Positions 1-64,000 of a DNA stretch of 64,000 nucleotides are shown here, one piece after another. The DNA is from an uncultured Spirochaetota bacterium (lineage in GTDB: Bacteria > Spirochaetota > Spirochaetia > SZUA-6 > CAVTHK01). Under the pieces are notes generated by a model. That model was not told the DNA's origin and ran no database searches. It saw only the letters and a list, made by a program, of their open reading frames with translations. How positions within the stretch are numbered: position 1 is the stretch's first letter; each line of letters opens with the position of its first letter. The stretch lies in the NCBI GenBank assembly GCA_963734495.1, contig CAVTHK010000011.1:512001-576000 (forward strand). The letters run 5' to 3'. The translations under genes were made by a program, and so were the position numbers.

Positions 1-618
1 GATGCCGGCGTCGTGCGTCGAGAAGACGAAGGAAACGCCGCGCTTCCTGTTCATCTCGGCGATGGCCTCGAGCACGCCGCGTCCCGTCTCGGAGTCGAGG
101 TTCGCCGTGGGCTCGTCGGCGATGACGAGGTCCGGGTCGTTGGCCAGGGCGCGGGCGATGGCCACCCGCTGCCTCTGTCCGCCGGAGAGCTCGTCGGGTC
201 TGTGGCGCGCGAACTCCTCGAGCCCCACCAGGTCGACGAGCGCGTCGACGCGCGCGCGGCGCTCCGCGGGCGTCAGTCGCGTCAGTAACATAGGGAGCTC
301 GACGTTCTCGGCGGCGTCGAGGACCGGGACGAGGTTGAAGGTCTGGAAGATGAACCCGATGCGCCGGAGGCGCAGCGCCGTGCGGCCGTCGTCGGACAGC
401 TCGGCGACGTCTGCGCCCTCGAAGAGCACGCGGCCCGAGGTCGGCTCGTCGAGACACCCGGCGAGGTTCAGCATCGTGGTCTTGCCGCACCCCGAAGGCC
501 CGACCACGGCCACGATCTCGCCGCGTTCGACCGCGAGGCTCACCCCGCGCACCGCGTGAATCACCGCGCTGCCCAGCCGGTAGTCTTTGGTCACGTTCTC
601 GAGCTCGAGGATCGCCAC
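1..618 (-). CDS. ABC transporter ATP-binding protein, LolD/MacB-ATPase type (runs off window start)
   Basis: Not in the ORF track. Reverse strand reads VAILELENVTKDYRLG...GPSGCGKTT (Walker A)...IGFIFQTFNL...[17 protein letters not shown]...ADEPTANLDS. GTG start at 616-618. Confidence 0.9.
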   Translation of the reverse strand, partial: MAILELENVTKDYRLGSAVIHAVRGVSLAVERGEIVAVVGPSGCGKTTMLNLAGCLDEPTSGRVLFEGADVAELSDDGRTALRLRRIGFIFQTFNLVPVLDAAENVELPMLLTRLTPAERRARVDALVDLVGLEEFARHRPDELSGGQRQRVAIARALANDPDLVIADEPTANLDSETGRGVLEAIAEMNRKRGVSFVFSTHDAGI

Positions 619-626
619 ACGCCCCC

Positions 627-1760
627 CTAGAAATGGACCAGCAGCGAGATCTCCCCCGCCGCGCGCGCCGGCGCCGAGCCGAATGCCGTGGTGCGCTGGC
701 CGGCGGTCCACGTGCCCATGAGGCGCAGCTCGTCCTGGGGACCAAGGCCAAAGGTGAGCGCGTGGCGGGCGAGGACGCTGCCGTCGTCGAGCGAAACGAA
801 CAGCGTATTCTCCAGGCTCGCGGCGTCGCCTTTCGCGACGGCGAGGGCGGGGGCGATCAATGCGGCGTTCGGAAACCCGGGCGCGAAGCGCCGCGAGTCC
901 TGCTGGTACCACTCGAGCGCGGCCGTCACGGTGAGGCCGCCAATGGAGAACATGCGCAGCAGGTGCGCCGTGGCCGCGAGGGCCGGGCCGTCGGCGAGGT
1001 CCGCCGCCGCCTCGGCCGCCAGGACCGTGCCCGCCACCTCCGCGGACGCGTGCACGCCAAGCCTGGTCGTCTCATCCGGCTGGTAGACGGCGGACACGCC
1101 GCCGGCGAAGGTGCCGACGAGCGTGGCGACGCGCGCGGCCGCGCGCAGGCCGCGCGCCCAGTCGGGGTCCTGCGAGAGCGCGCGGTCGACGCTGAGCGCC
1201 GCCTGCGCGGTGGCTTTCGAGCTCCATGTGACCGCGAGTCCGTCGAAGCCGGTCTCCTCGGGTCTGAACACGCCTGAGGCCCCCTGCGACACCGGGTTCA
1301 GCGCATCGGCGGGATGGAACGAGAGCCCCGAGCCCCAGGGGAGAAACACGCGGCCGGCCGCGACGTCCAGGCCGGCGGTCCGCCCGACCTGAGGCTCCAG
1401 GCGGATGAAAGCCTCGTACAGCGCGTACGTGACCGCATCGGCGACCGTGTCGCTGTAGATCGGCTCCACGCGGAGGTCGTGCCGCACGACGACGCTCCCG
1501 CCGTCGAAGGCCAGGGTGTGACGCGCGTACGTCTCGGCGGACCAGTGGAGCCCGGACGCTCGCGGGGCGGCCGGGTCGTCCGTGGTGTCGACCTCGCCCG
1601 CGATCTTCGCGTACCCGAGGGTCGAAAGCGCCTGCGCCCGCGCGGCAGGGCCGCAGGGCAGGGCGAGGAGCACAAGGGCCAGCGCCGCCGCGGGCTCAGC
1701 GCGTGAGCGCCGCGAGCGTGAACAGGCTGTCTGCGAGGTCGGTGCGCGCCTCCATCTCAT
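627..1760 (-). CDS. Putative secreted / outer-membrane beta-strand protein (true start probably later than the ORF start)
   Basis: Signal-like ALALVLLALPCGPAARAQ, a GRVFLPWGSGLSFHPADALNP motif and a C-terminal Phe. Lies between a LolA-like gene and an ABC ATPase. Confidence 0.6.
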   Translation of the reverse strand: MRWRRAPTSQTACSRSRRSRAEPAAALALVLLALPCGPAARAQALSTLGYAKIAGEVDTTDDPAAPRASGLHWSAETYARHTLAFDGGSVVVRHDLRVEPIYSDTVADAVTYALYEAFIRLEPQVGRTAGLDVAAGRVFLPWGSGLSFHPADALNPVSQGASGVFRPEETGFDGLAVTWSSKATAQAALSVDRALSQDPDWARGLRAAARVATLVGTFAGGVSAVYQPDETTRLGVHASAEVAGTVLAAEAAADLADGPALAATAHLLRMFSIGGLTVTAALEWYQQDSRRFAPGFPNAALIAPALAVAKGDAASLENTLFVSLDDGSVLARHALTFGLGPQDELRLMGTWTAGQRTTAFGSAPARAAGEISLLVHF

Positions 1761-2469
1761 CGATCGTCACCTCCGTGCGGGCGCCCTCCTGCTCGAGGCT
1801 CTCCATCACCATCTTCGTGGGACGCAGGGCGCCCGCTCGCTCGCGGTATCCGGCGAAGGTCAGGCGCTTGAGCAGCAGCCCGGACCTCGCGTAGTAGGCG
1901 ATCGAAAGGGGCCGGAAGCCGTCGGCCGTCACGCGGATCTCGAGGCGGCCGTAGGGCGACGAGGGGCGTTTCGCCTCGCAGGAGAGGATCAGCGCTTCGA
2001 CCGCGCCCAGGTCGGGATGCGAGACCCGCTCGCGGCCCGTGATGGCCGCGCGGTAGTCGTCGGTGTAGCGGGGATTGCTCGCGTCGGAGTTGGAAAAGAG
2101 ACTCCCCTGGAACGCATCACGCTCCGGAAGCCTCAGCGGCCGCTCCGAGCCCGAGCGCGGGTTGTACATCCACAGGACGCCCGCGCGCTGGAGGAAGCGC
2201 ATGCCGCGCGTCCGGGCCGGATCGAGCACCTCGACGAGCGAGCCCGAGCCTTCCTTGTACCGCTCCTGCATCACCATCTGGCGCGGGGTGGACCCCGGGA
2301 TCTCGGTGGTCATGGTCACGCGCGCCGTGTATTCGGTCGGGAACGCGGTGGTCTCCATTCGCCGGAGGATCGCGTCGGGATCAGGCTCCGACTGGGCGAA
2401 GACCGGCGGCGCGAGCACGAGGGCACAGGCGGCGAGGATCGAGAAACGCACCGGCATGCCAGCCTTCAA
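1696..2469 (-). CDS. Outer membrane lipoprotein-sorting protein (LolA-like)
   Basis: Signal peptide, then ARTRGMRFL...LWMYNP...FQGSLFSNSD...IAYYARSGLLLKRL...DSLFTLAAL, typical of the family. Confidence 0.8.
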   Translation of the reverse strand: MKAGMPVRFSILAACALVLAPPVFAQSEPDPDAILRRMETTAFPTEYTARVTMTTEIPGSTPRQMVMQERYKEGSGSLVEVLDPARTRGMRFLQRAGVLWMYNPRSGSERPLRLPERDAFQGSLFSNSDASNPRYTDDYRAAITGRERVSHPDLGAVEALILSCEAKRPSSPYGRLEIRVTADGFRPLSIAYYARSGLLLKRLTFAGYRERAGALRPTKMVMESLEQEGARTEVTIDEMEARTDLADSLFTLAALTR

Positions 2470-2478
2470 TTTGCCTCC

Positions 2479-3387
2479 TCAGTGCCCGAAGTCGGGAAAC
2501 CCGTGCTGCCGGCGATGAGGCGCGCTGTCGAACTGCTGCGTGGTCTTGAACCACTCGTAACGCCCGTCGCCGGCCACCGCGCGCGTCCGCGCGACCAGGG
2601 CCTCGATCTCGACGTCGCTCATGGGCCGGAACTCGCTCGCGATCTTCACGTTCTGGTCGACGTCGGCGGTCGACTCCATCCCGCAGACGAGGGTCGCGAT
2701 CGGCTGCGACAGGGCGAAGCGGAGGCAGTCTTCGACGGGGATGCCCGCGCGGAGCACGAGCTGCCCCTGCCCGCCGAGGCTCTTCATGCCGATCACGGCC
2801 ATGCGCTTCTCGACGGCGCGGGGAATCACGCCCTTGATGAAGCTGCGGAAGCTCACGTCGAGCACGTTGACGGGCATCTGCACGGATGACCAGGGAAAGT
2901 CGTGCTCGAGCATCGCGAGCAGGAACTGCGGGTCCTTGTGCCCGGTGAAGCCCACGTAGCGCACCTTGCCGGCCGCGAGCGCGGACCGCGCGGTTTCGGC
3001 GGCGCCGCCTTCGGCAAAGATCCACTCGGCATCGTTGCCGTAGTTGATCTCGTGGAACTGCCAGAGGTCGATGCGGTCGGTGCGCAGCCGTCGCAGGCTG
3101 TCGTTCAGGTCGCGCTCCGCGCCGACCCGGTCGCGGGCGCACACCTTGGTCATCAGGAAGACCTGGTCGCGTCGCCCCTGCAGGGCTTCGCCCATGATCG
3201 ATTCCGAGCGCCCTTCGTTGTACTCCCAGGCGTTGTCCATGAACGTGATGCCGCGGTCGACGGCGTACTGGACCAGGCGCACGGCCTCGCGCGTCGAGAG
3301 GCGCGGGTTGCCGATGTGGCCTCCGCCGACGCCGAGGACCGATACGTGCTCGCCGGTCGAGCCGAAGGGCCGAGTCATGACGCTCAT
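2479..3387 (-). CDS. Aldo/keto reductase
   Basis: GITFMDNAWEY, VFLMTK, SLRRLRTDRIDLWQFH, GKVRYVGFTGH. ATG at 3385-3387 with upstream GGAGG. Confidence 0.9.
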   Translation of the reverse strand: MSVMTRPFGSTGEHVSVLGVGGGHIGNPRLSTREAVRLVQYAVDRGITFMDNAWEYNEGRSESIMGEALQGRRDQVFLMTKVCARDRVGAERDLNDSLRRLRTDRIDLWQFHEINYGNDAEWIFAEGGAAETARSALAAGKVRYVGFTGHKDPQFLLAMLEHDFPWSSVQMPVNVLDVSFRSFIKGVIPRAVEKRMAVIGMKSLGGQGQLVLRAGIPVEDCLRFALSQPIATLVCGMESTADVDQNVKIASEFRPMSDVEIEALVARTRAVAGDGRYEWFKTTQQFDSAPHRRQHGFPDFGH

Positions 3388-3484
3388 GGCGCGCACCTCC
3401 CGATGAGTGCGCTTCGAAAGTACCAAACGCGAGCGGCCGCGGCCACCCGAGGGCTCCGCGGGCCGCGCCGCCCTACCAAGAAAC

Positions 3485-4676
3485 TCAGTCGAAGAAGTCC
3501 TCGTCGCCGGCGGGCAGGTAGGGGCGGGCGGCATCGGCGTTGAGCGTCACCCCGAGCCCGGGCCGGTCCCACACGTCGATAAAGCCGTCCCTGACGATCG
3601 GGCGGGGGAGCCCTTCCACGATGTCGTACCACCACGAGGGCTCGCCGACGGGATACTCGAACGCGATGTAGTTGTCCGGCAGCGTCGCCGACACCTGCAC
3701 CAGCGCCGCCAGGCCGAGAAGGCCGTCGCCGGTGCCGTGAGGGGCGATGAGCACGCCGTGGAGGTCCGCGTACTCGGCCACCCATTTGAGCTCGGCGATG
3801 CCGCCCACGTCGCAGGGGTCGGGGCCGACGACGTTGACCGCCTTCTTCTCGAAGAGCTCCCTGAAGTTCTGCCGCAGGTAGATCTGCTCGCCGGTGTGGA
3901 TCGGGGTCGACGTGCTGCGGGTGACCTCGCGCAGCACGTCGGCCATGACGTACGGCGTGTAGTCGCCGGTGACGAGGTCCTCGAGCCACATCAGGTTCAT
4001 CGGCTCGAGCGCCCGCGCGAGCCTGATCGCGTCCGGGACCGTGAACCCGGGGCCGCAGTCGAGCGCGAGCCCGACCTCGTCGCCGAGCACGGCCTTCATC
4101 GCCTCGACGCAGGCGATGATGTGCTTGAGCCCGCGCTCCGTGAGCGGACCGCGGTTGGGGTGCCTGCCTCCCGTGCGCACTTCGCCATAGAAGAAGCCGG
4201 GCACCTCGGCCGCCATGCTCGCCGTGGAAGGCGACCCCCTGCTTGATGATGCTGAACCCCTCGGGAGCCTTCTTCATCCAGGCCGTGTTCTCCGCGTAGT
4301 CCTCGGGGGTGTGCGCAGTGAGCGGCCTGCGGACGGCGCCGTCGTACACGCGCACCCGGTCACGCACCTTGCCGCCGAGGAGCTTGTGCACCGGAACGCC
4401 CGCCGCCTTGCCTGCGATGTCCCATAGCGCCATCTCGATGGCGCTCACGGCGCTGCCCCAGGGCTTGTTCCCGCCGAGGCGCCGGAACCTGAGCATGACG
4501 CGCTCGACGTCGGTAGGGTCCTGGCCCAGGATCTGCTCCCGGAAGAACAGGACGTGCGGCTTGTGGTGCGGCTTGTACGACTCGAGCTCCGCGTAGCCGC
4601 TGATCCCTTCGTCCGTGACCACGCGAAGCACCGGGTTGCGCCCGAGGACCGTGCACTTGAGGTCTGTAATTCTCAT
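3485..4676 (-). CDS. Mandelate racemase / muconate lactonising enzyme family (enolase superfamily); one frameshift near 4220
   Basis: N-part has SAIEMALWDIAGKAAGVPVHKLLGG. C-part (3485..4216) has ALDCG, WLED, PIHTGE, IAPH. The halves join with one extra base after ...AFHG. Confidence 0.85.
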
Positions 4677-4802
4677 TATTCCGCTCCTGAACTACGCCGA
4701 AGAGAAAACTAAAAGCGTCTCGGACTGCACGCAGTCCGTGGTTCACGCAGCCCCGCAGGGTCCGGCCGGGGCGAGTTGTGCCTGTCCCGTGGAGACAAGA
4801 TG

Positions 4803-4831
4803 TTGATTTTATGGACAATCTCCAATACAAT
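4803..4831 (+). promoter_or_regulatory. Sigma70-type promoter TTGATT-N17-TACAAT
   Basis: Near-consensus hexamers 17 bp apart in an AT-rich patch, 11 nt before the ATG at 4843. Confidence 0.65.
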
Positions 4832-4842
4832 CAAAACCTGAA

Positions 4843-7068
4843 ATGACCGCTCGAGGCAAGGCCCGCATCCTGATGGCCTCATCGGTGCTCCTGCTGGTCG
4901 CCAGCGGCGGTTATGCCTATCTCTCGGCGCAAAAAGTGGCCCGACTGCGCGAACTCCAGGCAGCCACCCAGGCGGCCCTTCAGGAAGCGTACCGCCTGAT
5001 GGTGCAGAGCAACATCGTGCTCCATAGCCGCGAGTCCATAGTGCGCCCCTTCCAGGACTGGAAGACGTCTCTGCGGCGCAACGCCGACAACCTCCAGGCC
5101 CTTGCCGTGCAGCCGGGCCTGAAGCTCCTGTCGCCGGAGCTTTCCGACCGGGCCGCGCAGGTGCTGCGCGTCTGGAAGGCGATGGAGACGTCGAACTTCA
5201 AGCCCGTGGAGCAGAGCCTGACCCAGGTGCTCGACAGCGCCGCCAGCGAGCTCGGCGCCCAGGGCGTGAGCGCGGGGCGGGAGATCGCGCTCGCCGACGA
5301 GAAGCTGCTCGTCACCTACTACCTGCCGATGGCCACCGCCGAAAAGGGGCTCACGACGGGCATCGACGCGCTCGGCCCGTTCGTGACCAACGTCCTCGAC
5401 TCTCTGGGCCAGCAGATCGGCAGGCAGACCGACGTCGCGCTTCTGCAGACCACGCGCGTCACGGCGGCGGCGATCGTCGTGCTCGTCGTGTCGGTCGTCG
5501 CCGCGCTCCTGTACAGCATCACCTTCCTCGACCAGGCCAACCGCAGCCTCGAGGACACCGTGCGCCGCAGGACGCGGGCCATCCAGAGCCTTCTCGACTT
5601 CTCCGGCAGGGGCTTCCTTTCGTTCGGGCCCGACTTCGTCATCAGGCCGGAGCACTCGCGCGATTGCGAAGCGATCCTCGGCCCGGACCTCACCGGCAAG
5701 CGGCTCCCCGATCTTCTCTACGCCGAGGGCACGGCCCACGGCGATTTCGTCAAGGCCCTGGAGCTCGTCTTTTCCGGCAAGTCGCGGCCCGATGTCGTCT
5801 TCGAGCTCATTGATAATGAAGTCAGGGTCGGCGACCGCCTGGTGCAGCTCGACTTCCGCGTCATCGACGCCGAGACGCTGATGTGCTCCCTCGAGGACGT
5901 CACGGAGCGCAAGAGGCTCGAGGCGCACGTCGCCGAGCAGCAGGAGCTGCGCGAGATGGTGCTCAGGATCGCCATGAACCGCAGGCCGTTCATCAGCCTG
6001 ACGCGGGAGGCGGAGGAAGTCTTCCAGACCGTGTACGCGCTTGCCCTGAACGGCAGTCCCGCAGAGCCGGGCAGGGGCCCCGCGCCGGCGCTCAGCCAGG
6101 GCGCCGCGCACGCGTCGGGAGGCAACGGCGACGGCGCCGTGGCGACGGCCCGGGCCGGGTCCGTCGACGGCAGCACGGCGCTGCAGGCCCTGCACACGTT
6201 CAAGGCCAATGCGGCCTTCCTGCGGATGAAGCGCACGGCCGGAGAGGCCCACGCGCTGGAGCAGAACCTCCAGGACCGGATGCTCGTCGAGGACGCGCCC
6301 GACCCGAGAGTGGGTCTCGAGTCGCTCATCAGGGCCTACCGGGCCGAGATCGACATCGTGCGCGAGCACCTCGGACAGGACTGGATCCGGGAGCCGGACA
6401 CGATCACGGTCCGCAGACAGCAGCTCCTGGCCGTGGAGCGGCTGGCGCGCACCGCGCACCCCGATGACCTGGGGCTGCAGACCGCGATCGAGGCGGCCCG
6501 CATGCTTCCCGTCGGCGAGCTGCTGGAGCGCTACAACGAGACGGTCCAGAACCTGGCCAGCTCGCGCGCCAAGCGGATCAAGCCGATCACGATCGTGGGC
6601 GGCGAGACCCTGATCCTTCCGGAGCACTTTGACCGGATCGCGGGTTCCATCGTCCACCTGCTGCGCAACATCGTCGATCACGGCATCGAGAGGCCGGGCG
6701 AGCGCACGGCGGCGGGAAAGGACCCTGAGGGCAGGATCACGATCGCGACAAAGGCGACCGGCGCGGGCATCGAGATCTCGCTGTCCGACGACGGGCGGGG
6801 GATCCCGTTCGAGGCCGTCCAGGCCAAGGCGAGGCTGCTGGGCATCGTCGCGCCGAGCGCCGTCCTCGGCCAGCGAGAGCTGATCCAGATCATATTCCGG
6901 CCGGGGTTCTCCACATCGGAGACGGTCTCCGCGGTCTCGGGCCGGGGCGTCGGCCTGACGGCGGTGAGGGAGACGGTCCGCGAGCTCGGCGGCCGCATCG
7001 GGGTGTCGACCCGCAAGGGGCAGGGGACCACCTTCACTCTATCGATCCCGTTCAAGGTGATGGCATAG
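4843..7068 (+). CDS. Membrane-anchored CheA-like histidine kinase (TM-periplasmic-TM-PAS-Hpt-HATPase, no CheW domain)
   Basis: Two hydrophobic helices, PAS-like segment, Hpt LHTFKANA, CheA-type HLLRNIVDHGIE...DDGRGI...GFST...SGRGVGL. Ends right after the G2 box. Confidence 0.85.
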   Translation: MTARGKARILMASSVLLLVASGGYAYLSAQKVARLRELQAATQAALQEAYRLMVQSNIVLHSRESIVRPFQDWKTSLRRNADNLQALAVQPGLKLLSPELSDRAAQVLRVWKAMETSNFKPVEQSLTQVLDSAASELGAQGVSAGREIALADEKLLVTYYLPMATAEKGLTTGIDALGPFVTNVLDSLGQQIGRQTDVALLQTTRVTAAAIVVLVVSVVAALLYSITFLDQANRSLEDTVRRRTRAIQSLLDFSGRGFLSFGPDFVIRPEHSRDCEAILGPDLTGKRLPDLLYAEGTAHGDFVKALELVFSGKSRPDVVFELIDNEVRVGDRLVQLDFRVIDAETLMCSLEDVTERKRLEAHVAEQQELREMVLRIAMNRRPFISLTREAEEVFQTVYALALNGSPAEPGRGPAPALSQGAAHASGGNGDGAVATARAGSVDGSTALQALHTFKANAAFLRMKRTAGEAHALEQNLQDRMLVEDAPDPRVGLESLIRAYRAEIDIVREHLGQDWIREPDTITVRRQQLLAVERLARTAHPDDLGLQTAIEAARMLPVGELLERYNETVQNLASSRAKRIKPITIVGGETLILPEHFDRIAGSIVHLLRNIVDHGIERPGERTAAGKDPEGRITIATKATGAGIEISLSDDGRGIPFEAVQAKARLLGIVAPSAVLGQRELIQIIFRPGFSTSETVSAVSGRGVGLTAVRETVRELGGRIGVSTRKGQGTTFTLSIPFKVMA

Positions 7069-7069
7069 G

Positions 7070-7540
7070 ATGAAAGCCGAATACGCGAACATCTTTGTCA
7101 GGGCGGCCATTCTCGTGTTCCAGAAGGAGCTCAGGATCCACCTGAGCCGGCAGAGCCTGCAGCGCAAGAGCGCGCCGATCCCCAGCCTGCCGGTGGCGAT
7201 CGTGCTGGGCGTCACGGGATCGACCCGGGGCCAGGTGGTGTACTCCGTCGACGCCGCCTTTGCCCAGGAGATCGCCCACGCGATGATCCCCAACAAGCTG
7301 CCCATGGAGCTCAAGCGCCTCATCAACAGCGCGGTCGGCGAGATCGGCAACATGATCACGGGCCAGGCCAGCATCGCGCTGGCGGGCGAGGACAGGATGA
7401 TCCACCTCACGCCGCCCGTGGTCATCACAGGGAGCAATCTCAGCGTCGATTTCCTGCAGGTCCCGACGATCTGCCTCAGGATGCTTTCCGAGCTGGGCGT
7501 GCTGGAGATCAACATCGCATTCGAGGACACGGGGGAATAG
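7070..7540 (+). CDS. cheX: Chemotaxis phosphatase CheX
   Basis: MKAEYANIFV..., LGVTGSTRGQVVY, SAVGEIGNMITG (ExxN), TPPVVITG. Confidence 0.85.
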   Translation: MKAEYANIFVRAAILVFQKELRIHLSRQSLQRKSAPIPSLPVAIVLGVTGSTRGQVVYSVDAAFAQEIAHAMIPNKLPMELKRLINSAVGEIGNMITGQASIALAGEDRMIHLTPPVVITGSNLSVDFLQVPTICLRMLSELGVLEINIAFEDTGE

Positions 7541-7543
7541 GCG

Positions 7544-7915
7544 GTGCGCAGCAGGGGGCTCATAGTGGACGACGCCGCCATCATGCGGCTGCGTCTTCGC
7601 GACATCCTCGAGGCCACCTGCGAAATCGTCGGTGAGGCGTGCGACGGCGAAGAGGCCCTGCAGCTTTACGAGAGCCTCAAGCCCGACTTTGTCACGCTCG
7701 ACATATCGATGCCGAGGACCAACGGCATGGACGCCCTCAAGAGGCTGATCGCGCTGCACCCCGACGCGAGGGTCGTGATCGTAAGCGCCGTCGGCCAGAA
7801 GAAGATGGTCCTCGAGGCGCTCTCGCTCGGGGCGGCTGATTTCGTGATCAAGCCCTTCGAGCCCGAGCGGGTCCTCAAGGCCATCGGCCGGCTGGTGATC
7901 AACCGCAGCCGCTAG
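7544..7915 (+). CDS. cheY: CheY-like single-domain response regulator
   Basis: IVDD, PDFVTLDISMP, VSA, FVIKPF. Confidence 0.88.
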   Translation: MRSRGLIVDDAAIMRLRLRDILEATCEIVGEACDGEEALQLYESLKPDFVTLDISMPRTNGMDALKRLIALHPDARVVIVSAVGQKKMVLEALSLGAADFVIKPFEPERVLKAIGRLVINRSR

Positions 7916-7958
7916 GAGCCGCCGCGCCCGAGCGTGCCCGGGTCGCGGCAAGGGCAGA

Positions 7959-9395
7959 CTACTTCTTCTTCTTTTTTTTGCCCTCTTCCTTCTCGTCGCC
8001 CTCGTCGAACACGATCGTAGCGCCCGCGACGTTGATCACGTCGCCGGGCTCCAGAACGCGCTTGCGCACGCTTTGGTTGTTCACCGTGATGTCGCCTGAG
8101 CCGACGATCGTGTAGCTCCCCTTTTTCGGGTCGAGGAGGATCGTAGCGTGCTCCTCCTTGACTTCGGGATTGCCGGCAATCGTCAGGTTCGCGGTGGCTC
8201 CGCCGATGACGGTCTTGGAGCCGGTGATCGGCAGCACGCGGGTCTGCGCGCGGCCGACCCGCGTGGTGAGCACCTCGAGCGTGGCGGGGCCCCGCTTGCG
8301 CTCGAACTTCAGGCGCGAGAGCACCCAGTACAGAGCGGCGGCGGCGACGAGCGCCAGGAGCAGCAGCGGCGACCAGCGCGTCATCGGGAGGCCGAACACC
8401 GTGCTGGAGAAGTAGAAGCGTGTGGCGGCGACCGGGCCCCCCGCGCCGGCGAGGCTCACGCGGACGAAGGTCTTTTCCGCGGGCGCCATGGCCGCGCGGT
8501 AGCCGAGCAGGTACTCCCCGGAGACCTGCGTGTGGATGCGGCGGTAGATCCCCTGCAGCTCCTCGCGGTTGCCCGCGTCGAAGATCGCTCCGCCGCTTTC
8601 CACCGCTATGCGCTGCAGGTTGCGGTCCTTTTCCGCGCCAAAGTTGATCGCGTAGATCGAGACCCCTTCCTCCTGGCAGGCGCGGATCGCGTCGTCGGGG
8701 GCATAGATCCGCGTGCCGAGCTCGGGGTTCGGACGGCCCGCGTGCTGCGCGAACGGGAAGTTCTCGCCGTCGGAGAGGACGACGATCGCCTTGCGGCCGC
8801 CGAAGGTGTTGAACTCGCCGGCGGCGCGGGCCAGGCTTGCGTACAGCTCGGTGTAGGCCTGATCGGTCGCGGGCCTCGCGATGGTGTCCACCAGCGAGGA
8901 GACGCGGGCCTTGTCGCGCTGCGGCGGCGCGAGCGTCGCGTACAGCGTGTTGTAGGCCACCAGGCCGACGGTGTCGGCGGGGTGCGTCATGCCCGACAGG
9001 AAGGCCCGCACGGCCTCCTTGGCCGCGGTGATGCGCATCAGCGCCGGGTCCGTGGTGGGCCTGCCCGCGATCGTGTCGTACATCGAGCCGGAGTTGTCGA
9101 TCAGCAGCAGGAAGCTGATCCCCTCGGCCCCGGCCGCGGCCGGCCGGAACTCCGTCACGGGCGCGGGGTCGAAACGCACGCCGTCGGCCGACTGCGAGAC
9201 GCGGAAGCTGTCCGGCGAAAGCGCCTCCACGGGCCTGCCCTCGGCGTCCGTCACGCTCACGTACAGGCGCACGGTCTGCGTCAGCAGCAGGTGCGAAGAG
9301 TCGATCTGCGAGAGCCGGACGTTCTGCCCGAACGCGGCGGGCGCGGCGAGAGCAAGCGCGAGCGCCGCGGCGACTGCGCCTTTGAGCCTTGTCAT
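7959..9395 (-). CDS. Signal peptide-vWA domain-TM-FHA-like protein
   Basis: MIDAS DNSGSM and VLSDGEN, TM helix LLLLALVAAAALYWVL, C-terminal FHA-like fold (TVIGG...EEHATI...LEPGDVINVAG), poly-Lys tail. Confidence 0.8.
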   Translation of the reverse strand: MTRLKGAVAAALALALAAPAAFGQNVRLSQIDSSHLLLTQTVRLYVSVTDAEGRPVEALSPDSFRVSQSADGVRFDPAPVTEFRPAAAGAEGISFLLLIDNSGSMYDTIAGRPTTDPALMRITAAKEAVRAFLSGMTHPADTVGLVAYNTLYATLAPPQRDKARVSSLVDTIARPATDQAYTELYASLARAAGEFNTFGGRKAIVVLSDGENFPFAQHAGRPNPELGTRIYAPDDAIRACQEEGVSIYAINFGAEKDRNLQRIAVESGGAIFDAGNREELQGIYRRIHTQVSGEYLLGYRAAMAPAEKTFVRVSLAGAGGPVAATRFYFSSTVFGLPMTRWSPLLLLALVAAAALYWVLSRLKFERKRGPATLEVLTTRVGRAQTRVLPITGSKTVIGGATANLTIAGNPEVKEEHATILLDPKKGSYTIVGSGDITVNNQSVRKRVLEPGDVINVAGATIVFDEGDEKEEGKKKKKK

Positions 9396-9423
9396 GTTCC
9401 CTCCAAATCTCCGCTCGCGGCCG

Positions 9424-10329
9424 CTACTGGTAGCGGAAGAAGAGCTTGGCCGATCCGACCTTGACGACGTCCTCGTACTTCAGGACGTGCTCCTCTTCCA
9501 CGGGCCGGTCGTTGACGAGGACCGGCTGCCCCCGCTCCACGGCCGCAAGCACGGCCTCGCCCTTGCGCAGGCGCACCTCGGCGTGCCGCTCCGCGAGGCC
9601 CTCGTAGCCTGCGAGGGCGATGTCGGCGCGGGCCGAGCTTCCGATCCGCGTGCGCCTCTGGTTGATGAGGAACTCCTTGCCCTTGAGCCTGCCGTTGAGC
9701 ACGCGGAGGACCCCCGCGGCGAGGCCGCGCTCGATCAGGCCGTAGAAGAACGCGATCGCGGCGCCCAGGATGACCAGCCCGATGAGCCGCGAGACGGCCG
9801 GCACCGGCACGAGGAGGCGCGACTCCTCAAGCAGCGCCCCGCCGACGAGGCCCCCCAGCGCTCCGCCGAGGAGGCCCACGACGATCTTGCGCGGCGAGCG
9901 GGAGCGCGCGCCTTCGCACGCGCCCACGAAGAGGCCGAGCACGGCCCAGGCGACGGCGTGCGACACCGGCAGCACGACCCTCGCAAAGCCGCGCTGCGAG
10001 CGCAGCGACTGCATGAGGCGCTCGCCGGTCTGCAGCAGGAACCCCTGCCCCGCGAGCGACCCGACGACGCCGCCCACGGCGCCGATGGCGGCGCCGACGA
10101 GCGCGCCGGAAACCATCCGGCGCCGGTCGCGGGCAAAGAGGCCTTCGGCGCTGCCGAAGGCCGCGCCGAGCACGACACCGACCGCGACGCCCAGGACGGA
10201 CTGCAGGACGAGGTAGGAGCCGAGGCGGGCCTGGTTGGTGACGACCAGCTCCGCGATCGGCCACGCCGCCATCCCCGCCAGCACCCCCAGGGCGAGCAGG
10301 ATCAATCTGCGCATTGCCGTAGACATCAC
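9424..10329 (-). CDS. Multi-pass Gly-rich membrane protein with C-terminal FHA-like domain
   Basis: About six GxxxG-rich helices, then LRVLNGRLKGKEF...RIGS...ERHAEV...LKYEDVVKVG. Confidence 0.78.
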   Translation of the reverse strand: MMSTAMRRLILLALGVLAGMAAWPIAELVVTNQARLGSYLVLQSVLGVAVGVVLGAAFGSAEGLFARDRRRMVSGALVGAAIGAVGGVVGSLAGQGFLLQTGERLMQSLRSQRGFARVVLPVSHAVAWAVLGLFVGACEGARSRSPRKIVVGLLGGALGGLVGGALLEESRLLVPVPAVSRLIGLVILGAAIAFFYGLIERGLAAGVLRVLNGRLKGKEFLINQRRTRIGSSARADIALAGYEGLAERHAEVRLRKGEAVLAAVERGQPVLVNDRPVEEEHVLKYEDVVKVGSAKLFFRYQ

Positions 10330-10335
10330 TTCACC

Positions 10336-12297
10336 TCATGGCTCGGTTCGTAGGACGAGCGCTCTGCTAGCGCGATCGAGCGAGACGCGCACGCGCGTGG
10401 TGCGGTTGGGGGCGACGGACACGGCGATCGTCTCCGACGACGCGCCGCGCCGCGCGGTCAGCCGGTACTCGCCGGAGTCCAGGACGAGGTCGCGGGTCTC
10501 CGCCCCGAGGGCGGGGAGCGCCTGGTAGCTGCGCTCGTTTCCGCCGGACACGTAGCTCGCGGCGTCGTCGAGCAGCAGCGTCACGCCGCCGGTCTCCGAG
10601 ACGATGCTCAGCGTGCCCGCCACCGGAACGAGGGCCACGTCGAGAACGAGACGGGTTTCGTTCGGCCGTACGAGCAGGTTGTAGATCTGCGGGAGGTAGC
10701 CGAGGCGGTCGAAACGGAACCGGTAGGCCGACCCGCTCCTGAGGCCCGCCTCGACCTCGGGAGTGAGGGCCACCCAGTCGTTGCCCCGAGCCACCGAGGC
10801 GGCCGTGCCCGCGAGATCCGCGCCGGTGCGGACGTCGTGGACCTTGAAGCGGACCGACAGGGGAAGCCCCCCGACCGCGCTCAGCGGGACCTCGATGCGC
10901 TCCTCCTCGACCGTGTCGAAGTGCCTGCGCTGCTCGTCCCGCGGCGGGAGGAAGAACGACACCCAGGTGAGCTCCCCGTCGACGCTCATCTTGAGCCGGT
11001 AGCGGCCCGCCGGGAGGTACACGCGAGGAGACTCCATCGTGAACCCCTGCCCCGGGATCCTCGGCGCTGCCGCCGATCCGACCGGCGAGGCGAAGGCGAC
11101 CAGCTTGCCGAGCAGGCCCTCGGCTGCGGGCCCGCCGGGAGGCGGGGCAGAGAGCTCAAGCACGGGACCGGGCAGGAGGTCTCCGCCCTGCTCGCTGTAA
11201 AGCAGAGCGCGCGCCTCGATGTCCTCGGGCTCCTTGTAGCCCGGCGGGACGCGGACCGCGGTCACCAGGGCGCCGTAGCGGTCGGCAAGGAACCACTCGT
11301 AGCCGTAGCCGCGGCGGGCGAGGGACCAGCCGGCGGCCGCGAGGATCGCCAGCACGACGAGCGCCACCCCGGACCAGACCAGCGCCGGCCGGCGGTGGCG
11401 GAACAGGTCGCCGATGCCTTCACCTTTGAGGATTTTCCGGATGCCTTCGCGGATCGCCTGGGGCTCGCGCCTCCTGATGCGCCTCGCGAGCATCCGCAGC
11501 ACGGGCTGCAGGTCCTGGAAGCGGCGGCCGCGGTTGGGCCGGATGCACCGGGCGATGATGCGCCGCAGCAGCGGTGAGACCCTGGGGTTCAGGCGCACGG
11601 GCGGCGTGTACTTGCCCTTCTGGATCTGGGAGATGGTCTCCGCGTTGAAGGCGCCGGGGAACGGCAGCTTCCCGGTGACCGCCTCGTACAGCACGACGCC
11701 GAGCGAGTAGATGTCGGCCCGCTTGTCCGCGTTGCGCGCGTCGCCGATCTGCTCGGGCGGGATGTAGCTTGGGGTGCCGAGCGTCATGCCTTCGCGCGTC
11801 AGCGACTGGTCGGACGGCTCCGTGGTGGTCGCGATGCCGAAGTCGACGAGCTTGACGTCGCCGTGCTTCGAAATCAGGATATTGGCCGGCTTGACGTCGC
11901 GGTGCACGACGCCCTTGTCGTGCGCGTGCTTGAGCGCCCGGCACACCTCGTGGAACACCAGCACCGCGGCCTCGTTGGTGAGGTAGCGCTCGCGCCGGAT
12001 GAGGTCCTCGAGCGACATGCCGTCCACGAACTCTTCGACAATGTAGTAGTACGAGCCCTCCTTGAAGTGATCGTAGACCTGCACGATGCCGTCGTGCTTG
12101 AAGTCCATGAGCAGCGTCGCCTCGCGCTTGAAGCGCTCGGTGAACTGCGTGCCCCCGCGCAGGGCGAGCCGCTTGAGCAGGACGTAGCGGCCGAGGGTGG
12201 GGTGCTTCGCCTTGTAGACGGTCCCCATCCCGCCCTGCGCGATCCTCGAGACAATCTCGTACTTTCCGATGGTCTTGGAGCGTTTCTTATCTTCCAT
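10336..12297 (-). CDS. Hanks-type transmembrane Ser/Thr protein kinase with extracytoplasmic beta-sandwich (PEGA-like) region
   Basis: GGMGTVY, HRDVKPAN, DFG, GTPSYIPPEQ, DIYSLG, followed by a TM helix. Confidence 0.92.
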   Translation of the reverse strand: MEDKKRSKTIGKYEIVSRIAQGGMGTVYKAKHPTLGRYVLLKRLALRGGTQFTERFKREATLLMDFKHDGIVQVYDHFKEGSYYYIVEEFVDGMSLEDLIRRERYLTNEAAVLVFHEVCRALKHAHDKGVVHRDVKPANILISKHGDVKLVDFGIATTTEPSDQSLTREGMTLGTPSYIPPEQIGDARNADKRADIYSLGVVLYEAVTGKLPFPGAFNAETISQIQKGKYTPPVRLNPRVSPLLRRIIARCIRPNRGRRFQDLQPVLRMLARRIRRREPQAIREGIRKILKGEGIGDLFRHRRPALVWSGVALVVLAILAAAGWSLARRGYGYEWFLADRYGALVTAVRVPPGYKEPEDIEARALLYSEQGGDLLPGPVLELSAPPPGGPAAEGLLGKLVAFASPVGSAAAPRIPGQGFTMESPRVYLPAGRYRLKMSVDGELTWVSFFLPPRDEQRRHFDTVEEERIEVPLSAVGGLPLSVRFKVHDVRTGADLAGTAASVARGNDWVALTPEVEAGLRSGSAYRFRFDRLGYLPQIYNLLVRPNETRLVLDVALVPVAGTLSIVSETGGVTLLLDDAASYVSGGNERSYQALPALGAETRDLVLDSGEYRLTARRGASSETIAVSVAPNRTTRVRVSLDRASRALVLRTEP

Positions 12298-12356
12298 GAA
12301 CCGTTACGGCGCGCTCGCACGGCCGCGCGCGGGGCCCGCGACTCCCGGGGCTCGAG

Positions 12357-12884
12357 CTATGTCTCGAGCTCCTTGTTGACCTCCACGAACTCCTCGGTGA
12401 GGATCTGGGTCGCGCGGCTGATCCGCTCCTCCTGCTTCTCCAGGTCCAGGTCGGCAGCGGTGACCGCGATCTTGAACAGCGGCGAGGAGCTCTGGATGGG
12501 GCCGGGCGAGAAGCGGGCCGGCTCGCCGATGCGCACGTCGTCGGCCAGGCGGGAGCCTTCGCGCGTGGCCATTTCCGGCACGTCCTCGCGCAGCCCGATG
12601 CTGGCGTACTGCACGCGCCGGCCGTCCTCGCGCAGCGGGCCGATCGCGAGCAGAGAGCCGGAAAAGGTCATCGCGAGGCAGCCCTGCTCGTCCTCGCGGC
12701 CGAGCGATTCCACCTCGTCCATCTTCATGCTCGCCACCCGCTTCTCGAAGAGCTCCTGCTTCTCGAGCCAGCCCTTCGCGATCATCTCCACCGAGTCCTC
12801 GGTGTCCGGAAGGCCCGACGACCTGGTGATCTGCCGGATGTGATCCTGCACGTCGATCGGGATCTTGTCGAGATACTCGCCCAT
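12357..12884 (-). CDS. Hypothetical acidic protein; stand-alone copy of the domain also found N-terminal to HU in 13112..13966
   Basis: GGAGG RBS; first gene upstream of the kinase; clear colinear similarity to the divergent gene. Confidence 0.8.
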   Translation of the reverse strand: MGEYLDKIPIDVQDHIRQITRSSGLPDTEDSVEMIAKGWLEKQELFEKRVASMKMDEVESLGREDEQGCLAMTFSGSLLAIGPLREDGRRVQYASIGLREDVPEMATREGSRLADDVRIGEPARFSPGPIQSSSPLFKIAVTAADLDLEKQEERISRATQILTEEFVEVNKELET

Positions 12885-12965
12885 GGCATCCTCCTATGGG
12901 TACATAGAGAAGATAGCTCACCGGAGCGCCCAATGCATCCCCTTCGGCTTTTCCCGGCGGGCCCT

Positions 12966-13070
12966 GTCGCGACTGCCGGCGCGACTCGCCCCGACGCGTC
13001 CCGGCGCGCCCCGACTGCCGGCCCACTCGGCGGGCCCCGTCGCGACTGCCGGCCCCACTCGCCCCGGCGC
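12966..13070. repeat. Three copies of CGACTGCCGGC in the divergent intergenic region
   Basis: Copies at 12970, 13012 and 13043. Copies 1 and 3 extend to GTCGCGACTGCCGGC-nnn-ACTCGCCCCG. Confidence 0.7.
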
Positions 13071-13111
13071 TCTGCTCGCGCCGCGGCCCCCGAAGCGATA
13101 CACTCAGGGAC

Positions 13112-13966
13112 ATGAGCAACGAGATCGAGGGCCTCAGCCCGGTGGTGCGCGGGCACATCCTGGCGATCACGCGCAGCTCCGGCCTCCCGCAGACCGAGGA
13201 CTCCTTTGCCCGGATGGCTGCCGCATGGTTCGAGAAGAAGAAGCTCTTCGAGCAGCAGGTCCGGGTCCTTGCCATGAAGGAGGTCCCGGCGTTCGCTGCC
13301 GCCGACCCGGGCGGGGCGCTGGCGCTCACGTACTCCGGCTCGCTGATCAGCGTCGAGCCCCTCTTCGACGCCGCGCGCCGCGTCGAGTACGCGAGCATCC
13401 CCCTGCGGGCCGACGTCCCCGCGATCGCGATCGCGGAAAGGACCACGCTCGAGCGCGACCTGCGGGTCGACGATGAAGCCGCCTTTACCCGCGGCCCGGT
13501 CAAGAGCACCTCGCAGCTGCTCGCCATCGCCGCCTGCGGCCCCGATCTCCCGCTGACCGAGCAGAGCCGGAGGATCCGCGAGGCGACGATCTTTCTCACC
13601 AACGGCTTCATCAGGATCAACCGGACCGTCCTGCCACCCGAGGGAGGGGCGCCCGAGCAGTTCACGCTGCGGTCGATCGTGGCCTACCTCTCGCGGCGCA
13701 CGGGCCTCCCGAAGACCCGGGTGCGGACGCTCCTCGGCGACTACCTCGCGGTCGTGGAGGCGGGCCTCGTGCTCGGCGAGCGCGTCCCCCTCGGCCGCAT
13801 CGGCCGCCTCTCGCTCGTCAGGCGCCCCGCCCGCAAGGCGCGCGCCGGATTCAACCCCGCGACGGGCGAGCCGCTGACCATCCCGGCGCGGCCCGAAACG
13901 ATGGCGCCGCGCATGAGTTTCAGCCGCGCGCTCAAGGAGCGGCTGCGGGACCTGCCCCCCGGCTGA
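13112..13966 (+). CDS. Unknown ~170-aa domain fused to a C-terminal HU/IHF-family DNA-binding domain
   Basis: C-terminus ...LSRRTGLPKTRVRTLL...GERVPLGRIGRL...PARKARAGFNPATGEPLTIPA...FSRALKERL shows the HU arm motif. Confidence 0.85.
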   Translation: MSNEIEGLSPVVRGHILAITRSSGLPQTEDSFARMAAAWFEKKKLFEQQVRVLAMKEVPAFAAADPGGALALTYSGSLISVEPLFDAARRVEYASIPLRADVPAIAIAERTTLERDLRVDDEAAFTRGPVKSTSQLLAIAACGPDLPLTEQSRRIREATIFLTNGFIRINRTVLPPEGGAPEQFTLRSIVAYLSRRTGLPKTRVRTLLGDYLAVVEAGLVLGERVPLGRIGRLSLVRRPARKARAGFNPATGEPLTIPARPETMAPRMSFSRALKERLRDLPPG

Positions 13967-14074
13967 TCGCGCGCCCGGCCCCGTCGCCCGACCCGCGCTA
14001 TAATGGCCGCGACCGCCGCCGGCCCGCGCCGGCCCCCAGCGCCGCTCCGCGGCGCCGGACCGAGAGGAGACACG

Positions 14075-14911
14075 ATGATCCCGACCGATTCCTTTGCCCT
14101 CAACAGGATCGCCTGCCCGGGCCTGGGGCTCGAGGACTTCTTCCTCGTCGCGCGCGAGGCCGGCCTGAGAAAGGTCGAGCTCCGCAACGACCTTCCGGGA
14201 GGCAGGGTGACCGACGCGCTTTCTCCGTCGCGCGCCGCGGCCCTCGCGAAGAGTCATGGGGTCGAGATCGTCACCATCAACGCCCTCCAGAAGTTCAACG
14301 TGAAGGCTCTCGCCGGCCAGGTGTCCGCCGAGCTCGAGAGGCTCCTCGACCTCGCCTCCGAGCTGCGGTGCCGGGCGATCGTCCTCTGTCCGAACAACGA
14401 CCCGGCCGACCGCCGCGAAGCCGCGGCACGGCGGAGCGAGACCGTGGAGGCGCTGGCCGCCCTCGGCAGGCTCTTCGCCGCAAGCGGCGTTCTCGGTTAC
14501 GTCGAGCCGCTGGGCTTCGCCGAATCGTCGCTCGCCTCGGTCTCGGCAGCCGCGGCGGCCGTGAGGGAGTCCGGGCAATCCTGCTATCGCATCCTCCACG
14601 ACACGTTCCACCACTACCTCGGGCCGGACGGCTCCTCCGCCATCGGCGCGGGTTATGACGTGCGGACCATCGGCCTCATCCACGCCTCCGGCGTCGAGTC
14701 GCAGGCCGCCAAAGAGCGGATCCGCGACGAGCACCGCGTGCTCGTGTCGCCCGCGGACCGCACGGGCTGCCGCGAGCAGGTGCGGCGGCTCGTCGATCTG
14801 GGCTACGCGGGCGACATCTCTTTCGAGCCCTTTTCGCCCGCCGTGCAGGGCCTCGGAAGGGCCGAGCTCGTAGAGGCGCTCAAGAGGAGCCTCGCCTACC
14901 TGCGGGGCTGA
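14075..14911 (+). CDS. TIM-barrel sugar phosphate isomerase/epimerase (xylose isomerase-like, IolI-like)
   Basis: FALNRIACP, VELRND, INALQKFN, YVEPLGF, DTFHH, IHASG, ISFEPF. Confidence 0.8.
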   Translation: MIPTDSFALNRIACPGLGLEDFFLVAREAGLRKVELRNDLPGGRVTDALSPSRAAALAKSHGVEIVTINALQKFNVKALAGQVSAELERLLDLASELRCRAIVLCPNNDPADRREAAARRSETVEALAALGRLFAASGVLGYVEPLGFAESSLASVSAAAAAVRESGQSCYRILHDTFHHYLGPDGSSAIGAGYDVRTIGLIHASGVESQAAKERIRDEHRVLVSPADRTGCREQVRRLVDLGYAGDISFEPFSPAVQGLGRAELVEALKRSLAYLRG

Positions 14912-15069
14912 AGGCCGGTGCCCGCATCTCGCCCGCCTGCAGCCTGACAGTCCGGCGCGGACGTTCGCCCGCGCGCGGGGCTGACGCCCGTGACGGCGCC
15001 CTCCGGGCGCAGATTTCCATGGACAGCAGATATCTGCTGCCTTAGAATATCGCCCTCTGGAAGAGGAAC

Positions 15070-16008
15070 ATGTCCGTACAGTCCCGCAGGCAGCTTTGGC
15101 AGCAGGTGGTCAAGCACAGGGTCCTCCTGCTCATGGTGCTGCCCGCCTTCCTCTATTTCCTGATCTTCCGCTATGGGCCCATCCTGGGGGTCTCCATCGC
15201 GTTCCTCGACTTCAAGGCCAAGGTGGGGCAGACCTTCTTCCAGAGCATGATGCGCAGCCGGTGGGTGGGCCTGGACAACTTCCGGGATTTCCTCACCGGC
15301 ATGACCGGCCTTCAGATCCTGCGGAACACGCTGCTGATCAGCCTGTACAAGATCTTCTTCGGGTTTCCCGCCCCGATCATGCTGGCGCTGCTCCTGAACG
15401 AGGTCCAGCTGAGCTCGTTCAAACGGGCGGTCCAGACGATCACCTACCTTCCCCATTTCGTGTCCTGGGTGATTCTCGCCGGCATCATGCGAATGCTGCT
15501 TTCGCCGGACTTCGGCCTGATCGTGCCCGTCTTCCGCTTTCTGGGCATCGAGGTCGTGAATTTCCTCGGCGACACGAGGTATTTCCGCGGGCTGCTGGTA
15601 GTCTCCGACATCTGGCAGGGAATCGGCTGGGGATCGGTCATCTACCTCGCCGCCCTTTCGGGCCTGGATCCCCAGCTCTACGAGGCGGCCACGATCGACG
15701 GCGCCGGCCGTTTCCGTCAGCTGCTTGCCATCACGCTGCCGGGCATCGCGTCGACGATCGTGGTGATGCTGATCCTGCGCACCGGCGCGATCCTGGACGC
15801 CGGCTTCGACCAGGTGTTCAACCTCCAGAACGCGGCCGTGCTGTCCGTGTCGGACATACTGGACACGCACATCTATTCGGCGGGCATCCTGAACGCGCGC
15901 TTCAGCTACACGACCGCCGTCGGCATGTTCAAGTCGGTCTTCGGTTTCCTCATGGTCATCGCGACGAACTTTGTCGCCAGGCGGCTCGGCCAGCAGGGGA
16001 TCATGTAG
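15070..16008 (+). CDS. Carbohydrate ABC transporter permease (LplB-like)
   Basis: WVGLDNF, YLPHFVSWV, LYEAATIDGAGRFRQ (EAA motif). Confidence 0.92.
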   Translation: MSVQSRRQLWQQVVKHRVLLLMVLPAFLYFLIFRYGPILGVSIAFLDFKAKVGQTFFQSMMRSRWVGLDNFRDFLTGMTGLQILRNTLLISLYKIFFGFPAPIMLALLLNEVQLSSFKRAVQTITYLPHFVSWVILAGIMRMLLSPDFGLIVPVFRFLGIEVVNFLGDTRYFRGLLVVSDIWQGIGWGSVIYLAALSGLDPQLYEAATIDGAGRFRQLLAITLPGIASTIVVMLILRTGAILDAGFDQVFNLQNAAVLSVSDILDTHIYSAGILNARFSYTTAVGMFKSVFGFLMVIATNFVARRLGQQGIM

Positions 16009-16018
16009 GGGGAGCGGA

Positions 16019-16894
16019 GTGTCGAGGATCAGGGCGTCCGCCGGCTATCGCGCGTTCAAGGTCGCCAACGCGGCATTCCTCGTTCTTCTGTGCCTCGTGA
16101 CGATCTACCCCTTCGTGCACGTCGCCTCCATCGCGTTCAGCACCTACCCCGAGGCGATCCGCACGGGGGTCCACCTGTACCCGCGCGAGGTCGACCTGTC
16201 GTCCATCAAGCGGGTGTTCGCCGCCCCCGAGATCTGGACCGCCTACTACAACACCGTGTGGAGGACCGTCATCGGCACCTCTCTCACGGTCCTCGTCACC
16301 GGCATGGGCGCCTATGCGCTCTCGAAAAAGACGCTGCCCTTCCGCCGGACCATCATGACAATGTTCCTGTTCACCATGTACTTTTCGGGAGGAATCATCC
16401 CGTCGTTCCTGCTGATGCGTTCGCTGCACCTGCTGAACAGCCGCTGGGCGATGGTGCTGCCCTCGCTCGTGTGGGGCTTCAACATCATCGTCATGCGCAA
16501 CTTCTTCATGACGATCCCCGAGAGCCTCGAGGAGTCGGCCCAGATCGACGGCGCCTCGGACTTCAGGATCTTCTTTGCCATCATCGTCCCGCTGTCGCTG
16601 GCGGTGATCGCCACCATCGCCATGTGGATGGGGGTGTTCCACTGGAACGCCTACTTCGACAACCTGATCTACATCACGGACAGGAGCAAGTACGTGCTCC
16701 AGCGCATGATCCGCTCCTTGATCATCGACGCGGACATGAGCGGGTACGAGTCGATGAACGACGCGAGCGTCCTGTCGCCGGAGCAGCTCAAGGCGGCCAC
16801 GATCCTGATCTCGACGCTGCCGATCCTGTTCGTGTACCCCTTTGCGCAGAAGTACTTCATCAAGGGCGTGATGATCGGAGGGGTCAAGGGGTAG
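16019..16894 (+). CDS. Carbohydrate ABC transporter permease (LplC-like)
   Basis: GTG start; MYFSGGIIP, IPESLEESAQIDGA, YPFAQKYFIKGVMIGGVKG. Confidence 0.92.
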   Translation: MSRIRASAGYRAFKVANAAFLVLLCLVTIYPFVHVASIAFSTYPEAIRTGVHLYPREVDLSSIKRVFAAPEIWTAYYNTVWRTVIGTSLTVLVTGMGAYALSKKTLPFRRTIMTMFLFTMYFSGGIIPSFLLMRSLHLLNSRWAMVLPSLVWGFNIIVMRNFFMTIPESLEESAQIDGASDFRIFFAIIVPLSLAVIATIAMWMGVFHWNAYFDNLIYITDRSKYVLQRMIRSLIIDADMSGYESMNDASVLSPEQLKAATILISTLPILFVYPFAQKYFIKGVMIGGVKG

Positions 16895-17064
16895 GTCCCG
16901 GGGAAACGCATCGAGCGCGCGGGCCGGAGACCGGACTTGACACGGCGGCCGGACGCGAAGGAGGTTGCGGGAGGAGAGAGCGAAACGCGGATCTCGATGG
17001 CGGGTCGGGTCGGGACATCGGCAGGGCGATGTCTTCGCTTCGGATAGCGACAAAGGAGAGTATC

Positions 17065-18627
17065 ATGAAGAGATTGTTCGCGGTGACGGCGACCCTCTGC
17101 TTCCTCGCGGCAGCGCTCTATGCGGGCGGCACGACGGAAGCGGCTGCGAAGACGGCCACCGAAGAAGTGACGTGGATGGTCCACATGGACCTGGCCACGA
17201 ACAAATCGTGGACGACGACGGCCGTGCCGGAGCTGCTCAAGAAGTACGGCTTCGACGTCAAGTTCCGCATGATCGAGATGGGCACCCACGACCAGGCGGG
17301 GGAGTACTACACCAAGTTCCAGACCACCGTCGCTTCGGGCGCGCAGCCGCCCGACATCATCCACCTGTCGGGTCTGCGGACCGAGGCGCTCGACGCGGGA
17401 TGGTACGCGGAGCTGAACATCGACACGGTCAAGAAGCTGATGCCGAAGTACTACGCGGCGGCCAACAAGATCTACGACAAGATCTGGGCCTGGGGCAAGG
17501 ACGCCCAGACCGGCAAGCTCTATGGCCTTCCGTCGTGGAACATGTTCGGGTCGACCCGGCACACGATGGTCTACCGCAAGGACTGGCTCGATCAGCTCGG
17601 GCTCAAGGTCCCGGTCACGATCGAGGAGTTCGAGACGTTCCTCCGCAAGGTCCGCACCGTGGATTTCAACGGCAACGGCCAGAAGGACGAGTACGGCTAC
17701 ACCTCCGGAACGAACTCGCCGCAGGCGGGATTCAGCGAGGTATTCGGCGCCTACGGGACCCTGCCGCAGGCGTGGCTGGTCAGGGACGGCAAGGTAGTGC
17801 GCGGCGAGATGCTCCCGGGCGCCAAAGAAGCGCTCGCCACGCTCGCAAGGTGGTACGCCGAGGACCTGATTCCCAAGGGAGTCAACACCACCGAGAAGCG
17901 GCGCGACGGCTTCAACCAGGGCATCCGGGGCAGCTATGGGCAGGCGGACGGCTACGCCCCCGCCCTCGTCAAGGGCGGTCAGAACTACGAGGAGTTCTAC
18001 AAGATGCAGCCCAAGGGCGTGATGCTGCCGGCGCCGAGCTTCAAAGGGCCCCGCGGCGAATGGGGCACGCTGGAGTGGGGCCCCCGCAAGTACACGGCGA
18101 GCTTCGGGTCTCACCTGGCGAAGAACCCGGCGAAGATGGAAATGCTCATGAAGATGCTCGAGACCATCGCCACGAACGAGGAGTTGTTCGTGGCCGCGAT
18201 GCTGGGCAAGAAGGGCGTGCACTGGGACTTCACCGACCCCTCCAAGACCAGCGGGGCGACCAAGTTCCTCGAGCCCTACACCGAGTTCAACAAGCGCCTC
18301 GACGAAGTCGGCGTGCGCGAGATGTCGGAGAGCCCGTACTGTCCGGTCTGGGTGCCCGAGGTCTACGAGAAGTACCTCGACCCGCTGGCCGTCGAGTACG
18401 CCCATTACAACCCGGGGTACTTCGACGCGCTGCTGCAGATCCCGTTCGCGGCGCAGACCAAGTATTCCCCGGCGCTCAACAATCTGACCAACGAGACCTT
18501 CCTGTCGATCGTCACGGGCAGGAAGCCGCTCGGCGAGTACGACAGCTATGTGCAGACCTGGATGAAGAACGGCGGCGAGGAGATGACGAAGGCGGCCCAG
18601 GCCCTCTACGACAAAGCGTTCAAGTAA
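17065..18627 (+). CDS. Extracellular solute-binding protein, family 1 (oligosaccharide)
   Basis: AAGGAG RBS, signal MKRLFAVTATLCFLAAALYAGG, YRKDWLDQLGLKVPVTIEEF. Confidence 0.88.
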   Translation: MKRLFAVTATLCFLAAALYAGGTTEAAAKTATEEVTWMVHMDLATNKSWTTTAVPELLKKYGFDVKFRMIEMGTHDQAGEYYTKFQTTVASGAQPPDIIHLSGLRTEALDAGWYAELNIDTVKKLMPKYYAAANKIYDKIWAWGKDAQTGKLYGLPSWNMFGSTRHTMVYRKDWLDQLGLKVPVTIEEFETFLRKVRTVDFNGNGQKDEYGYTSGTNSPQAGFSEVFGAYGTLPQAWLVRDGKVVRGEMLPGAKEALATLARWYAEDLIPKGVNTTEKRRDGFNQGIRGSYGQADGYAPALVKGGQNYEEFYKMQPKGVMLPAPSFKGPRGEWGTLEWGPRKYTASFGSHLAKNPAKMEMLMKMLETIATNEELFVAAMLGKKGVHWDFTDPSKTSGATKFLEPYTEFNKRLDEVGVREMSESPYCPVWVPEVYEKYLDPLAVEYAHYNPGYFDALLQIPFAAQTKYSPALNNLTNETFLSIVTGRKPLGEYDSYVQTWMKNGGEEMTKAAQALYDKAFK

Positions 18628-18646
18628 TCCCGAAGCAGCAAGCGGT

Positions 18647-18681
18647 GAGGGGAGGGCCGCCCACGCGGGCGCCCTCCCCTC
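18647..18681. terminator. GC-rich hairpin between convergent genes
   Basis: GAGGGGAGGG-CCGCCC...GGGCG-CCCTCCCCTC inverted repeat, no long U-tract. Confidence 0.55.
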
Positions 18682-18715
18682 GGCCGCGCCGGGCTATCGG
18701 TGACCGGCGGCCGCG

Positions 18716-19750
18716 TCAGCCCGCGGGAAACGGGTTGCGCTCCCTGAAGTCGGCCTGGTGCCAGTAGGGGTAGACCTTCGGCACTTCGCTCGCCCGGTCG
18801 AGCCTGGCGATCTGCTCGGCCGTGAGCTCCCAGCCGACCGCGCCGATGTTGTCGCGCAGCTGCGCCTCGTTCCTCGCCCCGATGATGACCGTCGAGACGG
18901 TCGGCCTGTGCAGGAGCCAGTTGATCGCGATCTGCGGGACGCTCTTACCCGTCTCCGCGGCGACCTCGTCGAGGGCGTCGACGACGCGGTAGAGGTGCTC
19001 GTCGGCGATCTGCGGCCCGCCGGCAGCAGCGACCGCGCTCCGCAGGCGGCTCGTCCCGGGCAACGGCTGCCCGCGCCGGATCCTGCCGGTCAGCCGGCTC
19101 CAGCCCAGGGGACTCCAGACCACGCAGCCCACCCCCTGGTCCAGGCCCAGCGGCATCAGCTCCCACTCGTATTCGCGGCCGACCAGCGAGTAGTAGGCCT
19201 GGTGCGCGACGTAGCGCGCCCAGCCGTGCCGGTCGGAGACCGCGAGCGACTTCATCAGGTGCCAGCCGGAGAAGTTGGAGCAGCCGATGTAGCGGATCTT
19301 GCCGGCCGTGACCAGGTCGTCGAGCGTGCGCAGAGTCTCCTCGACGGGAGTGACCGCGTCGAAACCGTGGAGCTGGAACAGGTCGATGGTTTCGGTCCCG
19401 AGGCGGCGGAGGCTGTCCTCGACCGCCCGGACCAGGTGGAAGCGCGAAGAGCCCACGTCGTTGGGCCCGTCGCCGCGGCGGAAGGTAGCCTTGGTCGAGA
19501 TGAGGACCTTGTCCCGGCGTCCCTTGATCGCCTGTCCGAGGATCTGTTCGGCGCGGCCGTCGGAGTAGACGTCGGCCGAGTCGAACATGACGAGCCCCGC
19601 ATCGAGCGCGATATCCACGAGGCGGGTCGCGCCCGCCGCGTCCGTGTCGCCCCAGGCCTTGAAGAACTCGCTGCCGCCGCCGAAGGTGCCGGTGCCGAGG
19701 CTGAGGGCGGGCACCTTGAAACCGGACGAGCCGAGGCGCCTGTATTCCAC
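18716..19750 (-). CDS. Aldo/keto reductase (YajO/Tas-like)
   Basis: LGTGTFG, FDSADVYSDG, ISTK, GKIRYIGCSNF, WSPLG. Confidence 0.92.
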   Translation of the reverse strand: MEYRRLGSSGFKVPALSLGTGTFGGGSEFFKAWGDTDAAGATRLVDIALDAGLVMFDSADVYSDGRAEQILGQAIKGRRDKVLISTKATFRRGDGPNDVGSSRFHLVRAVEDSLRRLGTETIDLFQLHGFDAVTPVEETLRTLDDLVTAGKIRYIGCSNFSGWHLMKSLAVSDRHGWARYVAHQAYYSLVGREYEWELMPLGLDQGVGCVVWSPLGWSRLTGRIRRGQPLPGTSRLRSAVAAAGGPQIADEHLYRVVDALDEVAAETGKSVPQIAINWLLHRPTVSTVIIGARNEAQLRDNIGAVGWELTAEQIARLDRASEVPKVYPYWHQADFRERNPFPAG

Positions 19751-19883
19751 GCTGCATCCTCCCGCCCTGCCGGGCCGCGGGTCGCCGCCAGGGGCGCGCC
19801 CAAGCTACCGACTTGCCCGGTCGGCGGTCAAGGGAAAGGAACCATTTGATGCGACGCACCGACCGCCGGTAGGATACAGGCTG

Positions 19884-22124
19884 ATGAAGGCCCGCCGGCG
19901 ACGACTCCCGATCCTCGCTCTGCTGCTCGGGGCGCTGGCCGCTCCGCGCCTGACGGCCCAGGACGGGGGAGCGCAGCAAGCTCCCGGCCGCGCGCGGCCC
20001 CGTATCGCGCTCGTGCTTTCGGGCGGCGGCGCCAGGGGCATCGCGCACGTCGGCGTGCTCGAGGTGCTCGAGGAGCTGCGCATACCGATCGACTTCATAG
20101 TGGGCACGAGCATGGGCGCCATCGTGGGCGGCCTGTACGCCTGCGGCTGGTCGCCGCAGGCCATCGAGCGGCTGCTCGCGGCCACCGACTGGGACGCGCT
20201 GTTCGACGACCAGCCGCCGCGACGCGAGGTGTCGCTTCGCCAGCGGGAGGGGCAGGGCCGGTTCGCCAGGGTCGAGCTCGGGATCAAGAACGGCGCCGTG
20301 GCCTCTGCGCGCGGCCTCATCGCGGGGCAGGACCTCGGCTTCCTGCTCGAGACGCTCACCATGAACGCGGTCACGGCCAAGACGTTCGACGACCTTGCCA
20401 TCCCGTTCCGCGCCGTCGCCGCCGACGTGCGCTCGGGCAGCCGCGTGGTGCTCGATCGGGGCAACCTCGCCGACGCCCTTCGCGCGAGCATGGCGGTTCC
20501 CGGGGCCTTCGTGCCCGTGGAGCGCGACGACATGGTCCTTGTCGACGGGGGGATCCTCGACAACATGCCCGTGGACGTCGCGCTCGCCACGGGGGCGCAG
20601 ACCGTGATCGCCGTGGCTCTCCCCGCGGATGCATCGGCAGGAGAGCGAGCCGCGTTCGCTCATAGGCCTCGCGCTGAAGGTCGCGGAGACGGTGACCGCG
20701 GACAACGTGCGGCGCCAGCGCGAGATGCTGCGCGAGGGCGACGAGATCGTCACGGTCGACACCAGACCGTATTCCATGACCGATTTTGCCGAGAGCCTCC
20801 CCATCGTCCGCCGCGGCCGGGAGGCCGCGAGGGCCGCGGCGGGATCGCTCAAGCGGCTTTCGGTGGACGAAGCCTCCTACGCCGCCTTTCTGGCGCGGCA
20901 GCGGCGCGAGCCCGACGATCCGGGCTCGATCGACTTTGTCCGCGTCGAGATCGACGGGTCGGTGGCGCCGGAGCGGGTGGCCGCCCTCATGAAGACGCGC
21001 GGCGGCAACCGCCTGGACCTGCGGACGCTCGAGCAGGACATCGACCGCATCTACGCGATCGGCCTGTTCCAGACTGTGGGCTTCCGGCTCGTCGACGAGC
21101 CGGCGGGCAGGGGCCTGGTGATCAGGGCGAAGGAGAAGCCGTACGGCCCTCGCTACCTGCGGTTCGCCCTCAACGCCAGCGACGACTTCCAGGGCGGCAC
21201 CGCCTACACGGTGAGCGCGGAGTACTCGGTGACCGACCTCGACCGCCTCGGCGGTGAATGGACGACGGAGGCTTTCGCGGGACGGACCCTCGGCCTCTCG
21301 ACCACTCTGCACCAGCCGCTCGACTACGCGGCGCGCCTCTACCTCGAGTCGGGCCTCCGGGTGGGGCAGACGATCTCCGACTTCTACGACCAAGGGCGGC
21401 GCGAGGCCCAGTACCGCGTGACTTCCGCGGCGGCGACCTCGCGGCGGGCGTGCGTCTCGGGCCGTCGCTGGAGGTCTGGACGGGTCTCTCGGGGACGCGG
21501 GAGAGCGCAGGCGCCGCGATCGGAGACGTGGAATCGTCGAAGTTCGAGGCCACGATCGTCGGATGGGAGAGCGGGTTCGCCTGGGACCGGCTGGAGGGGT
21601 TCGATCTGCTCAAGGGAGGGTTCGGGCTCTCCTCGACTGCTTTCGTCAGCCGGCGGGCGCTGGGCTCGGACGACGACTACGAGCTGCTCGATGCCTCCGC
21701 CGCTGCGGCTCACACCATGGGCCGGCACACGGTGCAGGGCTGGGTTCGAGGCCGGGACGAGCCTCGGGGGCGACCGCATACCGTGGACGAGCCGGTTCAC
21801 TCTCGGCGGGCTGCAGCGCCTGGCAGGGTACAGGCCCGGGCAGATCTCGGGCCTCCACTACGGCTTCGCTTCGCTCGGCTACCTCTTCCGCGTGGCGCCC
21901 GCGCTCGATACCGCCCGGTTCGGCTTCCATCTCGGCATCGCCGCCGAAGCCGGGAGGAGTGTGGGAGAGGCCGGAGGACATCGGCCTGGAGAGCGTCCGG
22001 CCGGGCGGGACGCTCATGGCGGCTCTTTGTCACGCCGCTCGGTCCCCTCTACCTCGCCTACGGCTACGCCAGCGGCGGGAGCCCGTACGGCAACGTCTAT
22101 CTCGTTCTCGGCCAGATCCAGTGA
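19884..22124 (+). pseudogene. Patatin-POTRA-beta-barrel protein (PlpD / type Vd autotransporter-like), split by several frameshifts (probably sequencing errors)
   Basis: Signal peptide, LSGGGARG, GTSMG, VDGG, POTRA-like LEQDIDRIYAIGLFQTV, C-terminal TPLGPLYLAYG...YLVLGQ. Frame changes near 20630, 21435, 21745, 21955 and 22025. Confidence 0.8.
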
Positions 22125-22256
22125 CGCCGGCTCGCGTCTCCCGCCGCCCGCGGCCGGACAGCACGGGCGCCGTTCGGTTTGACGCCTGCCGCACCGGCCG
22201 CTCTACACTTTCGGGTGCGAGCGGCGGCGCAGGCCCGCCGCATCGGGGAGGACACG

Positions 22257-24116
22257 ATGAGACGAGCCGTCGCGTGCGCTCTGGCGGTGCTCTCCTGGCG
22301 TCGGTCGCCGGCGCGCAGCGCAGGACCAGGGGTCTCGAGGTCAAGGTCCGCGAGCTGGGCGGCGAGTACGCCGCGGTGGGCAGGCAGTACGTCGTGCTCA
22401 TCGGGATCGACCGGTACCGAGAGCTGGCCGGCGCTGAGGAACCCCGTCAAGGACGCGCGCCAGATCAAGGAGATCCTCGACCGCAGGTACTACGTCGACC
22501 AGTTCATCGAGCTGTACGACGGCGACGCCAGCAAAGCCGCCGTCATCCGGCTGTTCGGCAGCCTGATCGAGACGACCAGGCCCGAAGACTCGGTTCTGGT
22601 CTTCTACTCGGGCCACGGCTTCCTCGATCCGCTGTCCAACACGGGGTTCTGGATCCCGGTCGACGGCGGCGTCGACCGCTACGCGCAGGAGAACTGGATC
22701 CCCAACGCGCAGCTCCGCGGGTTCATCGGCCGCATGAAGGCGCGCCACGTCGCGCTCGTGGCCGACTCCTGCTTCTCCGGCGACATCCTCGACCCGACCA
22801 GGGGCGCGGCGCCCGGACATCGTCGGCGACTACTTCCGCAACGCGTACAAGCGGGTCTCCCGCCAGGTGCTGACCTCCGGGGCTTCGGAGGCCGTGCCCG
22901 ACTCCTCGCCCTTCGCGCTCCAGTTGCGGCTCGCGCTCGAGGGAAACCGCCGGCCCTACCTCGATCCGCTGATGCTCTACGACGAGATCCGCCTCGGCGT
23001 CACGGGGACCACTCCGCTCTTCGGGTCGCTCAAGGAGGCCGGACACCAGGAGGGCGGCAGCTTCCTGCTGTTTCTCAAGGACGCGGCGGCGCCCGATCCG
23101 CGCCGCGGGCGCGGGCCCCGCGGCCGGGACCGACCGTGACCGTGCGCAAGGCGTACGGCAGCATCGAGGTGGAGGCGCAGGACCGCCGGCGACCTCTACC
23201 TGGACGGCGCGCTGCAGGTGAGCGTCCCCGCGCGGGGCAGCGCGCGCATCGACAATGTCGAGGCCGGGCCCCACGCCGTCGGGATGCGCTACGACGACTC
23301 GCAGAGCGAGACGCGCCGCGTGTCGGTGCAGAAGGACGGCACGGTCGTCGGTGGCGTTCGTCCTACGTCCCGCAGGTTCTCGACATGGTGTACGTCGAAG
23401 GCGGCTCCTTCCTGATGGGCGACGCGTCCAAGGACGCGGACGACGACGAGAAGCCCGTGCACCAGGTGACGCGTCGGCGGCTTCTACCTCTCGAGGCACG
23501 AGGTGACGTTCGCGCAGTACGACCGGTTCTGCGACGAGACGGGACGCGACGCCGCCGGGCGACGAGGGCTGGGGCCGGGAGACGAGGCCCGTCGTCAATG
23601 TGTCGTGGCTCGACGCGGCGGAGTTCTGCAACTGGCTTTCGGAGAACGAAGGGCTCACGCCGTTCTATTCGATCTCGGGCGGCTCCGTGACGTGGACGAC
23701 GCCGCGGACGGGTACCGGCTGCCCACCGAAGCCGAGTGGGAGTACGCGGCGGGCGGGGGCGACCGAGAACGGCGGGACGAAGTACGCGGGGGCCGAAGAG
23801 CTCGACGACGTGGCCTGGCACAAGGACAACGCCGGGGAGCATGACGCATCCCGTGGGCGAGAAGGACGCGAACGAGCTCGGCCTCTTCGACATGAGCGGC
23901 AACGTCTGGGAGTGGTGCCACGACTGGTACGGGCCATACTCTGGCCGACGCGCAGGAAGACCCGCAGGGACCCGAGAGCGGCAGCGACCGCGTCGTGCGC
24001 GGCGGCTCGTGGTACAGCGAGCGCGCGCGAGGTGCGGCTGTCGTACCGCGCGCAGCTTCGGCCCGGCCGACCACGACAACGACCTCGGCTTCCGCCCCGC
24101 GCGGCCCGACCGGTAG
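22257..24116 (+). pseudogene. Secreted caspase-like (peptidase C14)-PEGA-FGE/SUMF1 domain protein, multiply frameshifted
   Basis: Pieces in different frames: [81 protein letters not shown]. Confidence 0.8.
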
Positions 24117-24147
24117 GCGGGCGCAGGCCGCGGCGCGGCGGCCTTCT

Positions 24148-25191
24148 TCACCTTATGATCGTATAGCTGAAGGTCGCCTCGGCGACCTCGGTATCGTTCG
24201 CCGTCGCGGCGAGACCCCGGGTCACCATCGCCGCGGTCACCACGCCCATGTCCTGGAACGCTTCCTCGATGTCCGTGAACTGCGTGGTCGACGCGACGAC
24301 CTTGATGAACTCGGTGCCGTGCGGAGGGCCGAGCTCGAAGACGAAAGGGTACGATTCGTCGGGGATGTGGTACGTGCGGCCGCCCTGGACCGCGTTGTCG
24401 CGGTGGTACGGATTCGGGAAGATGAGCCGCGTCATCTTCTGGACGTCCACGTGGTAGATCTTGATGAAGCCGTCGCGGTTCGCGCGGAAGCTCACGACGA
24501 GGTTCTCGCCGTCGCGGTAGGTGCCGCCGTCGCCGCGCACGTTCCACGCCTCGACCGCGAACGCGCCGCCGGCCGGCGCCGCACCGGACGCCGCTGCGCC
24601 GGAAGACCGCTGCGCGGCCGCCAGCTGGTCCCGCACGTAGCGCGCGTCGTCGTAGTTGTCGGGCAGGATCGACACGCCCGCGGGGATCGCCGCCTTCGGC
24701 ACGACGGCCTCGGCCCGCGCCATCACCGTGCCCTTCTCCACGCTCAGCAGCTCGAAGAAGACCCTCACGCCCGAGCCCGCTTCGAAGAACGTGCCCGAGA
24801 GCAGGGCCTGGACGCCCTTGATCCTGCCGGCCGGCACGGCGGTCTTCTGGTCCACCATGTCGGAGAGGCTGAGCTCCTGCGCGGCGAGCACCTGGTCCAG
24901 CCTCGCCCGCGAGAAGAGCTCGAAGCGCCCCTGCCGCATCAGGACCGTCGAAAACGCCTCTTCGAGGTAGCGGGAAAAGGCGGAGCCCGCCTTGAGGTCG
25001 GCGAACGTGAAGGTGCCAAAGGCGAGCACGAGCGGATCGGACGTCGCGGCCGCGAGCCTGTCGGCGGCCGGCGCGAGGTATGGCTCGATGTCCGCCTGCG
25101 CGAGCGCGGGGCCCGCGCAGGCGACGAGCAGGGCCAGCAACAGCGCCATCGGCCGAGGCCGGATCACGGGCAGACACTTCATCGAGCGCAC
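24148..25191 (-). CDS. Secreted protein with CsgG/FlgO-like N-domain and DUF4384-like C-domain
   Basis: Signal peptide; [17 protein letters not shown] (CsgG-like); YRDGENL...[13 protein letters not shown]...LIFPN...[13 protein letters not shown]. Confidence 0.7.
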
Positions 25192-25206
25192 CTCATGGGA
25201 TCCACT

Positions 25207-26919
25207 CTACATCATGCGGAACATCTGGGACATCGTGCGCCCCATGATGCGGTTGGCCAGCGAGATGGCGCCCAGCACGAGGACGATCAGGATCGTGCCC
25301 AGGGCATAGGCGGGCCCGATCGTCGCCGAGAACAGGTACTCCATGATCGCCACGGTGATCGTCTTCCAGCGGGCCGAGTAGAGCATCACCGTCGTCGAGA
25401 GCTCGCCCATCAGCGTGGAGAAGGAGATGACGGCGCCGGCGAGGATCCCGGGAAGCATCAGCGGCAGCGTGACCCTGCGGAAGGTCGTCCCCCAGGGCGC
25501 GCCCGCGATCGTCGACGCCTCCTCGATGGCGGCGTCCATCTGCGCGAGCGAGGCCGTGGTCGAGCGGAAGACGTACGGCATGCGGCGGATGAAGTAGCCG
25601 ACCACGAGGATGAGCCACGTGCCGCTGAGCACGAGCAGGCCCGAGGAGAAGCCGGTGAGGATCGCCACGCCCACGATGATGCCTGGCAGGATGAAGGGCA
25701 GCATCACCGTGAGGTCCAGAACCCAGCGCGCCCGCATGCCGCGGCGCGAGCTGATGTAGGAGAGCAGGGTGCCCACCACCGAGGCCGCCACCGTCGCGAC
25801 CGTGGCCAGCAGCAGGCTGTTCGCAAGCGGCTGCCGCGCGATCTCGAAGATGCGCGAGTAGTTCTGCAGGGAGAAGCGCTTGGGAAAGCGTGTTCCCGAC
25901 CAGCCCTCGGTGAAAGACGTGAAGATCACGGTGATGTGGGGCAGCAGCGAGAGCAGGACGACGAGGGCGCAGAACGCGAACCCCGCTCCCTTCAGCAGCG
26001 GGCTCGGAGACTCGCGGGCGGCCTGCGTGCGGCTGCTGATCGTCACGTAGGATCGGGCCGCGGTCACCCGCTGCGAGAGGATGATGGCGACCGCCACCAT
26101 GGCGACGTTCACGAGCGAGATGGCGGCCGCGGCGTTGAGGTTGAAGTAGCCCGTGACCTGGAAGTAGATCAGGGTCGGGAGCACGTAGTAGTTGCCGCCT
26201 AACAGCGCGGGCACGCCGAAGTTGCCTACGGCGCGGATGAACACGGTGAGCGCCGCGGTCACGATCGCGGGGAGCACCAGGGGCAGGGTCAGGGTGCGCA
26301 CGATCCGCAGGCGCGGGGCGCCCATGATCTCCGCGCTCTCCTCCAGCGAGGGGTCCGCGGAGAGGAGCGCCCCGTAGGTCAGCAGGAACGGGAAGGGGTA
26401 GTAGCTCAGGCTCATCGCGATGATGACGCCCGGCGCCCCGTAGATGTCGGGGAACGTGATTCCCGCGAGCTGATTCACGAGCCAGGTGAGCATCCCGCGC
26501 CGGCCGAAGAGCAGCACCCACGAGTAGGCCCCGATGAACGGCGGCAGGATCAGCGGCAGCGTCCCGAGGCTCAGGAACAGGGTCTTGGCGGGCATCTCCG
26601 TCTTCGCGAGGAACCAGGCCATCGGGACGCCCAGCAGGCAGGAGAAGACCACCGTCAGCAGCCCGACGACCATCGTGTTGCGCAGCGCGCCGCGGTACAG
26701 CTTCGACGAGGTGAACTCCGCGAAGTTCGCCAGCGTGAGGTTGGCCGCCGTGATCGCCTTGCCCTTCTCGACAAAGCTGGACGCGACGACCTTGGCGAGC
26801 GGGTAGACGATGAAAAGGACGAGGATCACGAGGCTCAGTCCCAGCACGACCACCTGGGACAGCTCGAGCTTGACGCGCCTGCGAGCGCGGATGTCCCTGC
26901 TCTCACGCTCTGCGGCCAT
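25207..26919 (-). CDS. Fe3+/thiamine-family ABC permease (FbpB-like, duplicated)
   Basis: Two EAA loops (LEESAEIMGA, IEEASTIAGA) and many TM helices. Confidence 0.9.
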   Translation of the reverse strand: MAAERESRDIRARRRVKLELSQVVVLGLSLVILVLFIVYPLAKVVASSFVEKGKAITAANLTLANFAEFTSSKLYRGALRNTMVVGLLTVVFSCLLGVPMAWFLAKTEMPAKTLFLSLGTLPLILPPFIGAYSWVLLFGRRGMLTWLVNQLAGITFPDIYGAPGVIIAMSLSYYPFPFLLTYGALLSADPSLEESAEIMGAPRLRIVRTLTLPLVLPAIVTAALTVFIRAVGNFGVPALLGGNYYVLPTLIYFQVTGYFNLNAAAAISLVNVAMVAVAIILSQRVTAARSYVTISSRTQAARESPSPLLKGAGFAFCALVVLLSLLPHITVIFTSFTEGWSGTRFPKRFSLQNYSRIFEIARQPLANSLLLATVATVAASVVGTLLSYISSRRGMRARWVLDLTVMLPFILPGIIVGVAILTGFSSGLLVLSGTWLILVVGYFIRRMPYVFRSTTASLAQMDAAIEEASTIAGAPWGTTFRRVTLPLMLPGILAGAVISFSTLMGELSTTVMLYSARWKTITVAIMEYLFSATIGPAYALGTILIVLVLGAISLANRIMGRTMSQMFRMM

Positions 26920-26928
26920 CGAAGCTTC

Positions 26929-28104
26929 CTATTCCCGGGCGAGCTGGTCGCGCTGCTCCGGTGGGAAGAGCCTCACGCTCTCCCACTGGAAGCCGACGGC
27001 GACCTCCGACCCCTCGCGAACGCCGGGGATGCGGCGCTTTTCGTCCACGAGGATTTCCCTGGCGGAGTCCGCGGCGAAAACCTCCACGAAGTAGCGCACC
27101 TGGGTGCCGAGGTAGAGGATCGTGCGCACGCGACCCCGCAGGCCCTGCGCGCCTGGGGGCCCCTGCACGTCCGCCCGCGCGGGCCCTTCGATGTGGAGGT
27201 GCTCGGGCCTCACGAACAGGATCGCCTCGCCCTCCGCGGGATTCGCGAGCCGCGCCGGCTCCGCCAGCGGGACCCCGGCGCGCAGGGGAGTCTCCTCCCC
27301 CGAAGGGAAGCGCAGCCGGGCGGCCCCCTCCGGCCGCAGGACCCGGCACGGCAGGAAGTTCGCCTGGCCGATAAAGTCGGCCACCCGCACGCTGTCCGGG
27401 TTCTCGTAGATCTCGTCGGGCATGCCGATCTGGCTCACCCGGCCCGCGTGCATCACCGCGATCCGGTCGGAGATCGAGAGCGCCTCCTCCTGGTCGTGGG
27501 TCACGTAGATCGCGGTCACCCGGGCCTGCTGCTGGATGCGGCGGATCTCCTCGCGCATGTAGATGCGCAGCTTCGCGTCGAGGTTGCTCAGCGGCTCGTC
27601 CAGGAGCAGCAGCTTCGGATCGTAGACCAGGGCGCGGGCCAGCGCGATGCGCTGCTGCTGGCCGCCGGAGAGCTCGCCCGGCTTGCGTCGGGCGGTGCTC
27701 TCCAGGCCCACGAGGGCGAGCAGCTCGCCGACCTTGCGGCGGATCTCTCCCTGCGGCCTGCGGCGCGCCTTGAGGCCGTACGCCACGTTCTCGAACACCG
27801 ACAGGTGGGGGAACAGAGCGTAGCTTTGAAAAACCATGCCGATGCCGCGCCGGAACGGCGGGACCGAGGTGAAGTCCTGCCCCTGGAACTCGATGTGGCC
27901 GCTCGTCGGCCTCTCGAACCCGGCGATGCAGCGCAGCGTGGTGGTCTTTCCGCAGCCGCTCGGGCCGAGGAGGGTGAACAGCTCACCCTCCCGGACCTCG
28001 AGGGAGACGCCGGCCAGGGCCTGCACCTTCTCCTCCTTGGCACGGAAGGTCTTGTGCAGGTCCCGGATCGAGAGTGCGACGGCCTCGGTGCTTACCGCGC
28101 TCAT
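26929..28104 (-). CDS. ABC ATP-binding protein (FbpC/PotA-like, TOBE domain)
   Basis: GPSGCGKTT, LSGGQQQR, LLLDEPLSNLD. ATG overlaps the upstream stop. Confidence 0.92.
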   Translation of the reverse strand: MSAVSTEAVALSIRDLHKTFRAKEEKVQALAGVSLEVREGELFTLLGPSGCGKTTTLRCIAGFERPTSGHIEFQGQDFTSVPPFRRGIGMVFQSYALFPHLSVFENVAYGLKARRRPQGEIRRKVGELLALVGLESTARRKPGELSGGQQQRIALARALVYDPKLLLLDEPLSNLDAKLRIYMREEIRRIQQQARVTAIYVTHDQEEALSISDRIAVMHAGRVSQIGMPDEIYENPDSVRVADFIGQANFLPCRVLRPEGAARLRFPSGEETPLRAGVPLAEPARLANPAEGEAILFVRPEHLHIEGPARADVQGPPGAQGLRGRVRTILYLGTQVRYFVEVFAADSAREILVDEKRRIPGVREGSEVAVGFQWESVRLFPPEQRDQLARE

Positions 28105-29087
28105 TGCGCCGCGAAGATCTCGCCGAACTTCTTGAGATAGGCGTCGCGATTGGCCGAGGCCGCCGCGTCGTCGTAGGAGATGAACTTGATCTCGGAGCTG
28201 GGCTTGAGCCCCGGAGGGGGAGGCACGTCGGGCCTCGCCATCCTGCGGAAGTGAGGCGACCCCGAGATGATGCTCATCGCCTCCTTCGTCGTGAGGAAGT
28301 CCATCCACAGCTTCGCGTTCGCGGTGTTCGGGCCGCCCTTGATGATGCCCGAAGCGTCGAATCGCAGGCCCGTCCCGTCCGAAGGATAGATCGCCTCGAC
28401 GGGGTTGCCCTTGGCCTTCTCGGTAAAGACGTTGCCCTCGCCGGTGACGCCGACGGCGAACTCGCCGCGGCCGACCAGGCTGAAGGCCAGCGTCGAGCTC
28501 GGCACGAACGTCGCGAGCTTGCGCACCGCGTTGATGTGGTCCCAGCCGTAGAGGCCGACCATCTGGAACAGCTGCGCATACGCGGAGCCCGACAGCGCGG
28601 GGTTCGCGAACAGGAGCTTGCCGTTCCACTTCTTGTCGGCGAGGTCTTTCCAGCTCTTCGGCTCCTGGCCCGGCTTGACCAGCTCGGTGTTCACGATGAA
28701 GGCCTGGATGTTGTAGGAGAAGCCGTAGTACCTGTTGTCCCGGTCCTTGACCTCCGCGGGGAACGCGGCGTCTTCCCTGACCTTGTACGGGAGCAGCTGG
28801 TCCGCGATGACCTCGAGGTTTTCCTTGGCGATGGCCATGATGATGTCGCCCAGCGGCCTCTTCGCCTCGGCCTGGATGCGCGTGATCAGCTCGCCGGTGC
28901 CCGCGCGAATGAGCTCGACCTTGACGCCCGGTTGCCCGGCGCGGAAGGCCTTGGCGAGGTCCTCGTTCATCTCGGGCGAGCCGGCGCTGTAGACCACGAC
29001 GCTGCCGTCGCCGAACAGCAGCGAAGCCCCGCACAGGAAGAGCAAGCCGACTAACAAGGCGTGAACGACGCGACGGGAGTCTGTCAT
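28101..29087 (-). CDS. ABC substrate-binding protein (FbpA/AfuA-like)
   Basis: Signal peptide, VVVYSA, AGTGEL, ANPALSGSA, YPSDGT. Confidence 0.88.
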   Translation of the reverse strand: MTDSRRVVHALLVGLLFLCGASLLFGDGSVVVYSAGSPEMNEDLAKAFRAGQPGVKVELIRAGTGELITRIQAEAKRPLGDIIMAIAKENLEVIADQLLPYKVREDAAFPAEVKDRDNRYYGFSYNIQAFIVNTELVKPGQEPKSWKDLADKKWNGKLLFANPALSGSAYAQLFQMVGLYGWDHINAVRKLATFVPSSTLAFSLVGRGEFAVGVTGEGNVFTEKAKGNPVEAIYPSDGTGLRFDASGIIKGGPNTANAKLWMDFLTTKEAMSIISGSPHFRRMARPDVPPPPGLKPSSEIKFISYDDAAASANRDAYLKKFGEIFAAQ

Positions 29088-29121
29088 GGGTCACCTCCGC
29101 TTCTTTTTTTGGGCTGCCCCC

Positions 29122-29150
29122 ACTTTAGGGCCGTCCCCGCGCCAAGTCAA
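29122..29150 (-). promoter_or_regulatory. Sigma70-type promoter TTGACT-N17-TAAAGT
   Basis: Reverse-strand hexamers about 35 nt upstream of the SBP start. Confidence 0.55.
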
Positions 29151-29212
29151 CAAAGCCTTTCCCGCCGCCGCGGCGCCTGCTATTGTTCCTCGAAGTTGAA
29201 GGCTTCCCTCGC

Positions 29213-30181
29213 ATGAACGGCTCGCGCGCCGAAACGGGCGCATTTTCGATAGGGGTTTCTCTCGTGGCTTTCTCGAGCGCCGCGGAGGTGCGCCGCTTTC
29301 TCGCCGAGGCGCGCCGCCGGCTCGGGCTCGAGCCGGCGTTTGAGCTGTCGTACACGATGAGCGCCGCGTTTCTCGCGGACGTCGCGTTTCTCGAGGGCCG
29401 CGTGCTGTCCGCGCACGCGCCCTGCCCCGCCGCCGCGCTCTTCCCCAACCTCGGCAGCCGCGACCCCGCCGTGGCCGCCGCGAGCCTGGAGGCCGTGCGC
29501 ACGAGCGCCGCCGCGGCCGCCGCGTACGGGGCGCGCGCGCTGGTCCTGCATCCGGGCTACACCACCGATGCCGGCGTGTTCTCGGACCCGCGGCGCAGGC
29601 TCGAGGCGATCGAGGCGCGCCGGGAACCGAGCGAGGAGTCCTGGGTGTGGCTCAAAGAGGGCAGCGTCTGCCGCCCCGGCTACTGCGAGAGCCCGCGCTA
29701 CCGCCTTCACCTGGAAATCGCTTCCGAGAACCTCGAGCGCGCCTGCGCGGTCTCGGCCGAAGAGGGAGTGCAGCTGGCCGTGGAGAACCTCAACCCGCGC
29801 CTGACGTACCTCTTCCAGCTCCCCCGCGAGCTCGCGCGGCTCGCCGCGCGGATCCCGCGGCTTGCGCTCTGCGTGGACCTGGGGCACCTCTGGATCTCGT
29901 CGCTGGTGCACGGGTTCGCGTTCGCCGAGGGGCTGCGCGAGATCCTCGCGACCGGGCGTGTGGTCACGACCCACGTGCACGACAACGCCTCGACGCTCGG
30001 TCCGCCGCCCTCGCTCGCGGACGATCACGCGCTCATCGGCTCCGGGCGCGTGCCCATTCGCGAGGCGCTGCCCCTGCTGGCAGCAGCGGGCGTGCGGCCG
30101 CTCATCGTCGAGTCGCTGGGCTCCGCGATCGAGAGCTGCGAGGCGCTCGTGCGGCTCGCGGGCGGCGCAGAACCGATTTGA
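29213..30181 (+). CDS. TIM-barrel isomerase / AP-endonuclease-2 family protein
   Basis: SAHAP, LVLHPG, LAVEN, CVDLGH, HVHDN, DDH...G.G metal ligands. Confidence 0.75.
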   Translation: MNGSRAETGAFSIGVSLVAFSSAAEVRRFLAEARRRLGLEPAFELSYTMSAAFLADVAFLEGRVLSAHAPCPAAALFPNLGSRDPAVAAASLEAVRTSAAAAAAYGARALVLHPGYTTDAGVFSDPRRRLEAIEARREPSEESWVWLKEGSVCRPGYCESPRYRLHLEIASENLERACAVSAEEGVQLAVENLNPRLTYLFQLPRELARLAARIPRLALCVDLGHLWISSLVHGFAFAEGLREILATGRVVTTHVHDNASTLGPPPSLADDHALIGSGRVPIREALPLLAAAGVRPLIVESLGSAIESCEALVRLAGGAEPI

Positions 30182-30192
30182 TGCGCGGCGGC

Positions 30193-31173
30193 CTATTCCG
30201 ACACGGCCGAACGCATCGCCTTGAGGTTGGCCTCGGGCACGTCCATCGGGATGCCGCAGCCCGGCGCGAGGATGAAGCCCCTGCGGCCCGCCGCGGCGAT
30301 GGAGGCTCGGGCCTCCGCCTGCACGTCCTGCGGCGTTCCCGTCCGCAGGACTCCCATCTTGTTGATGCCCCCGATGAGGCACCGCCGCGTCTTCTTTCGC
30401 GCCTCCGCGAGCGAGGGAGCCGTGGTCTGGTCGTCCCAGTTGCAGGCGTCGACCGGGTAGTCCAGCAGCTCATCGAACATGATGTTGGCGCCGCAGATGT
30501 GGAGCATGGTGAATCGGGACTTGTTTTTGAAGGCGTCCAGCACCGCCAGGTCGTAGCGCCTGCCGAACTCCCGGTACTCCTTGACCGTCATGAAATCCGT
30601 GCTCGCGCACTGCGTCGCGTAGAAGACGCCGTCGGCCCCGCTGTCCAGACAGGCGACCGCGAAGGTCTTGAGCGTCTCGGTGATGACCTCGAGACCGCGA
30701 TGGACCTCTTTCGGGTTGTCCCGCAGATCCTGAACGACCCTGTCTCCCGAGATCTGGCGCGCTACCATGATGGGAACGAACACGGTCGCCAGCTTGAACA
30801 GGTCGTCGCCGCCCATCGCCTTCCCGATGCCGCGCACGACCTGCAGCATCTCGCCCAGCGCGCCCTTGGTCACGTCGAGCACCTTGAGCTTCTTCCAGTC
30901 GCCGACCGAGCTCACGGCCTTCCTGCTGAGCAGCCAGTAGCCGAGGGGACGCTGATACTCCTCGTAACGGCAGCCCCAGTCCTCGAGCAGGAACGTGCTG
31001 CGGAACATCAGCTTCATGAAGTCCCAATCGTACGTGGCCTGGAAGCCGCGGAACGCCTCGACCTGCCCTTCCGCGGTCCTGTCCATCAACGGGAAGTGCA
31101 TCCACGCGGACACGGGAACACGGTCGACCTCCTCCCCCTTCAAGGCCGCCTTGACTCTCTCGCGCTTCGTCAT
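30193..31173 (-). CDS. Uroporphyrinogen decarboxylase / MtaA-CmuA family protein
   Basis: MTKRERVKAALKGEEVDRVP, GADGVF, MLHICG, FILAPGCGIP...PEANL. Confidence 0.85.
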   Translation of the reverse strand: MTKRERVKAALKGEEVDRVPVSAWMHFPLMDRTAEGQVEAFRGFQATYDWDFMKLMFRSTFLLEDWGCRYEEYQRPLGYWLLSRKAVSSVGDWKKLKVLDVTKGALGEMLQVVRGIGKAMGGDDLFKLATVFVPIMVARQISGDRVVQDLRDNPKEVHRGLEVITETLKTFAVACLDSGADGVFYATQCASTDFMTVKEYREFGRRYDLAVLDAFKNKSRFTMLHICGANIMFDELLDYPVDACNWDDQTTAPSLAEARKKTRRCLIGGINKMGVLRTGTPQDVQAEARASIAAAGRRGFILAPGCGIPMDVPEANLKAMRSAVSE

Positions 31174-31195
31174 CGGGATCTCCTCTCCTCGAAAT

Positions 31196-32041
31196 CTATC
31201 CTTTGATTCCGACCATGGCCATACCCTGGATCAGCCTGCCCCTCAGGATCAGGAACACGATCAGCGTCGGCGCCGCGGCGACCACCGCCATGGCGAAGAG
31301 CTCGTTCCACATGGTGTCGTACTCGCCGATCATCGCCACGAGCCCGACCGGGAAGGTCCTGGTGACGTCCCGTGTGGCGACGATCAGGGGCCAGATCAGG
31401 CTGTTCCAGTTCGTCATGAAGGTGAAGATGGAAAGGGCGCCGAGCGCGGGCAGGCTCATCGGCATCACGACGCGCCAGAAGATCAGGAGCTCGCCCAGGC
31501 CGTCGATTCTCGCGGCGTCCACGTAGTCGTCCGGAAGGGTGAGCAGGAACTGCCGCATCCAGAAGACGCCGAGAGGGGTGATCATCACGGGGAGGATGAG
31601 GCCGAGCCGCGTGTTCATCAGCCCGAGAAAGCGCACGACCAGGGCCAGGGGAACGATCGTGATCTCGATGGGGAGCATCATCGTGAGCAGCACGCTGATG
31701 AACAGGGTGTTCCTCCCGCGGTAATCGAACTTGGCCAGGCTGTAGCCCGCCATCGAGCAGAAGACCAGCGACGCCAGCGCGACCGCCGACGCCACGATGA
31801 TGCTGTTCTCCATGTAAAGGCCGAAGTGGAGCTTGCGGAACGGGCCGACGAAGTTCGCGAGATTCACGTGCTGCGGGATCCACCTGATCGGGAACTCGAA
31901 GATCTCGTCCCTCGGCTTCAAGGACGAGACCAGCGTGTAGATCATGGGGACGACAAAGGCGATCGCCAGGATCAGGGCGAACACCGTGAGGATCAGGGTG
32001 TTCGCGCGCGTCCACGAGGGCCGGCTCTTTTCCGCTTTCAT
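31196..32041 (-). CDS. Carbohydrate ABC permease
   Basis: LPDDYVDAARIDG, WNSLIWPL. Confidence 0.9.
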   Translation of the reverse strand: MKAEKSRPSWTRANTLILTVFALILAIAFVVPMIYTLVSSLKPRDEIFEFPIRWIPQHVNLANFVGPFRKLHFGLYMENSIIVASAVALASLVFCSMAGYSLAKFDYRGRNTLFISVLLTMMLPIEITIVPLALVVRFLGLMNTRLGLILPVMITPLGVFWMRQFLLTLPDDYVDAARIDGLGELLIFWRVVMPMSLPALGALSIFTFMTNWNSLIWPLIVATRDVTRTFPVGLVAMIGEYDTMWNELFAMAVVAAAPTLIVFLILRGRLIQGMAMVGIKG

Positions 32042-32925
32042 GCACGGCCGCCTTCGACGCCCAGCAGGCGCAGCTGCACGAGCGTGAGGAGAAAGACGAA
32101 CCCCAGCAGGATGACCGACATGCTGCTCGCGAAGCCCATCCTGAGCTGGTTGAATCCGAACTGGTAGATCATGAGCCCGATCACCCGGGTCGACTCGCCC
32201 GGTCCGCCGTCGGTGATGATGAGGAACGGCGCGAACCCCTGGATCGACCCGATGAGGGCGACGACCATCACGTAAAGGAGAGTCGGCTTGAGGAGCGGGA
32301 GCGTGACGCGCATGAGCCTCTGCATCCAGTTCGTGCCGTCGATGAGCGCGGCCTCGAGCACGTCCTTGGAGATCGTCTGCAGGCCGGCGAGCAGCAGGAT
32401 CGAGTAGTACCCCACCCCGGACCAGACGGTCGTGATGGTGATCGCCCACAGCGCGTGCTGGTCCGACGACAGCCACGGTATCGGGCCCAGGCCGAAGAGG
32501 GACGTCACCTGCTCCATCAGGCTGAACGGCCTGAACATCACCTTCCAGACGAGGGCCGTGACGGCGAGGGGGAAGACGAAGGGGAGGAAATAGACCGCCT
32601 GGAACGACCGGTAGAACGGGATCCGCTGGTTCAGCACGAGGCTGACGAACAGGGCGATGACCATGACGATCAGGACCCTGACCGCCACGTATTGCCCCGT
32701 GACCCAGAGGGAGTTCCAGAAAGAGGGAAACGCCAGCACCTTCGCGTAGTTGGAGATTCCGCTCCAGCGCGGAGGCTGCAGGATCGAGTAGTCGGTAAAG
32801 CTGATCGCGAGCGCCGCGAGCATCGGGCCCAGCAGGAAGACGATCATGAATATCAGGACGGGCAGAAAGAAGAGAAAGCCGGCAAGCCTTCTCTGCTCGA
32901 TGTACCTCGCCGTTCTCGTCTTCAT
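32038..32925 (-). CDS. Carbohydrate ABC permease
   Basis: LAGLQTISKDVLEAALIDG, TDGGPGEST. Confidence 0.9.
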   Translation of the reverse strand: MKTRTARYIEQRRLAGFLFFLPVLIFMIVFLLGPMLAALAISFTDYSILQPPRWSGISNYAKVLAFPSFWNSLWVTGQYVAVRVLIVMVIALFVSLVLNQRIPFYRSFQAVYFLPFVFPLAVTALVWKVMFRPFSLMEQVTSLFGLGPIPWLSSDQHALWAITITTVWSGVGYYSILLLAGLQTISKDVLEAALIDGTNWMQRLMRVTLPLLKPTLLYVMVVALIGSIQGFAPFLIITDGGPGESTRVIGLMIYQFGFNQLRMGFASSMSVILLGFVFLLTLVQLRLLGVEGGRA

Positions 32926-32963
32926 CGCGGGGTCCTCGGGGGACGGCCGGAGCGGGTCAGGCG

Positions 32964-33002
32964 GCCCTGCCCGAGCCGGGACGGGCCCGGCTCGGGCAGG
33001 GC
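32964..33002. terminator. Perfect 17-bp stem-loop just 3' of the SBP gene (mRNA stabiliser or terminator)
   Basis: GCCCTGCCCGAGCCGGG-ACGGG-CCCGGCTCGGGCAGGGC. Confidence 0.65.
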
Positions 33003-33009
33003 AATTCCA

Positions 33010-34296
33010 TCACTTGATCGCGGCGTCCACCGTCGCTTTCGCCTTGTTCAGAGTGTCCTTGATGTCCTTGCCCTGGTAGAGGATCGACTGGACAGCCGTC
33101 TTGATGGGCTCGGAGACCTCGGACCACTTGTTCAGGAGGCCCGAGGGGAACGTGTTCTTCTGCATGCGAGCGACCAGCTCGGGATCGGGCACGACCTTGG
33201 CGGCCTCGGTCTGCGCCCACCCCTTCCTGGGGATGAGACCGCCGACTTCTGTGAGGTAGCGCGACGGGTCCTTGACGAGGTAGTCGGAGAGCTTCCAGGC
33301 CCACGACTTGTTCTTCGAGTTGACGTTCACCGAGTAGCCCCACGAGGACACGCTGGACGGAGACTCCTTTCCGGGGAACGTGGGATTCTGGATCGCCTTG
33401 ATCTTGCCCTTGAGGACCGGGTTGATGAGCCCGTAGCGGGTCCCCCACTCGATGACGTTCATGATGAACATGGAGGCCTGATTGTTCTGGCAGAGCTCCA
33501 TGTACTCCGTGGTCGACGAGATCTCGCGGTCCGTGATGCCTTCGTCGAACCTCCGCTTGAGCTCCGTGATCGCCTTGACCGCGGCGTCGCTGTTGATGAG
33601 GGTTTCGGTGCCGTCCTTGTTCATGATCGGCGCGCCGAGCTCCTCCATCATCGGCTGGAACTCCATGAAGTACCAGATCGAAGGGCTGCCGTACGGGAAG
33701 GTAACCGCCTGCCGCTTGATCCGGTTGCCCTCCTTGATGGTCAGCTTCTTGCCGAAGTTGATCACGTCGTCCCAGGTCTTGGGACCCTTGCTGGGATCCA
33801 GGCCCGCGGCCGCGAAATGCTCGGTGTTGTATCCCCACCCGAACAGGTTGTACTCGAACATCACCCCGTAGTGGTCCTTGCCGATGGAGTACTGCTCGAG
33901 GGCGCCGGGATCCCAGGAGTCCTCGAAATCCTTCATGGAGGCGTATCCCATGAACTTGACGTCCGCCTCGGTCAGGACGCTGAGGTTGTTCTTGTACGAG
34001 GTCACCAGCCTGTAGGACTGCGACCAGATATCCGGGGCCGCCCCCGCCGCGATCGCGGTCGGAAGCTTCTTCTCCAGGTCCGCATGGCTCATGAACTCGA
34101 GGGTGATGTTGTAGCTCGGGTTCTTCTGCTGAAACTCGGAGCCGAGCTTTGCCTGCAGGTCCCTCTTGGGTCCCGTCACCTCGCTCCAGAGAACCTGTTT
34201 GACCGGTCCCTTGGCCGACGCATCACTCTGGCCTCCGGCGAACGCAGTCGTCGCGAGCAGCATGCACGCGGCGATCAGAACGACGTCTCTCTTCAT
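33010..34296 (-). CDS. Sugar ABC solute-binding protein
   Basis: AAGGAGG RBS, signal ...TAFAGGQ, AAGAAPDI, YNTEHFAAAGLDP. Confidence 0.88.
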   Translation of the reverse strand: MKRDVVLIAACMLLATTAFAGGQSDASAKGPVKQVLWSEVTGPKRDLQAKLGSEFQQKNPSYNITLEFMSHADLEKKLPTAIAAGAAPDIWSQSYRLVTSYKNNLSVLTEADVKFMGYASMKDFEDSWDPGALEQYSIGKDHYGVMFEYNLFGWGYNTEHFAAAGLDPSKGPKTWDDVINFGKKLTIKEGNRIKRQAVTFPYGSPSIWYFMEFQPMMEELGAPIMNKDGTETLINSDAAVKAITELKRRFDEGITDREISSTTEYMELCQNNQASMFIMNVIEWGTRYGLINPVLKGKIKAIQNPTFPGKESPSSVSSWGYSVNVNSKNKSWAWKLSDYLVKDPSRYLTEVGGLIPRKGWAQTEAAKVVPDPELVARMQKNTFPSGLLNKWSEVSEPIKTAVQSILYQGKDIKDTLNKAKATVDAAIK

Positions 34297-34563
34297 ACGA
34301 GCCTCCTTGCTCGCTCGTTTCCGCAGGCGGGCTCGCACGCCCGTCGGTCCCGGCCACTACGGCTTCGACCGCGAGCCTGGCTCGCCCTGCCTCTCGCACC
34401 CGCTCCGGCATCGCCCCTGGCGGGAAGCCGGGCGGAGGCAACAGGATGGCGTTGTCCCGCCGCGCATGTCAAGGGAAGGGCGAGGCTCTGTCGCGTCGGC
34501 GTCGTGTTGCGAACGGCGAGCGCCCGGTGTGCCGGCCGGGGGGCAGCCGGCGCTCGGAGCGAT

Positions 34564-34592
34564 TTGATTGAGGATCGGACTCGACCTATAAT
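34564..34592 (+). promoter_or_regulatory. Sigma70-type promoter TTGATT-N17-TATAAT
   Basis: Near-perfect consensus about 140 nt upstream of the 34733 start. Confidence 0.7.
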
Positions 34593-34732
34593 GTGGCGGA
34601 GCTTGAGATGGCGAGCCGGCCCAGCGACGCCTCCGGGGCGGCGCCCGAAGAGAGTGGGCGCGCACCGCCCCGCATCACGTCCGGGCAACGAATCGATCTT
34701 GCAGGCATTTCGAACGGAAAAGGAGGCGACAG

Positions 34733-36299
34733 ATGAAGAGAATACTGGTTGTGGCGTTCGCACTGGCGATCCTCGCCGCGTTTTCGGTCTTGGGAGCGCC
34801 AAAGGACTCCATAGTGGTCGGCCTTTCGGCCGACGTGAACAACTGGCACGCCGGCTGGCACAACGGGAGCATCGAGGAGGGGCTGGTCCAGAACATCTAC
34901 GAGAACCTGTTCATGTTCGACGCCAACGCGGCCTCGGTGCCATGCCTGGCGGTGAGCTACAAGAGCATCAGCCCTCTTGTCTGGGAGTTCAACCTTCGGC
35001 CGAACGTCAAGTTCACAAACGGGGAGCCCTTCAACGCGGCATCCGTAAAGTGGAGCCTCGAGACGCAGCGTGACGACCCGAAGGTGACGAGCCGGAGCTG
35101 GCTGGCGACGATCAAAGAAGTAGAAGTCGTGAGTGACTTGATCGTTCGAATCCATACGACGCGGCCGGACCCCGAGCTCATAAACGAGCTGACGTGGTCG
35201 GGCGAGCAGATGCCCCTCAAGTACGGCAAGGATGAATACAACGGGAAGATGATCACCGAGCCGGTGGGCACCGGACCGTACAGGCTCGTCGAATGGAAGA
35301 AGGACGTCAGGATCGTCCTCGAGAGCAACCCGAACTGGTGGGGACCCAAGCCGGATGTCAGGCGCGTCGAGATCCGCCCGCTTCCTGATCCCTCCACTCG
35401 CGCCGCCGCTCTTCTTTCGGGCGAGGTCGATCTCATAGACAACCCCAACCCCGAGGACATACCGCGCCTCAAGGCAACACGCGGACTGGCAGTGGAGATC
35501 ACGCCCAGCCAGCGGGTGGTGTACCTGTTCATGGACTCGTTCCGGCCCAAGGGGGGGCCCGGCCCCGACGGGTCGCCCGGCTTGCCGCCCGGCCAGGCCA
35601 ATCCTCTGCTGGACGCCAGGGTGCGCAAGGCGCTCTACCAGGCGATCAACCGCGAGGAGATCTGCCAGCAACTGCATCAGAACCAGGCGGCGCCCGCCTA
35701 TCAGCCGATGATCCCGTCGTCTCCGGCCTACGCGGACGTGCCTGCGCCCACGTACGACCCGGCGGCGGCCCGGAGGCTGCTCGCCGAGGCAGGCTACCCG
35801 AACGGGTTCAAGACTCGACATCAAGACCATGAATGACCGGCTGCCGCACGACAAGGACACGGTTCTCGCAGTGGCCAGCCAGCTCAAGAAGATCGGCGTC
35901 GACGCGACGGTCTACGACTTCCCGAAGACGGTCATCTACTCCGCCTATGCGGCCTTCGACATGACCGTGGGGCTGCAGACCTGGGGCGCGCTGACGATGC
36001 CGGGAATGAGCTGGCGCGGTCTGTTCTACGGGGACAAGGACAAGAAGGACTACGGCCAGCAGAACCACGGGCGCTTCATCGACAAGCAGATGAACGCCAC
36101 CCTGGACAAGCTGGCTTCGGAGTTCGATCAGGCCGAGCGGCAGAAGCTCTTTACCCAGCTCACCCGGGACTTCATGGACAAGATCCCCATACTGCCGATC
36201 TACTACGTGACCCTCGTGAGGGCCATGAAGGACAACATCCAGTTCAGGGTGTACGGGGACGAGCACATCTACTACAGAAACGTCAAGATCAAGAACTAG
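34733..36299 (+). CDS. Peptide/nickel ABC solute-binding protein (family 5); one frameshift near 35820
   Basis: WEFNLRPNVKFTNGEPF, PVGTGPY, YDPAAARRLLAEAGYPNGF; continues in ORF 35829..36299. Confidence 0.85.
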
Positions 36300-36333
36300 C
36301 TGAGCGGGTTTGCCCGGGGCCTCGCTCGACTCA

Positions 36334-36364
36334 CCTGGGCGGAGGGACGCGACCCTCCGCCAGG
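36334..36364. other. Stem-loop after SBP gene
   Basis: CCTG-GGCGGAGGG-ACGCGA-CCCTCCGCC-AGG. Confidence 0.5.
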
Positions 36365-36381
36365 CGTCAGGGGGAGATACC

Positions 36382-37320
36382 ATGGTCCTCAGGCTTCTGT
36401 GGAAGCGCTTTATCCAGCTGCTGCTGGTGTTCTTTCTCGTTTCCATGGCGGCCTTCCTGCTGCTCTTCATCATCGGGAACCCGGTCTACGTCATGTTCGG
36501 CGGCTCCTCCGGCATAACCCAGGACCAGATCAACGCCCTTACCCGCGAGCTGGGTCTCGATCAGCCCTTCTACGTGCAGTATGTCCGCTTTCTCCAACGA
36601 GCCGTTACAAAGGGGGATTTCGGCGTCTCCTACTACTACCACCAGCCCGCGATGGCCCTCATTCTCGAGCGCATCCCCGCCACGCTTCAGCTGACGATTC
36701 CGGCGATCGTGCTCGCCATCCTGTTGTCCGTCCCTCTCGGTGTTGCAGCGGCGCTGCACAAGGGGACCATCGTCGACAGGATCGTCCTGTCCTTATCGAT
36801 CATCGGGACGTCGGTCCCGGTCTTCTGGCTGGCTTCGATCCTGATCTATTTCTTCGCCGTTCACCTCAAGGTGCTGCCCTCCTCCGGCTACGGCGGCGTC
36901 AGGCACCTGGTGCTCCCGCTGGTCGGGGTGGTCTTTTCCGCGACCGCGGTCCTGGTCCGGCTGGTCCGGTCGGAGACGCTCGAGACGCTCGGCAAGGACT
37001 TCGTGAGGACCGCTCGCGCGAAGGGCCTGCCCTCTTCCGTCGTGACGGTCAAGCACGTGCTCAGGAACTCCCTGATCCCGTTCGTGACCTACCTGGGTCT
37101 CATGTGCGGGAACATTCTGGGCATGACCGTCGTGACCGAAAAAATCTTCGCCTGGCCGGGCAGCGGCAGGTTGCTGCTGACGTCCATCGAGAGGCTCGAC
37201 CAGCCGGTCGTCATATCGTACGTGGTCATCATCGCCCTCATCTTCGTCGTCGTGAACTTCGCGGTCGACATGACGTACCTCGTGCTCGATCCGCGCATCA
37301 GGACGAGGGAGCTGCAGTGA
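36382..37320 (+). CDS. DppB-like permease
   Basis: LGLDQP..VQY, DFVRTARAKGL, FAWPG, LDPRI. Confidence 0.92.
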   Translation: MVLRLLWKRFIQLLLVFFLVSMAAFLLLFIIGNPVYVMFGGSSGITQDQINALTRELGLDQPFYVQYVRFLQRAVTKGDFGVSYYYHQPAMALILERIPATLQLTIPAIVLAILLSVPLGVAAALHKGTIVDRIVLSLSIIGTSVPVFWLASILIYFFAVHLKVLPSSGYGGVRHLVLPLVGVVFSATAVLVRLVRSETLETLGKDFVRTARAKGLPSSVVTVKHVLRNSLIPFVTYLGLMCGNILGMTVVTEKIFAWPGSGRLLLTSIERLDQPVVISYVVIIALIFVVVNFAVDMTYLVLDPRIRTRELQ

Positions 37321-38180
37321 AGACGCTCCTCCGCCGCACGCGGTTCACGCAGAAGGCCGTGCGGGAGCTGCGCAGAAACCCGCTTTTCCTCGTCTCGGTG
37401 TGCGTGTTTGCGGTCTTCGCGATCATGGCGATCTTCGCGGATCGGCTGGCCCCGCATCATCTGGGGGACCTCGAGCTGATGCGCCGGCTCTCTCCGCCGA
37501 AAGCCGAGGGGAGATTCTACCTCGGCACCGACAACATGGGTCGCGACGTCTTTACCCTGGTGCTGTACGGGCTGCGCACGTCGCTCGGCGTTGCGGGTTC
37601 GGCCGTGCTGCTCGCCGCCGTGTTCGGCGGCTTCGTCGGCATGATCGCCGGATACTTCGGCGGCCGTCTCGACGCGGTGATCATGCGGCTCGTAGACATG
37701 CAGCTTTCGATTCCTTCGTTCTTCTTCGCTTTGGCAGGCACTGTCCTCCTCGGCCGAGGGGTCGTCAACCTGGTCCTCGTCCTGTCCCTCGTGGTCTGGG
37801 GAGGCTTTGCCAGGGTGGCCCGCGGATCGATACTCGCTGCGAAAGAGGAGACCTACGTCTGGGCGGCGCGCAGCCTCGGCGCCTCGAATCTGAGGATCAT
37901 TTTCTTCGATCTCACCCCGAACGTGTTGAGCCCTCTGCTCGTGATGTTGTCCGTGAACCTGCCCCACGCGATCATGATCGAAGCCTCCTTGAGCTTCCTG
38001 GGGGTCGGGCTGTCGGCAGAGGTGCCTTCGCTGGGGCGGCTGATCAGCGACGGTCTGCCACAGCTCCTGCTCGGCGCCTGGTGGATTTCGATCCTTCCGG
38101 GCGTCGTCCTGATGATCCTCGTTCTGAGCTTCAATACCATGGCGGACTCGCTGCGCGACATCCTGGACGTGAGGCAATAG
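37317..38180 (+). CDS. DppC-like permease
   Basis: LGTDNMGRD, AARSLGAS, EASLSFLGVG. GTG overlaps the upstream TGA. Confidence 0.92.
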   Translation: MKTLLRRTRFTQKAVRELRRNPLFLVSVCVFAVFAIMAIFADRLAPHHLGDLELMRRLSPPKAEGRFYLGTDNMGRDVFTLVLYGLRTSLGVAGSAVLLAAVFGGFVGMIAGYFGGRLDAVIMRLVDMQLSIPSFFFALAGTVLLGRGVVNLVLVLSLVVWGGFARVARGSILAAKEETYVWAARSLGASNLRIIFFDLTPNVLSPLLVMLSVNLPHAIMIEASLSFLGVGLSAEVPSLGRLISDGLPQLLLGAWWISILPGVVLMILVLSFNTMADSLRDILDVRQ

Positions 38181-38233
38181 GAGCGGCGCCGCGCGCGCCG
38201 GCCCGTTATCGGCCCGGCGGCAAGGAGAAGAAC

Positions 38234-39601
38234 ATGTCTTTGCGCGATGCGATCGGCGAGATCATGATCAGCGACAATCTCATGGAGGAGATGCATCAGC
38301 TCTGCGACGTCATCGGCAGGCGCCCGACCGGATCCGAGGGAGAAAAGGCGGCCAGGGAGTACCTTGTCGAGCGGTTCAAGCATTTCGGGCTGCAGGCCGT
38401 GGCCTCGGAACCGTTTTCGGCGCCGAACTGGACGCGCCTGCAGACCACTGCGCGCCTTCTGTCTCCGGTGCAGCGCCCGCTGTCCGTCCTCGCGCTTCCG
38501 CTGAACGGGACGCACAAGGTCCGCGCCCCGGTGGCCTGGGCGCCGTTTCAGACGGTCGAGGAGTTCAAGACGTACGCGGGCCTGCTCAAAGGCCGGATCT
38601 GCGTGACGCCGGGCCAATCGATCACCGGGTTCAGCGGCACCATCCTCCACAGGGGCGAGAGGATCCGGCTGGCGCATGAGGCCGGCGCCGCGGCGTTTCT
38701 GTGGGTCTCTAACTGGCGCGGCAACGTCCTCCCCACGGGATCGATGAGCGGGGAGATCGCGAAGACCATGCCCGCGTTCGGGATCACGCAGGAGGACGGC
38801 TTCCTCCTCCAGAGGCTCGCCGAGCGAGGCGGTGACGTGATCGTCGAGCTGGACACCCGCAACGAGGTCTCCGAAACGACCTCGTGGAACGTGTGCGGCG
38901 AGATTCCCGGTTCCGCGCCGGATGCCCCGCTGGTGCTGCTGACTGCCCACTACGACAGCCACGACGTGACCGAAGGCGCCTTCGACAACGCCGCGGGCTG
39001 CGCCGTCGTCCTGGAAGCCGCGCGCGTTCTCGGCCGGCACTACCGGCGCCAGGGGTGCCGGCTGCGGTTCGTGCTTTTCTCCGCGGAGGAAATCGGCCTC
39101 ATCGGCTCGCGCGCGTACGTCCAGGCCCATGCCGCGGAAGTGCCGTCCATGCGCTTTCTGCTGAACGTCGACGGGCTCGGCGCCGCGCCGTCGAGCAAGT
39201 ACATCCACGTGCCCGTGGGAGTCGAAGTGGCCGAGTACATACGCGGCGTCTACCGTCGCTTCGGCTATTCGGTCGATGTCGACAACGCGATCTTCATGAA
39301 CTGGGACCACGCGTCGTTCGCCCTCCAGGGGATACCGGTCGCCTCCCTGACGGCGAAGTGGCCCGTGGGCACGCAGCTCCATTTCGGCCACACGCCCGCG
39401 GACTCTCTGGACAAGATCGACCCGCAGGATCTGCGCTACGCCTCGTGCTGCGCCACTCTCCTCGTTCTCAACGCGGCCAACGACAAGTCCTGGCCTCTCG
39501 GTCACCGCACTCCCGAGCAGGTGCTCGACATACTCGAGGCTGCCGGAAAGGCCAATCCCGACGAGTTCCATTTCGCGGGAGAGAGACCGTCGGTTTCGTA
39601 G
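38234..39601 (+). CDS. M28 family aminopeptidase with PA domain
   Basis: RPTGSEGE, TAHYDS, GAFDNAAG, AEEIGLIGS, DHASF, HTPADSLDK. Confidence 0.88.
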   Translation: MSLRDAIGEIMISDNLMEEMHQLCDVIGRRPTGSEGEKAAREYLVERFKHFGLQAVASEPFSAPNWTRLQTTARLLSPVQRPLSVLALPLNGTHKVRAPVAWAPFQTVEEFKTYAGLLKGRICVTPGQSITGFSGTILHRGERIRLAHEAGAAAFLWVSNWRGNVLPTGSMSGEIAKTMPAFGITQEDGFLLQRLAERGGDVIVELDTRNEVSETTSWNVCGEIPGSAPDAPLVLLTAHYDSHDVTEGAFDNAAGCAVVLEAARVLGRHYRRQGCRLRFVLFSAEEIGLIGSRAYVQAHAAEVPSMRFLLNVDGLGAAPSSKYIHVPVGVEVAEYIRGVYRRFGYSVDVDNAIFMNWDHASFALQGIPVASLTAKWPVGTQLHFGHTPADSLDKIDPQDLRYASCCATLLVLNAANDKSWPLGHRTPEQVLDILEAAGKANPDEFHFAGERPSVS

Positions 39602-39639
39602 AGCTGCGCCGAACCGGCAGAAGTCAACGGAGGTCGCTC

Positions 39640-41016
39640 ATGGAATTGTCCGAGAGGCTCATCGATTTTCGCAGGCGAATACCGGTCAGCGAAGGCTACG
39701 ACGTGGTGGTCGTGGGCGGCGGCTCCGCCGGAATCGCCGCCGCAGTCGCCGCCGGACGCAACGGCGCACGCACGTTGCTGGTCGAGCGCAACGGCTGTCT
39801 CGGCGGGACTTCGACCATCGGGCTGGTCGGCCCGTTCATGACCTCGTACGACGCCCGCAGCCGCGAGCCCGTGGTCGGCGGCGTCTTTTCCGAAGTCGTA
39901 CGCCGGATGGTAGAGAGGGGAGGGGCCGTCGACCCTGCCACGATCCCGCCGGGGACGATCTATTCCTCATTCATCAGCGAAGGCCACGGCCACGTGACCC
40001 CCTTTCAGGCGGAGGTGCTCAAGGCGGTGGCCGACGCCGTCGTCTCGGGCGCCGGCGTCGAGGTCCTGTTCCACTGCGAGTGCATCGACGTGATGCGCGG
40101 CCGCGGAGCGATCCAGGGCGTGATCCTCCACCGCAAACAGGGCACGACCGCGGTTCCCTGCAAGTACGCGGTGGACTGCAGCGGCGACGGCGACCTCGCC
40201 GTCATGGCGGGAGCCGAGTTCGTCCTGGGCCGCGGCGACGGGAAAATGCAGCCGGCTTCCACCTTCTTCCGAATAGGAAACGTCGATGACGTGAAGCTGG
40301 AATCCTGGGTGCGCGAGCACCGGCGTGTCCACGGCGAGGAGCGGCTGTTCGAATGCCTGGTCCTCGAGGCAGCGGAGCGGGGCGAATTCACGGTCCCGCG
40401 GCGCTGGATCAACATCTACCGCGAGCCGCGGCCGGGCGAGTACAGAGTCAACGTCACGCGGGTCATCGGGGTTGACGGCACGAAGAGCGAGGACCTTTCC
40501 CGCGGAGAGATCGAAGGCCGGCGACAGGTCTTCGAAGTCATGGCCTTCCTGCGCGGCCACTGCGCAGGCCTCGAGAACGCGATCCTCCTGCAGGTTGCCG
40601 ACAGTCTGGGGATCCGCGAGACGCGGCACGTGGTCGGGGACTATGTGTTGAGCGGTGATGATGTTCTCGAAGGAAGGCGCTTTCCCGACGCGATCGCGCG
40701 GTACGCGTACGTGGTCGACATCCACGACCCGACGGGCTCCGGCGGGAAGAACCAGCCCATCAAAGGAGACTACTACGAGATCCCGGCGCGCTGCCTCCGC
40801 GTCAAGGGACTGAGGAACGTGATGGTAGGCGGCAGATGCATCTCCGCGGATCACGTCGCCAACTCTTCGCTGCGCGTCATACCAGCGTGCTACGCGACAG
40901 GCGAGGCCGCCGGTGCTCTCGCCGCGCTGGCGGTGCGGCAGGGGGCGGTGGATGCGCGCGAGGTCGCCGTCGATGAGCTGCAGGCGACGCTCCGGCGGCA
41001 AGGCGGAATCCTGTGA
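39640..41016 (+). CDS. FAD-dependent oxidoreductase (FAD_oxidored family)
   Basis: [47 protein letters not shown]. Confidence 0.9.
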
Positions 41017-43106
41017 CGACGGCAGCCCACCCTGCGCCCCTTGCGCCGCTGCTGGAAGTGCGTGGCCTGAAGACCCATTTTGCCACGAATGCAGGGCTGG
41101 CCCGTGCCGTCGATGGGGTCAGCCTCACCCTTGCCCACGGCCGCACGCTCGGGATCGTGGGCGAGTCCGGATGCGGCAAGAGCGTCACTGCGCTGTCGAT
41201 CATGCAGCTCGTACCGCCGCCCGGCCGGATCGTCGCCGGGCAGGTTCTGCTGGAAGGCGAAGAGATGGTCGGCAGGCCCGAGCGCGAGCTGCGCAGGATC
41301 CGCGGCAAGGAGATCTCGATGATCTTCCAGGAGCCGATGACGTCGCTCAATCCGGTCTACAACGTCGGGTCCCAGATCGCGGAGGCGATCAGCTATCACC
41401 AGAAGCTGAGCGGGCGGTCCGCCCGGGCCGCGGCTGTCGAGATGCTCGACCTCGTCGGGATACCGAGCCCGGCAGAACGGGCCGACGATTATCCGCATCA
41501 GATGAGCGGCGGTATGAGACAGCGCGTCATGATCGCCATGGCTCTTTCCTGCCGCCCCAAGCTGCTCATTGCCGATGAGCCGACGACGGCTCTGGACGTG
41601 ACGATCCAGGCTCAAATCCTCGATCTGATGAACCGGCTCCGGACCGACCTTGGCACGGCGATTATCCTCATTACCCACGACATGGGAGTCATCGCCGAAA
41701 TGGTCGACGAGGTCGCCGTGATGTATGCGGGCAGGGTCGTGGAGATGGCTCCGGTCGGAGCCCTGTTTGCAGCGCCGTGCCACCCCTACACCTGGGGCCT
41801 GCTCGCGTCGATGCCCAGGTTGAACGAGAAGCGAGAGCGATTGAGGGTCATAGAGGGCGCGGTACCGAGCTCGACGGACCTTCCATCGGGCTGCCGCTAC
41901 CGCCCCCGCTGCGAATGGGCGAGGGAGCTCTGCCGCCTCAAGGAGCCGCCGTTGGGCGAGCTGGGGCCCGGGCACCTGGCCGCTTGCTGGGCACACTCCG
42001 ACTATGCCGACGCTCCTGCTCCGTCAGGGAATTACAGGCCGGTCTCGGTGGACTGGTCATCGCGCGCCCGCGCGCCGCAGGTAGAGGTCAGGATGCGAGT
42101 CGAGGGTGTGCCATCGAGCGGCGGCAGCGCCGCCGGGCCGCTCCTCGAAGTCGATCGGCTCACGAAGTATTTTCCCTCCGCCAGGAGGACGGGCCGGCCG
42201 CGCGGCGCGTCGCAGGTCAAGGCCGTCGACGGCGTGAGCTTTGCGATCAACAGGGGCGAGACGCTGGGCCTGGTCGGCGAGAGCGGCTGCGGCAAGACTT
42301 CCACAGGGTGGCTGATCCTGCGCCTCATCGAGCCCACAGCCGGGAAGGTGGTCTTCGATGGCCGGGACGTCTTCTCTTTGGGCAGAGCGGATATGCGCCG
42401 GCTGCGGCGCCACATGCAGATAGTCTTTCAGGATCCGTATTCCTCGCTGAATCCGCGGATGACCGTGCGGGACATCATCGCGCAGCCCCTGATGATCCAT
42501 CAGCTCGGCACGAAGGCGGAGAACGAAGAACGCGCGCAGGGGCTCTTGTCTGTGGTCGGCCTCACGCGCGATATGGCGATGCGATACCCCCACGAGCTGA
42601 GCGGAGGCCAGCGGCAGCGGGTGGGGGTTGCGCGCGCTCTCGCCCTGAGCCCGAAGCTTGTGATCTGCGACGAGCCGGTCTCGGCCCTGGACGTGTCCAT
42701 TCAAGCTCAGATCATCAACCTGCTCCAGGACCTTCAGCAGACCTTCGCGCTCACGTATCTGTTCATAGCGCACGACCTGTCGGTCGTTAAGCACATCTCA
42801 ACGAGAGTCGGCGTCATGTACCTCGGAAAGATGGTAGAGCTGGCAGCTAAGGACGACCTGTTCGGCGAGCCACTGCACCCCTACACCAAGGCGCTTCTCT
42901 CCGCCATCCCGGTCCCGGACCCGAGGGCGCGCAGCAGGCGCCAGATACTCAGCGGCGACATACCGAGCGCCATCGACCCCCCTTCGGGGTGCCGATTCCA
43001 TACTCGGTGCCCGGTCGCGGCGCCTGTCTGTCGCGCCGAGGCGCCGCCTTTCCGGCGAACGCGCGACGCACACTGGATCGCTTGTCACCTGGTCGCGGAC
43101 TCGTAG
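41013..43106 (+). CDS. Fused DppD-DppF ABC ATPase (two NBDs, each with an oligopeptide C-terminal domain)
   Basis: Two [10 protein letters not shown] and DEP motif sets; two HPYT and PSGCR..RC motifs. Confidence 0.92.
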
Positions 43107-43354
43107 TGCTGCCCGGCGGTAGCGGCGCGAGCGCGAAGACAGCGTAGTAGTGCTCGGCCGGGCCAAGGGTCGCCGGAAGGGATTCGTTGACGGCGGGTCT
43201 CCTTTTTCTTACAGCTCGAAATCCACAGTTCGAAACGAGAACGTAAGCTGAACCGCGCCCCGCGGTCGCTTTCAGGGCGGAACGGGGCCGGAAGAAGGTG
43301 ACCTTGCCCGTCCGGCCTCGGGGGGACGCTTCCCTTGCCTCCTTTGACCCTTGT

Positions 43355-43383
43355 TTGATCTCGCGGGAGTCGCGTTGTAGGAT
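43355..43383 (+). promoter_or_regulatory. Promoter TTGATC-N17-TAGGAT for the MFP/SecA-like operon
   Basis: Hexamers 17 bp apart, 22 nt before the ATG at 43406. Confidence 0.5.
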
Positions 43384-43405
43384 TCCCGAAAGGGATAGCG
43401 AGATC

Positions 43406-44218
43406 ATGAACGTGCACAGGCCGGTGGTCCGGCGCCTCCTCACAGCCGTTCTCGTCCTGGGCGCGATCCCGCTGCCGGCCCAGGAGTGGGTCCGCGGCAT
43501 CACGGAACCGTATCACGACGTCACTCTGTCTTCGCCGGTGACGGGGATCGTCGTGGCGATCACGCGCAAGGAAGGCGATTCCGTCCGGCAGGGCGAGACC
43601 GTGCTCGAGCTCGAGCGCGACCTCGAGGAGCTGGAGGTCGAGCGACGGCGCCTCATCGCGGAGAGCAAGGCCGAGGTCACCGCCGCGCAGCGCCGCGTCG
43701 AGGCTCTCGCGCTCGACCTGGAGGCGACGCGACGGCTCTTTGCTTCGACGCAGTCGGTGTCCCGCGAAGAGCTGCGCCAGAAGGAGCTCGAGCACGAGCT
43801 GGCGCGCGGCGAATGGGAGCGGCTTCGGGTGGCCGAGGAGCGGGAAGACGTTGAGTACAGGATCGCGGTGGCTCAGCTCCAGAAGCGCCTGATCGTCGCG
43901 CCGTTCTCAGGCATCATCGTCAAGGTTCTCCCGGAGAGAGGGGAGACGGTCCATCCGCAGCAGCCGCTTGTCCGCATCGCCGACGTGTCGCGATGCCGCC
44001 TGGTCGTGTACATGCCCGCGGCCGCTTCGCGGCGGCTGGCGCGGGGCGCGACGGTGAGCGTGAGGGTGGACGGGGCCGGCGCGGCCGTCCCCGGAGTCGT
44101 GGAATACATCGCGCCCGTGGTGGATCCGTCCAGCGGCATGCAGGAGGTCAAGGTCCTCTTCGACAACCCGGACGGCGCGGTTCCACCCGGCGTCTCGGCG
44201 AGCCTGCTCGTGCGCTGA
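43406..44218 (+). CDS. Membrane fusion protein (RND/HlyD periplasmic adaptor)
   Basis: Signal peptide, SSPVTGIV...KEGDSVRQG, IVAPFSG, PVVDPSSG. Confidence 0.88.
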   Translation: MNVHRPVVRRLLTAVLVLGAIPLPAQEWVRGITEPYHDVTLSSPVTGIVVAITRKEGDSVRQGETVLELERDLEELEVERRRLIAESKAEVTAAQRRVEALALDLEATRRLFASTQSVSREELRQKELEHELARGEWERLRVAEEREDVEYRIAVAQLQKRLIVAPFSGIIVKVLPERGETVHPQQPLVRIADVSRCRLVVYMPAAASRRLARGATVSVRVDGAGAAVPGVVEYIAPVVDPSSGMQEVKVLFDNPDGAVPPGVSASLLVR

Positions 44219-44277
44219 GCTGCACTGCAGGCGCCGAAGCGCACCGGCGCCGATGGCGGCCGGCGCCGGCGCGAGCC

Positions 44278-46152
44278 ATGGAAAGGGGTGCGGCCTTGGC
44301 TCAAAAACGGGTCTCGGTCGACGACGAGTCCTACCTCAGGCTTCTCGAAGGCGCGCAGAGACTGCGCCGGTTCGACGGCGAGCCGGCCCGCTTCTGGTCG
44401 GAGTTCCTCCGCAACCTGATGGCCCTGTCCGAGGCGGAGGAGGGCATCATTGCCGTCGGCGACGGCCGGGACGGCGCCTCGTGGCGCGTGCTCGCGCTGG
44501 AGCCGAGGTCCGCCGGCGACCAGGGGAAGCAGCGGCTTGCCGAGATCGCGTCCTTTGCCGGCCGCGCGCTGGAAAAGGGCATGGCGCGGTGGGAGCAGGA
44601 CGGGAGCGAGCTCGTGGCCCTGCGGCTCGAGACGGGGGCGGAGCCCGGGGCGTGCCTGCTCGCGCTCAAGGCGGGCGCGGGACAGGCGTTCACAAACGAG
44701 ACCGTCCGCCGCCTCGGGCTGCTCGCCGACGTGCCGGCCACCTACCAGCTCGCCAGGATCGCGACCGAAGCCAAGACGCGCGTCGAGCACTTTGCCGGCG
44801 TCCTCGACCTGATGGTGCTGATCAACGCGGAGCACCGCTTCCTCGCCGCGGCCATGACCTTCTGCAACGAGCTGGCCTCGCGACACCGCGCGGACCGCGT
44901 CAGCCTCGGATGGCTCGAACGCGGCTACGTGCGCCTGCAGGCCGTGAGCCACGTCGACCGCTTCCAGCGCAAGGCCGAAGCTGCCCAGATGCTCGAGGCG
45001 GCTATGGAGGAGGCGCTCGACCAGGACTCGGAGATCATCCTTCCGCCGCCGGGCGGCGCCGCCGCGGGCGCGGCCGCGCCCATCAGGCGCGACAGCCTGG
45101 CCTTTGCCCGCGCGAACGACATCGCCGACCTGTGCTCGCTCCCGCTGCGCGTCGACGACCAGGCGGTGGCCGTGTGTACCTGCGAGCGGAGCTCCGGGCC
45201 TTTCAGCGAGACGGAGCTGCGGCTCCTGCGCCTGTCCTGCGACCAGGCCGCGCGCCGCCTCGCGGATCTCAAGAGGGGCGATCGATGGGTCGGGGCGCGC
45301 GCGGCCGCTGCTGCGCGCGACCTGCTGCAGAAGGCTCTCGGCTGCGAGCACACCGGGGCGAAGCTCGCCGGCATCGCGGTCGCGGCGCTCCTCGCCGTGC
45401 TGATCTTCGGCAGGATGCCGCACAGGCCGAAGGCTCAGGCGATTCTCAGAGCCGAGACCGTGACCTACCTGACGGCCCCCTTCGACGGCCACCTGGAGAG
45501 CGTGAGGGTCCGCGTCGGCGACGGAGTCAAGAGAGGCGACGAGCTGCTCAGCCTCGATCGGGCCGAGCTCCTCCTCCGGGAGGCCGAGCTTCTTGCGGAA
45601 AAGAGCCGCTACACGAGCGAGCTGGAAAAAGCCCGCGCCTCCAACGCGCTGGCGGACGTGAGGATCGCCCAGGCCAACCTCGAGCAGTCCCAGGCCCGCC
45701 ACGACCTGGTGCGCTACCGGCTCTCCCAGGCCGCGATCACGGCCCCGTACGACGGGGTCGTCGTCGAGGGCGACCTGATGGAGCGCGTGGGCTCTCCGGT
45801 GCGCCAGGGCGACACGCTCTTCAAGCTGGCGCGCCTCGACGCGATGTACGTCGAGCTGGAGATCGCGGAAACGGACATCCAGTACGTGCATGCCGGCCTC
45901 GACGGCGACATCGCGTTTGCCAGCCGGCCCCAGGATCGCTACCCCGTGCGGGTGAGCCGCGCTGAGGCCGTGGCGGTGCCCAAGGAAAAGGGCAGCGTCT
46001 TCGTGTTCCGGGCGCAGCTCCTGGGGGCGACGGAGAGCTGGTGGAGGCCGGGGATGACCGGCGTCGCGCGCCTGGAGGCGGGCAGCCGCAGCCTGCTGTG
46101 GATTCTCACGCACCGCACGCTCGACTTTCTGCGGCTGCGTTTCTGGTGGTAG
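44278..46152 (+). CDS. GAF-like domain(s)-TM-HlyD family adaptor
   Basis: GAF-like RVSLG...AMEEALDQ...SLPL..AV.TCER; APFDG..VRVGD.V..G; WRPGMTG; ends RLRFWW. Confidence 0.82.
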   Translation: MERGAALAQKRVSVDDESYLRLLEGAQRLRRFDGEPARFWSEFLRNLMALSEAEEGIIAVGDGRDGASWRVLALEPRSAGDQGKQRLAEIASFAGRALEKGMARWEQDGSELVALRLETGAEPGACLLALKAGAGQAFTNETVRRLGLLADVPATYQLARIATEAKTRVEHFAGVLDLMVLINAEHRFLAAAMTFCNELASRHRADRVSLGWLERGYVRLQAVSHVDRFQRKAEAAQMLEAAMEEALDQDSEIILPPPGGAAAGAAAPIRRDSLAFARANDIADLCSLPLRVDDQAVAVCTCERSSGPFSETELRLLRLSCDQAARRLADLKRGDRWVGARAAAAARDLLQKALGCEHTGAKLAGIAVAALLAVLIFGRMPHRPKAQAILRAETVTYLTAPFDGHLESVRVRVGDGVKRGDELLSLDRAELLLREAELLAEKSRYTSELEKARASNALADVRIAQANLEQSQARHDLVRYRLSQAAITAPYDGVVVEGDLMERVGSPVRQGDTLFKLARLDAMYVELEIAETDIQYVHAGLDGDIAFASRPQDRYPVRVSRAEAVAVPKEKGSVFVFRAQLLGATESWWRPGMTGVARLEAGSRSLLWILTHRTLDFLRLRFWW

Positions 46153-46156
46153 GGGC

Positions 46157-48313
46157 ATGGCCGAAGAGAGCCAGATATTCCACGAGAGCTGGTATCGTAT
46201 CGCGAACCAGCGCCTCTCCCTGCGCGCGAGCGTGCGCGTGAGGAGGCAGCTGTTCCGGGGGGCGCTCTGGTACGTGCTCTTCGACCCGTTTGGCGACCAG
46301 TTCTACCGGCTGCGCCCGGCGGCCTGGCGGTTCGTGGCGCGTCTCGCGGAGCGGCGTACGGTCGAGGAGGTGTGGAAGGAATCCATAGCCGTCGATCCGG
46401 ACAACGCTCCGGGACAGGAGGAGGTGATCCAGCTTCTCGCGCAGCTCTACCACGCCAACCTCCTGCACTACGAGCTCGCGGCGGACAGCGCGAAGCTCTT
46501 CGAGCGCTACCGGGAGACGAAGCAGAAGATCAGGCGCTCGGCCCTCGCCAACATCATGTTCTTCCGCCTTCCGCTGCTCGATCCCGACGCCGCTCTCCGA
46601 CGCCTCCTGCCGCTCGTGCGGCCTCTGATGGGGCCGTTGGGCGCGGCGATCTGGCTCGCGGTCGTCGGGTGGGGCGCCAAGACCGCGATCGAGAGCTTCG
46701 CCGCGCTCTCGGTGCGGAGCCAGGGGATTCTCGCCCTGCCCAACATCCCTCTGCTCTACCTCGGGATGTTCATCGTCAAGGCGCTCCACGAGCTCGGGCA
46801 CGCCTTTGCCGTGCGGCGGTACGGGGGCGAAGTCCACTCCATGGGGGTCATGTTCCTCATCTTCAACCCGCTGCCGTACGTGGACGCGACCGCGGCCTGG
46901 GCCTTCCGCAGCAAGGGACGGCGGGTGCTGGTGAGCGCGGCCGGCATGATCGTCGAGCTGTTCGTCGCCGCCCTCGCCGTGTTCGTCTGGGCCGGCACGA
47001 AGCCCGGGACGCTGAATGCGCTCGCCTACAACATGATCTTCGTGGCCTCGGTCTCGACGGTTCTCTTCAACATCAACCCTCTTCTCCGCTTCGACGGCTA
47101 CTACATCCTCTCGGACCTGCTCGACATCCCCAACCTCAGCACCCAGGCCGTGCAGCACCTCAGGCACCTCGTGGAGCGCTACGCTTTCGGGTGGAGGAAA
47201 TCGCGCAGCCCGGCCGGCAGCGTCAAGGAGGCCTTCTGGCTGACCGTCTTCGGCATCGCCAGCGGCCTGTACAGGCTCGTGGTCTTCGGATCGATACTCC
47301 TGTTCGTCGCCGACCGGCTCCTGGTGCTGGGAGTGATCATGGCGGGCATCTGCGCGGTCGCGTGGGTGGTCGTGCCGGCGCTGCGGCTCATCCGCTACCT
47401 CGCTTCGGATCCCCGCCTCGAGCGCACGCGGCTGCGCGCGGCGCTCGTGTGCCTCGCGGCGCTCGCCGGATGCGGGGCGCTGCTTTACCTGGTCCCCTTT
47501 CCCGCGAGCTTCCGCGCTCCCGGCGTGCTCGAGGCGACCCAGCACGCATTCGTGGTCAACCCCGTGGACGGCCGCGTCCAGGAGGTCCTCGTGCGGTCGG
47601 GCAATCGGGTGGAGCAGGGGACGCCGCTGGTGCGCCTGGGCAACGACGAGATCGAGCTCGCGATCCGGGAGGCGAACGCCGCCCTCGCCGCGGCCGCGGC
47701 GATGGAGCAGAAGGCCCTCAGCACGAGCCAGGCGGATCTCAAGGCCGTGCAGAGCCTGAGGGACAGCATCACGAAGAGGCTTGAAAAGCTTCGCGAGGAA
47801 CAGAGGGACCTAGTGGTGAAGGCCGACATCCCGGGCGTCTGGATTGCTCCCGACGTCGACGACCTCTCCGGGATGTGGCTGCGGCGCGGGACGCCGCTGG
47901 GAGAGCTGGTGGACGACCGCGGCTTTCGCTTCGCCTCGGTCGTCTCCGAGGACGACGTCTCCCAGGTGTTCTCCGGCAATGTGCTCGCGATCGAAGTGAG
48001 GCTGGCCGGGGAGGCGCACGTCGGCCTCCCGGCGCCCGGCTACGACGTGATCCCTATGGAGCAGAAACGGCTCCCCTCGAGGGCGCTGGGGTTCGGAGGA
48101 GGCGGGGAGATCGCGGTGGAGACGCGCGAGGCGAGCGGGGCCGTGGCGGTCGAGCCCTTCTACGAGGTGAGAGTGAACGTGCCCACCGACCGCGGCGTGG
48201 CGCTCGTGCACGGCCGCTCCGGAACGGTCCGCTTCCGGCTGGGCCCCGAGCCGCTGCTGCGGCAGTGGTACCGGCGCCTGCGCCAGCTCGTGCAGACGCG
48301 CTACCAGATGTAG
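46157..48313 (+). CDS. M50 (site-2) zinc metallopeptidase fused to an HlyD-like adaptor, with a PqqD-like N-terminal domain
   Basis: HELGH, AAGMIVE, NINPLLRFDGYY, C-terminal lipoyl-like VRSGNRVEQGTPL. Confidence 0.85.
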   Translation: MAEESQIFHESWYRIANQRLSLRASVRVRRQLFRGALWYVLFDPFGDQFYRLRPAAWRFVARLAERRTVEEVWKESIAVDPDNAPGQEEVIQLLAQLYHANLLHYELAADSAKLFERYRETKQKIRRSALANIMFFRLPLLDPDAALRRLLPLVRPLMGPLGAAIWLAVVGWGAKTAIESFAALSVRSQGILALPNIPLLYLGMFIVKALHELGHAFAVRRYGGEVHSMGVMFLIFNPLPYVDATAAWAFRSKGRRVLVSAAGMIVELFVAALAVFVWAGTKPGTLNALAYNMIFVASVSTVLFNINPLLRFDGYYILSDLLDIPNLSTQAVQHLRHLVERYAFGWRKSRSPAGSVKEAFWLTVFGIASGLYRLVVFGSILLFVADRLLVLGVIMAGICAVAWVVVPALRLIRYLASDPRLERTRLRAALVCLAALAGCGALLYLVPFPASFRAPGVLEATQHAFVVNPVDGRVQEVLVRSGNRVEQGTPLVRLGNDEIELAIREANAALAAAAAMEQKALSTSQADLKAVQSLRDSITKRLEKLREEQRDLVVKADIPGVWIAPDVDDLSGMWLRRGTPLGELVDDRGFRFASVVSEDDVSQVFSGNVLAIEVRLAGEAHVGLPAPGYDVIPMEQKRLPSRALGFGGGGEIAVETREASGAVAVEPFYEVRVNVPTDRGVALVHGRSGTVRFRLGPEPLLRQWYRRLRQLVQTRYQM

Positions 48314-48324
48314 AGGCCGGATCG

Positions 48325-50310
48325 ATGAGCTTTCTCACGAGCGACTACCGGCGGACCACGATCCGCAAGCCGCGTCCCCTGCTGTCGGGCCTGGACTCCC
48401 GCGTGCACGGGATCTCCGGATTCCTCGCCCACGGCCTCGGCGCTTCCGGGGAGCTCATGGCGAAGGCGGAGGAGACAGACGGCCTCGCTCCGGAGTTCAA
48501 GGATCTCGGGGAGAGCGCCCTCCGCAGGCAGGTGCTCGAGCTTCGCGAGGCCTTCCGCCGCCGCAAGGCGGGCTGCGAAGAGCTGGTTCCCAGGGCGCTC
48601 GCAGCCGTGCGGGAGGTGGCGGCCCGCACGGTGGGCCTGCGTCCGTACGTGGTGCAGCTCGCGGGGGCGCTCGCGCTGCACAAGGGACGGATCGCGGAGA
48701 TGGCCACGGGCGAGGGCAAGACCCTCACCGCCGCGCTGGCGGGCGTGCTCGCCGGATGGACCGGGCTGCCGTGTCACGTGATCACCGTCAACGACTACCT
48801 GGCCGATCGGGACGCCAGGTGGATGGGCCTCATCTACTCGTTCTGCGACGTCTCCGTGGGCTGCGTGACGGGCGAGATGGACCCGGAAGCGCGGCGCGAC
48901 GCCTATTCGCGGGACGTGACCTACGTCACGAACAAGGAGATCGTCGCCGACTTCCTGCGCGATCGCCTCTGGCTCGGCGCGCTGCAGAAGGTCGGTCGAC
49001 GCCAGATCACGGCGCTGCTCGGACACGACGACGAGATCGAGCGCGGGCTGGTGACGCGCGGCATCCACGCCGCGATCGTCGACGAGGCGGACAGCCTCCT
49101 CATCGACGAGGCGGTCACGCCGCTCATCATCTCGAAGGCCCTCCCCAACGAGGTGTTCACAGAGGCCTGCCGCGTGGCGGACGGCCTCGCGTCCGAGCTG
49201 CAGGCGGGCATCGACTACCGCGTCGACCAGAAGCGCAGGGACGTCGAGCTCGCGCCCGCGACCGCCGAGAAGCTTGCCGCCCGCATCCGGGGCTCCGGCG
49301 CGCGCTTCCGGGCGGTGGGCGGCCACCTGGAGCTGGTCCACCAGGCGCTCACGGCGAGGGAGTTCTTCCACAGGGACCAGCAGTACGTGCTGCAGGACGG
49401 CAAGGTCGTCATCGTCGACGAGTTCACCGGGCGCCAGATGCCGCACCGCACCTGGCGCGCCGGGCTCCACCAGTTCATCGAGGCGAAGGAGAGCCTGCCC
49501 ATGACGACGCCGACCGAGACGCTGGCGAGGCTCAGCTTCCAGCGCTTCTACCGCTTTTTCCACAAGCTCTCCGGCATGACCGGCACGGCGTCCGAAGCGG
49601 CCCAGGAGCTCTGGGACATCTACGAGCTGGCGGTCGTGACGATCCCCGAGAACAGGCCGTGCCGGAGGCGGGTCTATCCGGCGCTGGCCTTCGCGGACGA
49701 GGAATCGAAGGCGCGGGCGATCGTGCGGGAAATCGTGGCGCTGCACAGGGAGGGACGGCCGGTCCTGGTCGGCACACGCAGCGTCAAGGCAAGCGAGCAC
49801 CTCGCGTCCCTGCTGGCATCGACGGGTCTCTGGTTCCGGGTGCTCAACGCGGTCCGTCACGCCGAGGAGGCGGCCATCGTCGCCAGGGCGGGCGAGGAAG
49901 GCGCAATCACCGTAGCCACCAACATGGCGGGCCGGGGCACCGACATCCTGCTCGGCGGCGGCGTCGCCGCGCGCGGAGGCCTGCACGTGATCGCTTCGGA
50001 GGGCCACGAGTCGCAGCGCATCGACCGGCAATTGTTCGGCCGCTGCGCCCGCCAGGGCGACCCCGGAAGCGCGAGGCTCTTCGTCAGCCTGGAGGACGAG
50101 ATCATCCGTCGCCATGTCCCCGGGGCGCTGAGGCGGCTGATAGGACGGGAGGTCGCGGCCGGGATGCCGGGCGCCAGGGCGGCCGCGGTGGCGGCGCTGC
50201 GCGCCGGTCAGGCCGCGGCCGAGAGGCTCGCGTACCGCAGGCGCCGCTCCGTGCTGCGGACCGACACGTGGCTCGACGACTCGCTGTCGTTCGCGCCGGA
50301 CGTGTCGTGA
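48325..50310 (+). CDS. Secondary, C-terminally truncated SecA (SecA_DEAD protein, ~661 aa)
   Basis: EMATGEGKT, TVNDYLA.RD, VDEADS.LIDEA, GMTGTA, ATNMAGRGTDI, RIDRQLFGRCARQGDPGS. Ends shortly after SLED. Confidence 0.9.
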   Translation: MSFLTSDYRRTTIRKPRPLLSGLDSRVHGISGFLAHGLGASGELMAKAEETDGLAPEFKDLGESALRRQVLELREAFRRRKAGCEELVPRALAAVREVAARTVGLRPYVVQLAGALALHKGRIAEMATGEGKTLTAALAGVLAGWTGLPCHVITVNDYLADRDARWMGLIYSFCDVSVGCVTGEMDPEARRDAYSRDVTYVTNKEIVADFLRDRLWLGALQKVGRRQITALLGHDDEIERGLVTRGIHAAIVDEADSLLIDEAVTPLIISKALPNEVFTEACRVADGLASELQAGIDYRVDQKRRDVELAPATAEKLAARIRGSGARFRAVGGHLELVHQALTAREFFHRDQQYVLQDGKVVIVDEFTGRQMPHRTWRAGLHQFIEAKESLPMTTPTETLARLSFQRFYRFFHKLSGMTGTASEAAQELWDIYELAVVTIPENRPCRRRVYPALAFADEESKARAIVREIVALHREGRPVLVGTRSVKASEHLASLLASTGLWFRVLNAVRHAEEAAIVARAGEEGAITVATNMAGRGTDILLGGGVAARGGLHVIASEGHESQRIDRQLFGRCARQGDPGSARLFVSLEDEIIRRHVPGALRRLIGREVAAGMPGARAAAVAALRAGQAAAERLAYRRRRSVLRTDTWLDDSLSFAPDVS

Positions 50311-50353
50311 AGGGACGCGATTCTTCCTTGACAGACGGGGGCGAGGGTACAAG

Positions 50354-50974
50354 ATGAGACTGATGAAGAACGTAGCGGTTTCGCCTCTGGCTGCAACAGC
50401 TCTGTGCGCGCTGCTGCTCGGCCTGGCTCCCGGGCTCGGAGCTCAGGAGCAGCAGGAAAAGCCGCCATGGCTCGCGATCGGCCCGCGCATCGGGGTCACG
50501 GGCGTCGTGACGCCTCAGTGGAGGTTCGACAGACAGATCCAGCAGATCCGCTCGCGCGACTCCATGTACTTTCCGGTGTACAGCGAGATCGGCCTCAACC
50601 TGGATGAGCGCATCCGGCTCGATGCGTCGGGCTCCGCGCTGATCTTCCGGCAGACCGTGCTCGCGGGGGGGCTTGATCAGAACGTCCTGCTGCCCTCGCT
50701 CGCGGGGCTCGTGGGGATCGGCACCGGCTTCGGGCTGGAGGCACTCGTGGGTCCGGAGCTCAGCCTGCACGCCTCGACCGGGGACCCCAGGTACGTGGCC
50801 TCGCTCGCCGTGGCTGTGGGATGGGTGTTTCGGGCCTGGGACAGGCCGGTGCCGCTGACTCTGGTGGTCGTGCCGCTGTCCGTCGACTGGGAGCCCAGAA
50901 TCACGCTACTCGCGGGCATCGACCTTCCGATCAGGATTCGCATCCCCAGGGAGAAGCCGGCCTTCAATTATTGA
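50354..50974 (+). CDS. Hypothetical secreted / small outer-membrane beta-strand protein
   Basis: Signal peptide and alternating hydrophobic strands (IGPRIGVTG, VGPELS, LAVAVGW). Confidence 0.6.
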   Translation: MRLMKNVAVSPLAATALCALLLGLAPGLGAQEQQEKPPWLAIGPRIGVTGVVTPQWRFDRQIQQIRSRDSMYFPVYSEIGLNLDERIRLDASGSALIFRQTVLAGGLDQNVLLPSLAGLVGIGTGFGLEALVGPELSLHASTGDPRYVASLAVAVGWVFRAWDRPVPLTLVVVPLSVDWEPRITLLAGIDLPIRIRIPREKPAFNY

Positions 50975-51150
50975 GAGCCTTCCCTGCCAGGCCCGGATCC
51001 GCACAGCCGGGGCTGTCTTTGCCCGCGCCGTCGAGAGTGGGGCCGGCGGAGCGAGATTCGAGCATGCGACGCCCGGGGCACCGGTCAAACTTCAGTTTTG
51101 ACTTCGCATGGCGGATGAGCGAGAATTCGGCGCACAGAGGAGGGTCTCGC

Positions 51151-52126
51151 ATGAAAAAGGTTGTCGCCGTTCTGCTGGCGCTGGCGGTCGTCGTCTCGTT
51201 CGCGAGCTGCGCCAGAGAAGGCTCCGAAGAAGATCACCTTCGCCTACATGTCCGGGATCGAAGATCCGTTCATGCACATGATCGAGAAGGGCGCCAGGGC
51301 CAAGGCCCAGGAGCTGGGTGTGGAGGTCCTCACCGCGGAGTACCCCAAGGCCTGGGGCCCGGAGATCCAGGTCCCGATCCTCGAAGCCCTCTCCGCGCGC
51401 GGCGGCTTTGATTTCCTCATCGTGGTCCCCACCTCGACCAAGGCCCTGGTCGCGCCGCTCAAGAAGATCAGCGACAAGGGCATCCCGATGGTCACCACGG
51501 ACACCTACCTCGGCGACGGCGACTACTCCAAGGCGAGCGACTATTCGTTCCCGCTGGCCTACATCGGCACGGACAACGAGCTCGGCGGCTACGAGGTCGG
51601 CAAGCGGCTGGCTGACATGGTCGGCAAGAAGGGGAAAGTCTACATGAACACGACGAACCCCGACGTGTCGAGCGTCAGCGGGAGACGCGACGGGTTCCTC
51701 CGCGCGATCAAGGAGTACCCCGAAATCAAGGTCGTCGCCGTCGACTACAACCTGGACGTGCAGGAGACCGCGCAGAGACAGACCGCGGCCATCCTGCAGG
51801 CCAACCCGGACCTGAAGGGCATCTTCGGCACGAACCTCTTCAGCGCCCAGGGCGCCTACCAGGCGGTGGTCAACGCGGGGCTCACGGGAGCGGTCAAGAT
51901 CGCCTCCTGGGACGCCACGGTCGACCTCATCGGCGCGCTCAAGGCCGGCAAGGTGGACCTCGTCCTCGCGCAGAAGCCGTTCGAGATCGGCTCCCTTGCC
52001 GTGGATTGGGGCTACAAGTACCTGACGCAGAAGGCCCAGGTCCCCAAGAGGATCGTGCCTGGCTTCTTCTTCTTCACCAAGGACAACGTCGACAGCCCGG
52101 ACGCTCAGCAGTACATCTACAAGTAG
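51151..52126 (+). CDS. RbsB-like sugar-binding lipoprotein; frameshift near 51215
   Basis: MKKVVAVLLALAVVVSFASC lipobox in one frame; YIGTDNELGG...LAQKPFEIG in the next. Confidence 0.85.
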
Positions 52127-52142
52127 AGCCGGCGTCAGGAGG

Positions 52143-52179
52143 ACAGACGGCCGCGCGAGCGGCCGTCTGTGTTTGTTTG
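52143..52179 (+). terminator. Intrinsic terminator-like hairpin
   Basis: ACAGACGGCCGC-GCGA-GCGGCCGTCTGT then GTTTGTTTG. Confidence 0.7.
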
Positions 52180-52212
52180 TGCGCCGCGGGGGCGGATGCT
52201 ATAGTGGCATCC

Positions 52213-53287
52213 ATGGCGGCGCTCTCCCCGGCACAGCGCTGGGTCTCCCGGGTCGGCGAACGATGGGCCGTCCTCTTCCTGATCCTGCTCGTCGTGGTGT
52301 TCAGCCTGGTCGACTCGCACTTTTTCGCCTTCAGGAATTTCAACAACATCCTGTATTTCTCGACGACCTACCTCCTGCTGGCGGTCGGCGAGACGTTCGT
52401 GATCGTCTCCGGCGGGATCGACCTCTCGGTCGGCTTCGTCATGGGCTTCGTGGGCGTCGTCTCTGCGATGGTCATGCGCGACCTGCACGCGGCCGGGTGG
52501 CCTCAAGGCGCGAGCATGATGCTGGGCGCCGGCGTCGGGCTCGCGCTCGGCTTGATCCCCGGCCTGCGTCAACGGCGTGCTCGTGGCGCGGCTGCGCGTG
52601 CCGCCGTTCATCGCCACCCTCGGCACCTACGGGGTGGCCAACGGCGTGGCCCTCAACCTCTCCAAGGGCTTCCCCATCACGTTCCTTCCCCCGAGGGCCG
52701 GCGAGATCGGGAACAGCTTTCTCGCGTATGTCCTGCCCGGCCGGGAGTTCCGGTTCTTCCGCAGGCCCGAAGGGATCATGAATGACCAGCTCCGCAACCT
52801 GGTCGGGATCCTGCCGGGTACCGTGATCGTGACCGCCGCCGTCGTCGGGGTGTTCGCGTTCGTGCTCGGCCGCACGCGCTTCGGCCAGCACACCTACGCG
52901 ATCGGCGGCAGCCAGGACGCGGCCATCAGGGCCGGGATCGACGTGCCCGGACACCTGATGCGCATCTACCTGATCTCGTCGTTCCTTGCCTCGTTCGCCG
53001 GCGTTCTGTACGTGTTCCGCTCCGGCGTCGGGAACTTCACCACCATGAGCGCCTCGTACGAGCTGTTCGCGATCGCAGCCGTGGTCATCGGGGGCGCGAG
53101 CCTGTTCGGCGGCAAAGGCGGAATCGGCGGGACGACCGTCGGGATACTGATCCTGCTGACTCTGGAGAACGGGCTGACGATCACGGGGATCCCGGCCTTC
53201 TACCGCTACATCGCCACCGGCGTCATCCTGATCGCGGCCGTCGTCATCGACCAGGTCGCGCCTGAGCGCGAGGCCCGCGGTGAGTAG
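52213..53287 (+). CDS. RbsC-like ABC permease; frameshift near 52565
   Basis: GETFVIVSGGIDLSVG, VPPFIATLG, IAAVVIGGASLFGG. Confidence 0.85.
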
Positions 53288-54422
53288 CCCGTCGAGCCCC
53301 GCCGCGGGAACCGCGGTCGGGCGCGGGCCCGCGGCCGCGCGAGAGCATCCCGGTGGTCCCGCGCGCGCCTACGCGTGGATCGGCCGGAACTGGGCATTCC
53401 TCTTCCTGCTGCTCGAGGTCGTGATCTTCGGCGTTCTCGGGAGGCGGTTCTTCGGGCTCGAGAACCTTCAGAATATCCTGGTCGCTTCCACGGCGGTGCT
53501 CCTGATGGCCGTCGGCGAGACCTTCGTGATCATCACGGGCGGGATCGACCTCTCCGTGGGGTTCGTGATGGGCTTCGCCGCCGTGAACTGCGCCAAGGCC
53601 ATCGTGTTCTTCGAGTCGATCGGCGTCCCCGACGGAGGCGCGATCCTCCTCGGCTCGAGCGCGGCGCTCCTTGTCGGGCTGATCCCCGGGCTGGTCAACG
53701 GGACGCTGATCGCCCGCCTGAGCGTGCCGCCCTTCCTCGCGACGTTCGGCATGTACGGCATCGCTTACGGCTTTTCGGAGATCCTCTCGAAGAACACGCC
53801 GATCTCGGTGCTGTCGCCGCTCGCCGGGCTCATCGGCAACGAGTACATGCTCTACGTGCTTCCGGGCAGGGGGCTGTGGCTCTTCTCCAGGCCCGCCGAC
53901 CTGGCGCCGCTGGAGCTGCGCAGGCTGGTCCCGCTGTTCCCGAACATCGTCGTGATCAGCCTGGTCTTTGTCGGCATCTTCGCCTTCGTGCTCGCTCGCA
54001 CGCGCTTCGGGCAGCACACGTACGCCATCGGCGGCAGCCAGGACGCGGCCCTGCGGGCGGGCATCGACGTGCGACGGCACCTGACGCGCATCTATATGCT
54101 GTCGTCGTTCTTCGCGTCGCTGTCCGGGGTCATGTTCGTCCTCAAGTACGTCACCGGCAGGGCCGACGCGGGCAGCGCCCGCATGCTCGACGCTGTCGTC
54201 GCGGTCGTCGTCGGCGGCGCCAGCCTGTACGGCGGCACGGGCAGGATTCGCGGGACGCTGATCGGCGCATTGATCATCGCCACCCTGGAGACGGGGATGG
54301 TGAACCTGAGCGTCCCTTCGCACAACCGCTACATCGCCATCGGTGTGATCCTGGTCATCGCGGTGCTGATCGACCAGTTCTTTCCGGAGCTCGGCCGCAA
54401 GGGGAATAACGGAGGGCGCTGA
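53280..54422 (+). CDS. RbsC-like ABC permease (paralogue of the upstream gene)
   Basis: GGIDLSVG, FGQHTYAIGGSQDAA shared with the upstream permease. Confidence 0.9.
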   Translation: MSSPSSPAAGTAVGRGPAAAREHPGGPARAYAWIGRNWAFLFLLLEVVIFGVLGRRFFGLENLQNILVASTAVLLMAVGETFVIITGGIDLSVGFVMGFAAVNCAKAIVFFESIGVPDGGAILLGSSAALLVGLIPGLVNGTLIARLSVPPFLATFGMYGIAYGFSEILSKNTPISVLSPLAGLIGNEYMLYVLPGRGLWLFSRPADLAPLELRRLVPLFPNIVVISLVFVGIFAFVLARTRFGQHTYAIGGSQDAALRAGIDVRRHLTRIYMLSSFFASLSGVMFVLKYVTGRADAGSARMLDAVVAVVVGGASLYGGTGRIRGTLIGALIIATLETGMVNLSVPSHNRYIAIGVILVIAVLIDQFFPELGRKGNNGGR

Positions 54423-54423
54423 C

Positions 54424-55188
54424 ATGGAACCGACGCTGCGAGTGCGCGGCCTGACCAAACGGTTCGGCGGCCTGACCGCGGTGGACCGCGTGGACCTGGA
54501 AGTGTTCCCCGGCGAGGTCGTCGGCCTGCTCGGCGACAACGGGGCCGGCAAGTCCACGCTCATCAAGATGATCTCCGGCGTCTACCGCCCCGACGAAGGC
54601 GAGATCTTCTTCGAAGGAAAGGAGACAAAGCTGGGCAGTCCGATGAACGCCCTCGAGCTCGGCATCGAGACCCTGTACCAGGACCTGGCCCTGGCGGAGA
54701 ACCTGAACGTCTACTCCAACATCTTTCTCGGACGGGAGAAGACCAGGCCCTTCCTCGGCGTCATCCCGGTGCTCGACCACGACGCGATGCACGCCGAGGC
54801 GAGCAAGGTTCTGAGGCGCCTGGACATCGAGATTCCGTCCCTCCTCAGCCGCATCAAGACGCTCTCGGGCGGCCAGAGGCAGGCCGTGGCCATCTCGCGC
54901 TCGATCTACTGGAACGCCCGGCTCCTGATCATGGACGAGCCCACGGCGGCCCTGGGGGTGGCCGAGCAGAAGAAGGTGCTGGACCTGGTCCGCACCCTGC
55001 GCGCTCAGAGCATCCCGGTGATCATCATCAGCCACCAGCTCTACGACATCTTCTCGGTCTGCGACCGGCTGGTCATCATGAGGCGGGGCGAGAAGGTGGC
55101 GGAGCGGCGGACAAAGGAGACGACGCCGGACGAGGTCGTCGGCTTGATCATCGGATCGGACCTGGCGGAGCGGATCGGCCGAAGCTGA
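54424..55188 (+). CDS. Single-domain sugar ABC ATPase
   Basis: GDNGAGKST, LSGGQRQ, MDEPTAALG. Confidence 0.92.
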   Translation: MEPTLRVRGLTKRFGGLTAVDRVDLEVFPGEVVGLLGDNGAGKSTLIKMISGVYRPDEGEIFFEGKETKLGSPMNALELGIETLYQDLALAENLNVYSNIFLGREKTRPFLGVIPVLDHDAMHAEASKVLRRLDIEIPSLLSRIKTLSGGQRQAVAISRSIYWNARLLIMDEPTAALGVAEQKKVLDLVRTLRAQSIPVIIISHQLYDIFSVCDRLVIMRRGEKVAERRTKETTPDEVVGLIIGSDLAERIGRS

Positions 55189-55203
55189 GCCGGAGGCGCC
55201 GGA

Positions 55204-55560
55204 CTACTCCTCGACGCTTTCGAGGCGGACTTCGATCCGGTCCCAGAGCTTCTGGAGGTTCTCGAGCGATCTGCGCTGCCACTGCAGCGCCCGGTTGCCG
55301 ATGAGGGTCACCGGGGCCCGGTCCATCTTCTTGACGGTCAGCAGGAATTCGCACAGCGTGCTGATCCCCGAGCTGTTGAGGAACTCCAGCCCCGTGAAAT
55401 CGAGCTCCAGGCGGGGCACGCCCGTGTCGTAGGCCGTCAGCAGGAAGTCGCGGATCCTGCCGTACTCCTGCCGGTGCCAGAGCCGAAGCGAGCCTTCGAA
55501 CGAGACTCTGCCCTGTTCATGGTCGAACGAGATCTCGTAGTCTTCGTCGCGGAGCCTCAC
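55204..55560 (-). CDS. STAS-like phospho-acceptor (slr1659 / SiaC-like)
   Basis: FEGSLRL...LDFTGLEFLNSSGI...WQRRSLENL. Confidence 0.75.
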   Translation of the reverse strand: MRLRDEDYEISFDHEQGRVSFEGSLRLWHRQEYGRIRDFLLTAYDTGVPRLELDFTGLEFLNSSGISTLCEFLLTVKKMDRAPVTLIGNRALQWQRRSLENLQKLWDRIEVRLESVEE

Positions 55561-56165
55561 CCGAGGGCCTCCTCCGGAATCAGTCTGACCTGGACGGAGA
55601 CGTTGCCCGTCCCGCGTCCGCCTCCCGGCATGAGCTTCACGCCCAGGCCGACGCGGAAATCATGGACAAGGGTCAGCAGTCCCAGCCGGGACGCGTCTTC
55701 GGGCCGCATCTCCCTCTGAATCGTCTGCAGGTACAGCGCCTCGATGTCCGGGGCGCCGGCCAGGTCCTTGGCCAGCTCCACGAATTGCGCGGCCTGTGTC
55801 TCCCGGGCGGAATTGTCGACCTGCACCACGACCTCGTCGCGCAGCCCGAAAAGGGCGATCTCTATGGCCGAACTCGCCGGCTGCGAGAACTTGACCGCGT
55901 TCTCCACCATCTCATTGAGGATCGTGGAGAGGCTGTTCCGCATGGACCTGGTGTACCGGTACTTGCGCGCGAAGAATCCGGCCACGAAATCCGCGGTCAA
56001 GCCGCAGAGCTGCCAGTGCTCGGCGAGATCCTGCGCGAGGACCGACAGGCGGATGATGCACCGCGACACGGAGGGGGTCTGCCGGTAGGTCCCGGCGACG
56101 GCCAGCGCCTGCGCGGTCGGCAGGCTCCCCCGGGGGCGACGCTTTCCCTTGCTTCGCGTATCCAT
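55557..56165 (-). CDS. GHKL-type Ser/Thr kinase (slr1658 / SiaB-like)
   Basis: LTADFVA.FF, STILNEMVENAVKF (N-box), SRLGLLTLVHDF. Confidence 0.75.
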   Translation of the reverse strand: MDTRSKGKRRPRGSLPTAQALAVAGTYRQTPSVSRCIIRLSVLAQDLAEHWQLCGLTADFVAGFFARKYRYTRSMRNSLSTILNEMVENAVKFSQPASSAIEIALFGLRDEVVVQVDNSARETQAAQFVELAKDLAGAPDIEALYLQTIQREMRPEDASRLGLLTLVHDFRVGLGVKLMPGGGRGTGNVSVQVRLIPEEALG

Positions 56166-56168
56166 GGG

Positions 56169-56831
56169 CTACTCGCGCGCCACCGCGTTGCGCCCGGCCC
56201 ACTTGGCCCGGTAGAGCGCCGTGTCCGCGCGCTGGGTGACCGACTCCACGTTGTCGCCGGGCCCGATTCCGGTCACCCCGAAGCTGCACGTGATGCGCCC
56301 GACCCTCTTGAACGGATGCTCTTCGACGGTCGCGCGGATCCGCTCCGCCAGCCTCTGGGTGTCGTCGCCGTCGGCGGCGGTGAGAATCACGAACTCCTCG
56401 CCGCCCCATCGGGCAAAGATGTCGTCCTGCCGGATGGCGCCGCGGACCACCATGATGAGCTCCACCAGGACGTCGTCGCCCGCCCGGTGGCCGTACTGGT
56501 CGTTGACCTGCTTGAACCGATCGATGTCGAACATGATGAGCGATGTTGCCGCCGGAGGACTGCTGCGCCGTTCGAGGTTGCGGTTGAGCGTGTCGTGGAA
56601 CTTGAGCCGGTTGAAGATCCCGGTCAGCGGGTCGGTGGTCGCCTGAACCGTGGCGACCCGCACCCTCCGGTCAAGCTCGTTCTCGATCAACGTGCCGTGC
56701 TCGACGGTGTTCTGGTAGACGAGCCGCAGCTCGTCGATCTCTTGCCTGAGACGGGCGATCTCCGCTTCCAGACGCTGCACTCGAGCCCGCTCCTGCTGCA
56801 GCTCCATCTGGACATTCTCGATATCCTGCAT
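56169..56831 (-). CDS. Coiled-coil + GGDEF diguanylate cyclase (SiaD-like architecture)
   Basis: DPLTGIFNR, DIDRFKQVNDQYGH, RQDD I-site, GGEEF. Confidence 0.92.
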   Translation of the reverse strand: MQDIENVQMELQQERARVQRLEAEIARLRQEIDELRLVYQNTVEHGTLIENELDRRVRVATVQATTDPLTGIFNRLKFHDTLNRNLERRSSPPAATSLIMFDIDRFKQVNDQYGHRAGDDVLVELIMVVRGAIRQDDIFARWGGEEFVILTAADGDDTQRLAERIRATVEEHPFKRVGRITCSFGVTGIGPGDNVESVTQRADTALYRAKWAGRNAVARE

Positions 56832-56900
56832 CTCCGTCCGGCAAGTCTCCCGCTACTGCGACCCGGCGAGAGGGCTCCAGCCGCCCGTATGGCCGCCGAT

Positions 56901-56928
56901 ATTATACAATATAGGCGCACGCGGTCAA
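56901..56928 (-). promoter_or_regulatory. Promoter TTGACC-N16-TATAAT for the GGDEF operon
   Basis: AT-rich patch in the divergent spacer. An overlapping plus-strand TACAAT lies at 56905-56910. Confidence 0.55.
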
Positions 56929-57079
56929 GGCGGAGGCCATTCCGGAGCATCCCGGGGCCGAAAGAGGGCATCCGGAGCGCTCCGTCGTCGTTGTGTCCGG
57001 GCGACTCGGGGGGCCGGCAGGCTTCCCACCGCCGCGACCGAACGCCGGCAGGCCGCAGGCGCCGGGTGGGGAAGGGTCG

Positions 57080-58564
57080 ATGGCCGAATCGAGCGGCGTG
57101 AAACAGAAAGTCCAGCCGCACGCAACGTTCGAGAGCACGGTCCGGGACCTCATCGGCCAGAATCGGCTGAGGTTCCCGTCCGTGCTCGAGCGGGTCTTCC
57201 GGGCGGACTACTACGAAAAATACGGCGCGATGACCCGGATTGCTCTGGGGATGGCGTTCGCCTTGTACTCGACCTTCGGGCTCCTCGACCGCTTCCTCGC
57301 TCCGGAGGTCTACCGCACCATCTGGCTGATCCGCTTCGGCATCGTCGATCCCATCATGGTCGTCGTCATGGTGCTCAGCTTCTTCCCGTTCTTCCGGTCG
57401 ATCGCGCAGGGGGTCCTGAGCGTGGCCACGCTGCTCGCGGGGCTCGGCATCGTGGCGATGATCATCGTCCTCGGCAACTCGCAGGCCTCCCTCTCGTACT
57501 ACGCCGGCCTGATCCTTGTCCTGATGTGGCTGTACACGTTCCCTCGCATCCGCTTCGGCTACGCCACCCTGGTCGGCTGGCTGATCGTGGTCGCGTACGA
57601 GCTCGTGGCCGTGGTGCATCAGAAGATGCTGGTCGACCCGCGGACGATCGGCATGTTCGTAAACAACAACTTCTTCTTCATCGGCGCCAGCGTCATGGGC
57701 ACGATCGTGAACTACCTGATGGAGGTCTCGGCCCGCCGGGAGTTCCTCCAGACCCAGCTCATCGCCGAGGAACAGGTCCTGCTGGAACGGGAGCGGAACG
57801 AGCTGCGGGACCGCAACACCATGATCAAGCGCGAGCTGGAAATGGCGAGGGCCGTCCAGCAGTCGCTGATACCGCGGGAGTTCCCGTCGGAGTACCTGCA
57901 CGCGATCTACCGCCCGATGGAGGAGGTGGGCGGCGACTACTTCGACATCTTCCGTCTCGACGGCGGACGCAAGATCGGGATCTTCGTGAGCGACGTCTCC
58001 GGCCACGGCGTTCCGGCCGCGCTGATCGCGGCGACGATCAAGGCCGTGCTCTCCGAATCCAGGCGGCTGCAGCAGTCGCCTGGCCGCCTGATGATGCACC
58101 TCAACGACGTGATTTCCCGCCAAACCGAGCACTACTTCGTCACCGCCTTCTACGGGATCTACGACATCGAGGGAAAATCATTCACATGGACCAACGCGGG
58201 ACATCCCCTGCCGCTCCTCTGCCATGGAGGCGCGGTCAGGGAGGTGGTCGCCCCCAAGACGCACGTGCCGCTGGGATTCCTCCCCAACTCGGAGCTGAGC
58301 GAAAAGGGCGAGACCTACGGCGAGTCCCGTATTCGCCTGACGGCCGGGAGCAGGCTCATTCTGTTCACCGACGGCCTCGTCGAAGCCACGCCCAAGGGCG
58401 ACCGGTCCACGCAGTTCGGAGACGTGATCGCCCGCACTGTGGTGCGTCTGGCCGCTCTGGCGCCCAAGGAGTTTCTGCAGGAGCTTCTGAAGGCCGTGAC
58501 CGAGTTCTGCGGCGGGGACGACTTCGCCGACGACATCTGCGCCATCTGCCTCGACATCAAGTGA
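57080..58564 (+). CDS. Membrane PP2C/SpoIIE phosphatase (about 6 TM)
   Basis: TM region with YYAGL and NNNFFF; ELEMARAVQ; VGGDYFD; DVSGHG; FTDGLVEA; DDI. Confidence 0.9.
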   Translation: MAESSGVKQKVQPHATFESTVRDLIGQNRLRFPSVLERVFRADYYEKYGAMTRIALGMAFALYSTFGLLDRFLAPEVYRTIWLIRFGIVDPIMVVVMVLSFFPFFRSIAQGVLSVATLLAGLGIVAMIIVLGNSQASLSYYAGLILVLMWLYTFPRIRFGYATLVGWLIVVAYELVAVVHQKMLVDPRTIGMFVNNNFFFIGASVMGTIVNYLMEVSARREFLQTQLIAEEQVLLERERNELRDRNTMIKRELEMARAVQQSLIPREFPSEYLHAIYRPMEEVGGDYFDIFRLDGGRKIGIFVSDVSGHGVPAALIAATIKAVLSESRRLQQSPGRLMMHLNDVISRQTEHYFVTAFYGIYDIEGKSFTWTNAGHPLPLLCHGGAVREVVAPKTHVPLGFLPNSELSEKGETYGESRIRLTAGSRLILFTDGLVEATPKGDRSTQFGDVIARTVVRLAALAPKEFLQELLKAVTEFCGGDDFADDICAICLDIK

Positions 58565-58684
58565 AAACGGCCTGCTTCCGGCCGTCGCCGTCGATTTCGT
58601 CCTCGTCTCTGAATCGGTCCTGTGGTAGGATGTGAAGGGTGACTGCGGGAACCCGCTGCGCAGGCTGCATAGGCAGGTGAAACA

Positions 58685-59179
58685 GTGACCAAGACATTCA
58701 CCCTGACGGTCGAGCCGCGATGGGAGGCCGTGGACGATGCCAGGCGCAAGAGCATCGGCTTCCTGGACGCGGGCCGCGTCTCCGCCGAGAGGATCCAGGC
58801 GCTGAGCATGGTCGTGTGCGAGCTCCTCGAAAACGGGCTCAAGTACGGCCACTTTCGATCGGATGAGGACAAGCTGACTCTGGAGATCACTCTCAGCCCG
58901 GAGGACGCCACGGTCGAGGTTCTGAATCCTTTCGACGAGGCGGCGCGCAAACATCTGCGGAGGCTGGACCAGACCGTGCAGTGGATCCGGGGATACCAGG
59001 ATCCTTTCCAGGCGTACATCGAGAAGCTCAAGGAAGTGGCCAAGAAGCCGCTGGACGACCAGGAGAGCGGGCTCGGTCTGGTCCGCATCGCTTACGAGGG
59101 CAGGGCCATTCTCGATTTCTTCGTCCCGGAGGACGGCATCCTGAACGTCTCGGCCGTCGCCAGGTTCGGGCAGGAGTAG
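58685..59179 (+). CDS. RsbW/SiaB-like GHKL kinase
   Basis: VVCELLENGLKYG, ESGLGLVRIAYE. Extended -10 TGGTAGGAT at 58623-58631. Confidence 0.75.
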   Translation: MTKTFTLTVEPRWEAVDDARRKSIGFLDAGRVSAERIQALSMVVCELLENGLKYGHFRSDEDKLTLEITLSPEDATVEVLNPFDEAARKHLRRLDQTVQWIRGYQDPFQAYIEKLKEVAKKPLDDQESGLGLVRIAYEGRAILDFFVPEDGILNVSAVARFGQE

Positions 59180-59183
59180 CACC

Positions 59184-59555
59184 GTGGAATCGACCATATC
59201 CCATACGAGCGAAGATCTGACCATCACGCTGTCGGAGAACGAGGCGGTCGTGCTCAAGTGGCTCGGGCGCAGCATGATGAGGAACCCGGGCGGGTTCGTC
59301 ACTCCGATCCTGCTGGACGGGCTCAACGCCTCCACGCGGGCTCAGAAGCGCCTCGTGCTGGACTTTACCGAGCTCGAGTACATGAATTCCTCGACGATCA
59401 CCCCCGTCATCAAGATCCTGGAGAGGGTCCGCCGGGGCAGGAACGAGCTCACGGTGGTCTACAATCGATCCCTGCAGTGGCAGGAGCTGTCCTTCTCGGC
59501 GCTCCGCATCTTCCAGACGGCCGATGGCCGGGTCGCCATCAAGGGAAACGGTTGA
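59184..59555 (+). CDS. STAS / SiaC-like phospho-acceptor
   Basis: LKWLGRS...LDFTELEYMNSSTI...WQELSF. Confidence 0.72.
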   Translation: MESTISHTSEDLTITLSENEAVVLKWLGRSMMRNPGGFVTPILLDGLNASTRAQKRLVLDFTELEYMNSSTITPVIKILERVRRGRNELTVVYNRSLQWQELSFSALRIFQTADGRVAIKGNG

Positions 59556-60962
59556 TGAGCCAGGAATGCCCGGGAATCCAGGCCTGGGTCGAGGAAGAAG
59601 GGCGGAGAGTCGCGATCGAGGCTCGCCACGCCTCGCGATACTCGCTCTGGGTGCGATTCCTAGGCAAGGGCGCCCGCAGAAACGGAAGCGAATTCTCCCG
59701 GCTGTTCCTCACGGTCCAGGGCGAGGAGTTCGAGTTCGGAAGGTGCCGCCTGGTGACTGAGCCCAACATCGAGGGCTACGCGGGGCGGCTCGTGCTGATC
59801 GAGGAATTCAACGACTTCGAGAGCCTGCTCTTCCGCAGGCGAGTCGACCGGCTGCAGAGCCCGTTCATGAACCTCCCGCTCCTGCTCGACCACAAGCGCC
59901 AGATCGCGCCCGAGTTCAGGGACTACGCTGCCGGTCTCACCTATGACCTCAACGTGTACAAGAGCCTGTTCGACGCGGTGGACGCGAAGCTCGACGGCGA
60001 GCCTGCCCACGTGCGGGCCGTCATCGAACGCGGCGTCATCGCGAACGAGGGCGCGCAGTTCCACGATTTCATGAGTGACCGGCATGAGGAGCTCAACCGC
60101 ATCGTCGCGGACTTCAGCGACGAAGACCACGAGCGTCACGGCTTCTACCTGAGGCGCCAGCTCTGGAGCATCATCATGTGCTCCCCTTTCATGGCCCGGA
60201 CCAATCTCAAGCCGCGGGGCTATGCCGGGGACTCCGAGATGATGACGATGATCTACAAGAACGAATACAGCGGCGACTCGACCTTCGCCAAGGTGCTGAA
60301 CAAGTTCCCCCTGGGCGCGCCCGCCGCGCAGGCGGTGCGCAACCGGCGCGGGATCGTCGCCGAGGCGCTGCGGAGCTTCCGCGCCGAGGTCGCCGCCGAG
60401 CGCCGCTCGAGGCCGCTGCGCGTGCTGTCCGTCGCCTGCGGCCCCGCCTGGGAGATCACCGACATCGTCCGAGCGGCCGCCGACGCACAGAACATCCACT
60501 TCACCATGTTCGATCAGGACCAGTACGCGCTCATGGAGGTCGCATCGCGGGTCGCCGAGACCGAGCGCCGCCTGGACGTCGCGCTTTCCGTGGACTACCT
60601 GAGGGAGTCCGTGCGCACGGTCCTGGTGACCCGCGAGCTCGAGGCGAAGTGGGGAAGGTACGACTTTGTCTACTCCATGGGGCTGTTCGACTACCTCACG
60701 CCCTCCCGTCGCGCGCGCGGTGCTGGTCCGGCTGTACCGGCTGCTCGAGCCAGACGGCCGGATGGTCATCGGCAATTTCCGCGTGGGCAGCCCGGGCCGG
60801 AACTTCATGGGATACTGGCTCGACTGGGTGATCTACTATCGCAGCGAAGAGGACTTCAAGGAGCTGGCGCAGGCGCTGCCCGGAGCGCAGTCGCGGATCG
60901 AGTTCGACAGCACGGGCGTCCAGATGCTCCTGCACGTGACCAAGCCGTCGGGTACCGGCTGA
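59555..60962 (+). CDS. Class I SAM methyltransferase, PhcB-like (~468 aa after correcting a frameshift near 60702)
   Basis: KPRGYAGDSEMM, PAAQAVRNR, VLSVACGPAWE, FDQD, YSMGLFDYL, then IGNF...LDW.IYYRS in the next frame. Confidence 0.8.
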
Positions 60963-60981
60963 CGGGCCCGCGAGGTTGCGA

Positions 60982-62384
60982 ATGAGCGAAAGGTTCTGGC
61001 CGGGACGACGGGCGGGCAGGGGCGGCGAAGGCGGGCCCACGGAGGCCGACGTCGCGTCGTTCACCTACGGCTCCGGCGACCTGGACCTCTATATCAACGC
61101 GATCGTCCACGATTCGCTGCGCACTCTCGCCATGCTCGGCATCGTCCTGGTGCCGATGTTCTTCCTGCTCGACTACTTCATGATGCCGCCGCAGCTCCTG
61201 GCCCGATTCGGGATCTACCGGCTGGCCTCCACGGTCATAGCCCTCGTCCAGTTCGTCATCGTCCGCAACACGCGGCCGGGACGCTGGTCCTACGTCCACG
61301 CCCACTTCATCTCCCTGCAGGTCGCCTTCAGCATCACGTTGATGACCATCGACCTGGGCGGGTTCGACTCGAGCTACTACGCGGGGCTCAACCTGGTGAT
61401 CATCGGGGTCAACCTCCTGCTGCCCTGGCGCGCGGTGCACTCCACGTCCAACTGCGCTGGCGATCATCGCCATGTACGTCGCCCTGAACCTGGTATCTCC
61501 CCACAAGCTACGCCGCGACCGCGCTGATGAACAACCTGTTCTTCCTCTGCAGCACCGCGGTCATCGCCATCAGCATCGGTCACGTCAGGCACCGGCTCAT
61601 CCGCAACGAGTTCCTGCTGCTGGTCGAGCTCAAGCGGGCCCGCGACGCGCTCTCCAGCGAGATGGATCTGGCCAAGCGCATCCAGACGGCGCTGCTGCCC
61701 CGCAGGGTGACCATGCCGGGCTACGAGGTCGCCGCGACCATGGTCCCCGCCAAGGAGGTCGGCGGCGACTACTACGACGTCATCGAGACCACGCGGGGGA
61801 CCGCGTGGGTCGCCATGGGCGATGTTTCGGGCCACGGAGTCGATTCGGGGCTCGTCATGATGATGGCGCAGACCAGCATCATCGCGGCGCTCGACGCCGA
61901 CAAGACCTCCGGCCCGTCTTCCGTGCTCGCGTCCGTCAACCGGGTGATCCGCGAGAACGTGGCGCGGCTGGGCTCGGAGCACTACATGACCGTCACCCTT
62001 TTGCGGCTCGACGGCGGGACGGTCACCGCGGCCGGCAAGCACCAGGACATCCTGGTCTACCGGGCGGCCGAGCAGCGCTCGGAGGTGATCCCCTCGGCCG
62101 GCACCTGGATCGGCATCGCCGACGACATCGCCGGATACCTGAGCGATTCGTCCTTCGATATGGGTCCGGGCGACGTGCTGCTGCTGTTCACCGACGGGAT
62201 CACCGAAGCGATGAACGACCAGCGCGAGATGTACGGCCAGGAGAGGCTCCAGCTGAGCCTGGATCGGTACGCGCACCTGCCGGTGGCGGGCATCGTGGAG
62301 CGGCTGATGGACGACGTGCGCGCGTTCCGCTCCGAGCAGCTGGATGACATGACTCTGGTGGTGATCAGGAGAATCGCGCAGTAG
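60982..62384 (+). CDS. Second membrane PP2C/SpoIIE phosphatase; two frameshifts near 61455 and 61520
   Basis: SYYAGLNLV, NNLFFL, EMDLAKRIQ, VGGDYYD, DVSGHG, FTDGITEA, DDMT. Confidence 0.85.
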
Positions 62385-62387
62385 AGA

Positions 62388-62413
62388 GGCGCCCGCCCTC
62401 GACGGCGGGCGCC
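62388..62413. terminator. Hairpin after the phosphatase gene
   Basis: GGCGCCCGCC-CTCGAC-GGCGGGCGCC. Confidence 0.5.
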
Positions 62414-62445
62414 GGCTCGGTTACATTGTCGGCGAAGGGGGGGCC

Positions 62446-62814
62446 GTGCCCGACCGGAATCTGGAGAGAAACAACCTCATCTATTATCTCAAGGTATCGG
62501 ACGTGTCGACGGGTCGCCGGCTTGGCTATCTGGCCGACATCAGCACGGCCGGGCTCATGCTCATGACGGACGACCCGCTGCCCGCGGACGTGGCTTACAG
62601 GCTCAGGATCGAGCCTCCCCACGCGCGCCAGGGAGAAGCGATCGCGGTCTCCGCCGTCACGAAATGGTCCGACAAGGACAAGCATTCCGCCTTCTACAAG
62701 ACGGGGTTCGAGCTCAAGGACACTTCGGCCGCCGAGCTCAAGTCGATCAAGCGCCTGATCAAGGAGTTCCTCTACGAGGAGCCCGAGGAGGACGCGGAGC
62801 TGCCCGCCGACTGA
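62446..62814 (+). CDS. Single-domain PilZ c-di-GMP receptor
   Basis: RNLER (RxxxR) and DISTAG (DxSxxG). Confidence 0.85.
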   Translation: MPDRNLERNNLIYYLKVSDVSTGRRLGYLADISTAGLMLMTDDPLPADVAYRLRIEPPHARQGEAIAVSAVTKWSDKDKHSAFYKTGFELKDTSAAELKSIKRLIKEFLYEEPEEDAELPAD

Positions 62815-62832
62815 CGCGGCTCCGGGCCCGGG

Positions 62833-63537
62833 TCAGCGCCCTCCCGTTTTCGCCGCGAGGAGCCTCACGGGCGCGCCCGAGGCGTACTCTCCCTCGAGCC
62901 TGAGCGGCGCCGGGATGAGCAGGACGCGCTCGCCGAGGATCCGGGCGACTTCACCGCCCACGTTCTCTATGATGAAGGTATCGCTGCCGAGCAGAGCCCT
63001 GTGGTTCGCCGGCGCAAACGGGACGTCACGGTATTGCTCCTGGAGGTCGACGTCGGGCGCGTCGATGCCGAAGAGCCGGGCCCCTGCCGCGACCACCCAC
63101 CGGGCGGCCTCGAGGCTCAGCGTGCGATACTGCTGGTAGTAACGGTAGGGCTCCGACTTGAAGAGCGGCGCCCAGCCCGTGTAGACGACGAGGGCGTCGC
63201 CCTTTCGCAGCTCGAGGCGGCCCGACGACAGGGCCGCCTGCAGGTCCGGCAGGGAGATCTCCCGCGGCCCTCCCTGCGCCGGTCCGTATTTCGCCGAGAG
63301 GTCGACCACCACGGCATCGCCGATCAGCTCCCCGATCCTGATCGCGTCGAGCCTCCTGCCCTTCTCGGTCATGTGCCACGGGGCGTCCATGTGCGTGCCG
63401 AAATGGAGGCTCATCGTCACGATCGCGTGCCGGCAGCCGTGGCTCGCGAACATCTGGATGTTCCTGAAGTGAGCGAAGCCGAAGGGATGATAGGTGTCCT
63501 CGTCGAATCCGTGCGTAAGGTCGTAGAAATCCGGCAT
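62833..63537 (-). CDS. Cyclase family metallohydrolase (kynurenine formamidase-like)
   Basis: HFGTHMDAPWH, GIDAP, IIEN, GAPVR. Confidence 0.88.
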   Translation of the reverse strand: MPDFYDLTHGFDEDTYHPFGFAHFRNIQMFASHGCRHAIVTMSLHFGTHMDAPWHMTEKGRRLDAIRIGELIGDAVVVDLSAKYGPAQGGPREISLPDLQAALSSGRLELRKGDALVVYTGWAPLFKSEPYRYYQQYRTLSLEAARWVVAAGARLFGIDAPDVDLQEQYRDVPFAPANHRALLGSDTFIIENVGGEVARILGERVLLIPAPLRLEGEYASGAPVRLLAAKTGGR

Positions 63538-63597
63538 GGGTTCCTCCCGGCCTGAGGCCGCGGCTCCCGCAGCAGACGGGATCGGAAGCGTTCGTCC

Positions 63598-64000
63598 TCA
63601 GGCCTTGCGGCTGCTCGCGAAGATGATCGCGAGAATGATGACCCCGGTCAGGATGTAGCGCAGGCCGATGGTGAACTTCAGAATATCGAGAACGTACAAG
63701 ATCAGCAGCAGAAGCAGGGAGGCGCCGATGACGCCCGGTATGTTGGAGTCGCCTCCGGCGATGCTGCTGCCCCCGATCACGGGAACGGCGATCGAGTTCA
63801 GCAGGTACTCGCGGCCCATGCCCAGCGTGACGCCTCCGCCGAACGCCGAGAGGAGGACGCCCGTGAGCCCCGCGAACAGCCCGCTCAGGATGTAGGTGAC
63901 CGACTTGTTGGCGTCGACGTTGATCGCCGCGAGCGACGCCGCCTTGGTGTTCTGTCCGATGGCGTGGATGTAGCGGCCGTAGCGCGAGCGGGTGAGCGAC
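63598..64000 (-). CDS. RbsC-like sugar ABC permease, C-terminal part (starts beyond window)
   Basis: YGRYIHAIGQN..AA, YLLNSIAVPVIGGSSIAGG. Confidence 0.85.
   Translation of the reverse strand, partial: SLTRSRYGRYIHAIGQNTKAASLAAINVDANKSVTYILSGLFAGLTGVLLSAFGGGVTLGMGREYLLNSIAVPVIGGSSIAGGDSNIPGVIGASLLLLLILYVLDILKFTIGLRYILTGVIILAIIFASSRKA

Follow-up and report, generated by a model that had tools for sequence, protein, structure and literature searches.

Methyl-ester quorum sensing has, in the accessible part of the literature which we found, been described solely for Ralstonia and its close relatives, with a histidine kinase as the reader: phcBSRQ of Ralstonia and Cupriavidus comprises the methyltransferase PhcB and the sensor kinase PhcS, with 3-OH MAME or 3-OH PAME as signals. 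That the membrane domain of PhcS binds the ligand is stated, without demonstration, in the accessible text of PMC7567580. Membrane anchors of the adenylyl cyclase type, to which CqsS has been linked (PMC4821796), act as fatty-acid receptors (PMC12505454, PMC11606603), and the related anchor of Rv1625c responds to free C18:1 acids (PMC12505454), as far as the accessible sections of these papers go. Free fatty acids are methylated by FmtB, for which the available portion of PMC5426589 reports no signalling role; 3OCJ, a 97% identical orthologue of this fatty-acid methyltransferase, holds a probable palmitate according to the same source.

The locus described here (Table 1) lies in a stretch of 64,000 nucleotides from an uncultured Spirochaetota bacterium, referred to below as the window. 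The initial annotation had seen in it a PhcB-like signal synthase wired to PP2C sensors, partner switches and c-di-GMP, and it placed all nine genes correctly, strand included. Equally accurate were the TGATG coupling, in which the STAS_B stop codon (TGA, 59553-59555) overlaps the methyltransferase start (ATG, 59555-59557), the motifs KPRGYAGDSEMM and PAAQAVRNR, both found in the translation, and the length of about 468 aa, which is obtained when the single +1 break near 60701-60704 is read as X. PP2C#2 is interrupted by a pair of +1 shifts, one near 61453 and the other within about 61490-61510, which had gone unmentioned. Both phosphatases carry the DVSGHG, FTDG and terminal DD metal motifs, the N-box pattern of KIN_B recurs in 97/100 orthologues, the diguanylate cyclase has GGEEF together with an RxxD I-site, and the PilZ protein shows both c-di-GMP-binding motifs (RxxxR and DxSxxG). 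None of the nine genes encodes a receiver domain.

Table 1. Genes and putative phosphorylation sites of the locus (positions in the window)
Feature	Position	Strand	Evidence
STAS_A: slr1659-superfamily STAS protein, 118 aa	55204..55560	-	NF047705 109.3 bits, cut-off 100
STAS_A, putative phospho-acceptor	Ser63 (LEFLNSSG)	-	motif matches SiaC LLYLN-T68-SS
KIN_A: slr1658-superfamily GHKL Ser/Thr kinase-like protein, 202 aa	55557..56165	-	NF047703 120.8 bits, cut-off 100; weak HATPase_c
Diguanylate cyclase, 220 aa, coiled-coil stalk and GGEEF, SiaD-like architecture	56169..56831	-	PF00990 E 4e-40
PP2C#1: six-helix PhcS/adenylyl-cyclase-type membrane domain and SpoIIE phosphatase, 494 aa; predicted second receptor	57080..58564	+	PF07228 E 6e-42
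KIN_B: core GHKL (RsbW/SiaB-like) kinase, 164 aa	58685..59179	+	HATPase_c_2 and DUF6272, both below cut-off
STAS_B: core SiaC-like STAS protein, 123 aa	59184..59555	+	PF09345 SiaC E 8e-4, below cut-off
STAS_B, putative phospho-acceptor	Ser69 (LEYMNSST)	+	both serines invariant, 100/100 orthologues
PhcB-family class I SAM methyltransferase, 468 aa	59555..60962	+	profile, fold and tree comparisons; one +1 break
PP2C#2: predicted core receptor-phosphatase; PhcS-type six-helix membrane domain, coiled coil, SiaA-type PP2C	60982..62384	+	two +1 breaks
Single-domain PilZ protein, 122 aa; accessory	62446..62814	+	PF07238 27.7 bits, cut-off 22.5

The assignment of the enzyme to the PhcB family, first made from remembered motifs and size, is borne out by 30% identity over 291 aa (E 2e-34) to the Cupriavidus taiwanensis PhcB-cluster protein P0290, by a profile-profile probability of 100 over 423 columns against PhcB, and by 42 positions from residue 180 onwards at which the two clades have the same residue with at least 90% conservation, among them KPxGYxGD, AxR.R, GLFDYL, N407, W424 and R429. 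It is a class I SAM enzyme with the KPxGYxGD and GLFDYL motifs, a helical substrate domain and the length typical of the family (about 465 aa); neither Pfam nor NCBIfam yielded a PhcB model matching it or Cupriavidus PhcB. The predicted model (pLDDT 93) consists of an N-terminal beta domain (about residues 1-95), the helical substrate domain and a Rossmann domain, and its best match among 48,161 chains is 3OCJ (Z 20.7, rmsd 3.0, 250 residues aligned; next match 18.5), which covers the helical and Rossmann domains at about 20% identity. Sequence searches against solved structures gave nothing significant, and the link to 3OCJ is a structural one only. The N-terminal beta domains of the enzyme and PhcB were aligned in the full-length profile comparison and on their own reached 0.2-0.5%, which is not significant; in the Atlas this domain scores 0.87 to a cluster with 27% PilZ, a lead towards its being a degenerate PilZ barrel, and profile comparisons were not significant. 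Sister subfamilies of the enzyme carry PilZ or cNMP-binding domains on the methyltransferase.

Family membership thus stood, whereas a place inside the Burkholderiales PhcB clade did not: in a quick tree of 81 rows with long, unresolved branches, built on 35 hand-picked core loci of about 190 and without outgroup root or clade test, the enzyme falls in a clade (SH-aLRT 98) distinct from the Burkholderiales one (100), in which Cupriavidus proteins named PhcB represent the family in place of Ralstonia's own. A further 35 positions are conserved within both clades yet differ between them, and together with the separate clades they indicate that the substrate may not be that of PhcB; a 3-hydroxy fatty acid methyl ester would therefore be a presumed product.

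By profile comparison, the six-helix membrane domain of PP2C#2 is homologous to the PhcS sensor: hhalign aligned the PP2C#2-type sensor with that of PhcS over 157 columns (94%, E 1.5e-7), the value rising to 95.7% when one frameshifted row was removed, against 0.07% for a reversed control. A profile built from 65 PP2C membrane domains recovered the PhcS-like proteins at 31.2 and 23.5 bits and the membrane domain of PP2C#1 at 24.8 bits, with a maximum of 7.8 in 200 shuffles, and matched no further membrane protein in G000. Structurally, the PP2C#2 bundle resembles ImcA (Z 16.1, rmsd 2.6, 188 residues aligned) and adenylyl cyclase 9 (Z 15.0, rmsd 3.0, 190 aligned), and weak AC_N matches appear in paralogues of the sensor family. 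This family is broad; a match specific to PhcS was rejected, as other paralogues at the loci score just as high (23-37 bits), and the match has to be read at family level. Atlas look-alikes of the domain fall mostly into unnamed clusters, one of them with MASE8 in 11%. The catalytic domain of PP2C#2 finds its best structural match in SiaA (6K4E, Z 26.7) and the STAS site motif is as in SiaC, in agreement with the SiaA/SiaC-like switch parts proposed in the initial annotation.

The association of the enzyme with a kinase, a STAS protein and a membrane PP2C proved to be widely conserved. Among loci chosen by similarity to the enzyme, kin included, the kinase-STAS-methyltransferase-PP2C core is complete in 68 of the 72 named-genome loci with enough flank and in 33/35 metagenome loci, and it is present in each of the 30 best loci from a phylum sample of 401 genomes; it spans at least six phyla. 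A KIN_B-type kinase precedes the enzyme in 74/78 loci, a PP2C#2-type phosphatase follows it in 70/73, and this arrangement is far beyond chance. The core itself carries no further output gene. A second protein of the sensor family stands within 3.5 kb of the core in 27/50 loci and at 3.5-7 kb in none of the 50; PP2Cs with a membrane domain close to that of PP2C#1 (148-188 bits) flank it in 12 other loci. At the loci of the PhcB clade, a histidine kinase with the sensor domain directly follows the enzyme in 13/14, the fourteenth stopping at the contig end. The claim that the signal is read by phosphatases rather than by a histidine kinase holds for the source genome (83% complete), whose only two sensor-family members are both PP2Cs, but not for the family: of 26 additional sensor proteins scanned next to the core, 22 have kinase-type outputs, and as histidine kinases near the core often possess the same sensor, the statement cannot be generalised. 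No printed description of the four-gene unit was found in a search of main texts, largely openly accessible ones, and one candidate, a paper matching Leptospira and 3-hydroxypalmitic methyl ester, was discarded since the match lay in its reference list only.

On balance, we slightly favour the interpretation that the core is a self-contained lipid signalling unit. In such a unit, the methyltransferase would draw on SAM to methylate a long-chain acyl substrate, possibly a hydroxylated one, at its carboxyl group, as the family and fold of the enzyme suggest, and the predicted product would be a membrane-permeant methyl ester; the six-helix domain of PP2C#2, through its homology to PhcS, might bind this ester within the membrane and tune the fused SiaA-type phosphatase via the coiled coil. 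Phosphatase and GHKL kinase would then set the phosphorylation of the STAS serine as a partner switch, by analogy with SiaABC, and the output would lie outside the core and vary by lineage. Because the sensor is homologous to that of PhcS, the catalytic domain best matches SiaA and PP2C#1 belongs to the same sensor family, a cognate pair of lipid enzyme and receptor feeding a SiaABC-like serine partner switch is likely, with product and ligand both predicted. More tentatively, and with the balance tipping against it as a whole, one could envisage a widespread, undescribed class of quorum sensing, in which a new lipid methyl ester is made by the PhcB-family enzyme and read by a PhcS-type receptor-phosphatase, a STAS relay passes it on without a His-Asp phosphorelay, extra receptors fan out to kinases, cyclases and phosphodiesterases, and, in the present genome, two switches operate, each under a receptor-phosphatase, one docking on the cyclase stalk to supply c-di-GMP for PilZ. 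Such a class would mean a common chemical language for Leptospira, Desulfobacterales, Calditrichota, Marinisomatota, myxobacteria and halophilic Gammaproteobacteria.

The c-di-GMP arm is the weaker part of this scheme. The initial annotation regarded c-di-GMP as the circuit's output, and GGDEF genes are indeed enriched near the core (20/50 loci within 3.5 kb against 2/50 at 3.5-7 kb), yet they are no fixed part of it: GGDEF occurs within 5 kb in 26/59 loci, PilZ near the core in 13/73 and a divergent second kinase/STAS unit of the slr1658/slr1659 type in none of the 59 other core loci. The conserved stalk motif of the cyclase, ..NT(V/I)EH(G/S)T.(I/L)E.EL, is common to 13 class III cyclase-like proteins adjoining slr1658/slr1659 pairs and absent from all other core loci; the stalk resembles a STAS docking site. 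With divergent unit and stalk motif found in no other core locus, the view that all 7.6 kb form a single conserved circuit was rejected, and c-di-GMP output is accessory, outside the core. In the source genome, PP2C#1 and the divergent kinase-STAS pair, with the stalked cyclase and PilZ, may nevertheless pass the signal on to c-di-GMP, in the way that SiaC acts on SiaD; this is the most likely route there, at about even chances given the rest. That the divergent unit is a separate slr1658/slr1659-type switch and a mere neighbour, the link to c-di-GMP being a neighbourhood effect, comes not far behind in plausibility, given its absence from the other core loci, the slr1658/slr1659 units of nine relatives, which have their own PP2C or PP2C fragments and no PhcB-like gene, and a second such unit elsewhere in G000, which has a phosphatase of its own. 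Against it, the unit in the window lacks its own phosphatase and has PP2C#1 as divergent neighbour, other GGDEF(-EAL) genes lie directly upstream of the core on the same strand in 16/70 loci, and the PilZ gene comes after the core in the same orientation. It concerns the output arm only and is compatible with the input side of the preferred interpretation. Similarly restricted, to this one copy, is a rather improbable reading in which the three +1 insertions are real and have left the methyltransferase and the core receptor inactive. With three breaks in a stretch of about 0.8 kb, this copy stands out from a rough background of 2/124 ABC ATPase and 1/8 permease matches, and G001, a genome of the same genus, lacks any match to the methyltransferase; every break, however, is a single-base insertion without in-frame stops, an intact 468-aa protein (P0004) is 95% identical to the methyltransferase, and a similar break is seen in an unrelated permease at a distance of 8 kb, which fits long-read indel errors. 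The sequencing runs matched at most 20% of words and gave short, mixed contigs. Decay of this copy leaves the family-level claim untouched.

The role of the enzyme can also be seen differently. The six-helix domain might sense a free fatty acid or another membrane lipid, with the methyltransferase removing or tuning this ligand inside the cell as a sink or feedback enzyme, possibly itself a target of the partner switch, and no signal passing between cells. The free fatty acid substrates and lack of a known signalling role of the closest solved fold (accessible text of PMC5426589), the response of the Rv1625c anchor noted above (accessible text of PMC12505454) and the absence of another output gene in the core are in line with it. 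So are the PilZ or cNMP-binding domains of the sister subfamilies and an unrelated methyltransferase that, at another partner-switch locus, carries a fused STAS domain, which suggest that enzymes of such kind often are regulated outputs. We consider it unlikely, though worth keeping in mind, as the sensor follows the enzyme and is of the same family as in phcB-phcS, whose ester is a diffusible signal, and further family sensors of differing output gather around the enzyme, a pattern to be expected if a single self-made signal had several receptors. Far less probable is a CheR-like protein methyltransferase which adapts the receptor, with PilZ as c-di-GMP adaptor, in the manner of MapZ, the c-di-GMP adaptor for CheR1. 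Weak sequence matches to CheR structures (E 0.014 and 1.2-1.5) and three loci (L021, L052, L175) in which a PilZ gene directly follows the enzyme and the core PP2C is missing point in this direction; the relation to PhcB is far stronger, and the 50 best structural matches include no CheR, being headed by the fatty-acid methyltransferase orthologue.

An enzyme beside a sensor of matching type fused to a phosphatase suggests, from the genes at hand, an undescribed way of sensing a self-made lipid. Should the lipid signalling unit hold true, the methyl-ester signal class would be extended widely, via a Ser/Thr partner switch, to at least six phyla including Leptospira, and groups poor in known autoinducer systems would gain a candidate for one. 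A six-helix membrane-domain family that is kin to adenylyl cyclase anchors and still an orphan would likewise be given a ligand, and SiaABC-like switches an input, their direct signals being unsettled in the accessible portion of the literature found. Since the unit is small and intact in cultured, non-pathogenic bacteria (L057, L061, L079, L093), it is directly testable.

With phcBSRQ, the locus shares a PhcB-family enzyme that agrees in length and catalytic motifs and directly precedes a protein with a homologous six-helix membrane domain; it differs in that the enzyme belongs to a separate clade at about 30% identity, the receptor output is a PP2C phosphatase (SpoIIE/PP2C fusion) instead of a histidine kinase, and the core has kinase and STAS genes upstream and no receiver-domain PhcR or PhcQ. 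The Bordetella enzyme FmtB (BP2936) and its orthologue BPP1064 (PDB 3OCJ) provide the best structural match, but have no sequence-level match and no N-terminal beta domain. SiaABCD of Pseudomonas aeruginosa likewise combines a membrane PP2C, a GHKL kinase and a STAS protein with an N-S/T-S phospho-site in one unit, and a small stalked GGDEF enzyme of SiaD-like architecture is present in the window; however, the parts found here score below the cut-offs (SiaA 37-59 of 700 bits, SiaC 19.5 of 24.5, SiaD 151 of 290), a PhcS-type sensor and an embedded dedicated methyltransferase are added, and the cyclase is accessory, sits in a divergent unit and is absent from most loci. KIN_A and STAS_A pass both cut-offs for the slr1658/slr1659 regulators of Synechocystis (NF047703, NF047705), in this case accompanied by a stalked diguanylate cyclase and a PhcS-type PP2C, whereas KIN_B and STAS_B of the core fail them and are distant relatives only (42 and 33 bits). 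Finally, the hexahelical receptors (class III adenylyl cyclases, CqsS/LqsS, ImcA) have the same six-helix fold, as compared with ImcA and adenylyl cyclase 9, and in this locus the domain is, unlike in those receptors, fused to a PP2C.

The kinase, STAS protein, methyltransferase and membrane PP2C phosphatase encoded in this order in the window form a four-gene core that is conserved in other genomes. The survey covered the 80 top-ranking loci out of 249 in named genomes and the 80 top-ranking out of 377 in metagenomes, and their genes were labelled by means of profiles whose seeds came from the window. In named-genome loci whose flanks were long enough, kinase and STAS genes lie upstream of the enzyme in 74 of 78 and a membrane PP2C lies downstream in 70 of 73; the complete set of four is present in 68 of 72, as it is in 33 of 35 metagenome loci. 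Because resemblance to the enzyme was the basis for choosing loci, and some of them are kin, these counts describe conservation and not independent trials. Intact copies are present at L057 and L079, and cultured, non-pathogenic carriers include Saccharospirillum, Natronospirillum and Aquisalimonas. The gene association proposed in the initial annotation thus extends to other organisms, record titles naming Thermodesulfobacteriota, Spirochaetota (including Leptospira), Calditrichota, Fidelibacterota/Marinisomatota, Myxococcota and Gammaproteobacteria. Exceptions are the loci L033, L052, L064 and L089. At L033 (9662-11056) and at L124 (9659-11053), the kinase N-terminus is fused in frame to an enzyme without its first domain and the STAS gene is absent, which has the look of an internal deletion within the core, and some genomes (L228-L229, L232) carry two four-gene cores, about 13-14 kb apart. 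Of 401 genomes drawn evenly from the host phylum, 58 encode an enzyme of this family and 33 one of the window-enzyme clade; all four core genes occur in each of the 30 loci returned, and in a quick tree the enzymes cluster with named Leptospira sequences, which makes a spirochaete the probable host. The spread is patchy: two of 40 close relatives have a full-length orthologue, the core PP2C being absent from one of the two, and a same-genus genome has no match to the enzyme.

ORF and domain analysis recovered all nine genes claimed in the window, together with the proposed TGATG coupling, in which the core STAS stop and the enzyme start overlap at 59553-59557.

Genes of the signalling region, in order of transcription within each block
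Product	Length (aa)	Block and position in it	Strand
GGDEF protein	220	56831 to 55204, first	minus
Kinase-like protein	202	56831 to 55204, second	minus
STAS protein	118	56831 to 55204, third	minus
PP2C#1, membrane PP2C	494	57080 to 62814, first	plus
Core kinase	164	57080 to 62814, second	plus
Core STAS protein	123	57080 to 62814, third	plus
Methyltransferase	468 (with X at break)	57080 to 62814, fourth	plus
PP2C#2, second membrane PP2C		57080 to 62814, fifth	plus
PilZ protein		57080 to 62814, last	plus

The enzyme gene carries one +1 break, near 60701-60704, and PP2C#2 carries two; three breaks in 0.8 kb exceed a rough background of two among 124 ABC ATPase matches. Assembly indels are a likelier cause than gene decay, since the homologue search found an intact 468-aa enzyme 95% identical to that of the window, and since a sugar ABC permease 8 kb upstream (52173-53287, plus strand) has a similar frameshift near 52570. 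Judged by their translations, the open reading frames at 46157-50310 (plus strand) would encode a membrane protein of 718 aa that includes an HlyD-like stretch, then a putative SecA-like ATPase and a 206-aa putative outer-membrane protein.

Pfam assigns only generic methyltransferase domains to the enzyme. Among 8000 candidates scored, 1400 matched it, the best 120 with 46-95% identity, and many carry the JGI annotation "3-hydroxypalmitic acid methyl ester biosynthesis protein"; as this annotation is automatic, a true PhcB reference was obtained by way of a Paraburkholderia plasmid locus (enzyme, kinase and two regulators), which led to Cupriavidus proteins, one of them named PhcB. The intact twin shares 30% identity over 291 aa with the C. 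taiwanensis member of the PhcB-named cluster, and profiles of the two groups match with a probability of 100 over 423 columns. From residue 180 onward, the two groups share the same residue, with conservation of at least 90%, at 42 positions, and at another 35 each group conserves a different one; the N-terminal 100 residues, aligned alone, show no significant match. A quick tree built from 81 catalytic regions places the window enzyme in a 37-member clade (support 98) and the Burkholderiales PhcB enzymes in a separate clade of 19 (support 100), without settling the deeper branching order. The enzyme model (pLDDT 93) finds its best structural match, by Foldseek and VIA-align, in 3OCJ (Z 20.7, rmsd 3.0, 250 residues), an orthologue of the free fatty acid methyltransferase FmtB of Bordetella with probable palmitate in its cavity (PMC5426589). 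Based on profile match, tree and fold, the initial assignment to PhcB stands at the level of the family and fails at that of the clade: the enzyme is classed by sequence as a PhcB-family member and not as a PhcB orthologue, and its putative activity most likely is the methylation of a long acyl carboxylate.

The family includes other architectures. Two members (L221:6678-8249, L227:6459-7952) have an N-terminal cNMP-binding domain, the former being followed by a hybrid kinase with a six-helix sensor. A sister subfamily of about 487 aa (L218:370-3667, minus strand; L219; L220) begins with a PilZ domain that passes the Pfam cut-off, and the next gene encodes a sensor-SpoIIE-TPR protein with a membrane domain similar to that of the core PP2C; at L218 this unit is divergent from a complete four-gene core. 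On two Enterobacter plasmids (H4, H5) the catalytic part matches within genes annotated as type I polyketide synthases (about 30% identity), and a 447-aa protein named PhcS (P0263) shares a 90% cluster with Janthinobacterium PhcB-like enzymes, a clustering oddity.

A sensor profile was derived from 65 core PP2Cs, using their N-terminal membrane regions and no kinase sequence. With it, the PhcS-like kinase at the Paraburkholderia locus reaches 31.2 bits and a protein named PhcS reaches 23.5 bits (maximum of 200 shuffles, 7.8 bits). Compared with a 15-row profile of PhcS N-termini, the sensor profile matches with a probability of 94% over 157 columns, or 95.7% once one frameshifted row is removed (reversed control, 0.07%). 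As scores of 23-37 bits are also obtained by other paralogues close to the core, the predicted relationship to PhcS is of family level only. A set of 251 genomes from a single taxonomic family yielded 14 PhcB-clade loci; in 13 of these a PhcS-type kinase lies directly 3' of the enzyme, and 10 of the kinases are detected by the PP2C-only profile. In the host's order, short members of the enzyme family are mostly followed by sensor kinases of PhcS type, and other enzyme subfamilies adjoin seven-helix kinases, not six-helix sensor kinases. The conserved residues of the PP2C membrane domain include LD, R and YYxG. The model of an intact PP2C#2 orthologue (pLDDT 92) combines a six-helix bundle with a long coiled coil and a PP2C domain; the phosphatase domain best matches SiaA (Z 26.7) and the membrane bundle ImcA (Z 16.1) and adenylyl cyclase 9 (Z 15.0). 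Related membrane anchors are described as responding to fatty acids (PMC12505454; PMC11606603) and as exchangeable with the CqsS receptor (PMC4821796).

Further sensors are found beside the core: by a broad profile grown on these same loci, a second one lies within 3.5 kb in 27 of 50 loci against none of 50 farther out, and the PP2C#1 subtype adjoins the core in 12 other loci. The 26 extra sensor proteins scanned comprise 16 histidine kinases, six Hpt-ATPase kinases and one each with class III cyclase, HD domain, GGDEF-EAL and PP2C outputs. The idea that phosphatases instead of kinases read the signal therefore fits the host genome, where the two PP2Cs are the only matches to the sensor profile, but not the family, 22 of the 26 extra sensors being of kinase type. 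In four loci (L028:14063-16129, L126, L180, L229:4369-6414) a membrane domain that scores almost as close as the core PP2C's own (223-289 bits) is fused to Hpt and HATPase domains, which reads as recent output exchange on one sensor.

The relay resembles SiaABC. The N-box pattern of the core kinase is kept in 97 of 100 orthologue sets and both STAS serines are invariant in all 100; the STAS site LEYMNSST corresponds to LLYLN-T68-SS of SiaC (10.1101/674879). The predicted phospho-acceptors are Ser69 in the core STAS protein and Ser63 in the divergent one. With this motif shared and all scores under the Sia family cut-offs, the core switch proteins probably function like SiaABC while standing outside the Sia families. 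The four-gene core itself contains no output gene.

The proposed conversion of the signal into c-di-GMP would be an accessory output. GGDEF genes are concentrated around the core (20 of 50 loci against two of 50 farther out); they occur within 5 kb in 26 of 59, a PAS-GGDEF-EAL gene lies directly upstream in 16 of 70, and a PilZ gene follows in 13 of 73. The divergent unit with its second kinase recurs at none of 59 other core loci. The divergent kinase and STAS protein pass the slr1658 and slr1659 cut-offs, respectively, and the cyclase combines a GGEEF motif and an I-site with a coiled coil at its N-terminus. As PhcB-like genes are likewise found in none of nine slr1658/slr1659 units fetched with a stalked cyclase, the window is a junction of two modules. 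The divergent unit has no phosphatase of its own and faces PP2C#1, so the two may plausibly share wiring. By analogy with the SiaD stalk, which binds SiaC (PMC8457831), the cyclase stalk may fairly be taken as a putative STAS docking site. Its motif, (D/E)L.I.(Y/N)(E/Q)NT(V/I)EH(G/S)T..E.EL, at 56646-56831 (minus strand), is also seen at L022:7683-8876, L261-L263, L266, L267 and L284-L290, preceding a GGDEF or class III cyclase-like domain and always beside slr1658/slr1659-type pairs. Within the host's order, 13 proteins adjoining such pairs carry it, probably class III cyclases to judge from visible sequences and two family scans, and it is a candidate portable STAS docking element. Another link between a partner switch and a methyltransferase, unrelated to the first, was observed at L284:5669-6838 and its counterparts in L285-L290, where an slr1659-like STAS domain is fused to a UbiE-like methyltransferase. 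The fusion belongs to a unit of six genes, the others encoding a pair of slr1658-like kinases, a PP2C of 764 aa, a STAS protein and a stalked cyclase.

The homologies, motifs, folds and linkage observed here slightly favour, in our judgement, a circuit in which the enzyme would produce a lipid methyl ester, perhaps diffusing from cell to cell, that the PhcS-type membrane domain would bind and detect; phosphatase and kinase would then fix the phosphorylation level of the STAS protein, whose target, and with it the output, would vary by lineage. In the main alternative, lipids would be sensed inside the cell and the enzyme would serve as sink or output. The PilZ- and cNMP-fused sister enzymes and the STAS-methyltransferase fusion fit such an arrangement, which we regard as an appreciable though distinctly less probable alternative; a CheR-like role seems very improbable.

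A search of main texts available without subscription found no published description of the four-gene unit, and a 2026 review, in its accessible part, presents phc signalling as confined to the Ralstonia complex. Beyond the core, the window holds a second receptor-phosphatase, a PilZ gene and the stalked cyclase unit. What is new about the core is neither the Phc-type input nor the Sia-type relay, both of known kinds, but their combination.
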